DNA of 64,000 nucleotides from Deltaproteobacteria bacterium (GCA_040218735.1 JAVJQW010000019.1:128001-192000), one strand, 5' to 3'; positions 1 through 64,000 are shown, counted from the first letter of the stretch. The notes: a model not told the origin generated them from the sequence alone. Translations and numbers: made by a program.

Positions 1-630
1 CTCGTCCCCTTCTTCGTAGACGGCGCGGTAGCGCTCGAACTGCGACGGCGACAGCTTCGACTTCGCGAATTCCTCGGGCACGCCGTCCACACTCATCGTG
101 GACGTCACCGTCTTCACCAGCGGCACCAACCCCACCGCCGCCCGCAGCACGGCGCCCCCGTGCTCGAGGTCGACATCGCTGATGTGCACGTGGTCGCCGC
201 TCGCCTTGAACAACCCCAGCAGCTCGAGCCGACGCGTCACCTCCGCGCGGTGTTTCATGAGCGGGTGCTCGCCCGAAGGCCTCGTCTTGGGCGCGAGCGC
301 CTCCGCCGCGAGCTGCCGCGCCGCCACGCCGTACGGCGCCCGCTTCGCCGCTCGTGCGCGTGCGAGCGCCTCCTCGTCGGCCGGACACGTCGCCTCAGAC
401 TCGATCGTGGGCGGGCGCGCGGCGACGGAGGTCCCGAAAGAGACCGCCGCGAGCACCGCTGCGACGGGCCCCCCGAAGCGCGCGAGCGTCGAGAGGCTCC
501 ACGCCGACGAGCGCTTCGGGACCGCGGCGGTGCGCGGCGCGTCGGGTTCGACGAGCCGCACCGGCGACGTGTCCGCCGCATTCCATTCGAGCGAACGAGG
601 GGGGACGGGATCGGCTCGACGCAGACGCAT
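1..630 (-). CDS. Hypothetical protein, partial (runs off left window edge)
   Basis: Not in the ORF track because its stop lies outside the window. ATG at 630 after GAGG; open frame MRLRRADPVPPRSLEW...VAAVLAAVSFGTSVAARPP...MKHRAEVTRRLELLGLF...YRAVYEEGDE with GC3-rich codons. Confidence 0.6.
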   Translation of the reverse strand, partial: MRLRRADPVPPRSLEWNAADTSPVRLVEPDAPRTAAVPKRSSAWSLSTLARFGGPVAAVLAAVSFGTSVAARPPTIESEATCPADEEALARARAAKRAPYGVAARQLAAEALAPKTRPSGEHPLMKHRAEVTRRLELLGLFKASGDHVHISDVDLEHGGAVLRAAVGLVPLVKTVTSTMSVDGVPEEFAKSKLSPSQFERYRAVYEEGDE

Positions 631-748
631 CGACCTCGTTATCGGTACCGTCGGTCGAGGCGCGCACGAGGTATCGATGTCACGCGTTCACGCTTCGCCG
701 AACGACGGTCGGAGCGCGTCGCTACGAAAGCGAAGGCCGGGTTGCCGA

Positions 749-1780
749 TTACGGGCCGATGGCGACAGGTACCGTGACGTCGCCCGTCGCGGGGAGCGTG
801 AAGGCCACGCTCTCGAGCTGGGTCGCCGGACACAGCTCGGCGACCAGCGGGGGCGTCTCCTCCGCGGGCTCCAGCGTATCGCACTCCAGGAACATCCCGT
901 TGACCGAACACCCGTCGGGGATGGTCGTCTCGTACGCGATGTCCACGCTGTAGCTGCCCGGCACCGCCGGCTGCGGAACCCCCGCGACGCGCGGCGCGGT
1001 CTGATCCGACACCGGCAACGCGCAGTGCTCCGTGTACGGCACCTCGACGAGCGCCCGCGCGTCCCACGTGATCGCGTGCGACATACCCGGGTCGACGCGA
1101 ACGTAGACCCGACCGTGGGGCTTGGGCGGCGGCGGGCACTCGCAGCCGCACTGGAAACCCAGGTTGCGCGACAGGCCGACGTCGAAGGCGTCGCAGAACG
1201 TCCCCTCGGTCATGACGTAGACCGCGAGGGTCGACGTGTTCGTGACGTCGAAGGTGACGGTCTGGCTCGAAGGGACCTCGCTCGGCACGCCGACCGCGAA
1301 CAGCGGCCAGACGAAACCGCTGTTGCCGGAGGCCGTGGCGCGGAGCTGCGTCTCGACGGCGCCAGGCGCAGACGGTGCGAAGCTCGCCGTGACGACGAGC
1401 TCACTCGCGCTGGTGGGGAGCGTCGGACCCGAGATCGCGATGTCGGCGGCCGGCGGGTCGAGCGCGAGCGCGGTGGTGTTGCAGCTGCCGACCTCGGTGC
1501 GCCACACGAAGGTGACGGTCGAGGTGTCGCCGATCGTCACGACCCCCAGGTCCGACCCGAACGAGTGATTGAGTGCGCACGGGAGGCCGGCGTCCGCGAA
1601 GCCGGCGTCGGCGACCGTGACGCCGCCGTCGCGACCCGCGTCACGAGGACCGGCGTCACGAGGGCCGGCGTCGCGGTTCTGTCCGTTGGCGCCGCCATTG
1701 CCGTTGCCGTGGTCGATGATGTCCATGGAACAGGCGGCGAGCGTGAGGAGGGCACAGTAGGTGGGGGCCCGTTTCATCAT
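749..1780 (-). CDS. Putative lipoprotein with RDAGP low-complexity linker and Cys-rich C-terminal region
   Basis: Lipobox-like MKRAPTYCALLTLAAC; RDAGP repeats; codon bias favours this strand over the antisense ORFs. Confidence 0.7.
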   Translation of the reverse strand: MMKRAPTYCALLTLAACSMDIIDHGNGNGGANGQNRDAGPRDAGPRDAGRDGGVTVADAGFADAGLPCALNHSFGSDLGVVTIGDTSTVTFVWRTEVGSCNTTALALDPPAADIAISGPTLPTSASELVVTASFAPSAPGAVETQLRATASGNSGFVWPLFAVGVPSEVPSSQTVTFDVTNTSTLAVYVMTEGTFCDAFDVGLSRNLGFQCGCECPPPPKPHGRVYVRVDPGMSHAITWDARALVEVPYTEHCALPVSDQTAPRVAGVPQPAVPGSYSVDIAYETTIPDGCSVNGMFLECDTLEPAEETPPLVAELCPATQLESVAFTLPATGDVTVPVAIGP

Positions 1781-1850
1781 GCCCAGATCACGCGAATCGA
1801 CGCCCCGAGTTTCCTAGCGGGCGTCGATTCGGGCCCCTCGGAGGGTAGCC

Positions 1851-2942
1851 CTACGGGCCCGACGCGACCAGGGCCGGCCCGCGGCGAAGCCGACGGCGGT
1901 ACTCACTCGGCGTCGTCTTCGTCCAGCGCTTGAACGCGCGCCGGAAGGCGCGGGTGTCGGCGTAGTCGAGCGCGATGGCGATGTCCTGCACCGACTCAGT
2001 TCCCGCGAGCATCTGACGCGCGCGCTCCTCGCGGATCTCGCGGAGGAGCTGCTGGAACGTCACGCCCTCGCGCTGCAAGCGGTCCTGCAGCGTGCGCGGG
2101 CTGAGCCCCATGCGCGCGCCGCACTTCGTCACCGTGAGGGCGTCGCCGTCGTCGAGGTTCGCCTCGAGCGTCTGGCGAACGAGCGCCGTCGAGGTGGGCG
2201 GCGGGACGAAGTCGTCTATCTTGTGGCGCAGGCCGCGCTCGAGGACGTCGCACAGCACCGGGTCGGCGTCGCGCATCGGTAGCTGCAAGACATCTTGCGG
2301 GATGACGATCTCCGGCGACGCCGAAGTGGCCACGACCGGCGCACCGATCGCCGCGCTGAGGGCCTCGACGTGACGCGGGTCCGCGAAGTCGACGCGCACC
2401 TCGCGCGGGCTCCACACGTACGACGTCGCGGAGCGCGCGACGCGCAACACGCTGGTCAGCGCAAACGCGGCGGCGGTGTCGGCGACGCGCGTCCCTCGGC
2501 CGTGAGGCTCGAGGTAACGGAGCACGAAGTCGCCGTCCGTCTTCAGCTCGAAGATCGGCGCACCGTGGAGGATCGCGTTGTAGCGCGCGAACGCGCGGAA
2601 CGCGTCGGCGAGCGTGGCGCTCGTGCGGAACACGTACTCCACCTCCTGGAAGTCACCCCGCGCGATCGCCTCCGCGACCGCAGGGCCGAAGTTCACGCAA
2701 TCGACCTCGTCGAGCACTCGCTCCCAGATGCGGTGTTCGATCGCACACGCCACGTACGCGTCGGGCGCGGCGAGCGCGGTACGTGAGATGCCGACCTCGT
2801 CGAGGATCCGATCCACGTCGACCCCGCGCGCCTCGGCGACACCGACGAGGGCGCGCACGATGGCCGCGGTGACGTAGCTCTTCGGCGTGGACGCCGCGAA
2901 ACGGCGCGATTCGATACGATGGCGAGTCTGCACGTCGTTCAT
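1851..2942 (-). CDS. AraC-family transcriptional regulator
   Basis: C-terminal AraC double HTH (MGLSPRTLQDRLQREGVTFQQLL...IAIALDYADTRAFRRAFKRWTKTTPSEYRR). Start placed at MNDVQ inside the longer ORF 1851..3977. Confidence 0.9.
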   Translation of the reverse strand: MNDVQTRHRIESRRFAASTPKSYVTAAIVRALVGVAEARGVDVDRILDEVGISRTALAAPDAYVACAIEHRIWERVLDEVDCVNFGPAVAEAIARGDFQEVEYVFRTSATLADAFRAFARYNAILHGAPIFELKTDGDFVLRYLEPHGRGTRVADTAAAFALTSVLRVARSATSYVWSPREVRVDFADPRHVEALSAAIGAPVVATSASPEIVIPQDVLQLPMRDADPVLCDVLERGLRHKIDDFVPPPTSTALVRQTLEANLDDGDALTVTKCGARMGLSPRTLQDRLQREGVTFQQLLREIREERARQMLAGTESVQDIAIALDYADTRAFRRAFKRWTKTTPSEYRRRLRRGPALVASGP

Positions 2943-2955
2943 GACCCGGCTCGGT

Positions 2956-2971
2956 TGCAAGCTCGGATCCA
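2956..2971 (-). promoter_or_regulatory. Possible sigma54 -24/-12 element for the AraC gene
   Basis: Minus strand tGGatccgagcttGCa (GG-N10-GC), about 13 nt before the ATG. Confidence 0.35.
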
Positions 2972-3100
2972 CCCACGCAACAAACGGGACCGCGCACGAG
3001 GCCTGTGTCATTCCGCCCCACGCTGCCCGTTGGCGCCGCGACAGAAGCGCACGGCCCAAGTGTCTCGCCGAGCTCCGACCCGTAGTTCCCGACCGGCACA

Positions 3101-4672
3101 CTAGAGTGCGACGAAGATCGAAGCGCCCCCCTCGGGCCGTCGCTCCGCGCGCGCGTCGCCGCCGTGGGCGCGCGCGATCGCGCGGACCGTCGCGAGCCCG
3201 AGCCCCGTGCCCCCGCGGGTGCGCTCCGTGCTGTGAAAGCGCTCGAACGCGCGGTCGAAGTGCCCCTCGGGCAGCACCGGCCCGTGGTCCCTGACTTCCA
3301 GGAGCCGCCCCTTCGCAGCGTCGCGCACGAAGACGTCGGCCGCACCGCCGTGGCGAAGCGCGTTGTCGAGGAGGTTCGTGACGAGGGTGTCGAGGAGCTC
3401 GGGTGCGTAGGTGATCGTCCGGTCCTTCGCGTCGAAGTGCACCACGACCTCGCCGCCGTGGCGTCGGTAGCGCTCCACGACGCCGTCGAGGAACCCGGCG
3501 AGATCGAACGTCTCGCGGACGGGTTTCGTCGACTCGATGCGGGCGAGGTCGAGGATGCGCAGCACGAGCCCGTCCATGCGGAGCGCGTCGCTTCGGATGT
3601 TCTCGAGGAACCGCTTCTGCTGCGCTTCCGACATCGTGTCGGCGTCTTCGATCAACAGCTCCGCCGCGCCGCGCAGCGAGGTCAGCGGCGTCTTCAGCTC
3701 GTGGGCCGTGTTCGCCGCGAACTCGCGGATGTACTCCGCGCGGGTCTCCAGCTGGTCGCGCATCTTCTGAATGGAATGCGACAGCGCGTGGATCTCCTGC
3801 GGAGCGATCCGACCCACGCGGTGCGACTCGACGTCGGCCCCCTCCGCGACGTCCTCCGCGTGGCGGCGCAGCCGTGACAGCGGACCGGCGATCGTCGCGG
3901 TGACGAACGCGACGATCGTGAACGTGATCAACAACGACAACAGCAGCGGCAGGTACAGCCGCTCTCGCCACTGCCACAGCGCCTTCGTCGTGTTGAGCGG
4001 CGTTCGGTTGTTGTACACCGCGCCGATCACCCGCGCCCCCGTCCCGACGCGCGCGTAGGGGTCTTCGAAGATCGGCACCGCGAGGGACACCCGCAGCCGC
4101 GCCGCACGGCTCAGACTCGATAGCGGCGGATCCGGTTCGTCGGAGAAGCGCTTGCGCAACACCGGTGCGTAGTCCCCGCGCAAGGCAGCTTGCACCTCGT
4201 GCAGGTGCGCGAGGCTGTACCCGGTCTGGCGCATCGACGACGCCACGACGATCCCCTCCGCGTTCACCACGCGCGCGCCGGTGAGGTTGCGAATCACCGT
4301 GCGTTCCAGGAGCGGCGTCACCGAGGCGCCCGCCTGCGTCGACGTCGACACCGCACCGACGCGCGTCGCGGGCCCGAGGATCGGCGACTTCGTGAACTCC
4401 AGCTGCGCGCGGTACGGCAGGTACGGTTCGTAACCTCGCTGTAGCGGATCGCGGAGCGGCCGCATCGCGGTGTCGGGATCCAACACCCGGCGGTACACCT
4501 CGCCGATCACGACGGCCTCGGAGACGAGCACCTCTTCGGTCTGGCGGATCAGCGCGCCCTCGTAGAGGCGCAGGACACCGACGAGGAGGAACGGCAGCAC
4601 GAGCACCAGCAGGAACAGCACCGACAGGAGGGTGCGGACCCGCGGCGCCCAGACGACCTTCGACTTGTTCAT
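3101..4672 (-). CDS. Membrane sensor histidine kinase (HAMP-HisKA-HATPase; CreC/ChvG-like)
   Basis: Two TM segments; H-box AHELKTPLTSL; N-box NLLDNALRHG; G-boxes DHGP and GGTGLGL. ATGA overlap with the upstream regulator. Confidence 0.9.
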   Translation of the reverse strand: MNKSKVVWAPRVRTLLSVLFLLVLVLPFLLVGVLRLYEGALIRQTEEVLVSEAVVIGEVYRRVLDPDTAMRPLRDPLQRGYEPYLPYRAQLEFTKSPILGPATRVGAVSTSTQAGASVTPLLERTVIRNLTGARVVNAEGIVVASSMRQTGYSLAHLHEVQAALRGDYAPVLRKRFSDEPDPPLSSLSRAARLRVSLAVPIFEDPYARVGTGARVIGAVYNNRTPLNTTKALWQWRERLYLPLLLSLLITFTIVAFVTATIAGPLSRLRRHAEDVAEGADVESHRVGRIAPQEIHALSHSIQKMRDQLETRAEYIREFAANTAHELKTPLTSLRGAAELLIEDADTMSEAQQKRFLENIRSDALRMDGLVLRILDLARIESTKPVRETFDLAGFLDGVVERYRRHGGEVVVHFDAKDRTITYAPELLDTLVTNLLDNALRHGGAADVFVRDAAKGRLLEVRDHGPVLPEGHFDRAFERFHSTERTRGGTGLGLATVRAIARAHGGDARAERRPEGGASIFVAL

Positions 4673-5361
4673 TCCCCGGGCACGCAGGTGCCGAGGCGGT
4701 AGCCGAGCCCGAACACCGTCTCGATCGGCTGGCTCCCCGAGTCGAACTTCTTCCGGATGCGTTTGACGTGGGTGTCGATCGTCCGCTCCGTCACGTGGTT
4801 GTCGAAGCGGTAGGCGCGCTCCACGAGCTCCGCCCGTGTGTACACCTTGCCGGGGTGACGGATCAGCGCTTCGAGGAGGCCGAACTCCGTCACCGTCAGC
4901 ACCACCGGGCGACCGTTCCACGACACCTCGAAACGCTCGGCGTCCAGCACGAGCTTCCCGTGAGTCTTCGCCTCGCTCGACGCGGGCGGTGACGCCGACA
5001 TCTCGACCCGCCGCAGCATCGCCTTGACGCGCGCGACGAGCTCGCGCTTGGAGAACGGCTTGGTGATGTAGTCGTCGCCGCCGACCTCCAGGCCGATGAT
5101 CTTGTCGATCTCCTCGTCCTTCGCGGAGAGGAACAACACCGGCACGGCGCTGCTCGTCCTCAGGCGCCGGCACACCTCGATGCCGTCGAGGCCCGGCATC
5201 ATGATGTCGAGGACCACGAGCTCGGGCTCCTCGGCGAGCGCGGCTTCGAGGCCCTTGTTGCCGTCCTCGCGCGCCACCACGACGTGCCCCGCGCTCTCGA
5301 GCGCGTACTGGACGACCTCGCGGATGTGGGGGTCGTCGTCGACGATCAGGATCTTGGCCAC
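4669..5361 (-). CDS. OmpR/PhoB-family response regulator
   Basis: KILIVDDD, LDIMMPGLDG, DDYITKPF, winged helix RTIDTHVKRIRKK...IETVFGLGY; GTG start at 5361. Confidence 0.92.
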   Translation of the reverse strand: MAKILIVDDDPHIREVVQYALESAGHVVVAREDGNKGLEAALAEEPELVVLDIMMPGLDGIEVCRRLRTSSAVPVLFLSAKDEEIDKIIGLEVGGDDYITKPFSKRELVARVKAMLRRVEMSASPPASSEAKTHGKLVLDAERFEVSWNGRPVVLTVTEFGLLEALIRHPGKVYTRAELVERAYRFDNHVTERTIDTHVKRIRKKFDSGSQPIETVFGLGYRLGTCVPGE

Positions 5362-5933
5362 TTCGCTCGCTCCAGGAACGCCTCGCCGCGCGGGGACAGA
5401 CGGTACCCCACCTTCAGGCTCTCCGTGAGCCCCAGCGCCTTGAGCTTCCGAACGTCCGTCTTGAACGGCTTCGTCTCGCGCCCCATCAGCTCCGCGAGCT
5501 CGGGCGCCCGGCGGGCTGGGAACTTCGCAATCAGGCGCAGCGTCCGCTCGGTCCACGCCCCGTAGCTCGACGCGGTATCGTAGCGCTGCATCCGCTTCTC
5601 CAGGTCCGCGACGGTATCCTCGTCGAGGGCGGCGTCGTTCCGCAGCGCGATGCGCGGATCCTCACCGGCGTGTTTCACGCGCACGCGGTACAGCGTGCCC
5701 TCCCGGCCGGCCATGGAGTCGAGGACGTCCTGGACCGAATCGAACCCCGCCCGCCGCGCCGCGCGCGTCGTGATGGCGTCCTCCTCGACCGCGTCGACCG
5801 CGAGGATCTCGAGCACGCCGATCTTGGTCTTGAGCGTCCCGCCCTTCTTCACCGTCGGCCGCTTCTGACGGCGGAACACGAGGTCGACGTCCCCCGCCTC
5901 GATCGCCTGGAGCACGGCTTGTTTCAGGAGCAT
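5346..5933 (-). CDS. ASCH/PUA-like domain protein with C-terminal helical/HTH-like region
   Basis: N-terminus AIEAGDVDLVFRRQKRPTVKKGG...ARRAGF resembles ASCH; C-terminal FKTDVRKLKALGLTESLKVGYRLSPRG. Confidence 0.65.
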   Translation of the reverse strand: MLLKQAVLQAIEAGDVDLVFRRQKRPTVKKGGTLKTKIGVLEILAVDAVEEDAITTRAARRAGFDSVQDVLDSMAGREGTLYRVRVKHAGEDPRIALRNDAALDEDTVADLEKRMQRYDTASSYGAWTERTLRLIAKFPARRAPELAELMGRETKPFKTDVRKLKALGLTESLKVGYRLSPRGEAFLERAKWPRS

Positions 5934-6007
5934 CCGGGCGCCAGCCTACCTTGGGGCATGGATAGGGCGCGACAGCGCGCTCGAAGTTTGGGTAGGATTC
6001 GGGCGCG

Positions 6008-8254
<2,247 letters not shown>

Positions 8255-8320
8255 TTCCGACGTCCGGGTCGCTCCCTGACGCGCCGCAGCGCCGCGGTGT
8301 GACCCGCGCCCACCAATGGG

Positions 8321-10129
8321 GTGAAATTTCCTGGCGTTCGATGCCATGATGCGACGGAAGTGTCGGACGAGTTCGAAGCCGGCATGCTGGTGGGGCGCTA
8401 CCAGCTGCTCTTCCGCCTAGGGAAAGGCGGGATGGGCGAGGTCTGGGCCGCGACGGTGAACCAGTCCCAGTTCGACTTCCAGAAGCAGATCGCGCTCAAG
8501 CTCCTCCGCAGCAAAGACCTGCACACCAACGCCGCGACGATGTTCCGCGACGAGGCCAAGGCCGCCTCCGAGCTGCAGCACTCCGCGATCGTCTCCACCG
8601 TCGACCTCGGTCAGGACGGCGACATCCTCTTCATCGCGATGGACATGGTGCGCGGGCCCAGCCTGACCGCGCTGCTCCAGCGGCTGGTGATCAACAAGCG
8701 CAAGATGTCGCCGGGGATCGTCGCGTACATCGGCAAACAGATATCGAGCGCGCTTCACTACGCGCACGACCGCGCGGTCGTGGACGGACAGAAGCTGAAG
8801 CTCGTGCACCGCGACGTCTCGCCGCACAACGTCCTGCTCGACCTCAACGGGTCGATCAAGCTCACCGACTTCGGCGTCGCGCGGACCGCGATCCAGGAGC
8901 ACCTGTCGCACGTCGGCACGGTGCGCGGAAAGCCAAGTTACATGGCGCCCGAGCAGGTCGCGGGCGCGGACATCGACGCACGCACCGACGTGTTCGCGCT
9001 GGGCATCGTGCTCTACGAGAGCTCGTGTCTGAAGCGGCTGTTCGGCCGATCGAACCCGGTCAAGTCGATGGACGCGGTGATGAAACACAAGCCGCGCCCG
9101 CTGACGGAGATCGATCCCTCGTTCCCCGAGCCAATGTGGCTGGTGATCGAGAAGGCGCTGAAGAAGAACCCGGAGCATCGCTTCGCCAACGCAGGCGAGA
9201 TGCACGACGCCCTCGAAGCCGCGAGCCGCGGCCTCGACGGCGCGACGAGCGCGCCGCGTGATCTCGTGGAGCTGATCGGCAAGAACTTCGAGCCGGACGC
9301 GTTCGACATCGACTCGCGCGTGCAGGAGATCCTCGCCGAGGTCGGCATGAAGGAGCGCCGCGAGGTCGGGCTCCCCGCGCCCACGACGCAGGACGCAGAG
9401 CCGGTGGTGCAAGGCATCCAGCCGCCGATGGTCGGCACGAAGGTCGCGTGGCCGTCGGCGCACGCGCCCGACCCGCTGGCGCCCGAGGCGATCGAAGAGG
9501 CGCGAACGCAGTTCCGCGCGCTGACGCCCTCGGCGTCCGCGGCGATGCTCCCCGCGATCTCGAGCGACGGCTTCACGCCGTCGGGCATCGAGATGACGCC
9601 GGTCGGCACACACAGCGCGTACTTCCAGCCGCCGCCCGCGCGAAAGAAGTGGCTGGTCCCGGCGCTGGTTTTGTCGAGCGCCGCCATCGTGATGATCGGG
9701 ACGGTCGCGGTCGTCCTGCAGACGCGCGACAAAGCGATCGAGCAGAGCACCGCGCAGCGCGTGGAGCCGCCGCCGCCGCCCGCCGCCGCGGTGGGCGTCT
9801 CGCAGAAGGAGCTCCCGCCGCCTCCGCCGCCACCCCCGCCGCCCGTCGCGAAGGCGGACCCCGAACCGAAGCGCGCGCCGGCGCCACCGCCGAAGACCGT
9901 CACCACGAAGCGCAAGGCGCCGCCGCCGCCGCCCCCTCCGCCGAAGAAGGTCGCCGACGCGACCTACGCCGAGGTGCTCGACCTCGTCACGCGCGTGAAG
10001 CGCATCGACCCCGACAAGGGCCGCGCGATGTTCCCGTCCCTGATCGAAGCCGGCCGCTCCAACACCAAGGAGCTCAACCGCCTCCGCGCCGAGGCGAAGA
10101 GCATCCTCGCGAAGAGCAACGGCGGCTGA
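8321..10129 (+). CDS. Transmembrane Ser/Thr protein kinase with Pro-rich C-terminal region
   Basis: GKGGMGEV, HRDVSPHN, DFG, YMAPEQ; TM WLVPALVLSSAAIVMIGTVAVVL. True start may be GTG at 8360. Confidence 0.9.
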   Translation: MKFPGVRCHDATEVSDEFEAGMLVGRYQLLFRLGKGGMGEVWAATVNQSQFDFQKQIALKLLRSKDLHTNAATMFRDEAKAASELQHSAIVSTVDLGQDGDILFIAMDMVRGPSLTALLQRLVINKRKMSPGIVAYIGKQISSALHYAHDRAVVDGQKLKLVHRDVSPHNVLLDLNGSIKLTDFGVARTAIQEHLSHVGTVRGKPSYMAPEQVAGADIDARTDVFALGIVLYESSCLKRLFGRSNPVKSMDAVMKHKPRPLTEIDPSFPEPMWLVIEKALKKNPEHRFANAGEMHDALEAASRGLDGATSAPRDLVELIGKNFEPDAFDIDSRVQEILAEVGMKERREVGLPAPTTQDAEPVVQGIQPPMVGTKVAWPSAHAPDPLAPEAIEEARTQFRALTPSASAAMLPAISSDGFTPSGIEMTPVGTHSAYFQPPPARKKWLVPALVLSSAAIVMIGTVAVVLQTRDKAIEQSTAQRVEPPPPPAAAVGVSQKELPPPPPPPPPPVAKADPEPKRAPAPPPKTVTTKRKAPPPPPPPPKKVADATYAEVLDLVTRVKRIDPDKGRAMFPSLIEAGRSNTKELNRLRAEAKSILAKSNGG

Positions 10130-10186
10130 GCGCGCACATCGCGTCCGCTTCGGTCCGGCTGCGAGCTGCCCGCTCGACGCTGCCGG

Positions 10187-11107
10187 CTACATGGGGCAGA
10201 CGTCTTCGGTCGGCGCGATGCAGAGTCGGATCGATCGGTCCGACGGGCGCAGCAGGAAGAACGTCGCGACGCCCGCGCCCACCACCGCGGCGCCGATGGC
10301 GCCCCAGAACAACGGGCTCGAAGTGATGCCGCCGGCGGGCTCGGCGAGGATGGTGTTCACGTTCGCGGCGCGGTCGGGCGTGAGGGTGACGGTGCCGGTC
10401 CACGGGACGTAACCCGCCTTCTTGATCGTGACCTCGTAGGTGCCGGGGATCATCCGCTTGAGCTCACACGGCGACGCACACGCGCGGCCGCCGATGGAGA
10501 CCTCGGCGTTGGCGGGCTCGGTCTGGATCGTGACGGCGGCGATCTGGTTCCAGACGGTGGTCGGGAACACCTGCGCGAGCTGCTGCTCCATCGCGCCGAA
10601 CATCGACATGCCGACCGGGACCTCGTCGCCCGTCGCGCCGAGCTCTTGCTCCGTCTTCACGTCGACGAGGCGGAAGCCGAGCAGGAGGCCCTGGTCGAGG
10701 CGGTCGACCGAAACCGTGAGGAGCTGGTCGATCGCGCCGGAGTTGATGCGCACCTTGCGGGCGAAGCAGTCCGCCTTGCCGGCGCACTCGCGGATGGCGG
10801 CTTCACGCTCGGCGAGGCCGATGGCGTCGAGCGGCGCGACGTTCATCGCGGTGTGACCTTCGATCGCCTTGCGGGCGTCGGAGTAGATGTTCGACAGCGC
10901 GAGCCCCGCCTCCTCACCGGAGAGGATCAGAATCGCGACGGTGCCCGGGCGCGGCGGTGCCGGCGCCTGCGCGGCCAGGTTCGGGCCGGTGTCCGTGCGG
11001 GCCTGCGCGAGGACCGACGGACCCGCTGCGATCCCCGTCGCCGGGAGCATCGCGAGGCCCGCCGTGAGGCAGGCGATCAGCGCGTCGTACCGCATCGGGC
11101 GCATCAT
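10187..11107 (-). CDS. PEGA-domain protein with C-terminal TM anchor
   Basis: Signal peptide; PEGA motif IQTEPANAEVSIGG...PGTYEVTIKKAGY; C-terminal TM SPLFWGAIGAAVVGAGV. ATGA overlap with the upstream gene at 11104-11107. Confidence 0.8.
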   Translation of the reverse strand: MMRPMRYDALIACLTAGLAMLPATGIAAGPSVLAQARTDTGPNLAAQAPAPPRPGTVAILILSGEEAGLALSNIYSDARKAIEGHTAMNVAPLDAIGLAEREAAIRECAGKADCFARKVRINSGAIDQLLTVSVDRLDQGLLLGFRLVDVKTEQELGATGDEVPVGMSMFGAMEQQLAQVFPTTVWNQIAAVTIQTEPANAEVSIGGRACASPCELKRMIPGTYEVTIKKAGYVPWTGTVTLTPDRAANVNTILAEPAGGITSSPLFWGAIGAAVVGAGVATFFLLRPSDRSIRLCIAPTEDVCPM

Positions 11108-11949
11108 ATTCCGGAGCCGACTTTCACGCGAGGCACGAACTGCTCCCCGCGTTCGAGGAGCTTCGCCTCGGTCTTCACCCGGACGACGTCGAACAGCGAA
11201 CGGCGCCGCCGCGAACGATCCGCTTGGTGTTTGAGGTAGCGATCGAGGAATCGCATTCGATCCGCGCTCGTCACCAGACCGAGGTCGAGGAAGTCTCGGT
11301 TCAATCGCACGAGGTTCTTCAGCACCACGCCCGAGCGACGACCGTAGGGGCGCATCGACTCCAGGTCGAGGACGTAGAGCGCCTCCGGCGCGACGAGGAC
11401 GTTGCCGACGTGGAAGTCCGCGTGCAGGAGGCGCCGCGCGTGCATCGTCGCGAGCAAGCCCGCGACGCGGTCGATGAGCTGCCGTTTGTCCGTGTCTTCG
11501 AGGCCCGCGTCGCGGAGGCGTTCGAGCGTCGGCGCTTCCACGTACTCGGCGACGAACAGGCTCGGCGCGAAGCGCGGCCCACGTCGCCGCTCGAGGTACG
11601 CGAGCGGACGCGGCGTCGTGATGCCGAACGCCCGCAGCCGGTGCGACCACTCGAACGCCCGCCGAGCCCGCGACCCCTGGAACACCGCCACGGGCGACGC
11701 CCACCAGCGGATGTGATCGGCCGGCACGCGTTTGAGGACGAGGTCGAAGTCGCCGGCCTGGACCCGCACGGCGTTCGCGGAGAGCTGCCCGACCGGAGCG
11801 AAGTCGGCGGGGAGCGCGTCGACCCATTCGTCGGAGCGGAGCAGGCGACCAAGCTCGGGTGTGAGGAGGTCCCGCACGTCGGGGCGCGCGAGGCCGCGCC
11901 ACGCGTCGCCGGCGTCGTCGGTGAAGGCGAGGGGGGATTGGTAGCCCAA
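11104..11949 (-). CDS. Lipopolysaccharide kinase family protein (Kdo/WaaP/InaA-like)
   Basis: SRARRAF...FGITTPRPLAYLE, catalytic HADFHVGNVL and LDLES motifs. Confidence 0.8.
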   Translation of the reverse strand: MGYQSPLAFTDDAGDAWRGLARPDVRDLLTPELGRLLRSDEWVDALPADFAPVGQLSANAVRVQAGDFDLVLKRVPADHIRWWASPVAVFQGSRARRAFEWSHRLRAFGITTPRPLAYLERRRGPRFAPSLFVAEYVEAPTLERLRDAGLEDTDKRQLIDRVAGLLATMHARRLLHADFHVGNVLVAPEALYVLDLESMRPYGRRSGVVLKNLVRLNRDFLDLGLVTSADRMRFLDRYLKHQADRSRRRRSLFDVVRVKTEAKLLERGEQFVPRVKVGSGI

Positions 11950-11951
11950 GG

Positions 11952-13310
11952 CTACTTCTTGCGGCCCGAGGTGCGGCCTTCGACGGCGAGGAGGTGGAGG
12001 TCCGTGACGTTGGTGTCGGTCGGGCCGGTCTCCAGGCGGGCGTCGATCTTCCCGAGCGCGTTGAACGAGTCGTACTTCGCGAGGGACGCGTCCGGATCGA
12101 CCTTCGCGTTCTTGAGGGCTTCGAGGGAGTTGCCGTCGACGATGCCGCCGGCCGCCTTGGTCGGGCCGTCGGTGCCGTCGGTGCCGGCGGAGAGGAACGC
12201 CATGTGCTCGTCGCCGGCCATCGCGCGCGCCATGAGGAGCGCGAGGTGCTGGCTGCGACCACCCTTGCCGATCTTCCCGTTCTTGGCGTCCTCCATGTCG
12301 ACGGTCGGCTCGCCCACCGCGACGAAGACTTCGCGGCCGGTGCCGGACCGCACCATCGATCCGGCGCGCGCCATGTACTTGTCGACGAGGTCCTCGACGG
12401 GGCCTTCGATCGGCTTGGTCGCGCAGCGGACGCGCAGGCCCATCTGTCGTGCGCTGCGCGCGGCGGCGCGGAGCAGGGTGCGGGGCCCGCCGACGACGGC
12501 GGCGAACGCACGCGACAGGCGCGGGTCACCGGGCTTCGGCGACTCGGGGATCTCGCCGCGGTTGCCGGCGTCGAGGTACTCGCGCACGGACTCCGGCGTC
12601 TCGTCCCAGATGCCGGCCTTCTTGAGCGCGGCGATCGCGTCCTTGTAACGCGAGGGATCCGCGACGGTCGGGCCGCCGCCGATCGCGGGGAGTTTGTCGC
12701 CGACGACGTCCGACAGCGCGAGCGTCAGCACCGACGCGGGCGCGGCGGCGACGGCGAGACGTCCGCCCTTCACACGCGAGATGTGCGAGCGGATGACGTT
12801 CATCTTGTGGATGTCGACGCCCGAGTGGAGCATCAGCTTCGTCAGCGCGATGGTGTCGTTGAGGCCGACCTCCTTCACCGGCGAGGTGAGGAGCGCGCTG
12901 GCGCCGCCCGAGATGAGCACGAGCAGGAGGTCTTCTTCCGACAGCTCGGAGACGAGCTCGACGACCTCGTCCGTCGCGCGGATCGACGCGCGCGTAGGGA
13001 GCGGGTGCCCGGCTTCGCGGACTTCGAAGCCGTCGACTTCGCGCGCGTAGCCTTTCTTGGTGACGATCATACCGAACGTCATCTTTTCGCGGATCGCTTC
13101 GGGGACGGCTTCGGCCATCGCGGGCGCGGCTTTGCCGACGGCGATGATGCCGACACGTTCGACGCGGTCGAGCGCGATCGCGCGACGTCCGGCGCGAATC
13201 GCGCCGCTCGAAACTTGCAGACGCGCTTCGACGGCTTTGCCGGCGTGAGAAGCTGCGAGTGCCTCGTTGAAAATGGAGACCAAGTCCTCCGCGAGGGGGG
13301 TGCGGGTCAT
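11952..13310 (-). CDS. Glycerate 2-kinase / MOFRL family (TtuD-like)
   Basis: VGKAAPAMA, AGHPLP, LISGGASAL, VKGGRLA, SDVVGD, GGRSQHLAL, GTDGTDGPT, TGPTDTNVTD. Confidence 0.9.
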   Translation of the reverse strand: MTRTPLAEDLVSIFNEALAASHAGKAVEARLQVSSGAIRAGRRAIALDRVERVGIIAVGKAAPAMAEAVPEAIREKMTFGMIVTKKGYAREVDGFEVREAGHPLPTRASIRATDEVVELVSELSEEDLLLVLISGGASALLTSPVKEVGLNDTIALTKLMLHSGVDIHKMNVIRSHISRVKGGRLAVAAAPASVLTLALSDVVGDKLPAIGGGPTVADPSRYKDAIAALKKAGIWDETPESVREYLDAGNRGEIPESPKPGDPRLSRAFAAVVGGPRTLLRAAARSARQMGLRVRCATKPIEGPVEDLVDKYMARAGSMVRSGTGREVFVAVGEPTVDMEDAKNGKIGKGGRSQHLALLMARAMAGDEHMAFLSAGTDGTDGPTKAAGGIVDGNSLEALKNAKVDPDASLAKYDSFNALGKIDARLETGPTDTNVTDLHLLAVEGRTSGRKK

Positions 13311-13410
13311 TGGTGTAACCGTATAGTCAAGTCCGGGGTTCAGGGCAAAATTTCCCGAAAAAAGCGGGAAACTTGAGGGGTTTGGCGGTCCCCTTTAGGC
13401 TGATCGTCGG

Positions 13411-15729
13411 ATGACCGGGTGGACCCTTCGGGCGCTGGGCGCCGCTTCCGCGCTGCTTTTGGGCCTGTTCACGGCGGTCCCGGCGTGGGCCCTGTGCGCC
13501 TCGCCGGGGGACCCCGACTGCCTGGCCGAGCGCGTGGACTACCGCGGGACCATGGACTTCTTCGCGACCGGGGCCGCGTTCACGATCAACGACGACGACG
13601 ACGACCGGCCGGACGCGCTGCGGGACGTCGCCGAGGTCTTCGTGCCGGACCGGCGCGTGCCGGTCAGCGCGCGGCTGGTGCAGGCGTTCCTGTACTTCGG
13701 CGGCTCGCTCTACGACGACATGGACGGGATCGACGCGCCGGACATGGACGTCGAGATCCAGGTACCGGGCGCGACCGACTTCACGACGGTGACGGGCGAG
13801 CAGCTCTACACCAGCGGCGGCATCGCCGGCTTCCCGGAGCTGACGCTCTACACGGTGCGCGCCGACATCACCCAGGTCATGCAAGACGCCGGCGGCGCGA
13901 TGCGCGGGCTGTACCGCGTGCGCGGCTTCGACGCGGACATCTTCGACGGGATGGCCGAGCACACCGCGGCGAACGCGTCGTTCTCGATCATCCTCATCTT
14001 CGAAGAGGAGCGCCTCCCGCCACGCAACATCGTGCTGTTCGACGGGATGCAGGAGGTCCTCGGCTCGACGGTGACGCTCGACCTCTCCGGCTTCTTCGTC
14101 TCGCCGGTGCCGTCGGGCGCGCTCACGCTCTACGCGCAGGAGGGCGACTGCAACCCGGGCCCTGACGCGTGTGAGAACGGGAACAACCTCGCGGGCCTCG
14201 AGCGCGCGCGCGTCATCGGCGCGGATCCGAACCGGACGATGGTGCTGAGCGGGCCGCTCAACCCGGCGAACGATCTCTTCAATCGAACGATCAACACGGT
14301 CGACCCGCCGCTCCGCAACGTGACCGGCACGGACATCGACACGTTCGACATCACGCCGGTGCTGCGCGCCGGGGACGAGTCGGTGACGGTGGAGATCACC
14401 ACGCCGCGCCCGGCGAACAACGAACGCGGTGAGCTGGTCGGCCTGGTCTACGTGGTGGTGGGCATCGACGTGTTCTCACCCGAGCTGCGGATCGACTCGC
14501 GGATCGAGGTCCGCTCGGAGCGTGGCGACGCGCTCGAGGAGTTCTTCCCGGGCGACCCGCTGCGCGTGACGTACGCGCTCAGCAACACCGGCAACCTGCC
14601 CGGCACCGAGGTGGGCCTGACCACGGATCTCCCGGCGAACGCGACGGACTTCCTCGTCCTCGCCGAGCCGGACGGCGCGACGGTGACCACGGATCGCACG
14701 GGTGGCGCGAACGGACGGGGGCGCGTGGAGGTCACGAACCTCGCGGTCCGCCACGGCGAAGTGAACGATCTGGTGCTGCTCGTCGAGACGGAGTGTCCGC
14801 TGCCGAACGGCGGTACGTTTGCGATCTCGGGCGACGTCACACCGGCGCGCGAAGGCGGCGTCCCGTTCACGCTCACGGCGACGGTGCCGCTGGTGGGGCG
14901 TGAGATCTGCGGGCCGCGGTTCTTCCTCTTCGGCGGCGGCGGCTGCCAGACGACACACGGTGGCGAAGGCCGCACGTGGTGGTTGCTCGTGTTCGCCGGG
15001 TTGTTCGTGTGGCTCGTTCGCAAGACACGCGGCGCGGCGCTCGTGCTCCTGCTCGCGCTCCCGCAGTACGCGTGCAGCGACGACCTCGACGGAACCGCCG
15101 ACCGCGGACCGCCGATCCCCGCCGGGTTCACGTGCCCGGGCTTCGACGGGATGGTGATCGTGCCGTCGATCGACGGGCAGCGTCCGTTCTGCATCGACCA
15201 GTACGAGGCTTCGGTGGTGAGCGGTGCGTTCGAGAGCGCGAATGCCGTCGTGGGCTCGGTGCGCTTCGCGCGCCCGGCGCGCGGCGTGACGTGGTTCCAG
15301 GCGCGCGACGCCTGCCAGGCGGCCGGCAAGCGCCTGTGCACCGCGGACGAGTGGACGACGGCGTGCCGCGGCGACGAGGACCGCACGTTCCCGTACGGCG
15401 ACACGTACGAGGTCAACACGTGCAACGGTTTCGACGCCCGCCGCGACGACGCGGTCGAGACCGGCGGGATGCTCGAAGCGTCCCTCGCGGACGACGGCCT
15501 CCTCGAGGCCTCGGGCTGCGTGAGCGTGCACGGCGCGTACGACCTCTCCGGCAACGTCTGGGAGTGGAACGCGACGAGTTACTTCGACGACGCGCGCCGC
15601 GGCCTCGCGGGCGGCAGCTTCCGGAGCAACCGCACCGGCCTCCGCTGCGTCACCGACGACAACCACGCCCCGCCCGACGAGCAGAACGACGCCTTCGGGT
15701 TCAGGTGCTGCGTCGACTTCGGCGAGTGA
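13411..15729 (+). CDS. Secreted multidomain protein with internal MYXO-CTERM-like segment and C-terminal FGE-sulfatase (C-type-lectin fold) domain
   Basis: Signal peptide; DUF11-like PGDPLRVTYALSNTG; GGGGC-x-WWLLVFAGLFVWLVRK; C-terminal FCIDQYEAS, GKRLCTADEW, YDLSGNVWEW, GFRCC. Confidence 0.8.
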   Translation: MTGWTLRALGAASALLLGLFTAVPAWALCASPGDPDCLAERVDYRGTMDFFATGAAFTINDDDDDRPDALRDVAEVFVPDRRVPVSARLVQAFLYFGGSLYDDMDGIDAPDMDVEIQVPGATDFTTVTGEQLYTSGGIAGFPELTLYTVRADITQVMQDAGGAMRGLYRVRGFDADIFDGMAEHTAANASFSIILIFEEERLPPRNIVLFDGMQEVLGSTVTLDLSGFFVSPVPSGALTLYAQEGDCNPGPDACENGNNLAGLERARVIGADPNRTMVLSGPLNPANDLFNRTINTVDPPLRNVTGTDIDTFDITPVLRAGDESVTVEITTPRPANNERGELVGLVYVVVGIDVFSPELRIDSRIEVRSERGDALEEFFPGDPLRVTYALSNTGNLPGTEVGLTTDLPANATDFLVLAEPDGATVTTDRTGGANGRGRVEVTNLAVRHGEVNDLVLLVETECPLPNGGTFAISGDVTPAREGGVPFTLTATVPLVGREICGPRFFLFGGGGCQTTHGGEGRTWWLLVFAGLFVWLVRKTRGAALVLLLALPQYACSDDLDGTADRGPPIPAGFTCPGFDGMVIVPSIDGQRPFCIDQYEASVVSGAFESANAVVGSVRFARPARGVTWFQARDACQAAGKRLCTADEWTTACRGDEDRTFPYGDTYEVNTCNGFDARRDDAVETGGMLEASLADDGLLEASGCVSVHGAYDLSGNVWEWNATSYFDDARRGLAGGSFRSNRTGLRCVTDDNHAPPDEQNDAFGFRCCVDFGE

Positions 15730-15951
15730 CGCTCCGAGCTGCTCGACGCGTTCGGGTTCAGGTGCTGCGTAGACTTCGGCGAGTGACGCTCCGAGCTGCA
15801 AGATGCGTTCGGGTTCAGGTGCTGCGTCGACTTCGGCGAGTGACGCTACGAGCTGCTCGACGCGTTCGGGTTCAGGTGCTGCGTCGACTTCGGCGAGTGA
15901 CGCTCTTCGGGTTCCGGTGCCGTCTAGTCTTCGACGCGTGACGCTCCGAGC
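15688..15951 (+). repeat. 57-bp tandem repeat (4 near-complete copies plus 1 degenerate) of the gene's last codons, stop and short 3' flank
   Basis: Unit gacgcgttcgggttcaggtgctgcgtcgacttcggcgagtgacgctccgagctgctc starts at 15688, 15745, 15802 and 15859; degenerate copy at 15906-15951. Confidence 0.95.
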
Positions 15952-16099
15952 GCTGCGCCGTCAGGCGACGGCACGACGCTTCGAGCAGAGTGACGCGGAC
16001 TTCGAAGCGGAGGTCCGGCGCATCAACGCGCTGGAGGTTACGCGGCGTCGCGTGCGTTGGCGCCCTGGCCCCGCGCCTAGTCACCTGCGTCCGCGATGC

Positions 16100-16213
16100 C
16101 TCACGCATCTCGCGGCCGCCTTTCGCGCCTGCTGCCCGCGCAGCATTCGGCTCTCGTCGGTTGCGTACGCCCGGTATGCGCCCTCCTCACGTCCTCGGAG
16201 ATCGATGCGGAGT
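16100..16213. repeat. Possible REP-like palindromic intergenic element
   Basis: Inner hairpin gcgtac-gcccg-gtatgc inside ctcgtcggtt...ccctcctc, with imperfect outer inverted ends (cgcatctc / gagatcgatgcg). Single copy in the window. Confidence 0.3.
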
Positions 16214-17132
16214 AGCGCATTCGCGGCGCAGGCCGAGTACTTCGCTGAGGCCTTCGTGGGCGGCGACTACTACGCGACGTTCTTCGATCCGTTGGCCGAA
16301 GTGATCGCGCGCGGCCTCGGTGCGTCCAAGCGCGGCGCGGCGTTTCTGCGGGAGCACGTCCTCGCGATCGACTTGGTCCCGTACTTCTCGCAGGACTTCG
16401 CCGAGCCGAGGCGGTGTAACGATTGGGACGCGCACGCTCAGGGCGTCGCCGACGATCTGTTGTCGACGCTCCTCGAGGCGCACCCGCCGTCGGCGATCTT
16501 CGCAAACGGCAAGGCGACGAAGGCAGCGCTCGAAGCGCGGGGCGCGCGTTTCGAGCACACCGTCGAGGTGACGAACCGAAGCGGCGCCGGCACGGCGAAG
16601 CTGAACCTCGGGCGCCTCGGTGACGCGCCGATCGTGCACAGCAACTTCCTGCGCAAGATGTACGGCCCAAACTCCGCCGAGGAGCTGGCGGCGACGGGCG
16701 ACGTGCTCCGGGCGTGGAACGCGGGGCAGGTGCACCGTCCCCAGGTCGTTCGCGGCGCGGGGGGCTCGCGATCGTCGGGTCCCGCCTGTCCGTACGACGG
16801 CCCGGGCGCGCCGAAGGGTTACGTCAGCCGCACGTGCAAGGGCTTCTTGCTGTCGGTCGCGTGGCAGCCCTCGCTGTACACCCCCGTGCGACCGAGCGGA
16901 GCGCGGACGCGTCGGCGCTTCATGGTCGCGGTGGAAGCCAAAAAAGATCAGCCGCGGCGAAGCGCGGCGCTCGTCGTGGACCTGGTGCGGGACGACGCCC
17001 GTCGAGGGGGCGCCGCCGCTCGTCGCCGCGACGCTGGGAGCGAACAGCGATCGCGTCCGCCTCGGCTTCTTCTGGCAGCACGACGCGCCGCCCGTGGCGA
17101 TGATTCACGCGCCGCGAATGCGGCGTGTCTGA
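16205..17132 (+). pseudogene. Truncated/frameshifted uracil-DNA-glycosylase-like fold protein
   Basis: HVLAIDLVPYFS and HPPSAIFANGK resemble UDG-superfamily segments. No N-terminal GxNP motif. The coding-like sequence appears to change frame near 16990 and ends at the stop at 17132. Confidence 0.4.
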
Positions 17133-17176
17133 GGACTGTGCCCAGCGCTCCCGCGAAGCGGGAGGTCGTAACGGGC

Positions 17177-17950
17177 TTAGTTGGTGACCGGGATCGACAT
17201 GGTCCCGTTGCTGAGCGCGACCGAGACGGTGCCGCTCGAGACCTGGCCGTTGAAGGCGCCCATGAGGGTGACGCCCGCGGGCCCGTGGGCCGTGATGCTG
17301 ATCGTGCAGATGGTGCCGGTCATGTACGTCGTGCCGCCCTGGACCAGCGTGATGTGCGTGCCCGGCGTGGCGTCGGCCATGCAGCTGTCGTTGCCCGCGG
17401 CCGGCTCGTTGCCCACGGCGAACATCTCGATGGTGTCGCCGTTGCCGCGCATGCCGCCGATCGTGGTGCCGGCGGTGGGCGTCGCGGTCCAGCGCGCGTA
17501 CGCGCCGGTGCCGAACGTGGTCGTCACGCCGTCGATGTCGACGGTGATGGACCCGCCCATGTTCGGGCCGCCATCGCGCGGGCCGCCGTCACGACCGGGG
17601 GGGCCGCCGTCGCGCGGACCGGCGTCGCGTCCGGGGCCGCCGTCGACCGGCGGGCCACCGTCACGCGGCGGGCCGCCGTCGCGGATCACCACGGGTCCCA
17701 TGCCGTCGTCCTTGAACGTGCAGCGCCCTGCGAAGCAGCGCAGCTGATCTCCGCCGGACGGATTGCAGTCCATGTCCGTCGAGCACGGCGTCGAAGCCCC
17801 TTCGAGCTCGCTGCACGTGCCGAGGTAACAGATCTGGTTGCTGCCGCAGTCCCCCGCCCGGGAGCACTCGTCTCCGCAGCCCGAGAACACGAGCATCGAA
17901 GTCAGGGCGAAGGCAGAGGCCGAAGCGAGGTAAATGGCGTAGCGTGACAT
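17177..17950 (-). CDS. Putative lipoprotein with Cys-rich EB-like repeats and RDGGP linker
   Basis: Lipobox LVFSGC; CSRAGDCGSNQICYLGTC and CSTDMDC...CFAGRC; RBS ggaggg upstream of the ATG. Confidence 0.75.
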   Translation of the reverse strand: MSRYAIYLASASAFALTSMLVFSGCGDECSRAGDCGSNQICYLGTCSELEGASTPCSTDMDCNPSGGDQLRCFAGRCTFKDDGMGPVVIRDGGPPRDGGPPVDGGPGRDAGPRDGGPPGRDGGPRDGGPNMGGSITVDIDGVTTTFGTGAYARWTATPTAGTTIGGMRGNGDTIEMFAVGNEPAAGNDSCMADATPGTHITLVQGGTTYMTGTICTISITAHGPAGVTLMGAFNGQVSSGTVSVALSNGTMSIPVTN

Positions 17951-18023
17951 GGAGCCCTCCACGGTGATCTGTAGCCTAGCGGCGGGCCTCCAATCGAGCA
18001 AATCCGCGACCGGTTTTTCGTGA

Positions 18024-20177
18024 TCAGGCCGCCGAGGGCAGCTCCTCGGGGAGGCTGGCGCGACCGAGCGGCTGAATGGCCGTGGTCGGCGGAAGCTCCT
18101 GAACGGACAGCACGGCCAGCGCGGGGAACTCGACCTCGACCAGGCGCCGCACGTACCGCCGCACGTCCGAAGTCGTCAGGAGCACCGGCCGCCGGCCCAT
18201 CCGAAGCACGGGTCGCAGAGTTCGCGAGATCGACGTCAAAATCGCGCGCCGCATCACCGGATCCAGCGCGAGGTAGCTCCCGCTCGGGATATGGCAGATC
18301 GCGCTCCGGACGATGTCCTCGATCTCACCATCGAGGAGGACCGCATTCAGCTGGCCGTCCTCGACGAACCCGTAGGCAATCTGCTGCGACAGCGCGCTGC
18401 GGACGTACTCGGTGAGCAGGACGCCGTCGCTCTCGTGCGGCCCGAACTCCGCGAGCGCTTCGACGATCCCCTTTAGGTCGCGAATCGACACGTCCTCGTC
18501 CACCAAGCGGCGCAGAATGTCGGTGAGCTGCGTCAGGCTCACGATCTTCGGCACGACCTCCTGCACGAGCGTGGGGCACACCTTCGCGAGTCGGTCGACG
18601 AGCTCACTCGTCTCCTGCAGACCGATGAAGTTGCGCGCGTTTCGCGAGAGCACGACACCGACGGTCATGGAGACGATGCCGTCGACCGGCATCGTGAGCA
18701 CGCCGGCCGCCGCGAGCTTGGCCTCGAGCCGCTCGTCGACGAAACCGCACGGCGCGCCGCTGAGCGGGTGTGGGTAGGGCTCGGCGCTGACTCCGAGGCG
18801 CGCAAGCTTCTCCGGAGACTCGAGCGCGAGGCACTTCCCCAGCGGGAGAACTTCATCGTAGACCGGGACGTCGCGGAGGCGCACCACGAAGCTCCCCGCC
18901 GGTAGACCGGGCACGTGCGTGCGCACGCGAATGCCGGGGAATCGAACGCCCGACTGGGCGTGCAGGAACCTGCGGAGCTCGGGGAACAGCTCACCGATCA
19001 ACAGCGTCTCGGCGTCCTTCTTGCCCACGCCGAACCCGAGCTTGGTCGTCAGCTCCGGCGACAGATCGAGCATCACCGGGACGACCGTCGGCGCCATCTG
19101 GTCCATCTGATTCTTCTGCGCCTTGGCCTGCTCCACGCGCTCCGCGAGGCGGGACTCGAAGGACTCGTCCTTCGCGGCCACGGGCCGGTCGCGGCGTCGA
19201 CGCAGGACGATCGCCGCCGCGCCGAACGCCGTCGCGATGGCCAGGAACGGCACGGCCGGGAGCCCGGGGACGATGGCGAGGACGGCCGAGAAGAACGCGC
19301 CAAGCGCGAGTACCTTCGGGCTCGTGAAGAGCTCGGAGCGCAGGCTGTCGCCCAGGCTGCTCTGCGGCTGCTTGGATGCGACGCGCGTCGTGAGGATGCC
19401 CGCGGACAGCGTGATCAGGAGCGCGGGGATCTGCGAGACCAAGCCGTCGCCCACCGTGAGGAGCGAATAGACTTCGGCCGCTTCCGACACCGGCATCCCG
19501 TTGCGCATCGCGCCGATGACGAGCCCCGCCACCAGATTGAGCGCGGTGATGATCAGGCCGGCGATGGCGTCGCCCTTGATGAACTTCATCGCGCCGTCCA
19601 TCGCTCCGTAGAACTGCGACTCGCGACCCAGCTCGTCGCGCTGCGCCTGCGCCTCCTCGTCGTCGATGGCGCCCGAGCGCAGCGCGGCGTCGATCGACAT
19701 CTGCTTGCCGGGCATCGCGTCGAGCGTGAAGCGGGCACCGACTTCGGCGACGCGCTCGGCGCCCTTTCCGATGACGAGGAACTGCACGAGCGTGATGACG
19801 AGGAAGATCACGATGCCGACGATCAAATCTCCCTGGACGACGAACGCCCCGAAGGCCTGCACGACCTCGCCGGCCGTTCCCCGCGACAGGATCATGCGCG
19901 TGGTCGACACGTTGAGCGAGAGGCGGAACAGGGTCGTCACCAAGAGCAACGACGGGAACGTGGAGATCGACAGCGGCTTGTCCGACAGCAGCACGGCCAC
20001 GAGCACGACGGCGGCGAGCGCGAGGTTGAGCGCGAGCAGGCCGTCGAGCAGCGGCGCGGGGAGGGGAAGGATCATCATCGCCAAGATGCAACCGATGGCG
20101 ACGGCGAACGTGACGTCGGCGTGCTTGGCGGGGGCGTCGAGCGGGATGGCGCGGAGGGACTTTCGGAGGGCTTTCAT
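18024..20177 (-). CDS. sctV: Type III secretion export gate SctV (LcrD/YscV, FHIPEP family)
   Basis: FPSLLLVTTLFRLSLNVSTTR, KGAERVAEVGARFTLDAMPGKQMSID, SQFYGAMDGAMKFIKGDAIAG, LLTVGDGLVSQIPALL, GSYLALDP. The MSID and AMKF variants are injectisome-type rather than FlhA-type (MAID, ASKF). Confidence 0.92.
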   Translation of the reverse strand: MKALRKSLRAIPLDAPAKHADVTFAVAIGCILAMMILPLPAPLLDGLLALNLALAAVVLVAVLLSDKPLSISTFPSLLLVTTLFRLSLNVSTTRMILSRGTAGEVVQAFGAFVVQGDLIVGIVIFLVITLVQFLVIGKGAERVAEVGARFTLDAMPGKQMSIDAALRSGAIDDEEAQAQRDELGRESQFYGAMDGAMKFIKGDAIAGLIITALNLVAGLVIGAMRNGMPVSEAAEVYSLLTVGDGLVSQIPALLITLSAGILTTRVASKQPQSSLGDSLRSELFTSPKVLALGAFFSAVLAIVPGLPAVPFLAIATAFGAAAIVLRRRRDRPVAAKDESFESRLAERVEQAKAQKNQMDQMAPTVVPVMLDLSPELTTKLGFGVGKKDAETLLIGELFPELRRFLHAQSGVRFPGIRVRTHVPGLPAGSFVVRLRDVPVYDEVLPLGKCLALESPEKLARLGVSAEPYPHPLSGAPCGFVDERLEAKLAAAGVLTMPVDGIVSMTVGVVLSRNARNFIGLQETSELVDRLAKVCPTLVQEVVPKIVSLTQLTDILRRLVDEDVSIRDLKGIVEALAEFGPHESDGVLLTEYVRSALSQQIAYGFVEDGQLNAVLLDGEIEDIVRSAICHIPSGSYLALDPVMRRAILTSISRTLRPVLRMGRRPVLLTTSDVRRYVRRLVEVEFPALAVLSVQELPPTTAIQPLGRASLPEELPSAA

Positions 20178-20194
20178 GGCGTGCACGCTGGTTT

Positions 20195-20281
20195 AGCGAG
20201 GTCCGTGCCAACGCGATTGGACGTCGCGATCGGCGATTCGTCCGGAGGACGTCCGGAAACGGCGGATGAAATTCGTTCGGA
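20195..20281 (-). promoter_or_regulatory. sigma54 promoter plus tandem-repeat upstream site for sctV
   Basis: tGGcacggacctcGCt at 20210-20195. 25 bp upstream lies ccggacgtcct-ccggacgaat (20256-20236), with a further ccgaacgaat copy at about 20280-20271. Confidence 0.75.
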
Positions 20282-20288
20282 CGGCGCT

Positions 20289-20939
20289 TCAGCCTTCGAT
20301 CAGATCGAGCAGCGCGTGGGCTTTGCCGGCGAGGGCCGTATTACGAGCGCGATTGGCTTTGGTGAGCGCGCGCTGAAGGTACGTCCGGGCCCGCGCCTTG
20401 TTCTTCCGAACGAGCTCCAGCTCCGCGAGGTTGAGCTCGGGGCGAGGGTCGGCCGGATCGAGGCGCGAAGCGCGGCCGTACGCGTCCACGGCCTGCTCTG
20501 CGTCCCCGCGGTAATCGGCCACGAGGCCCCGGGCGAGCCAGAAGTAGGGCTCCTTGGGGTCGATGGCGGTCAGGCCGTCGAAGATGACCTCGGCGAGGCG
20601 CAGCCCGCCGCTGCGGAGATAGTGGTAGCCGACCTCGGCCAGCCCGAACAGCGCATCCGGGTCGTACTCGCGGGCCTCCGCGATCGTTCGGCACACCACG
20701 GCGCCCGCCTGATCGTCGAAGGGCACTGCGGCCACCTGACGCAGCGTGTCGAACATCGAGGTCGCGTCGTAGTCGTCGAACGCGAGCGCCTTCGGAGGCT
20801 GGCACACGAGGGCACGTTGGGCCGGCGCGGAAGCGACGCGCGGCGCGGCGGGGGCGTTCGGCGTGGAGGCCGAGGCGCGAGGGACACGGACCCGAGGACG
20901 GGTCCCCGGAACGGGACGGCGGCGACGTTCGTGGTTCAT
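20289..20939 (-). CDS. TPR protein, SycD/LcrH-like translocator chaperone or SctY-like
   Basis: LFGLAEVGYHYLRSGGLRLAEVIFDGLTAIDPKEPYFWLARG...YGRASRLDPADPRPELNLAE TPR pattern; directly upstream of sctV. Confidence 0.75.
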   Translation of the reverse strand: MNHERRRRPVPGTRPRVRVPRASASTPNAPAAPRVASAPAQRALVCQPPKALAFDDYDATSMFDTLRQVAAVPFDDQAGAVVCRTIAEAREYDPDALFGLAEVGYHYLRSGGLRLAEVIFDGLTAIDPKEPYFWLARGLVADYRGDAEQAVDAYGRASRLDPADPRPELNLAELELVRKNKARARTYLQRALTKANRARNTALAGKAHALLDLIEG

Positions 20940-20942
20940 GGC

Positions 20943-21395
20943 TCAGTAGGTCCTCTGTGCGATGCGCTGGTCGATGGCGCCCATCGGTTCGCTGCGCTTG
21001 CGGTCGATGGCGTCCTGGAACTCGCACAGGCCCTCGCAGGCGGCCATGAGGCGGGCCTCGGCCTCGAGCGCCTCGGCGCCGACGGCGACGGGCGTCGCGA
21101 GCTTCGCCCGGAACTGGGCGACGCAGTGCTCGAGGCGACCGCGGAGCGCGGCCGCCGAACGCGCACGCCGAGGGGGTGCCGGCAGGCGAAGGTCGTCGGA
21201 GAAAGACCGAGCCTGGAAGAAGCGCCCGCCCACGGTCGGGACCTCGAGGTCGAGGTGCTCGGGGAGCGCGACATCGGCGACGTCGAGCGCCTTCAGCTCG
21301 GCGATGCCGGGAAGCTCCGCACCATGACGTGGTCTTTCGATCTGCGCATCGACCACGCGTGGCATCAGGGCTCCGAGTTGAAGTGCGTGCGTCAT
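20943..21395 (-). CDS. Small T3SS-associated protein, possibly SctX-like
   Basis: 150 aa with a helical C-terminus; position matches the yscX-yscY-yscV order; has its own sigma54 promoter. Homology not demonstrated. Confidence 0.5.
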   Translation of the reverse strand: MTHALQLGALMPRVVDAQIERPRHGAELPGIAELKALDVADVALPEHLDLEVPTVGGRFFQARSFSDDLRLPAPPRRARSAAALRGRLEHCVAQFRAKLATPVAVGAEALEAEARLMAACEGLCEFQDAIDRKRSEPMGAIDQRIAQRTY

Positions 21396-21407
21396 GCTCG
21401 GAACCTA

Positions 21408-21490
21408 AGCGAAGGGCGTGCCAATGGACGCGGGTTCTACGAAATCCAATTCGTCCGGCGAACGTCCGGACGGCGCCCGGATTCGTCCGC
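21408..21490 (-). promoter_or_regulatory. sigma54 promoter plus tandem-repeat upstream site for the sctX-like/TPR operon
   Basis: tGGcacgcccttcGCt at 21423-21408. 25 bp upstream lies ccggacgttcg-ccggacgaat (21469-21449), preceded by gcggacgaat-ccgggcgccgt. Confidence 0.78.
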
Positions 21491-21576
21491 TCACGCCGAG
21501 GAGCCCGAACGTACGAATCCGCAGGCGTTGCATTGTCTGGGAGAGGGGGAGCGGACGGGGCGCCCGCGAGGAGGGG

Positions 21577-22038
21577 TCACGCCTTGAGGTTGTTGATCGC
21601 GGTCATGTAGGCGCGATGCTCGGCGGACATGATCTCGGAGGCCGTCTTGAAGAAGTGATTGGCCCGCGCGTTGGCGACGGTCGCGAGCGCACCGACGGTC
21701 GTCACGTCGAAGCTCGCGTCGATGGACTTCAACCCGGAGTCGATCGCGTCGTCCATCTTCGCGACGTCCTCCTCGGACAACGTGCCGCGACCGAGCGCGT
21801 CGAGGAGCGCACGCGCGTCGTCCATGCCGGCGCGCTGCATGAGGCCCGCGAGGGTCTCGGCCTCCTCGGCCGAAACCGAGCCGTCCGCCATCGCATCTTC
21901 CCAGGCGCTCTTCACCGCTGCGCCCGCTTCCACGTTGGCGCGATGGTCGGCGATCTGGTCCGCGTATCCGTGCACCTCGCCTTCGGCGTGGAGCATGAGG
22001 CCGATCTGGTTTTTGACTGCGTCGTTCATCTCGTTCAT
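21577..22038 (-). CDS. EspA/Bsp22-like T3SS filament/tip-type protein (putative)
   Basis: 153 aa, all helical; C-terminus FFKTASEIMSAEHRAYMTAINNLKA fits the S-x-I-M...H...I-x-N-L amphipathic tail of T3SS filament/tip proteins. Confidence 0.5.
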   Translation of the reverse strand: MNEMNDAVKNQIGLMLHAEGEVHGYADQIADHRANVEAGAAVKSAWEDAMADGSVSAEEAETLAGLMQRAGMDDARALLDALGRGTLSEEDVAKMDDAIDSGLKSIDASFDVTTVGALATVANARANHFFKTASEIMSAEHRAYMTAINNLKA

Positions 22039-22412
22039 CCCTTCAGCGTGTAGCGGCGATGCCGCGCCAACGCACCGCGCCGCAGGCGCCCGACGTCTTG
22101 CATGAGCTGACGCTGCGCACCGGCTCCCACGCTGAAGATCGTCTTCACCGTGTGGAACGCGACGCCCACCGTGGCCCCGATCGGCCCCGTTCCCGCCAAG
22201 GCCGGCGCCGTGCGCGCCTGCACCACCGCGATCGCGTCCGCCACCTCCGACAGCTCGTCGGCGTTCTCCTGCAGCGCCTTCTCGGCGCCCGTGAGCGCCT
22301 CTGCGATCTGGCGACTGCGCTCGATGTGCCCCTGAAGCTCGTCTTGATCGTCGGCGCGATACTCCGCGACCGCGACGTTGAACCGCGCCGTCATCATTCC
22401 CGAAACCGTCAT
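22035..22412 (-). CDS. Small coiled-coil protein with Gly-rich hydrophobic segment (translocator-like)
   Basis: RBS aaggag before ATG 22412; coiled coil followed by ALAGTGPIGATVGVAFHTVKTIFSVGAG; ATGA overlap with the next gene. Confidence 0.55.
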   Translation of the reverse strand: MTVSGMMTARFNVAVAEYRADDQDELQGHIERSRQIAEALTGAEKALQENADELSEVADAIAVVQARTAPALAGTGPIGATVGVAFHTVKTIFSVGAGAQRQLMQDVGRLRRGALARHRRYTLKG

Positions 22413-22422
22413 CTCAATCTCC

Positions 22423-22911
22423 TTACGCGTGCTTCTGCGCAGCGGCGCGCGCGAGCTGCAGGCGAGCTTCCCGCTCGGCCTTGAAGTCCTTCGACAGCTT
22501 CTCGTGCTCACTCTGCGTCGCGGCCTCCAGCTCGGCCGCGAGTCGGTGCTCCTGGGCTTCGAGCGACGCCGCGCGCTGCTCTTTTCCGTAGGTGTATCCG
22601 GCCTTGGCAGATAGCAACGAGCCTGACGCGCCCGCTGCACCCAACCACTTCGAGAGGGTCTCGCTCTCGGCGCCGGCGATGGCGCCGCCGATCTGGGCGA
22701 AGGCGCTGACCGAGGAGCCGACGGCCTGCCACATCGCCATCTTGTTCGCGGCCACCGCCGCGTCCTTCTCCTTCTCGAGCGCCTCCGCCTTGCGCTCGAA
22801 GCTACGGTCGCGCGCTCGCTTCGCGTCGGCGTTGTTGCTGTCGCTGCTCTTCCTCATCACCTCGGCGTTCTGCGCGAGGAGCGAGACGATCGTGCTCACT
22901 GCTGCTGACAT
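22423..22911 (-). CDS. SctB-like (SseD/EspB/YopD-type) minor translocator (putative)
   Basis: Coiled coil, then KMAMWQAVGSSVSAFAQIGGAIAG hydrophobic segment, LGAAGASGSLLSA, and a C-terminal coiled coil. Confidence 0.55.
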   Translation of the reverse strand: MSAAVSTIVSLLAQNAEVMRKSSDSNNADAKRARDRSFERKAEALEKEKDAAVAANKMAMWQAVGSSVSAFAQIGGAIAGAESETLSKWLGAAGASGSLLSAKAGYTYGKEQRAASLEAQEHRLAAELEAATQSEHEKLSKDFKAEREARLQLARAAAQKHA

Positions 22912-22918
22912 CTTTGAC

Positions 22919-23926
22919 TCATCCCCTCAGCGTCCGAGCCTCGAGATCGAGGATCGCCGCGTTCATGTCTTCGCTGCTGGCCGCCGCCTCCGCGACCACC
23001 TGCTGGGCGTCGGCGAGCTGGGCTTCCGAGGCCTCGATCGCGAGGCTCTCGCCTTCGGCCTCGAGCCGCTTCAGATCCGCGTCGCCGTCGAACTTCCCTT
23101 CGACCGCCGACCCGACGAAGTAGCCGCCGCTCTCGACCACCGCCGCGGTCGTGACGCCCATCTGCGCCACCGTCGCGACGGTGCTGATCAGACCGCCGAC
23201 CGGATTCAACGCCGCGAGCGTGAGCCCCGAGTTCATGCCGGTGGCCAACCCGTAGCCGCTGAAGAGGTTCCGAGTCAGACGCCCGAAGACGCTCCCCTTC
23301 TTCGACGCCTCGACGGCTTCGGCCTGGGCATCGTAGCGAGCCTGCGAGCTCGCCTCGACCTCGCCGAGCTTCGCGCGCCCGCCTTCGAGCGCTTGCGTTC
23401 GCTTGGCGTCGGCGACATCCGAGGCCACCGCCTGCTGCCCCTGCACGGCGGAGACGCCCGCCATGTTGCCGTTCCCGCGCCCCTGTCGTCCCGCGTGGTC
23501 CTTCTTCACGTTGTTCGACAGGCTGCTCTCTGCGAGGTTCAGGTCGCGCGAAGCCTTGGCGACATCGGCGCCGACCGCTTGGAGCTCGAAGTCCAAGCGC
23601 GTCGACTCCGCGGCGAGTCGGTCCTCGTCCGCCTGGAGCAACTCGACGCGCTCGTTCAGCGACTCACCCTCGCGACTGTTGATCCCGAAGAACCCACCGA
23701 CCGCGTGCACGACGTTGCCGACCGTCGAGCGATCCTGAATCTCCTCCTGCCGCTGCGCGAGCTCGATCTGCTGTTCCTGAGCGTGCTCGATGGCCTTGGC
23801 GTTGGCCTCGCGTTGCTGCTCGAGGTCCGCGACCTTGCTCTCCGCCGCGTCCGCCGTGGCCTCGAGCTTGTCCTTCGCCGCCTCGAACAACGCGAAGGAA
23901 ACGCGCTGTGCTGCATTGGGTCTCAT
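22919..23926 (-). CDS. SctE-like (SseC/YopB-type) major translocator (putative)
   Basis: RBS aaggag before ATG 23926; long coiled coils; AEAVEASKKGSVFGRL motif then hydrophobic GLTLAALNPVGGLISTVATVAQMGVTTAAVV, as in SctE proteins. Confidence 0.55.
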   Translation of the reverse strand: MRPNAAQRVSFALFEAAKDKLEATADAAESKVADLEQQREANAKAIEHAQEQQIELAQRQEEIQDRSTVGNVVHAVGGFFGINSREGESLNERVELLQADEDRLAAESTRLDFELQAVGADVAKASRDLNLAESSLSNNVKKDHAGRQGRGNGNMAGVSAVQGQQAVASDVADAKRTQALEGGRAKLGEVEASSQARYDAQAEAVEASKKGSVFGRLTRNLFSGYGLATGMNSGLTLAALNPVGGLISTVATVAQMGVTTAAVVESGGYFVGSAVEGKFDGDADLKRLEAEGESLAIEASEAQLADAQQVVAEAAASSEDMNAAILDLEARTLRG

Positions 23927-23951
23927 GATGTTCTCCTTCTCGAGCCGGCGG

Positions 23952-24560
23952 CTACGCCATGCGGGTGCTCTGGTGCTTCTGCTTGATCGAGTCCGCGAGC
24001 TCCGACTGGTTCTTGCGAACCGCGCTGACCATGCTGACCTCGATGTTGATCTCGACGTTGCGGCTCGCACCGTCCGCCTCGGCGGACTTGAGGGCGTTGT
24101 CGATGTCCCGCTTCCAGCTATCGAGCGCGGCGTTCGCCTCGGGCGTCGCGAAGTTGAAGTTGCCGCTGGCGTCCACGTTCTCCGCCTTCCAGCTCAGCTT
24201 GACGCCGATCTCCTCGAGCGGCTTCGCGATCTCCGCGTTCCACTGCGCGGGTTTGATCGCGCCCGCCGACTGGAGCTCGCTGAGGCGGGACTTCACCTTG
24301 AGGATCCGCTTGTTGAGCGCGTTCTGTTCGGCGATCTCATCGGCACGGGCGTGAAGGAACTGCTCCTTCACCTCACCGAGCTTGCCCATCTCCGCGAGGA
24401 TTCGCTTCGCGGCGTCGCCGCGCCCGGCCGAGGACCGACGGACGGTGCTGTCGCCGAACGCATCCGGCACGGCGCCCGAGGCCCGGGACTCCGACGTCGG
24501 CGTCATCTGGTAGCGGTTGGTGACGTTGGTGGTGGGGTTGGGGTTGAAGTTCGCAGCCAT
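23952..24560 (-). CDS. EspA/Bsp22/SctA-like tip or filament protein (putative)
   Basis: N/T/S/P-rich disordered N-terminus (MAANFNPNPTTNVTN), coiled coil ARADEIAEQNALNKRI, and C-terminal helix IDNALKSAE...QSELADSIKQKHQS. First gene of the operon. Confidence 0.5.
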   Translation of the reverse strand: MAANFNPNPTTNVTNRYQMTPTSESRASGAVPDAFGDSTVRRSSAGRGDAAKRILAEMGKLGEVKEQFLHARADEIAEQNALNKRILKVKSRLSELQSAGAIKPAQWNAEIAKPLEEIGVKLSWKAENVDASGNFNFATPEANAALDSWKRDIDNALKSAEADGASRNVEINIEVSMVSAVRKNQSELADSIKQKHQSTRMA

Positions 24561-24613
24561 GGTCGTGACCTTTCGTTGGTGTGGGCCGCTTCAGTGCGGT
24601 CGACCAACACCAC

Positions 24614-24714
24614 TTCAAGGCACGTGCCATCGATGGATCGTCGCGACGCCGCCGATCCGACGGCGTTCGTCCGAGATTCGTTCGGATTCGTTCGTGCGGC
24701 CGGACGGCGTCCGG
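24614..24714 (-). promoter_or_regulatory. sigma54-like promoter plus tandem-repeat upstream site for the translocon-like operon
   Basis: tGGcacgtgccttGAa at 24629-24614 (GA instead of GC at -12). 35 bp upstream lies acgaacgaat-ccgaacgaatc-tcggacgaac (24695-24665). Confidence 0.65.
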
Positions 24715-24723
24715 CCACGCCGG

Positions 24724-25893
24724 CTACATCGCGCGCTCGTACAGGTCCTTCGCGGCCTCGGGCGTCAGCTTCTTCGGGTTGCCGGCCGCGGCGGCGTCGA
24801 TGACGGCCTGCTCGACCATCGTGGGGATCATCTTCTTCTTCACGCCGAGGGGGGCGAGGCGGCGCGGGGAGCCGATCGCTTCGAGGATCGACCACACCAT
24901 GTTGAAGCAGCTGCGGGCGCGGAGCGCGAGGGTGCCGCTGACGTTGTCGCCGAGGGCCTGGCCCGCGATCGCGTAGGCCTCGGAGGCCGCGTCCAAGTTG
25001 TACTCGATGACGTGCGGCAACATGATCGCGTTCGCGAGGCCGTGGTGCAGGTCCGCCACCGCCGACAGCGGGTGCGCCAGCGCGTGACAGGCGCCGAGCC
25101 CCTTCTGGAACGAGATCGCCGCCATCGACGACGCGACCAGCATCTCGTGCCGCGCCTTGATGTCCTCGCCGTCGCGCACCGCGCGCACGAGGTAACGACC
25201 GACCCGCGTCAGCGCCCCGAGCGCGAACATGTCCGCGAACGGGTGGTTACCGTTCGACACGTACGCCTCGAGCGCATGCGTCAGCGCGTCCATGCCGGTG
25301 GCCGCCGTGATGTGCGGCGGGAGGCCGACCGTCAGCTCCGCGTCGCAGATCGCCACGTTCGGGAGCATGTGCGGGCTGAAGATGACGACCTTGTGCCCGT
25401 CGTCGCCCAGGCAGATGACACTCGCGCGCCCGACCTCGCTGCCGGTGCCCGCCGTCGTGGGGATGGCGATGACCGGCGGCATGTTGCCGTGGATCTTCCG
25501 GTCGCCGCCGATCAGATCGTCGTACTCGATCAGCGGGAGCTCGTGCGTCGCCTTCAGGGCGATCGTCTTGGCGACGTCCATCGGCGCGCCGCCGCCGAGC
25601 CCGATCACCACGTCCGCCTCCACCCGGCGCAGCGTCTCGACGCCCTCCAGGACGTCGCGCTCGATCGGGTTCTTCGACACGCCGAGGTACACCGCCCCGG
25701 CGAGGCCGCCCTCCGCGATCACCTTCTCGACCTTCTCCACGAGACCGGCCGACTTGATGCCCTTGTCGGCGACGATCAGCGCGCGCTTCGTGCCGAGCTT
25801 CTCCATCTCGTGCGGCAGTCGCGCGAGCGCACCGGGGCCCACGACCATGCGCGTGGGAAAGCTCATCTCGGAGATCGGAATGTCGACCGTCAT
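24724..25893 (-). CDS. Iron-containing alcohol dehydrogenase
   Basis: GLGGGAPMDVAK, IPTTAGTGSEV, TGMDALTHALEAY, HALAHPL, HHGLANA. Confidence 0.92.
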   Translation of the reverse strand: MTVDIPISEMSFPTRMVVGPGALARLPHEMEKLGTKRALIVADKGIKSAGLVEKVEKVIAEGGLAGAVYLGVSKNPIERDVLEGVETLRRVEADVVIGLGGGAPMDVAKTIALKATHELPLIEYDDLIGGDRKIHGNMPPVIAIPTTAGTGSEVGRASVICLGDDGHKVVIFSPHMLPNVAICDAELTVGLPPHITAATGMDALTHALEAYVSNGNHPFADMFALGALTRVGRYLVRAVRDGEDIKARHEMLVASSMAAISFQKGLGACHALAHPLSAVADLHHGLANAIMLPHVIEYNLDAASEAYAIAGQALGDNVSGTLALRARSCFNMVWSILEAIGSPRRLAPLGVKKKMIPTMVEQAVIDAAAAGNPKKLTPEAAKDLYERAM

Positions 25894-25939
25894 CGGCGCG
25901 TAGCTAAACCACGCGCCGCCCGGGCGCAATCTGGAGCGC

Positions 25940-27808
25940 CTACTCGGGATCGCAGGCGCCTTCGCAGGGGTGGGCGAGCGTCCCCCCTTCGCGCAGGAAC
26001 GCGTCGAGCTGCGCGATCGACGCCGGCAACCGACGCACCCCCTCGTGCACCTCGTTCTTGCTGGGCGCCGCCTTCGGCGTCCGCATGAACGACCGGTCCG
26101 CGCCGAAGTCGAAGACCGTCAGCGCCGCGTCCCCGTCCGTGAAGGGCTCGAGCCCGAACACCTCGACCGACGTCGGGCTCGTGACCTGCGCACCGACCTG
26201 CCGCGCGTGGAAGTAACCTGTCACGTCGGGCACCGAGGTGTCCGCGACGCCCAGCTGCATCAGCACCTTCCGGTCCGCCACCGTCCCGGGGAGCGGCGAG
26301 CGCACCAAGTACGGGGCGTACGTCGCCGGGTCCACGACGTCGAGGCGCCGCTGCATCGTCGCGACGTACTTCAACCGCTCCAACGGATCCGTGATCGCCA
26401 ACGCCATCAACTCCAGGAACGGCTCGAACGGCTTCGACCGCGCCATCATGTGCACCAACCCCGACCCACCGACCGTGAGCGCGATGCGATCGATGTCCGG
26501 GTTCACCGCCGTCATGACCCCGCCGAGGATGTGCCCCTGACTGATCCCCAGGAACGACAGCTGCGAGGCGTCGAACACCGGGGTCCCGTCCGCGCGCTGG
26601 AGCTCGGGCGCCGCGCGCATCGGCCCGCGGATGGCCGCCGTGAACGCGATCCAGTTGAGCATCCCCTGGTGCACCCGGTCGGTGAAGTGCGTCGCCCGGT
26701 AGGGCTCGCCCACCAACACGTCGACGATCTCGGTGACGTCACGCATCGACATCCCTTGCCAGTCGATCGCGAAGACGACCGCGCCCATCGCATCGGCGAT
26801 CTCCTGCGGCGGTGTCTGCAGCGCCTCGGTGCGCTGACCGAAGAAGCCGTGCCCGTAGCAGAGTGTTCGACCCGGCGTCGTCGCGTCGCGCACCGACTTC
26901 GGAATCATCACCACGAACGGCACCTCCGTCGTACCGTCGATCCGCAAGTCGCCGTTTGCGTCGCGCAGCAGGGTCGCGCCGCGGTCGGGGATGTCGACGA
27001 ACATCGGCACCGTGATCGTCCCGTGCACCTCGCGCCAGATGAGCACCTTGCCCGGGTCCGGCGGCTCCTCGATCACCTCCTCGATCGTCACCGCGGGCGG
27101 CGTCGCCGCGACCGCCTCGCGCATCAGCTCACGCCCCGAGAGCAAGTCACGTTGCACGGCCTCGTCGCGGCCGGTCGTGAAGTCCCACGCCGCCTGGACG
27201 CGCGAACGATCGATTCCCGCGGCGTCGACGACCGCGAGCACGTCGTCCTCGTAGCGTTCGAGGCCCGCGACCTCCTCCCCGTCACGAACGCGCGCGAAGC
27301 CCGCGAGCGGCGGGACGTCGAGGCCCGCCACCACGACGACGTACCGCGTGGCCTCGTCGAGCGCGACCAGCGGGTGCAAGACCAACGCGTTGCGCTCGCC
27401 GTCGAGCGGGTCCACGTCGGCGTAGTGCGGGACGGCGGCCCCGGAGGCCGCGTCGAGGATCAACGTCGCGCTCGTCGCGGGCGCCATACTGAGTACGGGG
27501 TCGTCGTCGATGCCGACCAGCGACGCGGCGTCGACGGGCTCCGCGAACGTGACGACGATCAGCGGCTGCCGGGAGAAGCCGTCGATCGGCGCGCTCTCGC
27601 CGAGGTCGGCGCTCGTGCCGTCGTCCGCGACGAGGCGCGCAGCGCCGCGCATGACGACGCCGTCGTCGGCGCGAAAGAAGTCGGACGGGTACGGGAGCAC
27701 GCAGTCGACGCCGGCCGCGAGGGGCTGACAGCCATCGCGAACCTCGAGCGGCTCGTTGCCCGAGCACGCCACCGCGATGAGGAACGAACCGAACGCGACA
27801 CGCCGCAC
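25940..27808 (-). CDS. Lipoprotein with alpha/beta-hydrolase-like C-terminal domain
   Basis: Lipobox LIAVAC; LPYPSDFF and DGFS N-terminal motifs; YGHGFFG oxyanion-like motif; GISQG nucleophile elbow; C-terminal His (NEVHEGVR). Confidence 0.7.
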   Translation of the reverse strand: MRRVAFGSFLIAVACSGNEPLEVRDGCQPLAAGVDCVLPYPSDFFRADDGVVMRGAARLVADDGTSADLGESAPIDGFSRQPLIVVTFAEPVDAASLVGIDDDPVLSMAPATSATLILDAASGAAVPHYADVDPLDGERNALVLHPLVALDEATRYVVVVAGLDVPPLAGFARVRDGEEVAGLERYEDDVLAVVDAAGIDRSRVQAAWDFTTGRDEAVQRDLLSGRELMREAVAATPPAVTIEEVIEEPPDPGKVLIWREVHGTITVPMFVDIPDRGATLLRDANGDLRIDGTTEVPFVVMIPKSVRDATTPGRTLCYGHGFFGQRTEALQTPPQEIADAMGAVVFAIDWQGMSMRDVTEIVDVLVGEPYRATHFTDRVHQGMLNWIAFTAAIRGPMRAAPELQRADGTPVFDASQLSFLGISQGHILGGVMTAVNPDIDRIALTVGGSGLVHMMARSKPFEPFLELMALAITDPLERLKYVATMQRRLDVVDPATYAPYLVRSPLPGTVADRKVLMQLGVADTSVPDVTGYFHARQVGAQVTSPTSVEVFGLEPFTDGDAALTVFDFGADRSFMRTPKAAPSKNEVHEGVRRLPASIAQLDAFLREGGTLAHPCEGACDPE

Positions 27809-27980
27809 GCGACGAGGATCACGAATGCACCCACCCGCGCACCATCCGACGTCTGCGCGCGATCACGAGTTTTCAGAACGCATCAGACGTTCGGCAACGC
27901 TTGCTGTTCGTGTTTCGCGAAGAGCGGCAACGCCTGCGGCTCGCGCCGTCGATCGAACGCCGAGAACACACGCGTGGTGT

Positions 27981-27996
27981 TGGTCCACGAGCTGCA
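27981..27996 (+). promoter_or_regulatory. Possible sigma54 -24/-12 element for the M23 peptidase gene
   Basis: tGGtccacgagctGCa (GG-N10-GC), 13 nt before ATG 28010. Confidence 0.35.
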
Positions 27997-28009
27997 ATGC
28001 AACCTGCGC

Positions 28010-29203
28010 ATGAAGAACAACATCACGATCCTCACCCTCCTCCTCACCGCGTGCGCCGCCGAAGTCACACCGACCGCGGACACGTCGGATGAGATTCGCC
28101 TCCCATCGTTCCGCCCCGCGCGCGGACCTCGGCTGCGTTTCCCGATCGCCCGCCGCGACCGCGGCAACATCATCGCCGAAGTCATCTTCGGCATGGACCA
28201 CAAGGACCGCGGCACGCACCGCACCGACTGCTACAACTACGCCGGCCTCCCGTTCCCGCAGTGTTACAACGGCCACGACGGTCACGACTACGCGCTGAAG
28301 GGCGGCTTCCCGATGATGGACCTCAACGCCCCGACGATCGTCGCCGCGGCACCGGGTCGCGTCGTGTCGGTTGTCGATGGCAACTACGATCGCTGCCACG
28401 TCGACAAGAACTTCGAAGTCACCTGCGACGGCTTCGTGAAGGAAGCCAACAAGGTCGTCATCGAACACGCCGGCGGCTGGCGCACGAACTATCTCCACCT
28501 CAAGAAGAACAGCATCGTCGTCGCCGAAGGTGACGTCGTGACCTGCGGACAGAAGCTCGGGGAGATGGGTTCGAGCGGCAACTCATCGATGCCTCACCTC
28601 CACTTCTCCCTCGACGATCCCAACAAACGCAGCGTCGATCCCTACGCCGGCATCATGAGCCAGCCCGAGACCTTCTGGGTTCAGCAGGTCACGCCCGACG
28701 GCCTGCCCGGCGACCTCTACGACGGCCAGTCCATCATCGACCCGCTCCTCGACCCCGAGTGTTACGACGTTGTCGAAGACGCGACCGAGTGCGGCACGAC
28801 GCTCGTCACCAACGCCGAAGCCTGCGGCACGCAGCTCGTGACCTCCACCGCGCAGTGCGGAACCGTGCACGTGACGTCGGCCCAGCAGTGCGGCACCGAG
28901 CTCGTGACCTCCGCGCAGATCTGCGGCACCGAGGTCGTCGAGGACGCCACGGTCTGCGGCACCGAGATGGTCCGCGACGCCGCCCGCTGCGGGACCGAGC
29001 TCGTGAACGACCTGCTCACGTGCATCCAGGCGGGCCTCGCCGGTCAGCTCCCGTGTGAAATGGCCGCGGAGTGCGAGGTCGCGCTGTCCTGCGAGATCGA
29101 CGCGACGTGTGAGATCCCGTCGTCCTGCGACGTGCCCGCCTCGTGTGAGATCCCCGCGACGTGCGCGATCCCCAACAGCTGCGAAGTGTTCGCCTGCGAG
29201 TGA
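28010..29203 (+). CDS. M23-family peptidase lipoprotein with Cys-rich repetitive C-terminal tail
   Basis: Lipobox LLLTAC; zinc motifs HDGHD, YLHL and GSSGNSSMPHLHF; tail of CGT-x8 and CEIPxx repeats. Confidence 0.88.
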   Translation: MKNNITILTLLLTACAAEVTPTADTSDEIRLPSFRPARGPRLRFPIARRDRGNIIAEVIFGMDHKDRGTHRTDCYNYAGLPFPQCYNGHDGHDYALKGGFPMMDLNAPTIVAAAPGRVVSVVDGNYDRCHVDKNFEVTCDGFVKEANKVVIEHAGGWRTNYLHLKKNSIVVAEGDVVTCGQKLGEMGSSGNSSMPHLHFSLDDPNKRSVDPYAGIMSQPETFWVQQVTPDGLPGDLYDGQSIIDPLLDPECYDVVEDATECGTTLVTNAEACGTQLVTSTAQCGTVHVTSAQQCGTELVTSAQICGTEVVEDATVCGTEMVRDAARCGTELVNDLLTCIQAGLAGQLPCEMAAECEVALSCEIDATCEIPSSCDVPASCEIPATCAIPNSCEVFACE

Positions 29204-29204
29204 C

Positions 29205-32200
29205 TCACTCCAGCATCAGCACGTAGTCGAACGTGTCGCTCGACCGGTAACCCCGCACGCGGATGCGGTAGGTCCCGGCCGGTAGCACCCCCGCCTCGTT
29301 GCGGAAGATCGACGAGCAGAAGTTCGGTCCTCCGCTGTCGTCCGAAGCGAGCTGCGTCCCCATCGGATCGTAGATCTCGAGGATGGTGTCGACGCCGTTG
29401 CACTGGTCGCGCGCCCCGCCGTTCGTGTGCACACCGAGCCGCGAACCGGCGGGGAGCGTCACCGCGAACCAGTCCTCGTCACCCGCCGGCATGATGGCCC
29501 CGCCGACCGTCGCGATGCCCGAAGCCAACGACTGCGCCGCGCTCGACGTCGCGTTCGGCTCCATCTCCATCAGCTCGATCGCGCACGTCGCCGAGCAACC
29601 GTCGCCCGCCGTCGTGTTGCCGTCATCGCAGGTCTCCATCCCGGAGAGGTACATGTCGCCGCAGCCCGGCGTGAGGACGCGAACGTTGAGCTGGTACACC
29701 GCGGTGCTCACGCTCCCGCTCACCTCCAGGTAGTACGTCCCGCCAGAGAGGTTGCGCGCGAGGGTGTCGGCGCCGGGGGCGATGCGCCCGCAGCTATCCG
29801 GGCCGTCCTGGGAGTCACTCACGAGCTGCGTACCCGTGGGGCTCAACAGGCGCAGCGTCGAGTTCACCGGGCACCCGCCGTCGGGCGCCACGACCTCCGC
29901 GAACAGGTGCGAGCCGGCCGGGACGACGACGCTGTAGACGTCGTCGTCACCCGCCGTCGCGAGCGTGCCGAAGATCGTCGCGGACGTCCCGCCGGAGAGC
30001 AGCACGTCGGCCGTGCCGGTGGTCTCGTTCGGCTCGCTCTCGCCGGTGCCTTCGAACGCACACACCGCGGAGCAGCCGTCGCCGGCCATCGTGTTGCCGT
30101 CGTCGCAGGACTCGCCGCCGCTGACGAACCCGTCGCCGCAGACCGGCGCCTGGATCGCGACGTCGAGGATGTAGCTGTTGATCGTCGCGTTGTTTCCGTA
30201 CTCCTCGACGGTCACGTAGTACGTGCCCGCGGCGAGGTTGCGCACGGCGGTGTCCGTCGCGGGGTCGAGCAGCGAGCAGTAGCTCACGCCGTCGTCCGCG
30301 TCGTTCGCGATCTCGGTGGTGCGGTCCGGCGAAAAGACGCGGATGCGGGTGTCGATCGTGCACGTCGAAGGCGCCGAGCTGAGCGTCTCCGCGCGGATCG
30401 AGTGCCCCGCCGGCACGACGACCGCGTACCAGTCGACGTTGCCCGTCGGCATGATGCTCCCGGTGAACGATGCGCCCGTGCCCGAAGCGGTGCCGGCCGT
30501 CTCCCACTGGCAGGTGTCCGAGCAACCGTCGGCCGCGGTGGAGTTGCCGTCGTCGCACTGCTCGCCGGTCTCGACGGTGGAGTTACCGCAGAAGTTGGGG
30601 GTCACGGAGACGTCGAGGACGTAGCTCGACACCACCGTCGTCGCCGAGTAGCCGCGCACGCGGAGGTAGTAGGTGCCGGCGGTCATCATCGCGGCGAACG
30701 TGTCGTTTGCGGGGTTGATGAACGAGCAGTAGCCCTGCCCGCCGTCGTCGTCCGAGCCGATCAGGGTGGTGCCATCGGGAGCGTAGAGCTCGAGGAACGT
30801 GTCGCCGTTGCAGCCGCCCGAGCCGTCGGAGGTCTCGGCGCTGAGGTACGCGCCCTCCGTGACGACGACCGCGTACAGGTCCGTGTCGCCGGCCGGAGAG
30901 ATCGCGCCGTTCTGTGTGCCGCTCGGCGGGTTGAAGGTGCCGTCGACTTCGAGCTGGCACGTCGGCGAGCAACCGTCGCCGGCCGCGGTGTTGTTGTCGT
31001 CGCACAGCTCGCCCACGCCGGCTTCGAGGATGCCGTTGCCGCACATCGTCGGCGTCAGCGCGCCGCGCAGCTCGTAGGCCGCGATGGTGGAGTTCTGACC
31101 GTCCTCCTCGATCGCGATGTAGTAGCGCCCGGGCGCGAGCGCGCGCGCGCCGACGTCGTTGGTCGGGGACACGAGCGAGCAGCTCCCGACGCCGTCGAGG
31201 TCGTCGTTCACGAGCACGGTCGTCCCGTCGGACGCGTAGAGGCGCATCCGGGTGTCGACACCGCAGGAGCCGACGCCGCCCGAGGTCGTCTCGGCCGTGA
31301 CGTTGTAGCGCGCGCCGTTCGGGCCCGCCGGGACGTCGACGATGTAGAAGTCCCGGTCCGACGACGAAGCGATCGCTCCGAGCGCGATGGCCGAGAGGTT
31401 CGTCGAGGAGAGGAACGGTGACGCCTGCGCCGAGGTGTTGTTCGGCTCGATCTCGACCACGCCGGTGGTGAACGAGAAGAAGCCGGTCGGCGCGTTCGCG
31501 GGGAGCGAGGCGACGTTGATGTTCGTGGAGTTGTCCGCCGCCTCGAAGTAGTACTCGAGGCCGGGCGCCTGGACCGCAGCGGCCGGGAGCATCGCGGTGT
31601 ACGCGGGGCTGGAGCCGGAGAGCGCGAGGGTGTTCCACGTGGTCTGCCCGATGGTGCGGTAGCGGATGTCCGCGATGCTGATGCCCGAGCCGTCGACGAT
31701 GTCGACCGAGATGTTGAGCGCGGCGTTGGGGCGCTGACCGTTCACCAAGGGCGTGTGTGAGATCGTCGGGGGCGCGGTGTCGATCATGGAGACCGTGAAC
31801 GTGTACGGCGTCCCCGGCGCGCTCGTCGGGACGAGGCCGGTGTTCGCCGTGGGCGTCGCGGCGTCGGTCGCTTGAATGTAATACTCGACACCCGCGGTCT
31901 GAACGGCGGCGGCGGGGATCTGCGCGACGTGGGTCGTGGCGCCGCTCATCGAGACCGACGTGAACGAACCCGCGCCCTGCGTGCGGTAGAAGAGCGTGAC
32001 GGTGGCGACGCCGCTCGGGTCCGAGACGTCGGCGCTCACGGTGACGGCGTTGTTCTCGAGCTGCCCGTTCGACACCGGCGTGTGGACGATCGTCGGCGCG
32101 ATCCGGTCGATCGCCACCACCGAGAACGAGTGCACCGCGACCGGCGCCATCGCGGGCTCACGCGCGACGTTCGCCGGCGTCGCGTTGTCGGTGGCCTCGA

Positions 32201-33881
32201 TGTAGTAGTCCATGCTGGTCGGCAGCACGGCGGCGGCGGGGATCTGGACGGAGTAGGTCGCGCCCGAAGCCGTCATCTCGACGCTGGTGAACAGCGTGTC
32301 CTGCGAACGCTTGTAGTACAGCGTGACCTCCGACAGCCCGCTCGCGTCGGTGACGGCGGCGGTGACCATGACCGCGACGCCCTCTTGCTGGTCCTGCGGG
32401 ACCGCGGTGTGCGTGATCGTCGGCGCCTGCATGTCGTCGGGCTGCACCGTGATCGAATGCAGGTTGGCCGGCGCGCCCGGCGGGTTCGTCGCGGCGTTCG
32501 GCGTCGTCGCGGTGTCGTTCGCTCGAATGTAGTACTCGAGCCCCGGCAGCTGAACGGCGCTCGCGCCGACGGTCGCCTCATAGCGACCCGCACTCGCTTC
32601 GATCATCGTGACGGAGCTGAACGGCGTCGCCCCCTCGGTGCGGTAGAACAGCGTGACGGTGCCGACGGAGGAGTCGGCGTCACTCACCGTCGCGGCGAGC
32701 GGGACCGCGGTGCCCTCGGTGATCGGGCCCGTCGGCGGCGTGTGATCGATCGTCGGCGCCGTGGTGTCCGGCGTGCCCACGGTGATGGTCACGTCCTGCG
32801 TCGTCTCGCCCTGGCCGTTCTCCGCGACGAGTGTGAGCGTGACGGTCGCGTCCAACATGATCGCCGTGCTCCCCGACGGCGTGCGCGGGAAGGCGGCGAT
32901 CGGCGTACCGTCGCCGTGTAGGTCGACGGTGTCCGCGTCGGCGGTGTTCCAAGTGACCGTCACGTTGCCGGGCGCCGCGAGCGAAGTCGGCGTCACCGTG
33001 AACGTCACGATCTGGGGGCTGCCGGGCTCGAGGACCGTCACCGTGACCGTCGCGACGTCGCTCCCGACCTCGCCGTTCGCGACGAGCATGTACGTCGTGG
33101 TGTCGGTCGGCGTGATGGAGCGCGTGCCCGTCACCGGCCCGTTCATGAGGATGACGTTCTGCTGCGTGTCGGTGATCTCGACCGACGTCGCGTTCGACAC
33201 TTCCCAGGACAACGTCGTCGGCCCGCCGGTGGTCTGGCTGGGGTTGGCCTCGAACCGGACGACGGTCGGCTCGGTTCCGACGAAGACGTTGGTCGTGTCG
33301 CGCACCGGACCGCCTTTGCCCTCGGCGACGATCTCGTAGGTGGTGTTGGCGGTGGGGGTGACGGTGACCTCGCCGGTCGCCGCGGCGGCGGGGACGAGGA
33401 CGGCGCCGCCCTGCTCTTGGATCGTGACGGCGGTGGCGCCGGCCGTGCGCCAGCGGAGCGTGGCGGAGGCGCCGGGCGCGATGATGCCGGGGTCTGCGGT
33501 GAACTCGAGGATGGAGACCTCGCCGGTGCCGACGCTCACCACGACGGTGCGGCGGGTGTCGCCGGCTTCCGAGCTCGCGACGAGGGTGAACGTGGTGTCG
33601 CCGTCGAGCGGACCGACGGTGACTTCGCCGGAGAGGACGTCGGTGACGCCGAGCGCGTCCGGGGCGATGGAGACGACGTCGGCGTTACGCACCGCGTAGC
33701 GGAGGACCGTGGATTCACCCGGGGCGATCGTGGGGTTGTCCACCGTGAACGTGTCGATGATCGGGAAGCTCGCCGGCGGTTTGTCGTCGGGGGGCGGGAG
33801 GCGCTCCGGAGCCGGGCACGCCTGGACCGCCGCGGCGGCCAAGCAAAGCGCGAATGTCGTTCGAATCCTGAGGGTCCCCAT
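29205..33881 (-). CDS. Large surface lipoprotein with Ig-like repeats, Myxococcus Cys-rich (DUF4215-like) repeats and PPC-like domains
   Basis: Lipobox AAAVQAC; repeated PTIxHTP...TLFYRT...EYYIxAxD modules; CGNG..E.CDDxNTxAGDGCSxxC x4; ExEPN and DxDxY...DTxLxLYxxDGT...DDxGG modules. Confidence 0.85.
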   Translation of the reverse strand: MGTLRIRTTFALCLAAAAVQACPAPERLPPPDDKPPASFPIIDTFTVDNPTIAPGESTVLRYAVRNADVVSIAPDALGVTDVLSGEVTVGPLDGDTTFTLVASSEAGDTRRTVVVSVGTGEVSILEFTADPGIIAPGASATLRWRTAGATAVTIQEQGGAVLVPAAAATGEVTVTPTANTTYEIVAEGKGGPVRDTTNVFVGTEPTVVRFEANPSQTTGGPTTLSWEVSNATSVEITDTQQNVILMNGPVTGTRSITPTDTTTYMLVANGEVGSDVATVTVTVLEPGSPQIVTFTVTPTSLAAPGNVTVTWNTADADTVDLHGDGTPIAAFPRTPSGSTAIMLDATVTLTLVAENGQGETTQDVTITVGTPDTTAPTIDHTPPTGPITEGTAVPLAATVSDADSSVGTVTLFYRTEGATPFSSVTMIEASAGRYEATVGASAVQLPGLEYYIRANDTATTPNAATNPPGAPANLHSITVQPDDMQAPTITHTAVPQDQQEGVAVMVTAAVTDASGLSEVTLYYKRSQDTLFTSVEMTASGATYSVQIPAAAVLPTSMDYYIEATDNATPANVAREPAMAPVAVHSFSVVAIDRIAPTIVHTPVSNGQLENNAVTVSADVSDPSGVATVTLFYRTQGAGSFTSVSMSGATTHVAQIPAAAVQTAGVEYYIQATDAATPTANTGLVPTSAPGTPYTFTVSMIDTAPPTISHTPLVNGQRPNAALNISVDIVDGSGISIADIRYRTIGQTTWNTLALSGSSPAYTAMLPAAAVQAPGLEYYFEAADNSTNINVASLPANAPTGFFSFTTGVVEIEPNNTSAQASPFLSSTNLSAIALGAIASSSDRDFYIVDVPAGPNGARYNVTAETTSGGVGSCGVDTRMRLYASDGTTVLVNDDLDGVGSCSLVSPTNDVGARALAPGRYYIAIEEDGQNSTIAAYELRGALTPTMCGNGILEAGVGELCDDNNTAAGDGCSPTCQLEVDGTFNPPSGTQNGAISPAGDTDLYAVVVTEGAYLSAETSDGSGGCNGDTFLELYAPDGTTLIGSDDDGGQGYCSFINPANDTFAAMMTAGTYYLRVRGYSATTVVSSYVLDVSVTPNFCGNSTVETGEQCDDGNSTAADGCSDTCQWETAGTASGTGASFTGSIMPTGNVDWYAVVVPAGHSIRAETLSSAPSTCTIDTRIRVFSPDRTTEIANDADDGVSYCSLLDPATDTAVRNLAAGTYYVTVEEYGNNATINSYILDVAIQAPVCGDGFVSGGESCDDGNTMAGDGCSAVCAFEGTGESEPNETTGTADVLLSGGTSATIFGTLATAGDDDVYSVVVPAGSHLFAEVVAPDGGCPVNSTLRLLSPTGTQLVSDSQDGPDSCGRIAPGADTLARNLSGGTYYLEVSGSVSTAVYQLNVRVLTPGCGDMYLSGMETCDDGNTTAGDGCSATCAIELMEMEPNATSSAAQSLASGIATVGGAIMPAGDEDWFAVTLPAGSRLGVHTNGGARDQCNGVDTILEIYDPMGTQLASDDSGGPNFCSSIFRNEAGVLPAGTYRIRVRGYRSSDTFDYVLMLE

Positions 33882-33979
33882 CGCGTCGGTTATTACGTGC
33901 ACCACCGGTCGGATCTACCGCACCCCGGGACCCTTGGTCGGACATTTGACCGACATTTACCCCGAGATTGGATAGGTTG

Positions 33980-35524
33980 ATGGTGAGTCGGCCCGTGTTG
34001 TTCCCGTTCGCTCTCCTCCTCGCCGCCGCGCCCGAGCCACCGACGGCCATCGAACCCGCGATCTCGGCGCCCAAGGGGGCCTCGTGCGCGCTGTCGGTCC
34101 ACACCGATCCGTGCCGGAAGGGCGACTGCGAAGCGGGCGGGGGGACGACGCGCGTCGAGGTGCCGGCGGGTCGGTACCTCGTCTTCGCGCGGTGTGAGCT
34201 CGGAGACGCCGTGCTCGCGCCGCCGCCGGTCTCGGTGACGGTGAAGGCGGAGCAGGTCGCGCGCCCGAAGATCTTGGTCGAGCGCGCGCAGATGCGCCTG
34301 GAGTCGAGGCGTGGCGGCGTGCTGCTGCCCGCGCACGTCGACGTGTACCCGGCGAGGAGCAACTTCGAAGGGGAGTCGCTGGTCCGGCTCCCGTCGAACC
34401 GCACCGTGTCGATCGCTCCCGGGCGCTACGACCTGCTCGTGACCCTCGCCGATGACGACGCGCCGCGCGCGGAGGTCGCGCTTCGGAACGTCACGGTCAC
34501 CGCGAAGAGGAAGGCGGTGTTCTCGACGGACCTGTCGGACGGCGGCGTGGTCGTGCGCGCGCGGTGCGACGGCCGAACCGCCGAGGCCGCGGTCCGGGCG
34601 TTCATCGCGGGGCGGGAGCGCGACGTCGGGAGTGTCACGTCGGGGGAGGAGCTGCGGCTGCCGCCGGGGCGGTACCGCATCGACACGGAGCTGCTGTCGA
34701 GCTTCGACTACGCGACGAACCGTAAGGACGTCTGGATCCAGCCGGGTCGAACGCAGAAGATCACGGAGGCGTTCACGACGGGGGAGTTGGCGGTCTCGGT
34801 GACGGCCGACGGCGCCGCGGTGCCCGCGACGGTGCGCATCTCGCGGCCGGGCGCGGCGGACTTCTTCAACTACTTCGAAGCGCCCGGGCCGGTGACACTC
34901 TCGCCGGGGCGTTACACGGTCGCGATCGACGCGGCCGCAGCGGGACCGCTCGGGGAGCAACGCCGCGACGTGGAGGTGCGGCGCAAGCGCACGACGAAGG
35001 AGCGCATCGACTTCACGCGCGCGACGCTGGTCGTTCGGGTGGTGAAGAACGGTCGACCGGTGGGGTTCGCGGAGGTGCGTGTCCACGGAGCGGGTGGCGG
35101 TGACGCGGTGAAGCCGCAGGCGGACGGTGCGTTTCGTTTGTGGCCGGGGCGTTACGAGATCACGGCGAAGCTCGAGTCGGGGGCGACGCTCACCGACGGG
35201 CCGTTCGATGTCGCGCTCGGCGAGAAGGTCACGCGCCAGCTCGCCTTCGACCGCGCGTTCCTCACGGTGCGCGCGCGCCGAGGATCGACCGCGGTGTCGG
35301 CGACGGTGTTCGTCTACAAACACGGCGCGACGAAGCCCCTGGCCGAGGGCCCGACGGACGTCCGCATCGAGGTCCGCCCGGGCGTCTACGACCTGAAGGT
35401 CGTCGCGGGGCCCGACTCACGTTGGCAGCAGAACGTGAAGATCGACGACTCGAAGACGGTCACGATCGACCTCCCGGAGGAAGCGGAAGCCGAGCTCCCG
35501 GAGGGCGACGCCGAGCCGGAGTGA
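33980..35524 (+). CDS. Secreted protein with repeated beta-sandwich (PEGA/carboxypeptidase-regulatory-like) modules
   Basis: Signal peptide; PxGRY/PGxY motif repeated about six times. Confidence 0.65.
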   Translation: MVSRPVLFPFALLLAAAPEPPTAIEPAISAPKGASCALSVHTDPCRKGDCEAGGGTTRVEVPAGRYLVFARCELGDAVLAPPPVSVTVKAEQVARPKILVERAQMRLESRRGGVLLPAHVDVYPARSNFEGESLVRLPSNRTVSIAPGRYDLLVTLADDDAPRAEVALRNVTVTAKRKAVFSTDLSDGGVVVRARCDGRTAEAAVRAFIAGRERDVGSVTSGEELRLPPGRYRIDTELLSSFDYATNRKDVWIQPGRTQKITEAFTTGELAVSVTADGAAVPATVRISRPGAADFFNYFEAPGPVTLSPGRYTVAIDAAAAGPLGEQRRDVEVRRKRTTKERIDFTRATLVVRVVKNGRPVGFAEVRVHGAGGGDAVKPQADGAFRLWPGRYEITAKLESGATLTDGPFDVALGEKVTRQLAFDRAFLTVRARRGSTAVSATVFVYKHGATKPLAEGPTDVRIEVRPGVYDLKVVAGPDSRWQQNVKIDDSKTVTIDLPEEAEAELPEGDAEPE

Positions 35525-35525
35525 C

Positions 35526-36626
35526 TCACCCGCCGATGCGGGACATGTCGACGCCGTGGTGGCGGTCGACGCCGTCCACGTAGAACTCGTGGCCGTCGCC
35601 CTTGCCGAACAGCGACTGGCTGACGGCTTCGAGGAGGCCGTCGTCGGTGCGGCCGTCGCGCAGGAGCGTGCGGAGCGGGAGGCCCGACGGCGACGCGAGG
35701 CACGCCCGGATCTCGCCGCGCGCCGTGATGCGGACGCGGTTGCAGCGATGGCAGAAGTTCTCCGTCACCGCGCCGATGAAGCCGACGCGTCGGCCGCTGC
35801 CGTCCGCGGCTTCGACGTAGCCGGCCGGGCCGCGATCCATGCGGTAGGTCGGGTCGTTCTCGTTCGCGAGTAGGCCGACGAGCGACCGCTTCATCTCGGC
35901 GACCGGGACGACGGCGTCTGCGCCGAGGCGCGCGCCTTCGCCGAGGGGCATCAGCTCGATGAAGCGCGGGACGATGCCGCGCGCCCACGCCCACTCGACG
36001 TTCTCGGCGAGCACGTCGTCGTTTGCGCCGCGCACGACGACGGCGTTGGTCTTCATCTCGGTGACGCCGGCTTCGAGCGCCGCGTCGATGCCACGAACGA
36101 CGCGGGTGAGATCTCCGCCGCGGGTCATCTTCGCGAACCGATCCGGGTCCACGCTGTCGAGGGACACGTTGATGCGCGAGAGCCCCGCGTCGATCAGCGG
36201 GCGCGCGAGGTGGTCGAGCGCGGTGGCGTTGGTGGTCAGCGCGATGTCCTGGATCCCGGCGTCTTCCCGGAGCATCCGCACGAGGTCCGCGAGGTTCTTG
36301 CGGATGAGCGGCTCACCGCCGGTCAGGCGAATGGTCTCGACGCCGAGGCGCGCGAACACCCGCGCGACGCGGACGATCTCCTCGAACGAGAGCACGTCTT
36401 CGCGCGGCGACGCGGGCACGCCCTCCTCGGGCATGCAGTAGGTGCAGCGCAGGTCGCAGCGGTCGGTGACCGAGAGCCGCAGATACCGCAGGCGACGGCC
36501 CTGGCGATCGGCGAGCCAGCCCGGATACCCGACGGTGCCCCGCGCGGCGAGCGGCACGGGATCGGCGGTCGCGTCCGTGGGGAGGGGCGCGTCGGTGTCC
36601 CCACAGATGATCGGGAGGCGGCTCAC
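35526..36626 (-). CDS. moaA: GTP 3',8-cyclase MoaA
   Basis: YLRLSVTDRCDLRCTYCMP, RLTGGEP, NFCHRCNRVR, C-terminal MSRIGG. Confidence 0.95.
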   Translation of the reverse strand: MSRLPIICGDTDAPLPTDATADPVPLAARGTVGYPGWLADRQGRRLRYLRLSVTDRCDLRCTYCMPEEGVPASPREDVLSFEEIVRVARVFARLGVETIRLTGGEPLIRKNLADLVRMLREDAGIQDIALTTNATALDHLARPLIDAGLSRINVSLDSVDPDRFAKMTRGGDLTRVVRGIDAALEAGVTEMKTNAVVVRGANDDVLAENVEWAWARGIVPRFIELMPLGEGARLGADAVVPVAEMKRSLVGLLANENDPTYRMDRGPAGYVEAADGSGRRVGFIGAVTENFCHRCNRVRITARGEIRACLASPSGLPLRTLLRDGRTDDGLLEAVSQSLFGKGDGHEFYVDGVDRHHGVDMSRIGG

Positions 36627-36721
36627 GGGCGGAAGCGAGCCTACGCGGATGAAATCGACAACGCTACCTGTTCGATCCCCGTTGACACGGCGCGTAACGC
36701 CGGGAGGGATCGACGAAAGCC

Positions 36722-37897
36722 ATGGCCGCGATGAACAAAGACACGCTGATCGAGCAGACGAAGGCCCGCATCCAGGAGGCCTCCGTCGAAGAGGTCCGAA
36801 CGCGCCTCGAGGCGAACCCCAACGTGGTCCTGGTGGACGTGCGGGAAGCGGACGAGGTCGCGACGGGGATCATCGCCGGCGCCAAACACATCCCGCGCGG
36901 GTTCTTGGAGCTGCGCATCGAGAACGTCGAGCGCAACCGCGACGCCGAGATGGTCGTGTACTGCGCGGGCGGGACGCGCAGCGCGCTCGCGGTGCGGTCG
37001 CTCGAGGAGCTCGGCTACACGAACGTGACCTCGATGAAGGGCGGCTTCAACGGCTGGAAGAACGCGGGGTTCCCGTGGAAGGTCGAGGAGCAGCTCTCCC
37101 CCAACCAGAAGATCCGCTACTCGCGGCACCTGCTCCTCCCCGAGGTCGGTGAAGAGGGCCAAAAGAAGCTCCTCGACGCGAAGGTCCTGCTCGTCGGCGC
37201 GGGCGGGCTCGGGTCCCCGTCGGCGTTCTATCTCGCCGCGGCGGGGATCGGGCACATCGGGATCGTCGACCCGGACGTCGTCGACTTCTCGAACCTGCAG
37301 CGTCAGATCCTGCACCGCGACGCGGACGCGGGGGTCCCGAAGGTCGACAGCGCCGAGCGCGCGATGAAGGACCTGAACCCGGACATCAAGGTCACGAAGT
37401 ACCAGGACCTGCTGACGTCGCAGAACATCATGCAGATCCTCGACGAGGGCTACCAGATCGTCGTCGACGGCTGCGACAACTTCCAGACGCGCTACCTGAT
37501 CAACGACGCGTGTGTCTTCCGCGGCATCCCGAACGTGCACGGATCGATCTTCCAGTTCGAGGGCCAAGCCTCGGTCTTCGCGCCGAGCCTCGGCGGCCCC
37601 TGCTACCGCTGCCTCTACCCCGAGCCGCCGCCGCCCGGGATGGCGCCGAGCTGCGCGGAGGCGGGTGTGATCGGCGCGCTGCCGGGGATCGTCGGGACGA
37701 TCCAGGCGATGGAGACGATCAAGATCATCCTCGGCGAGGGCAACCCGCTCGCCGGTCGACTGCTCCAGTTCGACGCGCTGGAGATGAAGTGGCGCGAGCT
37801 CAAGCTGCACCGCGACCCGAGCTGCCCCGTGTGCGGCGAGAAGCCGACGGTGACCGAGCTGATCGACTACGAGGCCTTCTGCCAAGTGAACGCGTGA
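36722..37897 (+). CDS. moeB: Molybdopterin-synthase adenylyltransferase MoeB with N-terminal rhodanese domain
   Basis: Rhodanese DVRE...YCAGGTRS; ThiF/MoeB RYSRHLLLPEVG, GAGGLGSP, SNLQRQ, PCYRCLYP, CPVC; divergent from moaA. Confidence 0.92.
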   Translation: MAAMNKDTLIEQTKARIQEASVEEVRTRLEANPNVVLVDVREADEVATGIIAGAKHIPRGFLELRIENVERNRDAEMVVYCAGGTRSALAVRSLEELGYTNVTSMKGGFNGWKNAGFPWKVEEQLSPNQKIRYSRHLLLPEVGEEGQKKLLDAKVLLVGAGGLGSPSAFYLAAAGIGHIGIVDPDVVDFSNLQRQILHRDADAGVPKVDSAERAMKDLNPDIKVTKYQDLLTSQNIMQILDEGYQIVVDGCDNFQTRYLINDACVFRGIPNVHGSIFQFEGQASVFAPSLGGPCYRCLYPEPPPPGMAPSCAEAGVIGALPGIVGTIQAMETIKIILGEGNPLAGRLLQFDALEMKWRELKLHRDPSCPVCGEKPTVTELIDYEAFCQVNA

Positions 37898-37908
37898 TAT
37901 CCTGAGGC

Positions 37909-38472
37909 ATGGTCGAGCCGGGCCAACGGAGGGCGACGTACCAGGATGTCCTGGACGCACCACCGAATCAGATCGCGCAGGTCGTGGACGGAGAGCTGTG
38001 GCTTCAGCCACGGCCGAACGTCGGGCACGCCAATGCCGCGACCGAGCTGACCACCCAGATTCGCGCAGCCTTCGGTCGCCGCCACCACGGGCACGGTGGG
38101 TGGCACATCCTGTTCGAGCCCGAGCTTCACCTCTCGGGCAACATCCTCGTACCGGACGTCGCGGGCTGGCGGCGGGAGTCCGTCGCGGAGCTCGACCGCG
38201 TCGCTGCCTACTTCGACACGCGCCCCGACTGGGTCTGCGAGATCCTCTCCCCCTCCACGCAGGTCCTCGATCGCTCCCGCAAGATGGACTTGTATGCCGC
38301 GGAAGGCGTGGGCCACCTCTGGTTCGTCGACCCCGCGGCGAAGATGCTCGAGGCGTACCAACGCAGCGCCGACGGCTGGCTCCGCCTCGGCACCTGGTCG
38401 GAAGACGCCACCCCCCACGTCGCCCCGTTCGACGCCCTCGATCTCGAGCTCGCCCTCCTCTGGGAGGATTGA
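37909..38472 (+). CDS. Uma2 (DUF820) family endonuclease-like protein
   Basis: ILFEPELHL, VPDVAGWRRE, PDWVCEILSPST, KMDLYAAEGVGHLWFVDP. Confidence 0.9.
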   Translation: MVEPGQRRATYQDVLDAPPNQIAQVVDGELWLQPRPNVGHANAATELTTQIRAAFGRRHHGHGGWHILFEPELHLSGNILVPDVAGWRRESVAELDRVAAYFDTRPDWVCEILSPSTQVLDRSRKMDLYAAEGVGHLWFVDPAAKMLEAYQRSADGWLRLGTWSEDATPHVAPFDALDLELALLWED

Positions 38473-38474
38473 GT

Positions 38475-41685
<3,211 letters not shown>

Positions 41686-41777
41686 TCAAGCTACCACGGA
41701 GGCACCACGCTCGGAAGGGAAAAGTAGCTTGAGCGCCGCGGACTTAGAGCCAAGAATGCGACGCCGAGAACGCCCGG

Positions 41778-43283
41778 ATGATCCCCCCTTCGCACCCTCG
41801 ATCCGGCCTCCTCGATCCCGTCCTCGGACTCGCCGCGATCGCCGCCGTCGCCGCCCACGCGTGGATGCTCTTCGTCGGCCGCTACCTCCCCTTCATCGAC
41901 TGGTCGAATCACCTCGGGCTCATCGCGATCCTCGCTCACGGCGGCGACGCCCTCACCTTCGCCGAGCGCTCCTTCGCCCCGACGCCGTACTGGCTCTTCT
42001 ACATGACCACCGCCGCCTTCGCGCAGGTCGTCTCGGTCGAGGCCGCCGCGAAGCTCACCTTCCTCGCCGCCACCGCCGCCACCACCCTCGCCACCGCCGA
42101 CCTCGCACGCACCTGCGGACGGGATCCCCGCATCGCCGCCATCGCCCCGCTCGCGATGTTCTCGGTCGCGCTCGGCTACGGGTTCGCCGCGTGGGTCTGC
42201 GGCGTGTGGACCGTGCCGCTTGTCCTCGCCGCCGTCGAACGCGCGCTCGACGCGCCGACCCGAACACGAACCGCGCTCCTCGCCGCGGCCTGGACCACCT
42301 GCTTCCTCGCGCACGCGCTCCTCTTCCTGTTCGTCTCCGTCGCGCTCACGCTCCGGGTCGTCGTCGACCTGCTCGGCCGCGGCCGCAGCGAAGCCGCCGG
42401 CCGCCTCCGCGCGGTCGCCGTCGCCGCGGCCCCCGCGTTCCTCGTCGGCCTGGTCACCGTCGCGCGCCTCGAACCCGGGTCCTCACCGACCCAGTGGGCG
42501 CACTTCGAACCGACGGCCTGGTCCCTCGCGCGCCTCGGCAGCGACCTCCTCCAGCGCGGCGACGACCGCCACGTCTACACGATGCTCGCCGCCCTCGCGT
42601 GGTGGATCGGGTTGCTGTTCCTCGGCGCGCGACAACGACGACACGCCCGCCGCGGCACGGTCGCCCTCGCGCTGTACGCCGGGCTCGCCGGCGGCCTCTA
42701 CGCCTTCGGCCCGATGACCCTCGAACACCCCGTCGAAGTCTGGATGCTCGCCCCGCGCTTCGGCGCGATCGCCGCGCTGTTCCTCTTCCTCCTCCCCACC
42801 GCCTCGCTCCGTTCCCGCGCCGGCCTGATCTGGGTCGGCGCCGCGCTCGCGTTGCTCTTCGCCAACGCCGCGCTCAACCGCCAGATGATCGCGAAGTTCG
42901 ATCGCATCGGCCAGCGCTACGATCCGGTGCGAAGGCACATCCCGCGCGGCGCAACCTACCTTGCGCTCACGCTCGTCCCGCCGGGCGACCTCGCGACCTA
43001 CCACCCCGCCGTGCAGTCGCTCTTCTTCCACCACCTCTGCGACGGCGCCGCGTACACCGCCTACCTCTTCGACAACCCCCTGCACCCCGTTCGCCCGAAA
43101 CAACCGCGGCCCCCCGCGCCCCCCTGGCGCGACGTCGCGAGCTACGCCCCGGACGTGCACGGCGTCGCGTACGACTTCCTCGTGTTGCGCGGCGCGCTCC
43201 TCGTCGAGCGTACGAAGGACGCGGGCCGCCACCGCCTCGTCGCCGAGGAGAACGGCTGGTTCGTGTTCGAGACGGTGCGCTGA
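41778..43283 (+). CDS. Polytopic membrane protein (possible GT-C glycosyltransferase-like)
   Basis: About 10 hydrophobic segments; first-loop YLPFIDWSNH and TPYW motifs; C-terminal soluble domain. Confidence 0.65.
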   Translation: MIPPSHPRSGLLDPVLGLAAIAAVAAHAWMLFVGRYLPFIDWSNHLGLIAILAHGGDALTFAERSFAPTPYWLFYMTTAAFAQVVSVEAAAKLTFLAATAATTLATADLARTCGRDPRIAAIAPLAMFSVALGYGFAAWVCGVWTVPLVLAAVERALDAPTRTRTALLAAAWTTCFLAHALLFLFVSVALTLRVVVDLLGRGRSEAAGRLRAVAVAAAPAFLVGLVTVARLEPGSSPTQWAHFEPTAWSLARLGSDLLQRGDDRHVYTMLAALAWWIGLLFLGARQRRHARRGTVALALYAGLAGGLYAFGPMTLEHPVEVWMLAPRFGAIAALFLFLLPTASLRSRAGLIWVGAALALLFANAALNRQMIAKFDRIGQRYDPVRRHIPRGATYLALTLVPPGDLATYHPAVQSLFFHHLCDGAAYTAYLFDNPLHPVRPKQPRPPAPPWRDVASYAPDVHGVAYDFLVLRGALLVERTKDAGRHRLVAEENGWFVFETVR

Positions 43284-43284
43284 A

Positions 43285-44733
43285 TCAGGAGAGCTGCACC
43301 GCGAGCGCGACCCCCGCGGCGAGGACCGCGGCGACCCCGAGCACGAGCAAGGTCGTGCGCAGGAGGTGAGGCGGCTTCGCAGGCGTCGGCGGCGGGACCT
43401 GCACCGTCGCGGCGGCGGCGTCCGGGATGACCGGGAGCGTGTCGAGCATGCCGGAGTCGTCGTCGGGTCCTCCCATCACCGGCGTCACCGCGAGCGGCGA
43501 CGCGTCGAACGCGACCAACGCATCGTCACCGGGGCCGACGGTCGCACGCAGGACGCCGTGGTCGACGTCCGGACGCGTCGTAGGCGCGGCGGGGATCGAC
43601 CGCGGAGGCTTCGTGTCATCGACGTCGTCGGGGAGTGGGGTCTCGGGGGTCGGCGGACCGAAGTCGAGCGGCACGAGCGTCGGCCCGGAGGCGTCTTCAG
43701 GCGTGGGATCGGACATCAGCTCCGACGCCTCGATCGGTGAAGGCGGCCCCGCGGGGAGGATCGTCTCGGCCGCCGGCCGCGCGACCAACGGGAGCGTAGC
43801 GAGGAGCTCCTCCCCCGACTCCGCACCACTGCGCTCATCCCGAGCGGCGAGGGGCGCGACGAGCTGACCCGGGAGCACGACGCCCGCGGTGTGGTCGAGC
43901 GCCCGGTGCACGTTCTCGAACGCCTCGGCGACGGCCGCTGCGGTCGGCAAGCGGTCCTCGGGATCGTAGGCGAGGAGCTGGTTCAGGAGCGCTTCGAGCC
44001 GCGGCTCCCACCGCACCTCGGGGCGAACGGCGGAGAGGGTGTGCGGGGTCTTGGTCAGCGTCGCGACGACGAGCGCGTTGGCGTCGGCGCCGTCGTACGG
44101 GAACCGCTGCGTGAGCATCGAGAACCCGAGGATGCCCAGCGCGAAGATGTCGGAGCTCGCGGACACCGCGCCGCCGCGGCACTGCTCGGGGGACATGAAC
44201 CCGGGCGTCCCGAAGATCTGCATCGGCGCGGTGATGCGTTCGTGGTCGACGAGCTTCGCGATGCCGAAGTCGAGGACCTTCACGACGTCCTCTTCGCCGA
44301 CGCGCTCCAGGAAGATGTTCGCGAGCTTGAGGTCGCGGTGCACGATGCCGCGGCGGTGCGCTTCGTCGAGGGAGCGCGCGATGGGGATCAACGTGTCCAC
44401 GGTTTGGAGCTGCGAGAGGGGCCCGCGCTCGAGGCGCGCGAGGAGCGTCTCCCCTTCGAGGAACTCCGTGACGACGTAGAGCCGACCGTCGTCGGTGCGG
44501 CCGGTGTCGAACATGCGGATCGTGTTGGGGTGGCGGAGCGTGCCGATGATGGCGGCTTCGTTCTCGAAGCGCGTGACGGCGTTGTGTGAGCTGAGCGCCG
44601 AGGGGAGCAGCACTTTGACCGCGACGTCGCGGCCCTGCGCGGAGATCTGCCGCGCGCGGTACACGACGCCGATGCCCCCGCGGCCGACCTCCTCGGCGAT
44701 CTCGTAGCGCCCGTCGAGCGTCTGCCCGATCAC
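43285..44733 (-). CDS. Ser/Thr protein kinase with C-terminal TM
   Basis: GRGGIGVVY, VAVKVL, HRDLKLAN, DFG, GTPGFMSPEQ. Confidence 0.92.
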   Translation of the reverse strand: MIGQTLDGRYEIAEEVGRGGIGVVYRARQISAQGRDVAVKVLLPSALSSHNAVTRFENEAAIIGTLRHPNTIRMFDTGRTDDGRLYVVTEFLEGETLLARLERGPLSQLQTVDTLIPIARSLDEAHRRGIVHRDLKLANIFLERVGEEDVVKVLDFGIAKLVDHERITAPMQIFGTPGFMSPEQCRGGAVSASSDIFALGILGFSMLTQRFPYDGADANALVVATLTKTPHTLSAVRPEVRWEPRLEALLNQLLAYDPEDRLPTAAAVAEAFENVHRALDHTAGVVLPGQLVAPLAARDERSGAESGEELLATLPLVARPAAETILPAGPPSPIEASELMSDPTPEDASGPTLVPLDFGPPTPETPLPDDVDDTKPPRSIPAAPTTRPDVDHGVLRATVGPGDDALVAFDASPLAVTPVMGGPDDDSGMLDTLPVIPDAAAATVQVPPPTPAKPPHLLRTTLLVLGVAAVLAAGVALAVQLS

Positions 44734-44742
44734 CGGGGGATC

Positions 44743-45816
44743 TTAACCCTCACTCGGTCCGCCGGGGGAGGACGCGGCGCTGGGGACCGTGGCGTCGACC
44801 GGGTTGTCGGTCGTCGTGGCCTGGGTCGCGTCGACGGCGGTCGCGTCGTCGGCGACGATGCGCGCGGTGCCGCCCGGCTTGCGCTTGGGGACGGCGAGGT
44901 GCTGCGCGATCCAGTCCGCCATCGCCGCGCGGTCGTGCTGACCGGGGTAGTGGAGCACGAGCACGCCGCGCAGCGCGGCTTCGACGGCGCCCATGCTCTG
45001 CGGGCGCGCGGCCGGATCGCGGGCGAGCATCTGGCGCAGGAGCGTCTGCACCTCGTCCGGCACGACGTCGTTGACCGAGCGTATCGAGGGGACGTTCGCC
45101 TGGATGACGAGCTCGAGCGTCTCGGCCTCGCTCTTCGCCTTGAACAGGCGCTGCATCGCGAGCATCTCCCAGAGCACGACGCCGAGCGCAAACACATCGA
45201 CGCGCGCGGTGATCGGCTCGGCGAGCGCCTGCTCGGGCGCCATGTACCCCAGCTTCCCCTTGATGACGCCGGTCCGAGTGTTCGTCAGCCGCTCCGCCGC
45301 ATGGGCGATGCCGAAGTCGAGGACCTTCACCACCCCTTCGCGCGTCACCATGACGTTGTGCGGAGAGATGTCGCGGTGGACGATGTGCATCGGCTCCCCC
45401 GCGTCGTTCGTGCGTTCATGGACGTACGCGAGCGCGGTCGCGACCTCGAGCCCCACCGCGAGCGCGAGCGGCACCGGGAACCACTGGCCGACGCGCGACA
45501 GCCGCATCAGGAGGCGCCTCAGGTCCGACCCGTCGACGAGCTCCATCGACTGGATGAAGTGCCCGCCGAGATCGTGGCCGTCGTAGACCTGGAGGATGTT
45601 GGGGTGCACCAGGCGCCGCGCGATGTTGACCTCGTCCTGGAACATCGAGCGGAAGGTCGTCTCCGCGTAGAAGAACGGCAGGAGGACCTTGAGGGCGACC
45701 TCGCGGCCGTCCGCGTCGGTGGCGGACCAGATCTCCGCCATCCCCCCCAGCGCGACGCGTTCACCGAGGGTGAACGGTCCCAGCGCGAGGCCGGTACGCA
45801 AGGGCACGGGCGCCAT
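44743..45816 (-). CDS. Cytoplasmic Ser/Thr protein kinase
   Basis: GGMAEIW, VALKVL, HRDISPHN, DFG, GKLGYMAPEQ. Confidence 0.92.
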   Translation of the reverse strand: MAPVPLRTGLALGPFTLGERVALGGMAEIWSATDADGREVALKVLLPFFYAETTFRSMFQDEVNIARRLVHPNILQVYDGHDLGGHFIQSMELVDGSDLRRLLMRLSRVGQWFPVPLALAVGLEVATALAYVHERTNDAGEPMHIVHRDISPHNVMVTREGVVKVLDFGIAHAAERLTNTRTGVIKGKLGYMAPEQALAEPITARVDVFALGVVLWEMLAMQRLFKAKSEAETLELVIQANVPSIRSVNDVVPDEVQTLLRQMLARDPAARPQSMGAVEAALRGVLVLHYPGQHDRAAMADWIAQHLAVPKRKPGGTARIVADDATAVDATQATTTDNPVDATVPSAASSPGGPSEG

Positions 45817-45846
45817 CGGGCGCGACCTTACCGAGAAGTGAGGGGA

Positions 45847-46425
45847 CTAGCGAGCGTGGACGCCGGTGGCGCCTTCGAGGACGCGGCCAGCGGCGCCCTG
45901 CGCGATGCGATAGATCTCCGCGCGGACTTCCTTCGACGCGGCGCCGTCGCCGATCGTCGACACGGACTGCACCTCGTAGAAGACGGCGGTCGCCTGGTCG
46001 ACGCTGGTGTCGAGCGCCGGGCCGAGCCGGAGCAGACGGATGTTCGACGTGTAGCTCTCCTGGAGCACCGCGTTCCCGGGGTTCTTCACGAAGGTGCTGT
46101 TCGTCTCGTCCATCGCCGACGAGATGCCGAACGGGTCGCGCCGCGGCAGGCCGCCCTGGTCCGTCGCGTACACCCAGCTGTTGTTCGCCGGATCGATCGG
46201 CATGTTGGCCGGGGTGAGGGTCACGTCGGCCATCGTCTCCTGCGCACCACCGATCGCGACCGCGCGGGCCTGGGAGGCCTTGCGGTGCTCGCCGGCGATG
46301 ACCAGGTCGACGTTGACCATGTCGAGGAGCGTGCCTCCCGCGACGGCGACCAACGCAACGACCAACACCACGATGAACAGCGCAAAGCCACGCTGATTCG
46401 GATTTCGGCGACGTCGTTTCTTCAT
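45847..46425 (-). CDS. PilX-like minor pilin
   Basis: Basic leader then QRG/FALFIVVLVV (no Glu5, as in PilX). Confidence 0.75.
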   Translation of the reverse strand: MKKRRRRNPNQRGFALFIVVLVVALVAVAGGTLLDMVNVDLVIAGEHRKASQARAVAIGGAQETMADVTLTPANMPIDPANNSWVYATDQGGLPRRDPFGISSAMDETNSTFVKNPGNAVLQESYTSNIRLLRLGPALDTSVDQATAVFYEVQSVSTIGDGAASKEVRAEIYRIAQGAAGRVLEGATGVHAR

Positions 46426-46436
46426 GAGCTTTCTCC

Positions 46437-47657
46437 TCAGCGCGGCAGCGCCATGCGTCCGGAGTTGGTGATCTCCACGGAGGTCCGGTAGACGCGCCGG
46501 TCGCCGTGATCGTTGGTGCCGCAGGGCATCGGGACACACTCGTTGGTGAGCTGAAGGACCGAACCGGCGCGCGGCTTCACGTCCGGGACGCGGCTGCGAA
46601 TGACGAGCTCGACGTCGACGCGGAGGCGCTGCTGACCCGGGATGGGACCGTCGCCGACGAACTGCCAGGCCGGCGGGACGGCGGCGGTGTTCCAGGCCCA
46701 GACGCGCATGCCGAGGAACTCGGTGTACTCCGCGACGATGCCCGCGCAGGTGTTGATGTTCGGCGCGGCGCCCGTGCAGTTGCTGGAGTCGAACACGGCG
46801 CGGCTCAACGTGCCGCTGCGGGTCTGCGCATTCGGCGCGATGAACCACACGACCGTCTTCAGGCCGCCCTGGATTTCGCCGCCGCGGTACGAGGACCCGT
46901 AGGCCTGGTCGTAGGCGGTGAACGTGAGGTCCGGGTCGAGGTCGTCGACGAACTGCTGGCAGCCGTTCGCACACGCCGCCGGGCTGTTCACACACGGACC
47001 CGCTTGCGCCCGGAAGATCGCGGAGCGCGCCTGGATGCCGTCCTGGTGACGAAGGACGACGAGCTCACCGTCCTGGAAGCTGGTCTGCACGCCGATCGCC
47101 GGGTTGTCGAGGCAGTATTCGGCGCCCCCCTCGAAGCTGACGATGGAGGCAAACGAACCGTTGGCCATTCGGATGCCCACGGCTTGGGTCGTGATGTTGT
47201 AGTTCGGGAGGATGAGGCCGCCGTGGCCGACGCCCGCGAACGTCTGCTGCGTCCCGGCCATCACCGCGGGGCCGGCGCCCGTGGGCATGGTGAACGTGGC
47301 GCCGCCGGTGTTGAACCCGACGTTGCGGATCGTGAACGGCCCGCGCACCAAGCCGCGGAAACACGTCGCCCCGCCCGGACAGGGGGAGGCGGCGTTGAGC
47401 TCGGTGTGGTTGCCGTTGGCGACGCCGTAGCCGATGCCGGCGCCCGCCTGAGAGACGTCCTCGACGATCAGGTCGAGCGCGGCGCGCCCGGCCTGGGACA
47501 GCTCGACGCGCTCGCGCGACACACCCATCAGGCGCGTCTCGTGGGCTGCGAAGGTGAACGCCGCGGCGGTGAGCACCGTCGCGATGGCGGTGCCGACGAG
47601 CAGCTCGATCAGCGTGAAGCCGTGTTGGGCGCGGTTCAGCATGGGCGAGGACCTCAT
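46437..47657 (-). CDS. PilW-like minor pilin
   Basis: HG/FTLIELLVG prepilin site; GRAALDLIVEDVSQAGAG. Confidence 0.82.
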   Translation of the reverse strand: MRSSPMLNRAQHGFTLIELLVGTAIATVLTAAAFTFAAHETRLMGVSRERVELSQAGRAALDLIVEDVSQAGAGIGYGVANGNHTELNAASPCPGGATCFRGLVRGPFTIRNVGFNTGGATFTMPTGAGPAVMAGTQQTFAGVGHGGLILPNYNITTQAVGIRMANGSFASIVSFEGGAEYCLDNPAIGVQTSFQDGELVVLRHQDGIQARSAIFRAQAGPCVNSPAACANGCQQFVDDLDPDLTFTAYDQAYGSSYRGGEIQGGLKTVVWFIAPNAQTRSGTLSRAVFDSSNCTGAAPNINTCAGIVAEYTEFLGMRVWAWNTAAVPPAWQFVGDGPIPGQQRLRVDVELVIRSRVPDVKPRAGSVLQLTNECVPMPCGTNDHGDRRVYRTSVEITNSGRMALPR

Positions 47658-48229
47658 AGTCCGGGGACCGCCAGACGGTCCGCGACGACGCGGCGGGAGA
47701 CACGCTGGCCCGCGACGGGGGCGGCGGGCGAGCGGATCAGGCTGTCGTTCCAGCACACGATGGTGGCGACCCGCCAACCGTCGCCGGCGGGGTTCTGACC
47801 CTCCATGATCCGCACGCGGAAGCGACCGTTCAGCGGCGGTCCCGCGGCGGCGGGCGCGATGTTGCCGTGGATGTCGAAGTCGAACGTGCAGCCGAGCGGC
47901 ACGCAGGTCTCGACCGAGCTGCAGACGCCGCCGGGGGCGGAGGCGAAGATGGTGCCGCAGTCGTCGAGCGCCGCGAGCGGAACGGTGCGGGCGGCCGCGT
48001 TGGGGCAGTTGGTCGGGTTGTCGACCGCGAACACCGCGAAGTTGTCCGCGATCTGGCGCGCGACCTCCGAGGCGTCACCGATCCGCGACGAGGAGACCGT
48101 GCCGCGCATGGAGGACTGGTGGAGCCGGACGAGCGCGGTGAGCGCGACCCCGAGGACACCGGCCGCGATGAGGGCTTCGACCAGAGAGAAGCCGGCGGTC
48201 CGCCGGCGCTTTCGCTTTGAGACACCCAT
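47654..48229 (-). CDS. PilV-like minor pilin
   Basis: AG/FSLVEALIAAGVLGVAL prepilin site; RBS aggagg; C-terminal VATIVCW. Confidence 0.8.
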   Translation of the reverse strand: MGVSKRKRRRTAGFSLVEALIAAGVLGVALTALVRLHQSSMRGTVSSSRIGDASEVARQIADNFAVFAVDNPTNCPNAAARTVPLAALDDCGTIFASAPGGVCSSVETCVPLGCTFDFDIHGNIAPAAAGPPLNGRFRVRIMEGQNPAGDGWRVATIVCWNDSLIRSPAAPVAGQRVSRRVVADRLAVPGL

Positions 48230-48244
48230 CCGGGAGTTCCTCCT

Positions 48245-48260
48245 TGCAGGGCCCGGACCA
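48245..48260 (-). promoter_or_regulatory. Possible sigma54 promoter of the minor pilin operon
   Basis: Minus strand tGGtccgggccctGCa (GG-N10-GC) just upstream of the pilV-like gene. Confidence 0.45.
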
Positions 48261-48357
48261 GCGTAGATCCGCGGCGTTCGGGACTGTGAGTGTGCAAGGA
48301 TCGTCGGAGGTCCGCAAGGTTTGGGCACTTGTCGGGATCGAGGTGCGCGGGGGTGGG

Positions 48358-49479
48358 TCATCGTTCCACGAGGAGCGCCGGCATCAACACGGCACCGCCG
48401 ACCACCGCGCCCGCGAGCAGCTCCCACCATGGGAATCGCTTGGGGTCGTCGCGGAGGAAACCGAGCACGGCCCACGTGATCCCCGCGGCGAGCAGCGGGA
48501 GCCCGATCTGGGCCTGGACGACGAGCTTGGACGCCACCGCCTCCTCGCCTTCGTCGAGCGTTCTGTAGGACTTGGGCACGTAGGGCGCCCAGAGCGTCAG
48601 GCCCGCGCCGACCGCCGCCGCCGCGATCCCGCCCCACCGCATCCCCGTGTAGACGCCGCCGTAGATCGGCGGGTTCGCGAGGGACAGCTCGAGGTCGAGC
48701 GTGCGACGCCGGCCGGCCGCGAGCGCGACGTCGGTCTCGAACGGTTCGATGTGCGGACCGCGCGCGGTGATGCGTCGCTTGCCGACCTGCACGCGGCGGA
48801 GCTCGACCGCGCGAACGTCGCCGATGCGCGCGACCTCGCGGTCGTCGATGAACAGGTTCACGCCGCCGGTCGACGTCGTGATGCCGAGCTCGGCGTTGGC
48901 GTCGAGGGGATCGACGTCGCGGATCGCGTCGCCGAGGGGGGCGAGCTGCTGGGTGAGGAAGCGAGTGGCTTCGTCGGGCGAAGGGAGGAGCGTCGGCGGT
49001 GCGCGGAGGACGACCGCGTCGCGTCGGATGCTGCGATCGATGGCGGCGTCGTCACCGCCGGTGTCGAGCGCACGCGCGCGATCGAGATCGATGAGGAGGA
49101 CGGCGACGACCTCTTCCTCTTTGTCGGCGATCGTCGTGATGCGCACGGAGATGACCGCGAGGAATCGACCGCCGCGACCGCGTTCTTGTTCGGGGAGCGC
49201 CGTGCGAACGATGCAGAGGGTGCGTGGCATCTTGCGTTCGGTGCAGGCCTCGTACGCGGCGCCTTCGAGCGGGACGACGTCGGCGTCGGCGGTCGCGGCG
49301 AGCGCCTGTTTAATCGCGTTGAAGAGGAACGTCGAAGAGAGGCGCTCGAGGCCTTGCGGCGGGAGGACGAGCGTTGCGAAGACAGGCGCAGGGCCGGCGA
49401 CGTCGATGACGGGGGGCTCGACGTCGGGCGCAGCGAGGAGCGTCGTGGCGAGCGCGGCGATGACCGGGACGAACGACAA
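48358..49479 (-). CDS. PEGA-like domain membrane protein
   Basis: Signal peptide; GVNLFIDDREV...GKRRITARGP; three C-terminal hydrophobic segments. Confidence 0.65.
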   Translation of the reverse strand: MSFVPVIAALATTLLAAPDVEPPVIDVAGPAPVFATLVLPPQGLERLSSTFLFNAIKQALAATADADVVPLEGAAYEACTERKMPRTLCIVRTALPEQERGRGGRFLAVISVRITTIADKEEEVVAVLLIDLDRARALDTGGDDAAIDRSIRRDAVVLRAPPTLLPSPDEATRFLTQQLAPLGDAIRDVDPLDANAELGITTSTGGVNLFIDDREVARIGDVRAVELRRVQVGKRRITARGPHIEPFETDVALAAGRRRTLDLELSLANPPIYGGVYTGMRWGGIAAAAVGAGLTLWAPYVPKSYRTLDEGEEAVASKLVVQAQIGLPLLAAGITWAVLGFLRDDPKRFPWWELLAGAVVGGAVLMPALLVER

Positions 49480-49630
49480 CGTCGCGGACGGTAGCGGTCA
49501 CGATCGCGAGCGGCAACTTCGCGACCTGGACTCAGGTGCAACGTGTGACATCCGAGGGCGTTCGGAATTCGTTCAGGATGGGTTCTTGTGTGGTGCGGGT
49601 ATCCAGAAGGTGGAAGACTGGCCGACCTGA

Positions 49631-51043
49631 GTGGCCGTGGACCCGACGAAGCACAGGTACCGAGTCGGTGAGCGGCTCGGGGGCGGCGGCATGGCGGAGG
49701 TGTACAAAGCGCACCTTCGCGGCGCCGAGGGCTTCGAGCGGGCGGTCGCGATCAAGCGAATACTCACCGGTTACTCGTCGGACGACGCGTTCGCGGAGAT
49801 GTTCATCCGCGAGGCGCGGCTGGCGTCGCGGCTGAGTCACCCGAACATCACGCAGATCATCGACTTCGACCGGGACGACGACGGTCACCTCTTCATCGTG
49901 ATGGAGCTGGTGGAGGGGCGTGACCTGAAGGGTCTGGCGGCGTCGGGGCCGTTGCCGTTGTCGGTGAGTTTGTTCGTGGTCGGTGAGTTGCTGCGCGCGT
50001 TGGATTACGCGCACCGCCTCGACGACCAGGGCCGGCCGCTGCGGATCGTCCACCGCGACGTCACGCCGCACAACGTGCTGTTGTCGTGGGAGGGGGCGGT
50101 CAAGCTGACGGACTTCGGCATCGCGAAGGCGTTGGCGGAGAGCCCGATGACGCAGACCGGCGTGGTGAAGGGGAAGGCGGCGTACCTGAGCCCGGAGCAG
50201 GCGCGCGCGGAGAAGATCGACGCGCGCTCGGATCTGTTCGCGGTGGGCGTGATCCTGCACGAGCTGGTGCGGGGGCAGCGTCTGTTCGGGGTCGAGGAGG
50301 GCGCGGTGGACATGGTTGTCGTCCGGCGCGTGCTGAAGATGGACATCCCGAGCCTTCGCCTGGAGCAGCCGGAGGTGTCGCCGCTGCTCGACAACCTGTG
50401 CATGCGTTTGTTGGCGCGCGAGCCCGACGCCCGCTTCAGCACGGCGCACGCAGCGCTCGAGGCGCTGTTGAGCCTGAAGGAGTACTCGGCGCGGGGCCAG
50501 CTCGAGCTGGCGACGCTGATGCGCGAGCGCTTCGGTTCTCCCTCGTCGCCGCCGGCCGGGCGCCCGGTCGTACCGTCGGGCGTGCCGAAGGGTGACTTCA
50601 CGGGGGTGAGCGCGATGCTCGATCCGGAGCACCCCACGGACGACGCCGACCCGCGGCCGCCCCCCAGCGAGCTCCCCACGGACGACGCCTCCATGGCCAA
50701 GCCGGACTCGATGGACGTAGCGCCGACGATCGCGGTGGTCGCGAAGGATCCGACGACGGCCGAGACCGAGCTCCCCGACACCGCGCCCCCGCCCGGAACA
50801 CCGGCGGACATGCGCCGCACGGAGCGCCTCGACGTGGAGGCGCACCTCGAACGCATCCGCACCTCCCAACCCGACGCGCTCGACATCCGCCCGATGTCGC
50901 GACCCGAGGTCGGCGCGACCTCGGTGCCGGACGCGTCGCGCTCACAAGCGGAGCTGGTACGCCGCGCGAACATGGGGTGGTGGGTGGCGATCGTGGTGCT
51001 GCTCGGCGTGGGGGCCTGGGCGTTGGTGCAGCTGCTGAAGTAA
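49631..51043 (+). CDS. Ser/Thr protein kinase with C-terminal TM
   Basis: GGGGMAEVY, VAIKRI, HRDVTPHN, DFG, YLSPEQ; terminal WWVAIVVLLGVGAWALV. Confidence 0.92.
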   Translation: MAVDPTKHRYRVGERLGGGGMAEVYKAHLRGAEGFERAVAIKRILTGYSSDDAFAEMFIREARLASRLSHPNITQIIDFDRDDDGHLFIVMELVEGRDLKGLAASGPLPLSVSLFVVGELLRALDYAHRLDDQGRPLRIVHRDVTPHNVLLSWEGAVKLTDFGIAKALAESPMTQTGVVKGKAAYLSPEQARAEKIDARSDLFAVGVILHELVRGQRLFGVEEGAVDMVVVRRVLKMDIPSLRLEQPEVSPLLDNLCMRLLAREPDARFSTAHAALEALLSLKEYSARGQLELATLMRERFGSPSSPPAGRPVVPSGVPKGDFTGVSAMLDPEHPTDDADPRPPPSELPTDDASMAKPDSMDVAPTIAVVAKDPTTAETELPDTAPPPGTPADMRRTERLDVEAHLERIRTSQPDALDIRPMSRPEVGATSVPDASRSQAELVRRANMGWWVAIVVLLGVGAWALVQLLK

Positions 51044-51339
51044 GGCGCAGGCGTCGCTCGCGAGTCGGTGCGGAGACGCCAACGCGATGACGTCGACGAG
51101 CGTCGCGACGCTCTAGGCCGCCGCGATCGTCAACCCGAAGGACGAAGTCGGCCGCTTCTCGACCGCGCGCCCCCCTCGGGTTCGGCGGATCCTGGACGGC
51201 GCGTCCCCTTCGGCCTCCGGTCGTGATGGGCCTCGACCTCGCGGGGCGAGTCGCGTCGAGGCCGGCGCGCGGAGGTCGCCGCGACTCCCGCGGTCCAAAA
51301 GACGATCGCTTCGGCGGCCACCGAATCGGCGTGCGCCGG

Positions 51340-51417
51340 ATTCGTTCGGCGGCACCCGAACGTTCGCCGGACGAATCGGCGCCGAAGCAGATCCCATGGG
51401 GTGGCGCGGGTCTTGGA
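51340..51417 (+). promoter_or_regulatory. T3SS-type promoter module (tandem repeat plus sigma54-like element) upstream of the toxin gene
   Basis: ccgaacgttcg-ccggacgaat (51356-51376) is 20/21 identical to the site at 21469-21449. It is followed after 25 bp by tGGcgcgggtcttGGa (51402-51417; GG instead of GC at -12). Inverted copy attcgttcgg at 51340-51349. Confidence 0.7.
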
Positions 51418-51430
51418 ACGGCGTCGTTGC

Positions 51431-54091
51431 GTGGCTCGCCCGACCGCGCCTGTGTCCGCCTTCGCGACCGTCCACCCCACGCGCACGTCGGGGCAGGCGG
51501 TCGATCGATCCGTGCTCGTAGCGTCGCCGCCCGTCACGCTCGACCATTCGGTGCCGAGCGACGGGAACCTCCGGGAGCCGGAGGTCCGCGCGAGCGCGAT
51601 CGAGGTGCTCGGGCTCGGGTCGCTCGGCGCCTCGCCGCGTGCGTTGGAGCGTCGGCTCGTGCGGCTGGTACGTGCGCAAGGCGTTCGGGCGGTTCGGCTC
51701 CGCGTGCGCTTGGCGCGGGGCGAGGCCCGGGCGCTGTACGACGGCGCCGTGGGGATCGGTTCGGCGCCTGCGCTGCGACGTGCGGATAAGATCCTACGGC
51801 GGCTCGACGTCCTCGACGTCGGGCTCGATCGATTCGAAGCGGAGCGCGCTCGGGTTCGCGCGGCGATGACACCGCGGGCGGTGGCGACGGCCGAGGCGAT
51901 CCTCGAGCAAACGCGTGCGTCGGTGCGTTCGTGGCGGGATCAGTACGGCGACGAGACCGAGCTGCTCGCGCTCCGCGCCGACGCGCAGGCGCTGTTCGAG
52001 GCGCGCGGGCGTTTCGAGCGGGCGAGCGGCGCCGAGCGGATCTCGGCGCGTGCAGCGTATGACGCGTTGCACGCGAGAATATCGGCGAGGCACCCGCCGC
52101 TCGCGTCCGCGAGCCTCGCTGCGCCGCTCACGGAGCTCTGGGCGTTTGGTAGCGAGACGGACTCGAAGCAGGTGGGGCAGGTCGTCGTGGACGTCCCGCG
52201 TCCGATCGACGCTGCGCTCGAAGCGAAGATCGAGGCGACGCTCGACGGCGTCGACGCGATGCAAGCTCGCTTGCGCGACGATCCGGACGCGGTGTGGCAG
52301 CTCCCGGACGTCGTCGAGGCGACGCTGATCGCGGAGGGGATCGTCGCGCACGGGATGGTCGCCGCGCACGCGCGAGACGTAGTGCGGGAGGTGAATCGCG
52401 ACGCGCGCATGTGGCGGACGTTTGTGTCGATCGCCGCGGTCGGCTTGGGGATCGCGGCGGCGCTGCCCAGCGGTGGAGCGAGCCTCGCGGCGACGGCGGT
52501 CGCGACGTCGGCGCTCGACGGGTACCAGCTCTACCTCGCGTACGCGGAGTATCGGCGAGGCGTCGACGCGGCGGACGCGGGGCTCGCGGCGGAGCGCCCG
52601 TCGCCGCTGCCGGTGATCCTAGAAGCGGCGGCGACGACCGCCGGCGCGGGCGGCGCGGCGACGGCGCTCGCAAAATCTCGCTTCGTTCGTGCGCTCGGCC
52701 GCACGGACGATCTGGGCGCTGCCACGCGTGCGATGGAGACGCGCCTAGGTCGGGAGCGGGCGGCGTCGCTCTTCGAGCGTTTCGGAGGAGACGGGGTCGA
52801 AGCGCTGCCGGCGGAGCTGTGGTCGCGGTTGGCGGCCGTGGACGAAGAGGCGTTGGACGCGGCGCTGGATGCGCTCGGTCCCGAACAGGTCATCGCGTGG
52901 ACGGAGGGGGTGGGGCCGGAGCGTGTCGCGGCGCTGGTGGCGGACGTGCCATCCGGGTGGTGGCCGGACCTGACCGCCACGGCGATCGATCCCGAGGCGA
53001 TCGAGGGTGTCTTGGCGCTGGGGTCGGAGGTGGTCGCGACGTTGCTGCCGTCGGTGAAGGGCGAGGGGCTCGCGGCGCTCGCGCGGGCGGCGGACGGGGC
53101 GCCGGTGTCGGTGCTCGACGACGGCTTCGCGGTGGTCCGCGGTGTGCGGTTCCATCCGCGTTCGCCGGGCGGTGCGGACCGACTCGGCGATGTGTTGTCG
53201 CGATGGGACGAGTTGGTCGCGCGCGCGCCCGACTTGGCGAGCTTCGGGCCGTGGAGTGAACGGGAGATCGGTCGGGTCGAGGAGCTGATCCGGGAGGTGT
53301 CGGGGGGCAAGCGTCCCAAGCGTGCGGCGTTCAGGTCGCTCGCCTCGCGGTCGGGCGCTGCGCCGAGCGCGCTGCGCCGCGCGGTCCACGCGGCGGCGGG
53401 GCGCGCGGTGGTGTTGGGCCGTCGCTCGGCGGCGCTCGTCGTGCGCGCGCCTCAGCTGCGCGACGGCCTGGAGTCGTTGGCGCTGAGCGCGGTGTCGCCG
53501 GCGACGCGGGCGCGCGCGCTGGACGGTGTCGAGCGTGCGTTGGGGGCGGCGGTGACGATCTCGCGTCGGCATCTGGCCGCGTGGTTGGACGACGCGGCGG
53601 ATGCGGGCCACTCGATCGAACGCTGCTTCGTCGACCGGCTGGTGGAGTTGGAGTATGCGGTCGAAGCGATCGAAGCCGGGCGCGCGGCGGAGGGGAGCAC
53701 GGTGTTCCTCGGCCTGAAGCCAGGCGAGCGCGTGGCCCTGAAACCGGGCGGCCCGTGGTTCGAGGTCCCGCCGACCACCCCGGGCCGAGTGGGGGCCTTG
53801 GAGGACATCGACGTGGTATTCATCGACGCGGACGACGTGGTGCACGTGGTGGAGGTGAAGCGCACGGACGAGGCGCTGTGGAAGGCGCTGGAGAAGACGA
53901 GTGGCGACTACGTCGATAAGTTCGTGCAGCTACGCGGCGAAGGTGCGGCGGCCGAGCAGAAGCGCGAGGTCACAATGGCGATTCGGTCGCCTGGGACGGG
54001 AGCGTTGGACCGACCCCTGACCGTCGGGGAAGGCGAAACGCCGCGCGCGGTGCTCGCGAAGAAGGCGATTCGCGTGGAGTTCGAGCCATGA
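51431..54091 (+). CDS. Putative polymorphic toxin / secreted effector with central hydrophobic hairpin and C-terminal PD-(D/E)XK nuclease-like domain
   Basis: Start placed at GTG 51431 because the ORF-track start (51401) lies inside the promoter. N-terminus MARPTAPVSAFATVHPTRTSG has no Sec signal. TM-like TFVSIAAVGLGIAAALPSGGASLAATAV; C-terminal E(LEY)...EDIDVVFID...VVEVK. Confidence 0.65.
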   Translation: MARPTAPVSAFATVHPTRTSGQAVDRSVLVASPPVTLDHSVPSDGNLREPEVRASAIEVLGLGSLGASPRALERRLVRLVRAQGVRAVRLRVRLARGEARALYDGAVGIGSAPALRRADKILRRLDVLDVGLDRFEAERARVRAAMTPRAVATAEAILEQTRASVRSWRDQYGDETELLALRADAQALFEARGRFERASGAERISARAAYDALHARISARHPPLASASLAAPLTELWAFGSETDSKQVGQVVVDVPRPIDAALEAKIEATLDGVDAMQARLRDDPDAVWQLPDVVEATLIAEGIVAHGMVAAHARDVVREVNRDARMWRTFVSIAAVGLGIAAALPSGGASLAATAVATSALDGYQLYLAYAEYRRGVDAADAGLAAERPSPLPVILEAAATTAGAGGAATALAKSRFVRALGRTDDLGAATRAMETRLGRERAASLFERFGGDGVEALPAELWSRLAAVDEEALDAALDALGPEQVIAWTEGVGPERVAALVADVPSGWWPDLTATAIDPEAIEGVLALGSEVVATLLPSVKGEGLAALARAADGAPVSVLDDGFAVVRGVRFHPRSPGGADRLGDVLSRWDELVARAPDLASFGPWSEREIGRVEELIREVSGGKRPKRAAFRSLASRSGAAPSALRRAVHAAAGRAVVLGRRSAALVVRAPQLRDGLESLALSAVSPATRARALDGVERALGAAVTISRRHLAAWLDDAADAGHSIERCFVDRLVELEYAVEAIEAGRAAEGSTVFLGLKPGERVALKPGGPWFEVPPTTPGRVGALEDIDVVFIDADDVVHVVEVKRTDEALWKALEKTSGDYVDKFVQLRGEGAAAEQKREVTMAIRSPGTGALDRPLTVGEGETPRAVLAKKAIRVEFEP

Positions 54092-54756
54092 GCTCAACGC
54101 CCTTCGCGGGACTCGAAGACGCAGTCAGCCATCTCCCCGAGCGCTGGGCGTTCATTTCGCGCGTCCCGCGAGACGAATTCGCGGTGCCAGGCGAAGTCAC
54201 GAAGGGCTTTCGCGGCGTCGCGGCCGTCCTGACCCTCCTCGGACCCTCGGACGCCCGCGAGGTTTCTGCGGAGGTTGGGTACGGGCGCGACGGCGGGTGG
54301 TTCGCCTTCAAGGAGCGCTTCGCTGACCTTCGAACGCTGTCGGCTGCGAATGTGAACGCCTACCTGGTCGAGCAGTTCGGGAGCGCGAACGCGGCGAGCC
54401 ATGGCCGCTGGTCGATGCAGGGGTGGCTTCGTGACCGCGTCGGAAACATCGCCAAGCGGGTGATCATTGACGTCCCGGCGTGGTTCAACGAGGACCCGAC
54501 CGGCCTGCGCGAAGTCGCCTTCGAGGAGCTCCAACGCGTCGCCCTCCTCCTCCCCGACCGTCACCAGGCCGACTGCCTCCGACTGATCCTCGAGCGCGTC
54601 GAGATGCGCGCCTTCGACTTCGCGCGCCGCCTCTACCACCACCCCGACGCCGGCCCCGCCATGAAGGCCGTCGTCCACGAGGTCTTCGAGCCCGACTACG
54701 CAGCGAAGCTGATCGCGGACGTGCCGGAGTCGCATGCGCCGTCCCCGTGGTTGTGA
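54088..54756 (+). CDS. Candidate cognate immunity protein
   Basis: 222 aa, cytoplasmic, ATGA-coupled to the toxin stop; paralog downstream. Confidence 0.6.
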   Translation: MSSTPFAGLEDAVSHLPERWAFISRVPRDEFAVPGEVTKGFRGVAAVLTLLGPSDAREVSAEVGYGRDGGWFAFKERFADLRTLSAANVNAYLVEQFGSANAASHGRWSMQGWLRDRVGNIAKRVIIDVPAWFNEDPTGLREVAFEELQRVALLLPDRHQADCLRLILERVEMRAFDFARRLYHHPDAGPAMKAVVHEVFEPDYAAKLIADVPESHAPSPWL

Positions 54757-54770
54757 GGTCGCGAGGAGGG

Positions 54771-55029
54771 TGGAGGGCATCGACGTGGTATTCATCGACG
54801 CGGACGACGTGGTGGAGGTGAAGCGCACGGACGAGGCGCTGTGTGGAAGGCGCTGGAGAAGACGAGCGGTGAGTACTTCTACAAGTTCGTGCGGCTTCCC
54901 GTGCAAGGCGCGGCGGTCGGACAGAAGCGCGAGGTGACGATGGCGATTCGGTCGGTGGAGACGGTAGCGTTGGATCGTCCGCTTCCTCTGCTCTCGGAGG
55001 AGAGTGTTCGCGTCGAGGTCGCCCCGTGA
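54771..55029 (+). pseudogene. Orphan, frameshifted copy of the toxin's nuclease C-terminus
   Basis: Aligns with 53799-54091 (IDVVFIDADDVV-EVKRTDEAL, WKALEKTSG, QKREVTMAIRS). It has a 9-nt deletion (HVV), a 2-nt gt insertion at about 54841 and a further deletion near the end; no N-terminus. Confidence 0.85.
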
Positions 55030-55700
55030 TCGCGCCGGACTGGGAGGCGTTTCGGAGCGCCGTCGCTCAGATTCCTCCGCGCTGGACGGCTCGTCTGGTG
55101 CCCCGGCCTCCTGGCTTCGAGCCTCCTACGCCGGACGCCGTGCGAGCCGGTTTCTCGGGCATCCAAGGAGCCATCCGAGCACTTGGACCTCGCCGCCACA
55201 ATGAACCAGAAGCGCCAGCCGCCGCTCGACCCGGTGGACCTTGGGAGGGGTTCGCGTACCGATGGCCGAACCTCCACGAATTCCGTTGGGAGGACGCTGA
55301 GGCGTTCATAACCGAGCGAAGCGGTCCCGAGGCCTTTGACGCGGACGGCCTCCTCGTCGTCGTCGGCTGGCTCCGTGGGTACCTCGGCCATAGCGCCAAG
55401 GAGATCATCATGGACGTCCCGGCGTGGTTCAACGAGGACCCGACCGGCCTGCGCGAAGTCGCCTTCGAGGAGCTCCAACGCGTCGCCTTCCTCCTCCCCG
55501 ACCGTCACCAGGCCGGCTGCCTCCGCCTCATCCTCGAGGTGGTCGAGATGCGCGCCTTCGACTTCGCGCGCCGCCTCTACCACCACCCCGACGCCGGCCC
55601 CGCGATGAAGGCCGTCGTCCACGAGGTCTTCGAGCCCGACTATGCCGCGAAGCTGATCGCGGACGTGCCGGAGTCCCACGCGCCGTCCCCGTGGGCGTGA
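55026..55700 (+). CDS. Paralogous (orphan) candidate immunity protein
   Basis: GTGA-coupled to the orphan tip; 55413-55694 is near-identical to 54469-54750, while the N-terminal half is homologous but strongly diverged. Confidence 0.7.
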   Translation: MIAPDWEAFRSAVAQIPPRWTARLVPRPPGFEPPTPDAVRAGFSGIQGAIRALGPRRHNEPEAPAAARPGGPWEGFAYRWPNLHEFRWEDAEAFITERSGPEAFDADGLLVVVGWLRGYLGHSAKEIIMDVPAWFNEDPTGLREVAFEELQRVAFLLPDRHQAGCLRLILEVVEMRAFDFARRLYHHPDAGPAMKAVVHEVFEPDYAAKLIADVPESHAPSPWA

Positions 55701-55795
55701 TGCCGCGGAACGCGGACCGGGCGTGGGCGGTGATGCCTGGGTTGAAGTAGGGTGACGGTTGTGCAGATTCGCTGGGCGGAGCACGGTAGGCGCGC

Positions 55796-56497
55796 GTGAT
55801 TGCCTGTCTGGTCGGAGTTCTGGTCAGCGCGCCCGTCGGCATCCTCCCCGTGGAGCTCGAGGGCCTGGAGAGTTTGGATCGTAGCTTCCTCCTCGCGGAG
55901 GTCTCGGAGCACGTCGAACGCATCACGAAGAGCAAGCCGGTCATCGGCGACTTCGCGGCCTCTCCCGCAGAGCTGTCGGCGTCGACGGGCGTCGAGCGCG
56001 TCATCGGCGTATCGATGGTGAAGGGGGCCGCGCTCGTGCGGATCTCGCTGCAGCTCCACGAGCCGTCCGGCGCGCGCCGAGCGCTTCAGTTCGATGGTGT
56101 TGGGGATAGAGAGGTATGGGGCGCCGCGTTGTCCGGGCTCGTGGAGGCGCTCTTGCTCGATCGCGGCCCGGCGGTGGCGACGGCGGTCGTTCAGTCCGCT
56201 CCGGAGCCCCCGCCCAAGTCCACGGCGTTGTGGTGGGGCGGGGTCGCGCTCGGTGCGACGGGACTCGCCGTCGGGACCACGCTGAGGATCATCGCCTCGA
56301 ACAAGGACGGCCGCGCGGAGGAGCTTCGAGAGCAACAGCTCGAAGCGACGTCACGTCCGGAGTGGGAGATGCTCGACGAAGCACGGGAGACCGCTTCGAT
56401 GTCGGGCGCCAGACTCGGAACGGCGTCGAACGTCACGCTGATCATCAGCTCGGCGATCACGGGCGCGGCGCTCGCGGCGTTGGTGTCGGCGTGGTGA
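55796..56497 (+). CDS. Hypothetical membrane protein
   Basis: N-terminal hydrophobic start; two C-terminal TM segments (WWGGVALGATGLAVG; VTLIISSAITGAALAALV). Confidence 0.6.
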   Translation: MIACLVGVLVSAPVGILPVELEGLESLDRSFLLAEVSEHVERITKSKPVIGDFAASPAELSASTGVERVIGVSMVKGAALVRISLQLHEPSGARRALQFDGVGDREVWGAALSGLVEALLLDRGPAVATAVVQSAPEPPPKSTALWWGGVALGATGLAVGTTLRIIASNKDGRAEELREQQLEATSRPEWEMLDEARETASMSGARLGTASNVTLIISSAITGAALAALVSAW

Positions 56498-57470
56498 GGC
56501 GCGTCGTCATCGCATGGATGTTCCTCGCCGCGTGCGAAGCACCCTCGTCGAGTCGCCCTTCCGAGAACCGGCGATCTATCGGTGTCCTCGGTTCGAGTGG
56601 AGAACTACGATCGCGGGCCTGGACATGCTCGGCGCCGCCGAGATCCGCGGCCGCCGAGTCGTAGTGGCTACCGATGGATTCTATGCCTACGACCTCGGTG
56701 ACCTCGTCTCGGTGGACGTCGGAATCGCGTTGGCCGAGCCCCTGACCTCGTTCGCGGTATGCGACGACTACTTCTTCGCGGGGTACGAATATGGAGTCGA
56801 GTACCTCCCGCTTACGGACGCCGTGACGGGCGGCAGGATCGATGCAGGTTGGATCGAGATGGCAGCGACGCCGGACTGCGCACTCGTCGGGGGACTCGCC
56901 GGTCAGTTGGAGTGGGTGCGGCTCGGCGACGGTCGCTACGGCGATCGGAACGTCACGGCCCCGTACGGCAACGAGGTCGGAGTGGTCCGGGCCGGCGCGT
57001 ACCTCTACTTCATGTCCACGGACGACGCTGCGGTCCGATGGGACGTGATAGGTGGAGAAGGGCGCACCTTCGGCTTCTGGTCACCGCCCGCGCGACCGAC
57101 GGCGCTGTACGCGGACGAAACGGTGGTGGTGGGCACGGATCTTGGCGACTTCTTGAGTTTCGGTGTCGTCGAGAACGCACCGGACGAAGCCGGTAGCGTC
57201 CGCAAGGGCCAGATCCCTGGCGGTGATCCTGATGCCTACGACGATCCCGGAGTCGTGGACATCGCGGACTACGGGAGCGGCTACGTCTACGTAGCGCCGG
57301 TCGACATCGGCGTGTGGGACGACTCGGAGGTTCCGTGCGCACCCCAAGTCACCTCGGCTGAGCAGCGCGCCGGCGCTGAGATCACCGCCGTCGTGTCGCT
57401 CGACGTGGACCACGTCGCGGTCCACGCGGGAGATGAGGTCCACATCCTCCAAGCGGAGGTCCCGCGATGA
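56494..57470 (+). pseudogene. Beta-propeller-like lipoprotein with an apparent 1-nt frameshift near 56541-56544 (pseudogene or sequencing error)
   Basis: GTG 56494, coupled to the upstream stop, gives the lipoprotein signal VRRVVIAWMFLAAC-EAP. The body (LVESPFREPA...) is in another frame; one extra C in accc would join them. Confidence 0.55.
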
Positions 57471-59923
57471 AGTGCTCGGGCGCGCATCTCGGCCTCGTGT
57501 TTTGTCTGATCGTGGGCTGCACGCGCCCGAGCGACGTACCCGATGGTATCAAGTGGGTCGCTGCAATTGCGTTGGATGACGAAGGCGGTGTCGCGGACGG
57601 GAGCGAGCTTGTCTTGGCAGAGGTCGCGGGCCGCGATGTGCTCGACGCCGAGGTCTTGGTCGGCTTCGGAGGCAAACAGCTCGCGCTGGATTCGTCGTCA
57701 CCGGCCGAGCTTCGGATTGAACCTGCCCTAGGGTGCGGCCCCTACTTGCCGAGACCAGAGTGGGTCTCGGGCGGGCGCGACACCATCGACTTCGAAGATG
57801 CCTTCGAGGCGTCCTGGTTCCACTCCCGCTGCGCCGATGCCCCGACGATCGCGGAGCTGCATAGGCGGGACGGGATCTCGGGGGTGGCGATTCAACAAAC
57901 GGGCTGCCGGTTTACGATCACGAGCTCGCAGGGGGCGATCCTGACGACGGGGGCCATGGGGCGGACGGGCTTCGGGTGCTTCGACACCGGATCCTGCGAG
58001 ACGAGCTCAGGAGGTGCTGGTTTTCGGTGCGGAGACGCTTGCTGCGGTCTCGCCGGCTGCCACGCGGAAGAGACTTTCTGCCCCGCGGTGGAGGGGGGAC
58101 GTTGTCGACGTCTCGCGTGGGACTCCGACAACTGCGGCGCGTGTGACGTGGTCTGCGACGCGGGTTGGACGTGCAAGGACGGCGTCTGTCAGGAGCCCCC
58201 CGTCGAGACCCCGCCGGACGGGCGAGCTGTGAAGGTCGTCGTCGGAGAGAATCGAGCCTGCGCGCTGACGGTGGATTCGCGTGTCTTCTGCTGGGAGCCA
58301 GGTCGGAGGCCGCAAGCCGTCGCGGGAGGAATGGATGACCTCTTGCTGCTCGGCAACAGCGACATCCTGTGCGTTCTGGGGGAGGGGCAGGTGCTGTGTG
58401 ACCACGAGGTGCGCGGTCAGCTGTCTTGGATCGCGAGCGGTGCAGAGACGTTCTTCGGCTACTTCTTCAACGAGCTCTGCGTTTATCGAGGGACGGAGAT
58501 CGAGTGCAAGAAGCCTCAAGAGTTTGTGAGCTCCCGAATTGGGGCGCCCCCGGGGCTCACGCTCATTCGCGCCGAGTTCCAGCGATACGTCGGAATCGAT
58601 CAATCCCAACAACTCCATGCATTCCGCAGCAGCGGGAGTGCATGGTCGCTCCCGGGCTATACGGACGTCACGTTCTCGTCGTACGACGAGCTCTGTGCGG
58701 TGGCCGTCGACGGAACCGTGGATTGTTTTGATTTCGAGACCGGCGAAGTCACGCGCACGCTCGATCTGGATTTGACCGGGATTTCGTCTCATGCGGAGGC
58801 AACGTGCGGCTGGGGGAGGACCGGCCTTTGGTGCTGGGGGGACCTGAAGTACGCGCCTCCAGGCTTCGCGGGGGAAGGCCCGCTGCTGATCCCGGAGACC
58901 GAAGGCACGACAGCGAGCAGCTTCAACCGACGAACCGGGTGCATCGTGGATGCGGCCGCCCACGTCAGGTGCTGGGGAGCGGACTCGACGGTCCTGGGAA
59001 ATGACCGGGTGTTCGGGGTGCCGGTTCGTGTCCCGCTTCGGCGTCGCGCAACCCACCTCTTCGCAGAAGTCGAGCGGGTGTGTGCGCGAACAGAGGATCG
59101 CGAAACGGTGTGTTGGGGCAACGGTGTCGGCGTCGAAGCGCTGACCGGACGTGGCGTTGTGGTTGTACCCTCGGGCACGGATTACATTGCCGAGGGATGG
59201 GTGGCTTGCGTCCACTCCGGTTCCACGGCGCTGGAGTGCGTGCTGTTCCGTGGGGAAGGCGTTGAGCGCAACGTGCGGCTCGAGAAGTTCCATCACATCG
59301 ACATCGGAGGAGCCGGGCTCTGTGCTGTAGGCGACGAAGGCAAGGTGTCCGTTTGCCTTCCCTCCGAAACGCAGCTGCAGGGCGTACCAACTCGGGCCCG
59401 CCTCGTCGCAAGCGGCGGCACAGCCTGCGCCCTCGTCGATCGGCGAGTCGTGTGTGGTCAGCCGCGGCAAGAACCGCGGCTGTCGAGCTGGGCTCCGACA
59501 GGGCCTGCGGCGGCGAACGATCTCGCTCTCATGGGCAGTTCGCTTTGCGTCGCCAGCGACAAGGGCCTGTTCTGCGAGCGCGACGGCGTAACGACGCAAC
59601 TCCGGGCGGGCGCGTTTCGATCGGTGACGGCCGGCTTCTACGCGGGGTGTGGGATCGACGCGAGCGATCGCGCGTGGTGTTTCGGCGTCAACGACTACGG
59701 GATGGTCAGGCCTACTCAAACGGGGCGCGGCCTCGATTTTGAGCTCCTCGAACCGCTCGAAGTTCCCCTGGGCCCGGTCGACGCGATTGTCGGTGGCTTC
59801 GAGAACGTCTGTGCGCTGCTCCGCGATGGCTCGGTCTATTGCTGGGGATCGAACAACCAGTGTCAGCTGGGTCGGTGCGATGCCTATCACCAACGCCTAG
59901 CACCCCCCATCGTGCTGGAGTGA
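57467..59923 (+). CDS. RCC1-like repeat lipoprotein with Cys-rich module
   Basis: Lipobox CLIVGC; DSDNCGACDVVC module; repeated CAL...VxCWG (VRCWGAD, TVCWGNG, AWCFGVNDYG, VYCWGSNNQCQLG). Confidence 0.8.
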   Translation: MKCSGAHLGLVFCLIVGCTRPSDVPDGIKWVAAIALDDEGGVADGSELVLAEVAGRDVLDAEVLVGFGGKQLALDSSSPAELRIEPALGCGPYLPRPEWVSGGRDTIDFEDAFEASWFHSRCADAPTIAELHRRDGISGVAIQQTGCRFTITSSQGAILTTGAMGRTGFGCFDTGSCETSSGGAGFRCGDACCGLAGCHAEETFCPAVEGGRCRRLAWDSDNCGACDVVCDAGWTCKDGVCQEPPVETPPDGRAVKVVVGENRACALTVDSRVFCWEPGRRPQAVAGGMDDLLLLGNSDILCVLGEGQVLCDHEVRGQLSWIASGAETFFGYFFNELCVYRGTEIECKKPQEFVSSRIGAPPGLTLIRAEFQRYVGIDQSQQLHAFRSSGSAWSLPGYTDVTFSSYDELCAVAVDGTVDCFDFETGEVTRTLDLDLTGISSHAEATCGWGRTGLWCWGDLKYAPPGFAGEGPLLIPETEGTTASSFNRRTGCIVDAAAHVRCWGADSTVLGNDRVFGVPVRVPLRRRATHLFAEVERVCARTEDRETVCWGNGVGVEALTGRGVVVVPSGTDYIAEGWVACVHSGSTALECVLFRGEGVERNVRLEKFHHIDIGGAGLCAVGDEGKVSVCLPSETQLQGVPTRARLVASGGTACALVDRRVVCGQPRQEPRLSSWAPTGPAAANDLALMGSSLCVASDKGLFCERDGVTTQLRAGAFRSVTAGFYAGCGIDASDRAWCFGVNDYGMVRPTQTGRGLDFELLEPLEVPLGPVDAIVGGFENVCALLRDGSVYCWGSNNQCQLGRCDAYHQRLAPPIVLE

Positions 59924-59945
59924 TGGTTGGACGGGCTCGGGTGAG

Positions 59946-61574
59946 ATGACGGTCATCGCCGGAAAGTACATCGCCGAAGAGCGGATCGGCGTGGGCGGGA
60001 TGGCCACCGTGTACCGCGGCCGCCTGCTCGGGGTGCACGGTTTCGAGCGTCCCGTCGCGATCAAGCGCATTCATCCGGGACATGCATCAGACCCGAGCTT
60101 CGTCGCAATGTTCAAGCGAGAAGCGCGAATCGCGGCTCGGCTGAACCACCCGAACATCGTCTCGATCGTCGACTTCGACCGTGCAGAGGACGGTGGCCTC
60201 TTCTTGGTGATGGAGTTCATCGAAGGCGTCGACCTGCGTAGGTTGGTGAAGGCGGGGCCAGTCCCGGTCGCGTGTGCGTTGTTCGTTGTCGCGAAAGTAC
60301 TTGGCGCTCTCGCTCACGCGCATTCGGTCGGTGTGGAAGGGGCCGTCGATCGCGTTGTCCACCGCGATGTTACGCCGCACAACATACTCATTTCGCGCGA
60401 GGGTGATGTGAAGCTCTCCGACTTCGGGATCGCGCGGGCGATGTCGGAGAGTCCGCTCACCAAGACTGGCGTAGTCAAAGGCAAGATGGGTTACCTGAGC
60501 CCGGAGCAGGCTAGAGGCGAGCCCCTCGACGCGCGCTCGGATCTCTTCTCGTTGGGGGTCATCTTGCACGAGCTGGTCGCGGGTGATCGGCTGTTCCGCG
60601 TAGCGTCCGGAGCCGCTGGACTCCTCGAGGTCCAGCGCAAGCTCGCGGATGGGATCCCGTCATTGGGTTCCGCCAGCGTAGACGTGTCCGCGGAGCTCAT
60701 CGAAGTGTCCGACCGCCTGCTCGCGATTGATCGCTCCGCCCGTTTTCGGTCCGGTGAGGAGGCGCTGGATGCGCTCCTATCTTGCCCGGAGGTCAGCAAC
60801 CGGGGGCGCGAGGACCTCGCAGAACATCTGTGTGAGATGTTCGACGGCACCGTAGCGCTTGCGCTCGATCCGGCAGCGCAGACAGAAACGGAGGACGCGG
60901 AAGCCGATGCCTCGGTCCTTGGGTTGACCGAGCCGACGACACGCGTCATGGCGAGCGCTGTCTCAGGAGATCGTCGCGTCGAGCATGTGGCGCCGCCGCC
61001 GCGAGCAAGGTGGTTCAGCAAGATCGGATGGATTCTATCGGTGGGCGGCGCGACCTTGGGTCTCGTCCTCCTGGCGGACAGGCTGCGCACCGAAGAGGCG
61101 GCCGTAGTTCCGACGGCGCATGAGGAGCGAGAACCACCAGCGCGGGTGCAGCCGATTGTGGAGCCGCGCGCGACAACCAAATCCGATCAAGATGTCAGGA
61201 AGGTGGCGCAGCCACGGACGAGCGTTCGACCGAGCGGCGTCCGGCGTTTCGGTGACGCCCGACGAACCCGCCAAAGCGTCGTTGACGCCCCCACAACCAC
61301 GAGCCCGAAACCTCCAACGGCAGAGCCGACCCAAGTCTCGCCCGACGTGCTGGAGGCACGTATCGACGCTGTAGGGCGGCGCCTGAGGGCGGGTCTGGAT
61401 GTGGATCGGAGTCGAGCCGCGATACTAGATCAGCAGTACTTCGATCTTCGCGCGGCAGCGCGGGGCGCCCGACGCACGGGGGATTGGAGCCAGGTCGAGC
61501 TTCGACTTCGGCGAGTCGAGAGAGAAGTTGCTACGAAGGCGAGGGCCGCAGGAAGTAGCGATGCCTCTCCGTGA
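59946..61574 (+). CDS. Transmembrane Ser/Thr protein kinase (paralog of 49631..51043)
   Basis: GVGGMATVY, VAIKRI, HRDVTPHN, DFG, YLSPEQ; TM IGWILSVGGATLGLVLLA. Confidence 0.9.
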   Translation: MTVIAGKYIAEERIGVGGMATVYRGRLLGVHGFERPVAIKRIHPGHASDPSFVAMFKREARIAARLNHPNIVSIVDFDRAEDGGLFLVMEFIEGVDLRRLVKAGPVPVACALFVVAKVLGALAHAHSVGVEGAVDRVVHRDVTPHNILISREGDVKLSDFGIARAMSESPLTKTGVVKGKMGYLSPEQARGEPLDARSDLFSLGVILHELVAGDRLFRVASGAAGLLEVQRKLADGIPSLGSASVDVSAELIEVSDRLLAIDRSARFRSGEEALDALLSCPEVSNRGREDLAEHLCEMFDGTVALALDPAAQTETEDAEADASVLGLTEPTTRVMASAVSGDRRVEHVAPPPRARWFSKIGWILSVGGATLGLVLLADRLRTEEAAVVPTAHEEREPPARVQPIVEPRATTKSDQDVRKVAQPRTSVRPSGVRRFGDARRTRQSVVDAPTTTSPKPPTAEPTQVSPDVLEARIDAVGRRLRAGLDVDRSRAAILDQQYFDLRAAARGARRTGDWSQVELRLRRVEREVATKARAAGSSDASP

Positions 61575-61615
61575 TAGCGTTGGCGTGATTGCTCCAACTT
61601 GCGCGGCGGTGAGGT

Positions 61616-62965
61616 ATGACAAGAGTCGTGTCCAACATGGTCGATCGAGAGGTCGTTCTCGGATTGGCTGCCTGCTGGGTCGCCTGGACGGCTTGTGCCT
61701 GCGCTGAGGCCGAGCTGAAGTTCCCCCCCGAGTCCGGAATCCTCGCTGTCTCGCGATCAGGTGGGCCGCCGGAGCTCACCGTCGTTCGAGATGATGAACC
61801 TCGGTGTGGTGACCAAACTGCGCAGGTAGAGATCAACGCCCGGACTGACGTGGCGTGGTTTGTCACGCCTGAGGACGCCGTCGCCGCCGAGTCCATCGCG
61901 GAGAGCTGCTCCGAGGGTGTCGTGGATTGTGACTCCGAGCGAGATCCTTGCTTCCCGTTGGTCTTCGAAGAGGCGTACGCGTTCGACGCGGGGTCTTGGC
62001 CCACCAGTGACGAGCCTCCAGATATTCGCGTGCCGACGGCGTGTGGAACATCGTTCAGAGTGGAGCGAACGGTCGAGCTGGGTCTCGATTCTCCGCCCTT
62101 CGCGATCTCACGATCGGGCGTCATCTACGCGAGCTCGGGGGCTGACGTCTTTCGGTGGGATCCCCCGGACTATGAGCGATCGGGGCCCAGGCGGGTTTCG
62201 AACGCGACGGAGTTGACGGCGTTGAGTGTCGATGATGATGACCGCTTGTGGGCCCTGAGCGAATCCGCGCTCTACCGGCAGAGCGGTGACGGCATCTTCG
62301 ACGCGGCGGCATTCACAGTCGCCGAGTTCGATGACGTTACGACCGCCACAGCCTCTGGAATCGACGTCTCAGCGGCCTTCACGTTAGGTGCTGGACGCCA
62401 ACTTGGTGTGTCGAGCGGCTATATCGTTGTAGGCACGGAGCGAGCGATCGCCTTTCGCGTGCCCGCGACCCCGGACGTTGATCCAGAGTTCAACCCTCCG
62501 TATCGAATCCGTCGCATTCCGAACGGGGTGGGTGTTGCCGGGAGGGATAGGGTTTGGACGGTGGTCGACGGGGAACAGCCCGTTAGCGCTGTAGGACTCG
62601 CGGCAGGAGCACAAGGTCGTCGATTCGTAGCCCGTAGCGGCGCAACGGTGGTTGGCGGCCATGAGCGCGGCTACAGATATCGGGAGGCGGCGGGCGGCTT
62701 TTCAGAGCTAGTTTCGGTCGACCTCGACGGGCTGGTTGAGGTTGAGATCGGCGAGGACAGTTCTTTCATTGCGACTTCGAAGCTCGATGACTCGCTCTTG
62801 ATACGCAGAGCCGGCCGCACAGGAACGACCTGCGTCACGAGGCTCCCTCTCGTTTGTGATGAACTTGATGTCGAATCGACGTTGGACCGGCTGGTCGTCT
62901 CCTGTCATGGAGGCGGCGGGATGTCGGTAGTGCTGGTCGATCGAGTTGAAGCGTCAGGTACGTGA
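61616..62965 (+). CDS. Putative lipoprotein / beta-propeller-like hypothetical protein
   Basis: Hydrophobic signal ending WTACAC; beta-rich repeats. Confidence 0.55.
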   Translation: MTRVVSNMVDREVVLGLAACWVAWTACACAEAELKFPPESGILAVSRSGGPPELTVVRDDEPRCGDQTAQVEINARTDVAWFVTPEDAVAAESIAESCSEGVVDCDSERDPCFPLVFEEAYAFDAGSWPTSDEPPDIRVPTACGTSFRVERTVELGLDSPPFAISRSGVIYASSGADVFRWDPPDYERSGPRRVSNATELTALSVDDDDRLWALSESALYRQSGDGIFDAAAFTVAEFDDVTTATASGIDVSAAFTLGAGRQLGVSSGYIVVGTERAIAFRVPATPDVDPEFNPPYRIRRIPNGVGVAGRDRVWTVVDGEQPVSAVGLAAGAQGRRFVARSGATVVGGHERGYRYREAAGGFSELVSVDLDGLVEVEIGEDSSFIATSKLDDSLLIRRAGRTGTTCVTRLPLVCDELDVESTLDRLVVSCHGGGGMSVVLVDRVEASGT

Positions 62966-62975
62966 TTCGATTCGA

Positions 62976-64000
62976 CTACTCTCCCCGCAACTGGAATTCG
63001 AACGACCGAACTTCCTCCGCGATGGTTCCGCAGCCGTCGTGCGTCACACGAAGCTGGAAGGTGTAGCGGCCGAAGACGGTGATTCCATGCTCCACCTCAA
63101 AGCTCACTGCAGTTTCGGTGGTGGAGCCGAGGTCAACGGCGCGGAACTCAGGAGCAGCGTCCCCAGAGTTGAAAATGGCATACTCGACTGCCAGCGGTCT
63201 ATCGAAGACCGTTCCAACTTCGACGCGGAACGAAGAAGTTTCGCCTGGCAGCGCCGTGTAATCGCCTCGATCGGTACCGCTAGGTATGTTGACCTGGAGC
63301 TGCGCGCACGCTGGCCGGAACATCGCCGTGCAGCTTAGGTCTTGTTTGATCTCCTTCGATCCCGATTGTGCAAGGGCATCGCAGGCGTTGTCCGCCCAGC
63401 CTGTGAAGATGAAGTCGTCGTTTGTTTCGACCTCCAAGTGCAGGTCTGTTTGCTGCTCCGTCATCACCTGACAGACGTCCTCGGACGAGGTGCAGTTGAT
63501 AGACGTACCGTCGATCGTCGCTCCAACGGACGTGACCCGACCGGGATTCAGCGACCCGTCCGAGGATCGCATCTGAACGCTCACCTGTACCGGGGAGGGG
63601 AGGAACTCCGCCTTGCAGTCGAGCTGGTCCCCACGGCCGAGAGTGAGCATGAACTCCGGAGCATTGACGTCGATCCCTGCCACACCGACACAGGAGCCGC
63701 TCCAACCTAGGAATGCGTCGTGGTCGGTGACGGTAACCCTCGGCGTGTCACCGACGTTGAAGTCCACGGTCGATCGCCCTTCCCGAAACTCCTGCTCGTC
63801 GATCATCACCGAGCCGCGCCCCACGACTTCGAGTGCGAGGGTTGGAGTTACTCCTCGAATCGCCAAGGTCAGGGTTCCCTGCGTTACGGGATCGCCGCTC
63901 GGGCGAAAGACATCTCCCTCCCATCGACCGGGTTCGCCGGCGAACCTCATCTCCTTGACGCTCGTCATCGCGGTAAACGTTTGGGTGTAAGGACCGTCTC
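62976..64000 (-). CDS. Secreted protein with InlB-B-repeat-like (bacterial repeat) domains, partial (5' end beyond window)
   Basis: FLGWSGSC...CKAEF and FIFTGWADNAC...CTAMF motifs; frame stays open to the right window edge. Confidence 0.65.
   Translation of the reverse strand, partial: DGPYTQTFTAMTSVKEMRFAGEPGRWEGDVFRPSGDPVTQGTLTLAIRGVTPTLALEVVGRGSVMIDEQEFREGRSTVDFNVGDTPRVTVTDHDAFLGWSGSCVGVAGIDVNAPEFMLTLGRGDQLDCKAEFLPSPVQVSVQMRSSDGSLNPGRVTSVGATIDGTSINCTSSEDVCQVMTEQQTDLHLEVETNDDFIFTGWADNACDALAQSGSKEIKQDLSCTAMFRPACAQLQVNIPSGTDRGDYTALPGETSSFRVEVGTVFDRPLAVEYAIFNSGDAAPEFRAVDLGSTTETAVSFEVEHGITVFGRYTFQLRVTHDGCGTIAEEVRSFEFQLRGE

Follow-up and report, generated by a model that had tools for sequence, protein, structure and literature searches.

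Translocon operons and export-gate genes in described systems

Complexes of chaperone and substrate dock on SctV. In the Ysc-type region, the gene order is yscX-yscY-yscV(lcrD)-lcrR-lcrGVH-yopBD, and likewise pcrD-pcrRGVH-popBD; in the SPI-2 set, it is sseB-sscA-sseC-sseD. The LEE4 operon holds sepL, espA, espD, espB, cesD2 and escF, among others, as given in the portion of PMC3903284 available to us. The 'needleless' T3SS* of M. xanthus is described, in the accessible text of PMC12075869, as lacking secretin, needle and translocon, and is thought to act on prey. Multi-copy or orphan SctV cassettes are represented in the open literature by one sentence on multi-copy sctV in Myxococcia and Polyangia genomes, derived from KEGG counts (PMC11509652); the accessible part of that source describes no cassettes, partner genes or phylogeny.

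The locus studied here lies in the window, by which we mean the whole 64-kb stretch of deltaproteobacterial DNA that was analysed. It consists of five adjacent genes (g1-g5) and three more downstream. We consider it rather likely that g1-g5 encode the outer needle/filament and membrane-pore parts of a type III injection machine, and that the SctV of this cassette uses a shared core. The features are as follows.

24615..24629, minus strand: σ54-type promoter-like site, TGGCACG-N4-TTGA, ~55 nt upstream of g1
23952..24560, minus strand: g1, 202 aa, candidate filament/tip subunit, divergent needle/filament-like family member
22919..23926, minus strand: g2, 335 aa, SctE-like in architecture only, candidate major translocator
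22423..22911, minus strand: g3, 162 aa, candidate minor translocator (SctB, SseD/EspB type)
22035..22412, minus strand: g4, 125 aa, candidate third membrane-active protein or small chaperone
21577..22038, minus strand: g5, 153 aa, 'B-type' needle-like protein, candidate needle/rod/filament subunit with an inserted helical domain
21452..21472, minus strand: GC-rich palindrome/hairpin within the 181-nt g5-g6 gap, candidate terminator or activator site
21409..21423, minus strand: σ54-type promoter-like site upstream of g6, pattern match
20943..21395, minus strand: g6, 150 aa, small protein kept in every cassette examined
20289..20939, minus strand: TPR gene, 216 aa, class II (PcrH/SycD/AcrH-like) chaperone candidate
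20196..20210, minus strand: σ54-type promoter-like site upstream of sctV, pattern match
18024..20186, minus strand: sctV paralog, 720 aa, export gate, accessory 'cassette' clade

The locus resembles LEE4 of EPEC/EHEC and the SPI-2 set in combining a putative filament protein with a needle-type helix, two hydrophobic translocator-like proteins and a candidate needle subunit. With LEE4 it also shares a small extra protein alongside filament, translocator and needle genes (PMC3903284, available portion). g3 resembles SctB of the SseD/EspB type, and database relatives of the family of g1 and g5 match SseB, EspA and SctF models. However, none of g1-g5 scores over the EspA, SseB, SctB or SctF cut-offs, g5 has 153 aa with an inserted helical domain instead of about 75, g4 carries a hydrophobic segment, the present operon has no gatekeeper gene, and it accompanies an extra sctV at a site distant from the core genes. 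The initial annotation regarded the set as larger than a canonical translocon. A second candidate needle-family protein and a small fourth protein fit the LEE4 make-up, and whether the set is "expanded" is doubtful because its content resembles that of LEE4 (espA, espD/B, cesD2, escF), as listed in the same portion of PMC3903284.

As in the Ysc/pcr region, sctV lies beside a putative translocon operon and a gene for a class II-like TPR chaperone, and a small-protein gene and the TPR gene are found just upstream of sctV. Unlike in that region, the present sctV is an additional copy from a distinct clade, g6 does not resemble YscX, and nothing like LcrV or LcrG turned up.

M. xanthus T3SS* is likewise a non-flagellar T3SS in a Myxococcota predator (PMC12075869, accessible text). 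The present lineage differs in having needle-family and translocator-like genes, and the SctV of its core clusters with those of classical injectisomes, apart from the two Myxococcaceae/Myxococcales rows. For Myxococcota, the current discussion is of 'needleless' T3SSs that have no translocon. Plausible needle-family and pore genes make the present lineage suitable for examining how predatory or environmental bacteria use injectisomes.

Layout of the locus

Five ORFs were found on the minus strand between 21577 and 24560, where the initial annotation had placed a tightly packed operon. In this DNA (~69% GC), spurious ORFs are abundant. Each of g1-g5, however, has a GC3 of 0.82-0.96 in the correct phase, with a minus-strand signature, and the intergenic gaps from g1 to g5 are 25, 7, 10 and -4 nt, the last reflecting the overlap of the g4 stop and the g5 start as ATGA. 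The five are genuine, closely packed genes. The ribosome-binding sites had been called strong throughout, which is true for two of the five because only those of g2 (GAAGGAGAAC) and g4 (TAAGGAGATT) are clear; the sites of g1, g3 and g5 are weaker. The start of g2 is an ATG after AAGGAG. Cysteine is absent from all five proteins.

Downstream follow g6, the PcrH/SycD-like TPR gene and an intact sctV. The last two had been named as neighbours, and family models agree: the TPR protein matches TIGR02552 (below cut-off) and the SctV matches TIGR01399 (above cut-off). Family searches found no T3SS gene in the window besides these two, and in the Pfam and NCBIfam searches none of g1-g5 reached the curated cut-off of any T3SS family. 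g6, which lies between g5 and the TPR gene, was absent from the initial list. A phage origin was rejected, with no PHROG match for any of the six proteins tested.

g1, g5 and a family of needle-like proteins

Profile comparisons place g5 firmly in a lineage-wide family whose C-terminal helix resembles those of T3SS needle, EspA and SseB proteins, and point more weakly to membership of g1 in the same family. The family alignment (A2) comprises 21 sequences from 8 genomes, and its conserved motif forms the extreme C-terminus of the proteins. In leave-one-out scoring, g5 reaches 39.2 bits (best shuffle, 14.5) and g1 17.8 bits (maximum of 500 shuffles, 9.4), in line with the EspA/Bsp22-like C-terminal helices first proposed for the two. 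When other B-type members are left out, g5 falls to 8.1 bits, inside the shuffle range; it connects to the A/C-type needle-like members only through the other B-type members. The C-terminus of g1 is ~8 residues short of the end of the family motif, and its N-terminal ~50 aa are rich in Ser, Thr, Asn and Pro.

Against the PDB, the A2 profile ranks first a chain of 43 residues from 7y6c that bears the label needle co-chaperone (E 0.004); despite this label, we suspect it to be the needle fragment. Matches to T3SS needle proteins follow, namely a PrgI-SipD fusion (E 0.02) and PrgI (E 0.22), and all three matches reach the chain end. Among 1.84 billion representatives, the profile has 1578 matches at E<=1e-3, which makes this a large, previously unannotated family of extended needle-like proteins. 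Of the best 150 of these 1578 relatives, 28 carry PF09392 (best E 6.6e-6), the next commonest Pfam family being found in 6; in the same 150, SseB is matched by 4 (best 9.6e-6), TIGR02105 SctF by 4, and SctI and EspA (E 0.003) by one each. The top needle-like match genome-wide is a paralog on contig C70, C70_169, with PF09392 at E 1.3e-3 (19.3 bits; cut-off 29.4), and blastp links g5 to its paralog on C70 at E 7.4e-6.

Direct searches with the two proteins were less informative. Neither g1 nor g5 matches PF09392 even at E<=1, or the EspA/SseB filament profiles (PF03433, NF052422). g1 has no Pfam, NCBIfam or PHROG match and, in a single-sequence search, no match in 19 other genomes of the order. 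SctF is a helical hairpin of ~70-90 aa, and at 153 and 202 aa g5 and g1 are both larger; short family members of 83-100 aa occur elsewhere. A conserved helix ending the protein, as in SctF, is found in the A2 family, g1 stopping ~8 residues earlier. An AF2 model of g5 from alignment A2 (pLDDT 84.9) has long helices at 2-52 and 112-152 flanking a small helical bundle. Foldseek and VIA-align searches with this model returned only generic helical bundles and coiled coils, usable neither way, and IpaD and IpaB surfaced in fold searches only at E about 1. The Foldseek check that had been suggested was thus run on the g5 and g2 models and was non-specific, neither supporting nor opposing a T3SS reading. 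g5 also has a chance-type match to TerB (E 3.1e-4).

One could propose that the five proteins are unrelated to T3SS and are coiled-coil or membrane proteins with another envelope function, encoded beside sctV. The absence of any score over a curated family threshold is consistent with this, as are the non-specific fold searches and the tendency of helical proteins to attract weak chance matches, such as that of g5 to TerB. We hold it to be very improbable: A2-family members adjoin sctV paralogs here and in 6 relatives, T3SS axial families dominate the annotated part of the best 150 of the 1578 A2 relatives, and no phage family is matched.

g2, g3 and g4 as translocator-like proteins

The three remaining proteins had been described as combining coiled coil with Gly/Ala-rich hydrophobic segments. 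Hydropathy analysis found uncharged hydrophobic stretches in all three (g2, 220-264 and 67-84; g3, 58-81; g4, 68-89), but homology did not follow for g2 and g4, which are sequence orphans that look translocator-like by architecture only. In g2, segment 220-264 comprises 45 uncharged residues with a central NP. Its single-sequence AF2 model (mean pLDDT 64.2) has a confident helical hairpin at 5-148, where the pLDDT of helices 5-74 and 86-148 is near 90; in the hydrophobic part it is under 50. Foldseek places IpaB (3u0c) at rank 36 (E 0.68), among otherwise generic coiled coils and bundles. No family matches g2 at E<=1, and so there is no SctE profile match (SseC PF04888, YopB/IpaB); it finds only itself in a search of 5.8 billion clusters, has no match in any of 40 relatives, and gave no usable ESM Atlas match. 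By architecture only, it is a candidate major translocator of the SctE-like type. g4 has an N-terminal helix, the uncharged segment and a basic tail, with no family match in Pfam, NCBIfam or PHROG searches and no match in 19 other genomes of the order; it is a candidate third membrane-active protein or small chaperone. For the SctE-like and 'extra' assignments originally made, the architecture thus stands while family match and homologue are missing.

In g3, three weak but concordant signals suggest a candidate minor translocator (SctB, SseD/EspB type). It matches NF052420 SseD at E 9.7e-4 (19.3 bits; cut-off 130) and PF05802 SctB2 at E 0.46. Its top three ESM Atlas feature clusters (0.93, 0.93 and 0.92, sharing 199, 200 and 193 of 256 features) contain PF05802 in 56%, 21% and 60% of their members. 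It also has the architecture of SctB, with uncharged residues 58-81 between charged helices, and coiled coil. The SctB-like label given earlier is supported to this extent, though no cut-off is reached, and g3 too finds only itself at the 5.8-billion-cluster scale. Profile comparison (hhalign) of g1-g5 and of proteins from other cassettes with four C70-type families showed no similarity of g2, g3 or g4 to the hydrophobic proteins of the other cassettes.

Alpha-pore-forming toxins also show a hydrophobic hairpin and coiled coil, and g2-g4 might instead be pore-forming toxins or effectors directed at prey or competitors, with g1 and g5 as secreted carriers or adaptors. The extreme lineage specificity of these genes, the effector-looking, enzyme-like neighbours in the C70, C38 and C9 cassettes, and the description of a related M. 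xanthus system as active in prey lysis without needle or translocon (PMC12075869, accessible text) fit such a role. However, a needle-family C-terminal motif ends g5, g1 and their relatives, a position typical of polymerising axial proteins, the g3 signals are specific to SctB, and the same mix of protein classes recurs in other cassettes, making toxins or effectors an unlikely account.

g6 and the TPR protein

The TPR protein is a candidate class II T3SS chaperone, PcrH/SycD/AcrH-like. It matches TIGR02552 LcrH_SycD at E 3.5e-19 (68.9 bits, below the 104.8 cut-off), and its family profile finds PcrH (3.7e-15), SycD (3.8e-12) and AcrH (2.7e-11) in the PDB, colinear over the whole chaperone. 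It has a Pro/Arg-rich N-terminal extension. The g6 alignment (A5) contains 8 cassette copies, and its profile finds nothing in the PDB, YscX included; for this reason g6 is like SctX only positionally.

A docking role on the cassette SctV as an SctX:SctY-like pair, leaving the five proteins with other chaperones or none, is a tentative option for TPR and g6. The order g6-TPR-sctV matches yscX-yscY-yscV, YscX:YscY bind YscV (PMC9163089, available portion), the g6 stop is only 3 nt before the TPR start, the pair is kept across cassettes while the helical proteins diverge beyond recognition, and the TPR protein has a weak match to NF052415 SctY (E 4.3e-4). On the other hand, PcrH, SycD and AcrH fit far better (E 1e-11 to 1e-15 over the full length, in addition to the TIGR02552 match), and no YscX or other PDB match was found with g6. 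The pair role and the class II chaperone role are, moreover, mutually compatible.

Extra SctV paralogs and recurring cassettes

The window SctV scores 724.5 bits with TIGR01399, above the equivalog cut-off of 692.25, and is unchanged at all 52 columns that do not vary among 27 reference FlhA/SctV sequences; cassette SctVs in general keep 49-52. Together with 16 other rows it forms a cassette clade (17 rows, SH-aLRT 100) apart from the core clade. Its subclades span several genera, and the cassette SctVs make up an old clade of their own. The genome has seven FHIPEP matches, and two each for SctU, SctR and T3SS ATPases, one being flagellar in each case. Four sctV paralogs, that of the window included, are extra; SctU, SctR and SctN each have a single non-flagellar copy. 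In 14 of the order's 20 genomes, FHIPEP is matched more often than SctU.

A TPR gene, a g6-like gene, needle-family genes and genes for hydrophobic helical proteins accompany at least three of the four extra sctV copies (C41, C70 and C38). On C9 the set is looser and less clear, and its TPR diverges more. The loci read in 6 relatives have this composition too, with needle-family proteins, coiled-coil and hydrophobic ones, a g6-like protein, TPR and sctV, and A2-family members adjoin the sctV paralogs there. Other neighbours are enzyme-like: a calpain-like peptidase in C70 (PF00648, E 1.8e-17), a PG-binding protein in C38 and a GNAT in C9.

We favor the following scheme for the injection machine. 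g1-g5 would be transcribed as a single unit, and their products secreted as type III substrates. As needle-family subunits, g1 and g5 would polymerise outside the cell into a needle, filament or tip, and g3, probably with g2 and g4, would supply membrane-inserting helical proteins forming a pore in the target membrane. With g6, a class II-like TPR chaperone that would bind substrates and its own SctV paralog, the accessory cassette would be self-contained. Since a single non-flagellar core (SctN, R, T, U) is present in the genome, the cassette SctV most likely assembles into it, where it could act as a dedicated docking ring for its own chaperone-substrate complexes. No T3SS-type secretin scored over the cut-off in the genome (TIGR02516) or was found near the core, so that no outer-membrane exit could be assigned to the needle; no SctJ scored over the cut-off either (PF01514, TIGR02544).

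One core and four extra conserved SctV paralogs, most with their own chaperone and substrates, raise the question of whether the gate ring sets the substrate repertoire. A bolder and more doubtful idea is that one injectisome core is served by interchangeable 'head' cassettes, chosen under σ54 control, with g1-g5, as outer parts that evolve fast and swap alleles, acting as specificity determinants. Each head would bring an SctV gate ring, a matched TPR chaperone, the g6 adaptor, needle-family subunits and pore proteins, and through the choice of cassette the cell would fit needle, tip and translocon to the kind of target cell. If true, head cassettes would represent modular, paralog-swapping selection of T3SS substrates at the export gate, which is not described for any injectisome in the literature searched.

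Promoter-like sites and repeats

The σ54 pattern has 3 matches in the window, all in the locus and preceding g1, g6 and sctV; 0.40 are expected per window, and none of 100 shuffles reaches 3. The 11.6-Mb genome has 27 matches, and similar sites are found in the C70 and C38 cassettes. Transcription of the g1-g5, g6-TPR and sctV units seems to start from σ54-type promoters. The terminator-like match at 21452..21472 overlaps CGGACGAAT-type repeats and may terminate the g1-g5 unit or, alternatively, bind an activator. As a terminator it is weak because such hairpins are not above chance (3 found, 3.3 expected). The repeat patterns were derived after inspecting the sequence, and their numbers in the window (20 CGGACGAAT-type, 29 expected; 4 CCGTCCGRMC, 3.9 expected) leave only their placement upstream of the σ54-like sites as suggestive.

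Sequence variation

Identity to a same-genus genome is 87% for SctV, 65.6% for TPR, 60.7% for g6 and 28% for g5. The g1 codons for aa 1-148 are replaced or diverged in metagenome contigs that are otherwise 99.8% identical. Such an identity gradient and allele replacement are as expected for exposed parts. Among the g2 and g3 polymorphisms listed, 5 of 6 are non-synonymous, a bias that could reflect relaxed constraint. This bias, the very fast evolution of the five proteins and the absence of basal-body genes nearby would suit the decaying remains of an earlier, second T3SS, in which the five ORFs and sctV are inactive in secretion. The chances of this appear slim, given that none of the eight ORFs is broken and that each has coding-type GC3, that SctV retains every invariant column and exceeds its equivalog cut-off, that cassette SctV subclades persist across several genera, and that promoter-like sites are kept at all three units. 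A contig from another study also matches the locus across 4.4 kb, at 99.8% identity.

Operon layout and neighbouring genes

The five minus-strand genes g1 to g5 are most economically read as an operon for type III 'outer parts', within an accessory cassette that brings a gate protein of its own. The locus is laid out as follows.

23952-24560 (-), g1, 202 aa
22919-23926 (-), g2, 335 aa
22423-22911 (-), g3, 162 aa
22035-22412 (-), g4, 125 aa
21577-22038 (-), g5, 153 aa
20943-21395 (-), g6, 150 aa, after a 181-nt gap from g5
20289-20939 (-), TPR gene, starting 3 nt past g6
18024-20186 (-), sctV, 102 nt beyond the TPR gene

Because GC is about 69%, ORFs abound in the window (an ORF scan of 18 kb counts 76 with 80 aa or more). 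In g1-g5, third-position GC is 0.82-0.96, exactly at the expected phase and strand, and its phase changes at every gene boundary. With intergenic distances of 25, 7, 10, and -4 nt, these coding-type values bear out the five tightly packed genes of the initial annotation. The strong ribosome-binding sites that it gave to all five are found, as AAGGAG-type sequences, at g2 and g4; those of g1, g3, and g5 are weaker.

An alcohol dehydrogenase gene lies directly upstream of g1, the remaining window is housekeeping (gyrB, moaA, kinases), and family searches find no further T3SS genes in the 64 kb besides the g1-sctV locus. Downstream of sctV, a 714-aa ORF (15803-17947, +) has no family match; its high-GC3 phase switches at about 16900, pointing to a frameshift or to more than one gene (two or three). 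The segment 27998-29200 (+) codes for an M23 peptidase and, after it, a Cys-rich tail built of CGT(E/Q)LV-type repeat units.

The 720-aa neighbour protein scores 724.5 bits against TIGR01399 (cut-off 692.25) and, by this profile match, is SctV. The TPR protein matches TIGR02552 LcrH_SycD at E 3.5e-19, under the cut-off. A TPR-family profile built from ten copies, cassette and core, matches PcrH (3.7e-15), SycD (3.8e-12), and AcrH (2.7e-11), each colinear across the whole length. Generic TPR designs outrank these chaperones because of repeated matches.

g1 and g5 in a needle-like family

None of the five proteins (0/5) scores above any curated threshold of Pfam, NCBIfam, or PHROGs, which counts against the outer-parts reading. 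A single-sequence search with g1 finds no relative in the 19 other genomes of the order. For g5, contig C70 encodes a paralog (E 7.4e-6), and this paralog in turn connects to proteins of 170-200 aa encoded on C70, C38, and C9. The resulting alignment, A2, holds 21 sequences, g1 and g5 included, drawn from this genome and seven others of its order, and its conserved motif lies at the extreme C-terminus. Left out of the profile, g1 scores 17.8 bits (best shuffle 9.4) and g5 39.2 bits (best shuffle 14.5), the latter being recognized only via its own 'B-type' subgroup.

In the PDB, the A2 profile scores best against a 43-residue 7y6c chain (E 0.004), labelled a needle co-chaperone, which we suspect to be a needle fragment despite the label. 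PrgI-SipD (0.02), a needle fusion (0.15), and PrgI (0.22) come next, with unrelated coiled-coil proteins interleaved among the needle matches; all four needle-related matches align to the chain end. A search of 1.84 billion representatives with the profile yields 1578 proteins at E<=1e-3, of which 178 reach <=1e-10. The 150 best of the 1578 include 28 with PF09392 T3SS_needle_F (best 6.6e-6), the second most frequent Pfam family being TerB (6); SseB (4), TIGR02105 SctF (4), SctI (1), and EspA (1) also occur. Some family members are needle-sized (83-100 aa). In the AF2 model of g5 (pLDDT 84.9), a small helical bundle is framed by a long helix at each terminus. On the basis of the profile, database relatives, sizes, and model, we take g1 and g5 to be extended forms within the needle/EspA/SseB axial-protein superfamily, not SctF proper.

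Candidate translocators

For g3, a single-sequence search of the large cluster database finds only g3 itself. The protein matches a model of SseD at E 9.7e-4 and PF05802 SctB2 at E 0.46. Its nearest ESM Atlas clusters are three at 0.93, 0.93, and 0.92 that share 193-200 of 256 features with it and carry PF05802, and IpaC/YopD clusters come next (0.85-0.87). These signals, individually weak and jointly concordant, favour a minor translocator. In g2, a helical hairpin of 140 residues is predicted with confidence, alongside an uncharged stretch of 45 residues; among 5.8 billion clusters the protein matches none but itself, and it has no match in 40 relatives. g4 has a 22-residue uncharged stretch and no match in the 19 other genomes of the order. 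From architecture and gene company, g2 and g4 are putative translocators. Against the outer-parts reading, fold searches on the g2 and g5 models are non-specific, and profile comparison finds no mutual similarity among the hydrophobic proteins of different cassettes. The make-up of g1-g5 is close to that of LEE4 (EspA, EspD/B, CesD2, EscF), as described in PMC3903284.

One core and several cassettes

The genome has seven matches to FHIPEP, the SctV/FlhA family: six are full-length, and the seventh is a C-terminal fragment on C16. SctU, SctR, and T3SS-type ATPases number two each, one of each in the flagellar cluster on C59. The single non-flagellar core is dispersed on C23 as sctN-sctO, sctR/T, and sctU-TPR-TPR-sctV. 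A TPR gene adjoins each of the four remaining sctVs (the window's contig C41, C70, C38, and C9). C41, C70, and C38 add to this a g6-like gene, between one and three genes of the needle family, and small coiled-coil and hydrophobic proteins; on C9 the TPR is far more divergent and the gene set less clear. The cassette layout recurs at loci from six relatives. FHIPEP matches outnumber SctU matches in 14 of 20 genomes of the order, these being matches rather than copy numbers and some assemblies being fragmented.

Profile searches of the genome find no T3SS secretin and no clear SctJ, which again counts against the outer-parts reading. The T3SS* of M. xanthus is reported without secretin, needle, and translocon in PMC12075869. 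The literature searched holds no account of such sctV cassettes; multi-copy sctV in Myxococcia and Polyangia receives one sentence in PMC11509652.

A quick maximum-likelihood tree of 47 SctV/FlhA sequences covers the six full-length own copies, copies from seven relatives, and 14 of 68 listed loci, leaving out the order's remaining copies. In it, 17 cassette SctVs form one clade (SH-aLRT 100), separate from the eight core SctVs, which evolve very slowly and cluster with classical injectisome SctVs (support 87). Subclades of cassette SctVs cross genus boundaries, and the C9 SctV is a long separate branch. Of 52 columns that are invariant across 27 reference sequences, cassette SctVs retain 49-52 and the window SctV all 52.

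The flagellar cluster (G000:C59:378000-410360) of this Myxococcota-like genome looks full (fliE/F/G, flhB/A/F/G, fliA, flgG/K/L). Bac_export_2 (FlhB/SctU) matches occur in 20/20 genomes of the order, mostly two apiece, and flagellar-type FlhA in all eight genomes placed in the tree. The C16 fragment, a 381-aa ORF (G000:C16:73260-74189), aligns with FHIPEP solely over the family's cytoplasmic C-terminal part (profile positions 329-655), has a same-genus counterpart (G001:C545:16412-17338), and could be a free-standing SctV ring domain.

Promoter-like sites

The motif TGGCACG-N4-TYGM has three matches in the window (expected 0.40; three reached in 0/100 shuffles) and 27 in the whole genome. All three lie immediately upstream of g1, g6, or sctV, as σ54-type promoter-like sites, one per unit of the cassette.

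24615-24629, upstream of g1
21409-21423, upstream of g6
20196-20210, upstream of sctV

The C70 and C38 cassettes have similar GG-N10-GC sites in their divergent promoter regions. A further σ54-type promoter-like site is at G000:C70:149581. Such sites are preceded, at 40-80 nt, by CGGACGAAT-like repeats and by palindromic repeats that resemble CGTCCGGACG, and a σ54 activator gene adjoins sctN on C23.

Sequence variation and effector candidates

Identity to a same-genus genome is 87% for SctV (134/154), 65.6% for TPR, 60.7% for g6, and 28% for g5. Contigs from another study are 99.8% identical to the locus over 4415 bases, but their g1 is replaced or strongly diverged in the segment for aa 1-148 (24118-24558). 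In two metagenome studies whose contigs are about 99.8% identical elsewhere in the locus, two blocks of this segment are replaced (179->182 and 141->126 nt), and the 119 nt between them have 18 differences; the second of these studies has this allele in part. Two other studies have the window's allele. Among the differences listed, sctV has three synonymous and one non-synonymous, g2 and g3 together one and five, and g1 aa 62-78 six and three.

Beside the core sctN-sctO, a 1620-aa protein (L135:6942-11801; G000:C23:290941-295800) ends in a BURPS668_1122-type deaminase toxin domain (PF14424, E 3e-13) and is a candidate effector. Enzyme-like genes lie at the ends of the three other cassettes: a calpain-type peptidase on C70 (L001:13269-14201; PF00648, 1.8e-17), a PG_binding_1 protein on C38 (L002:12596-13807; 2.8e-15), and a GNAT acetyltransferase on C9 (L007:11828-12724; 3.6e-9). 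These are possible cassette-specific effectors.
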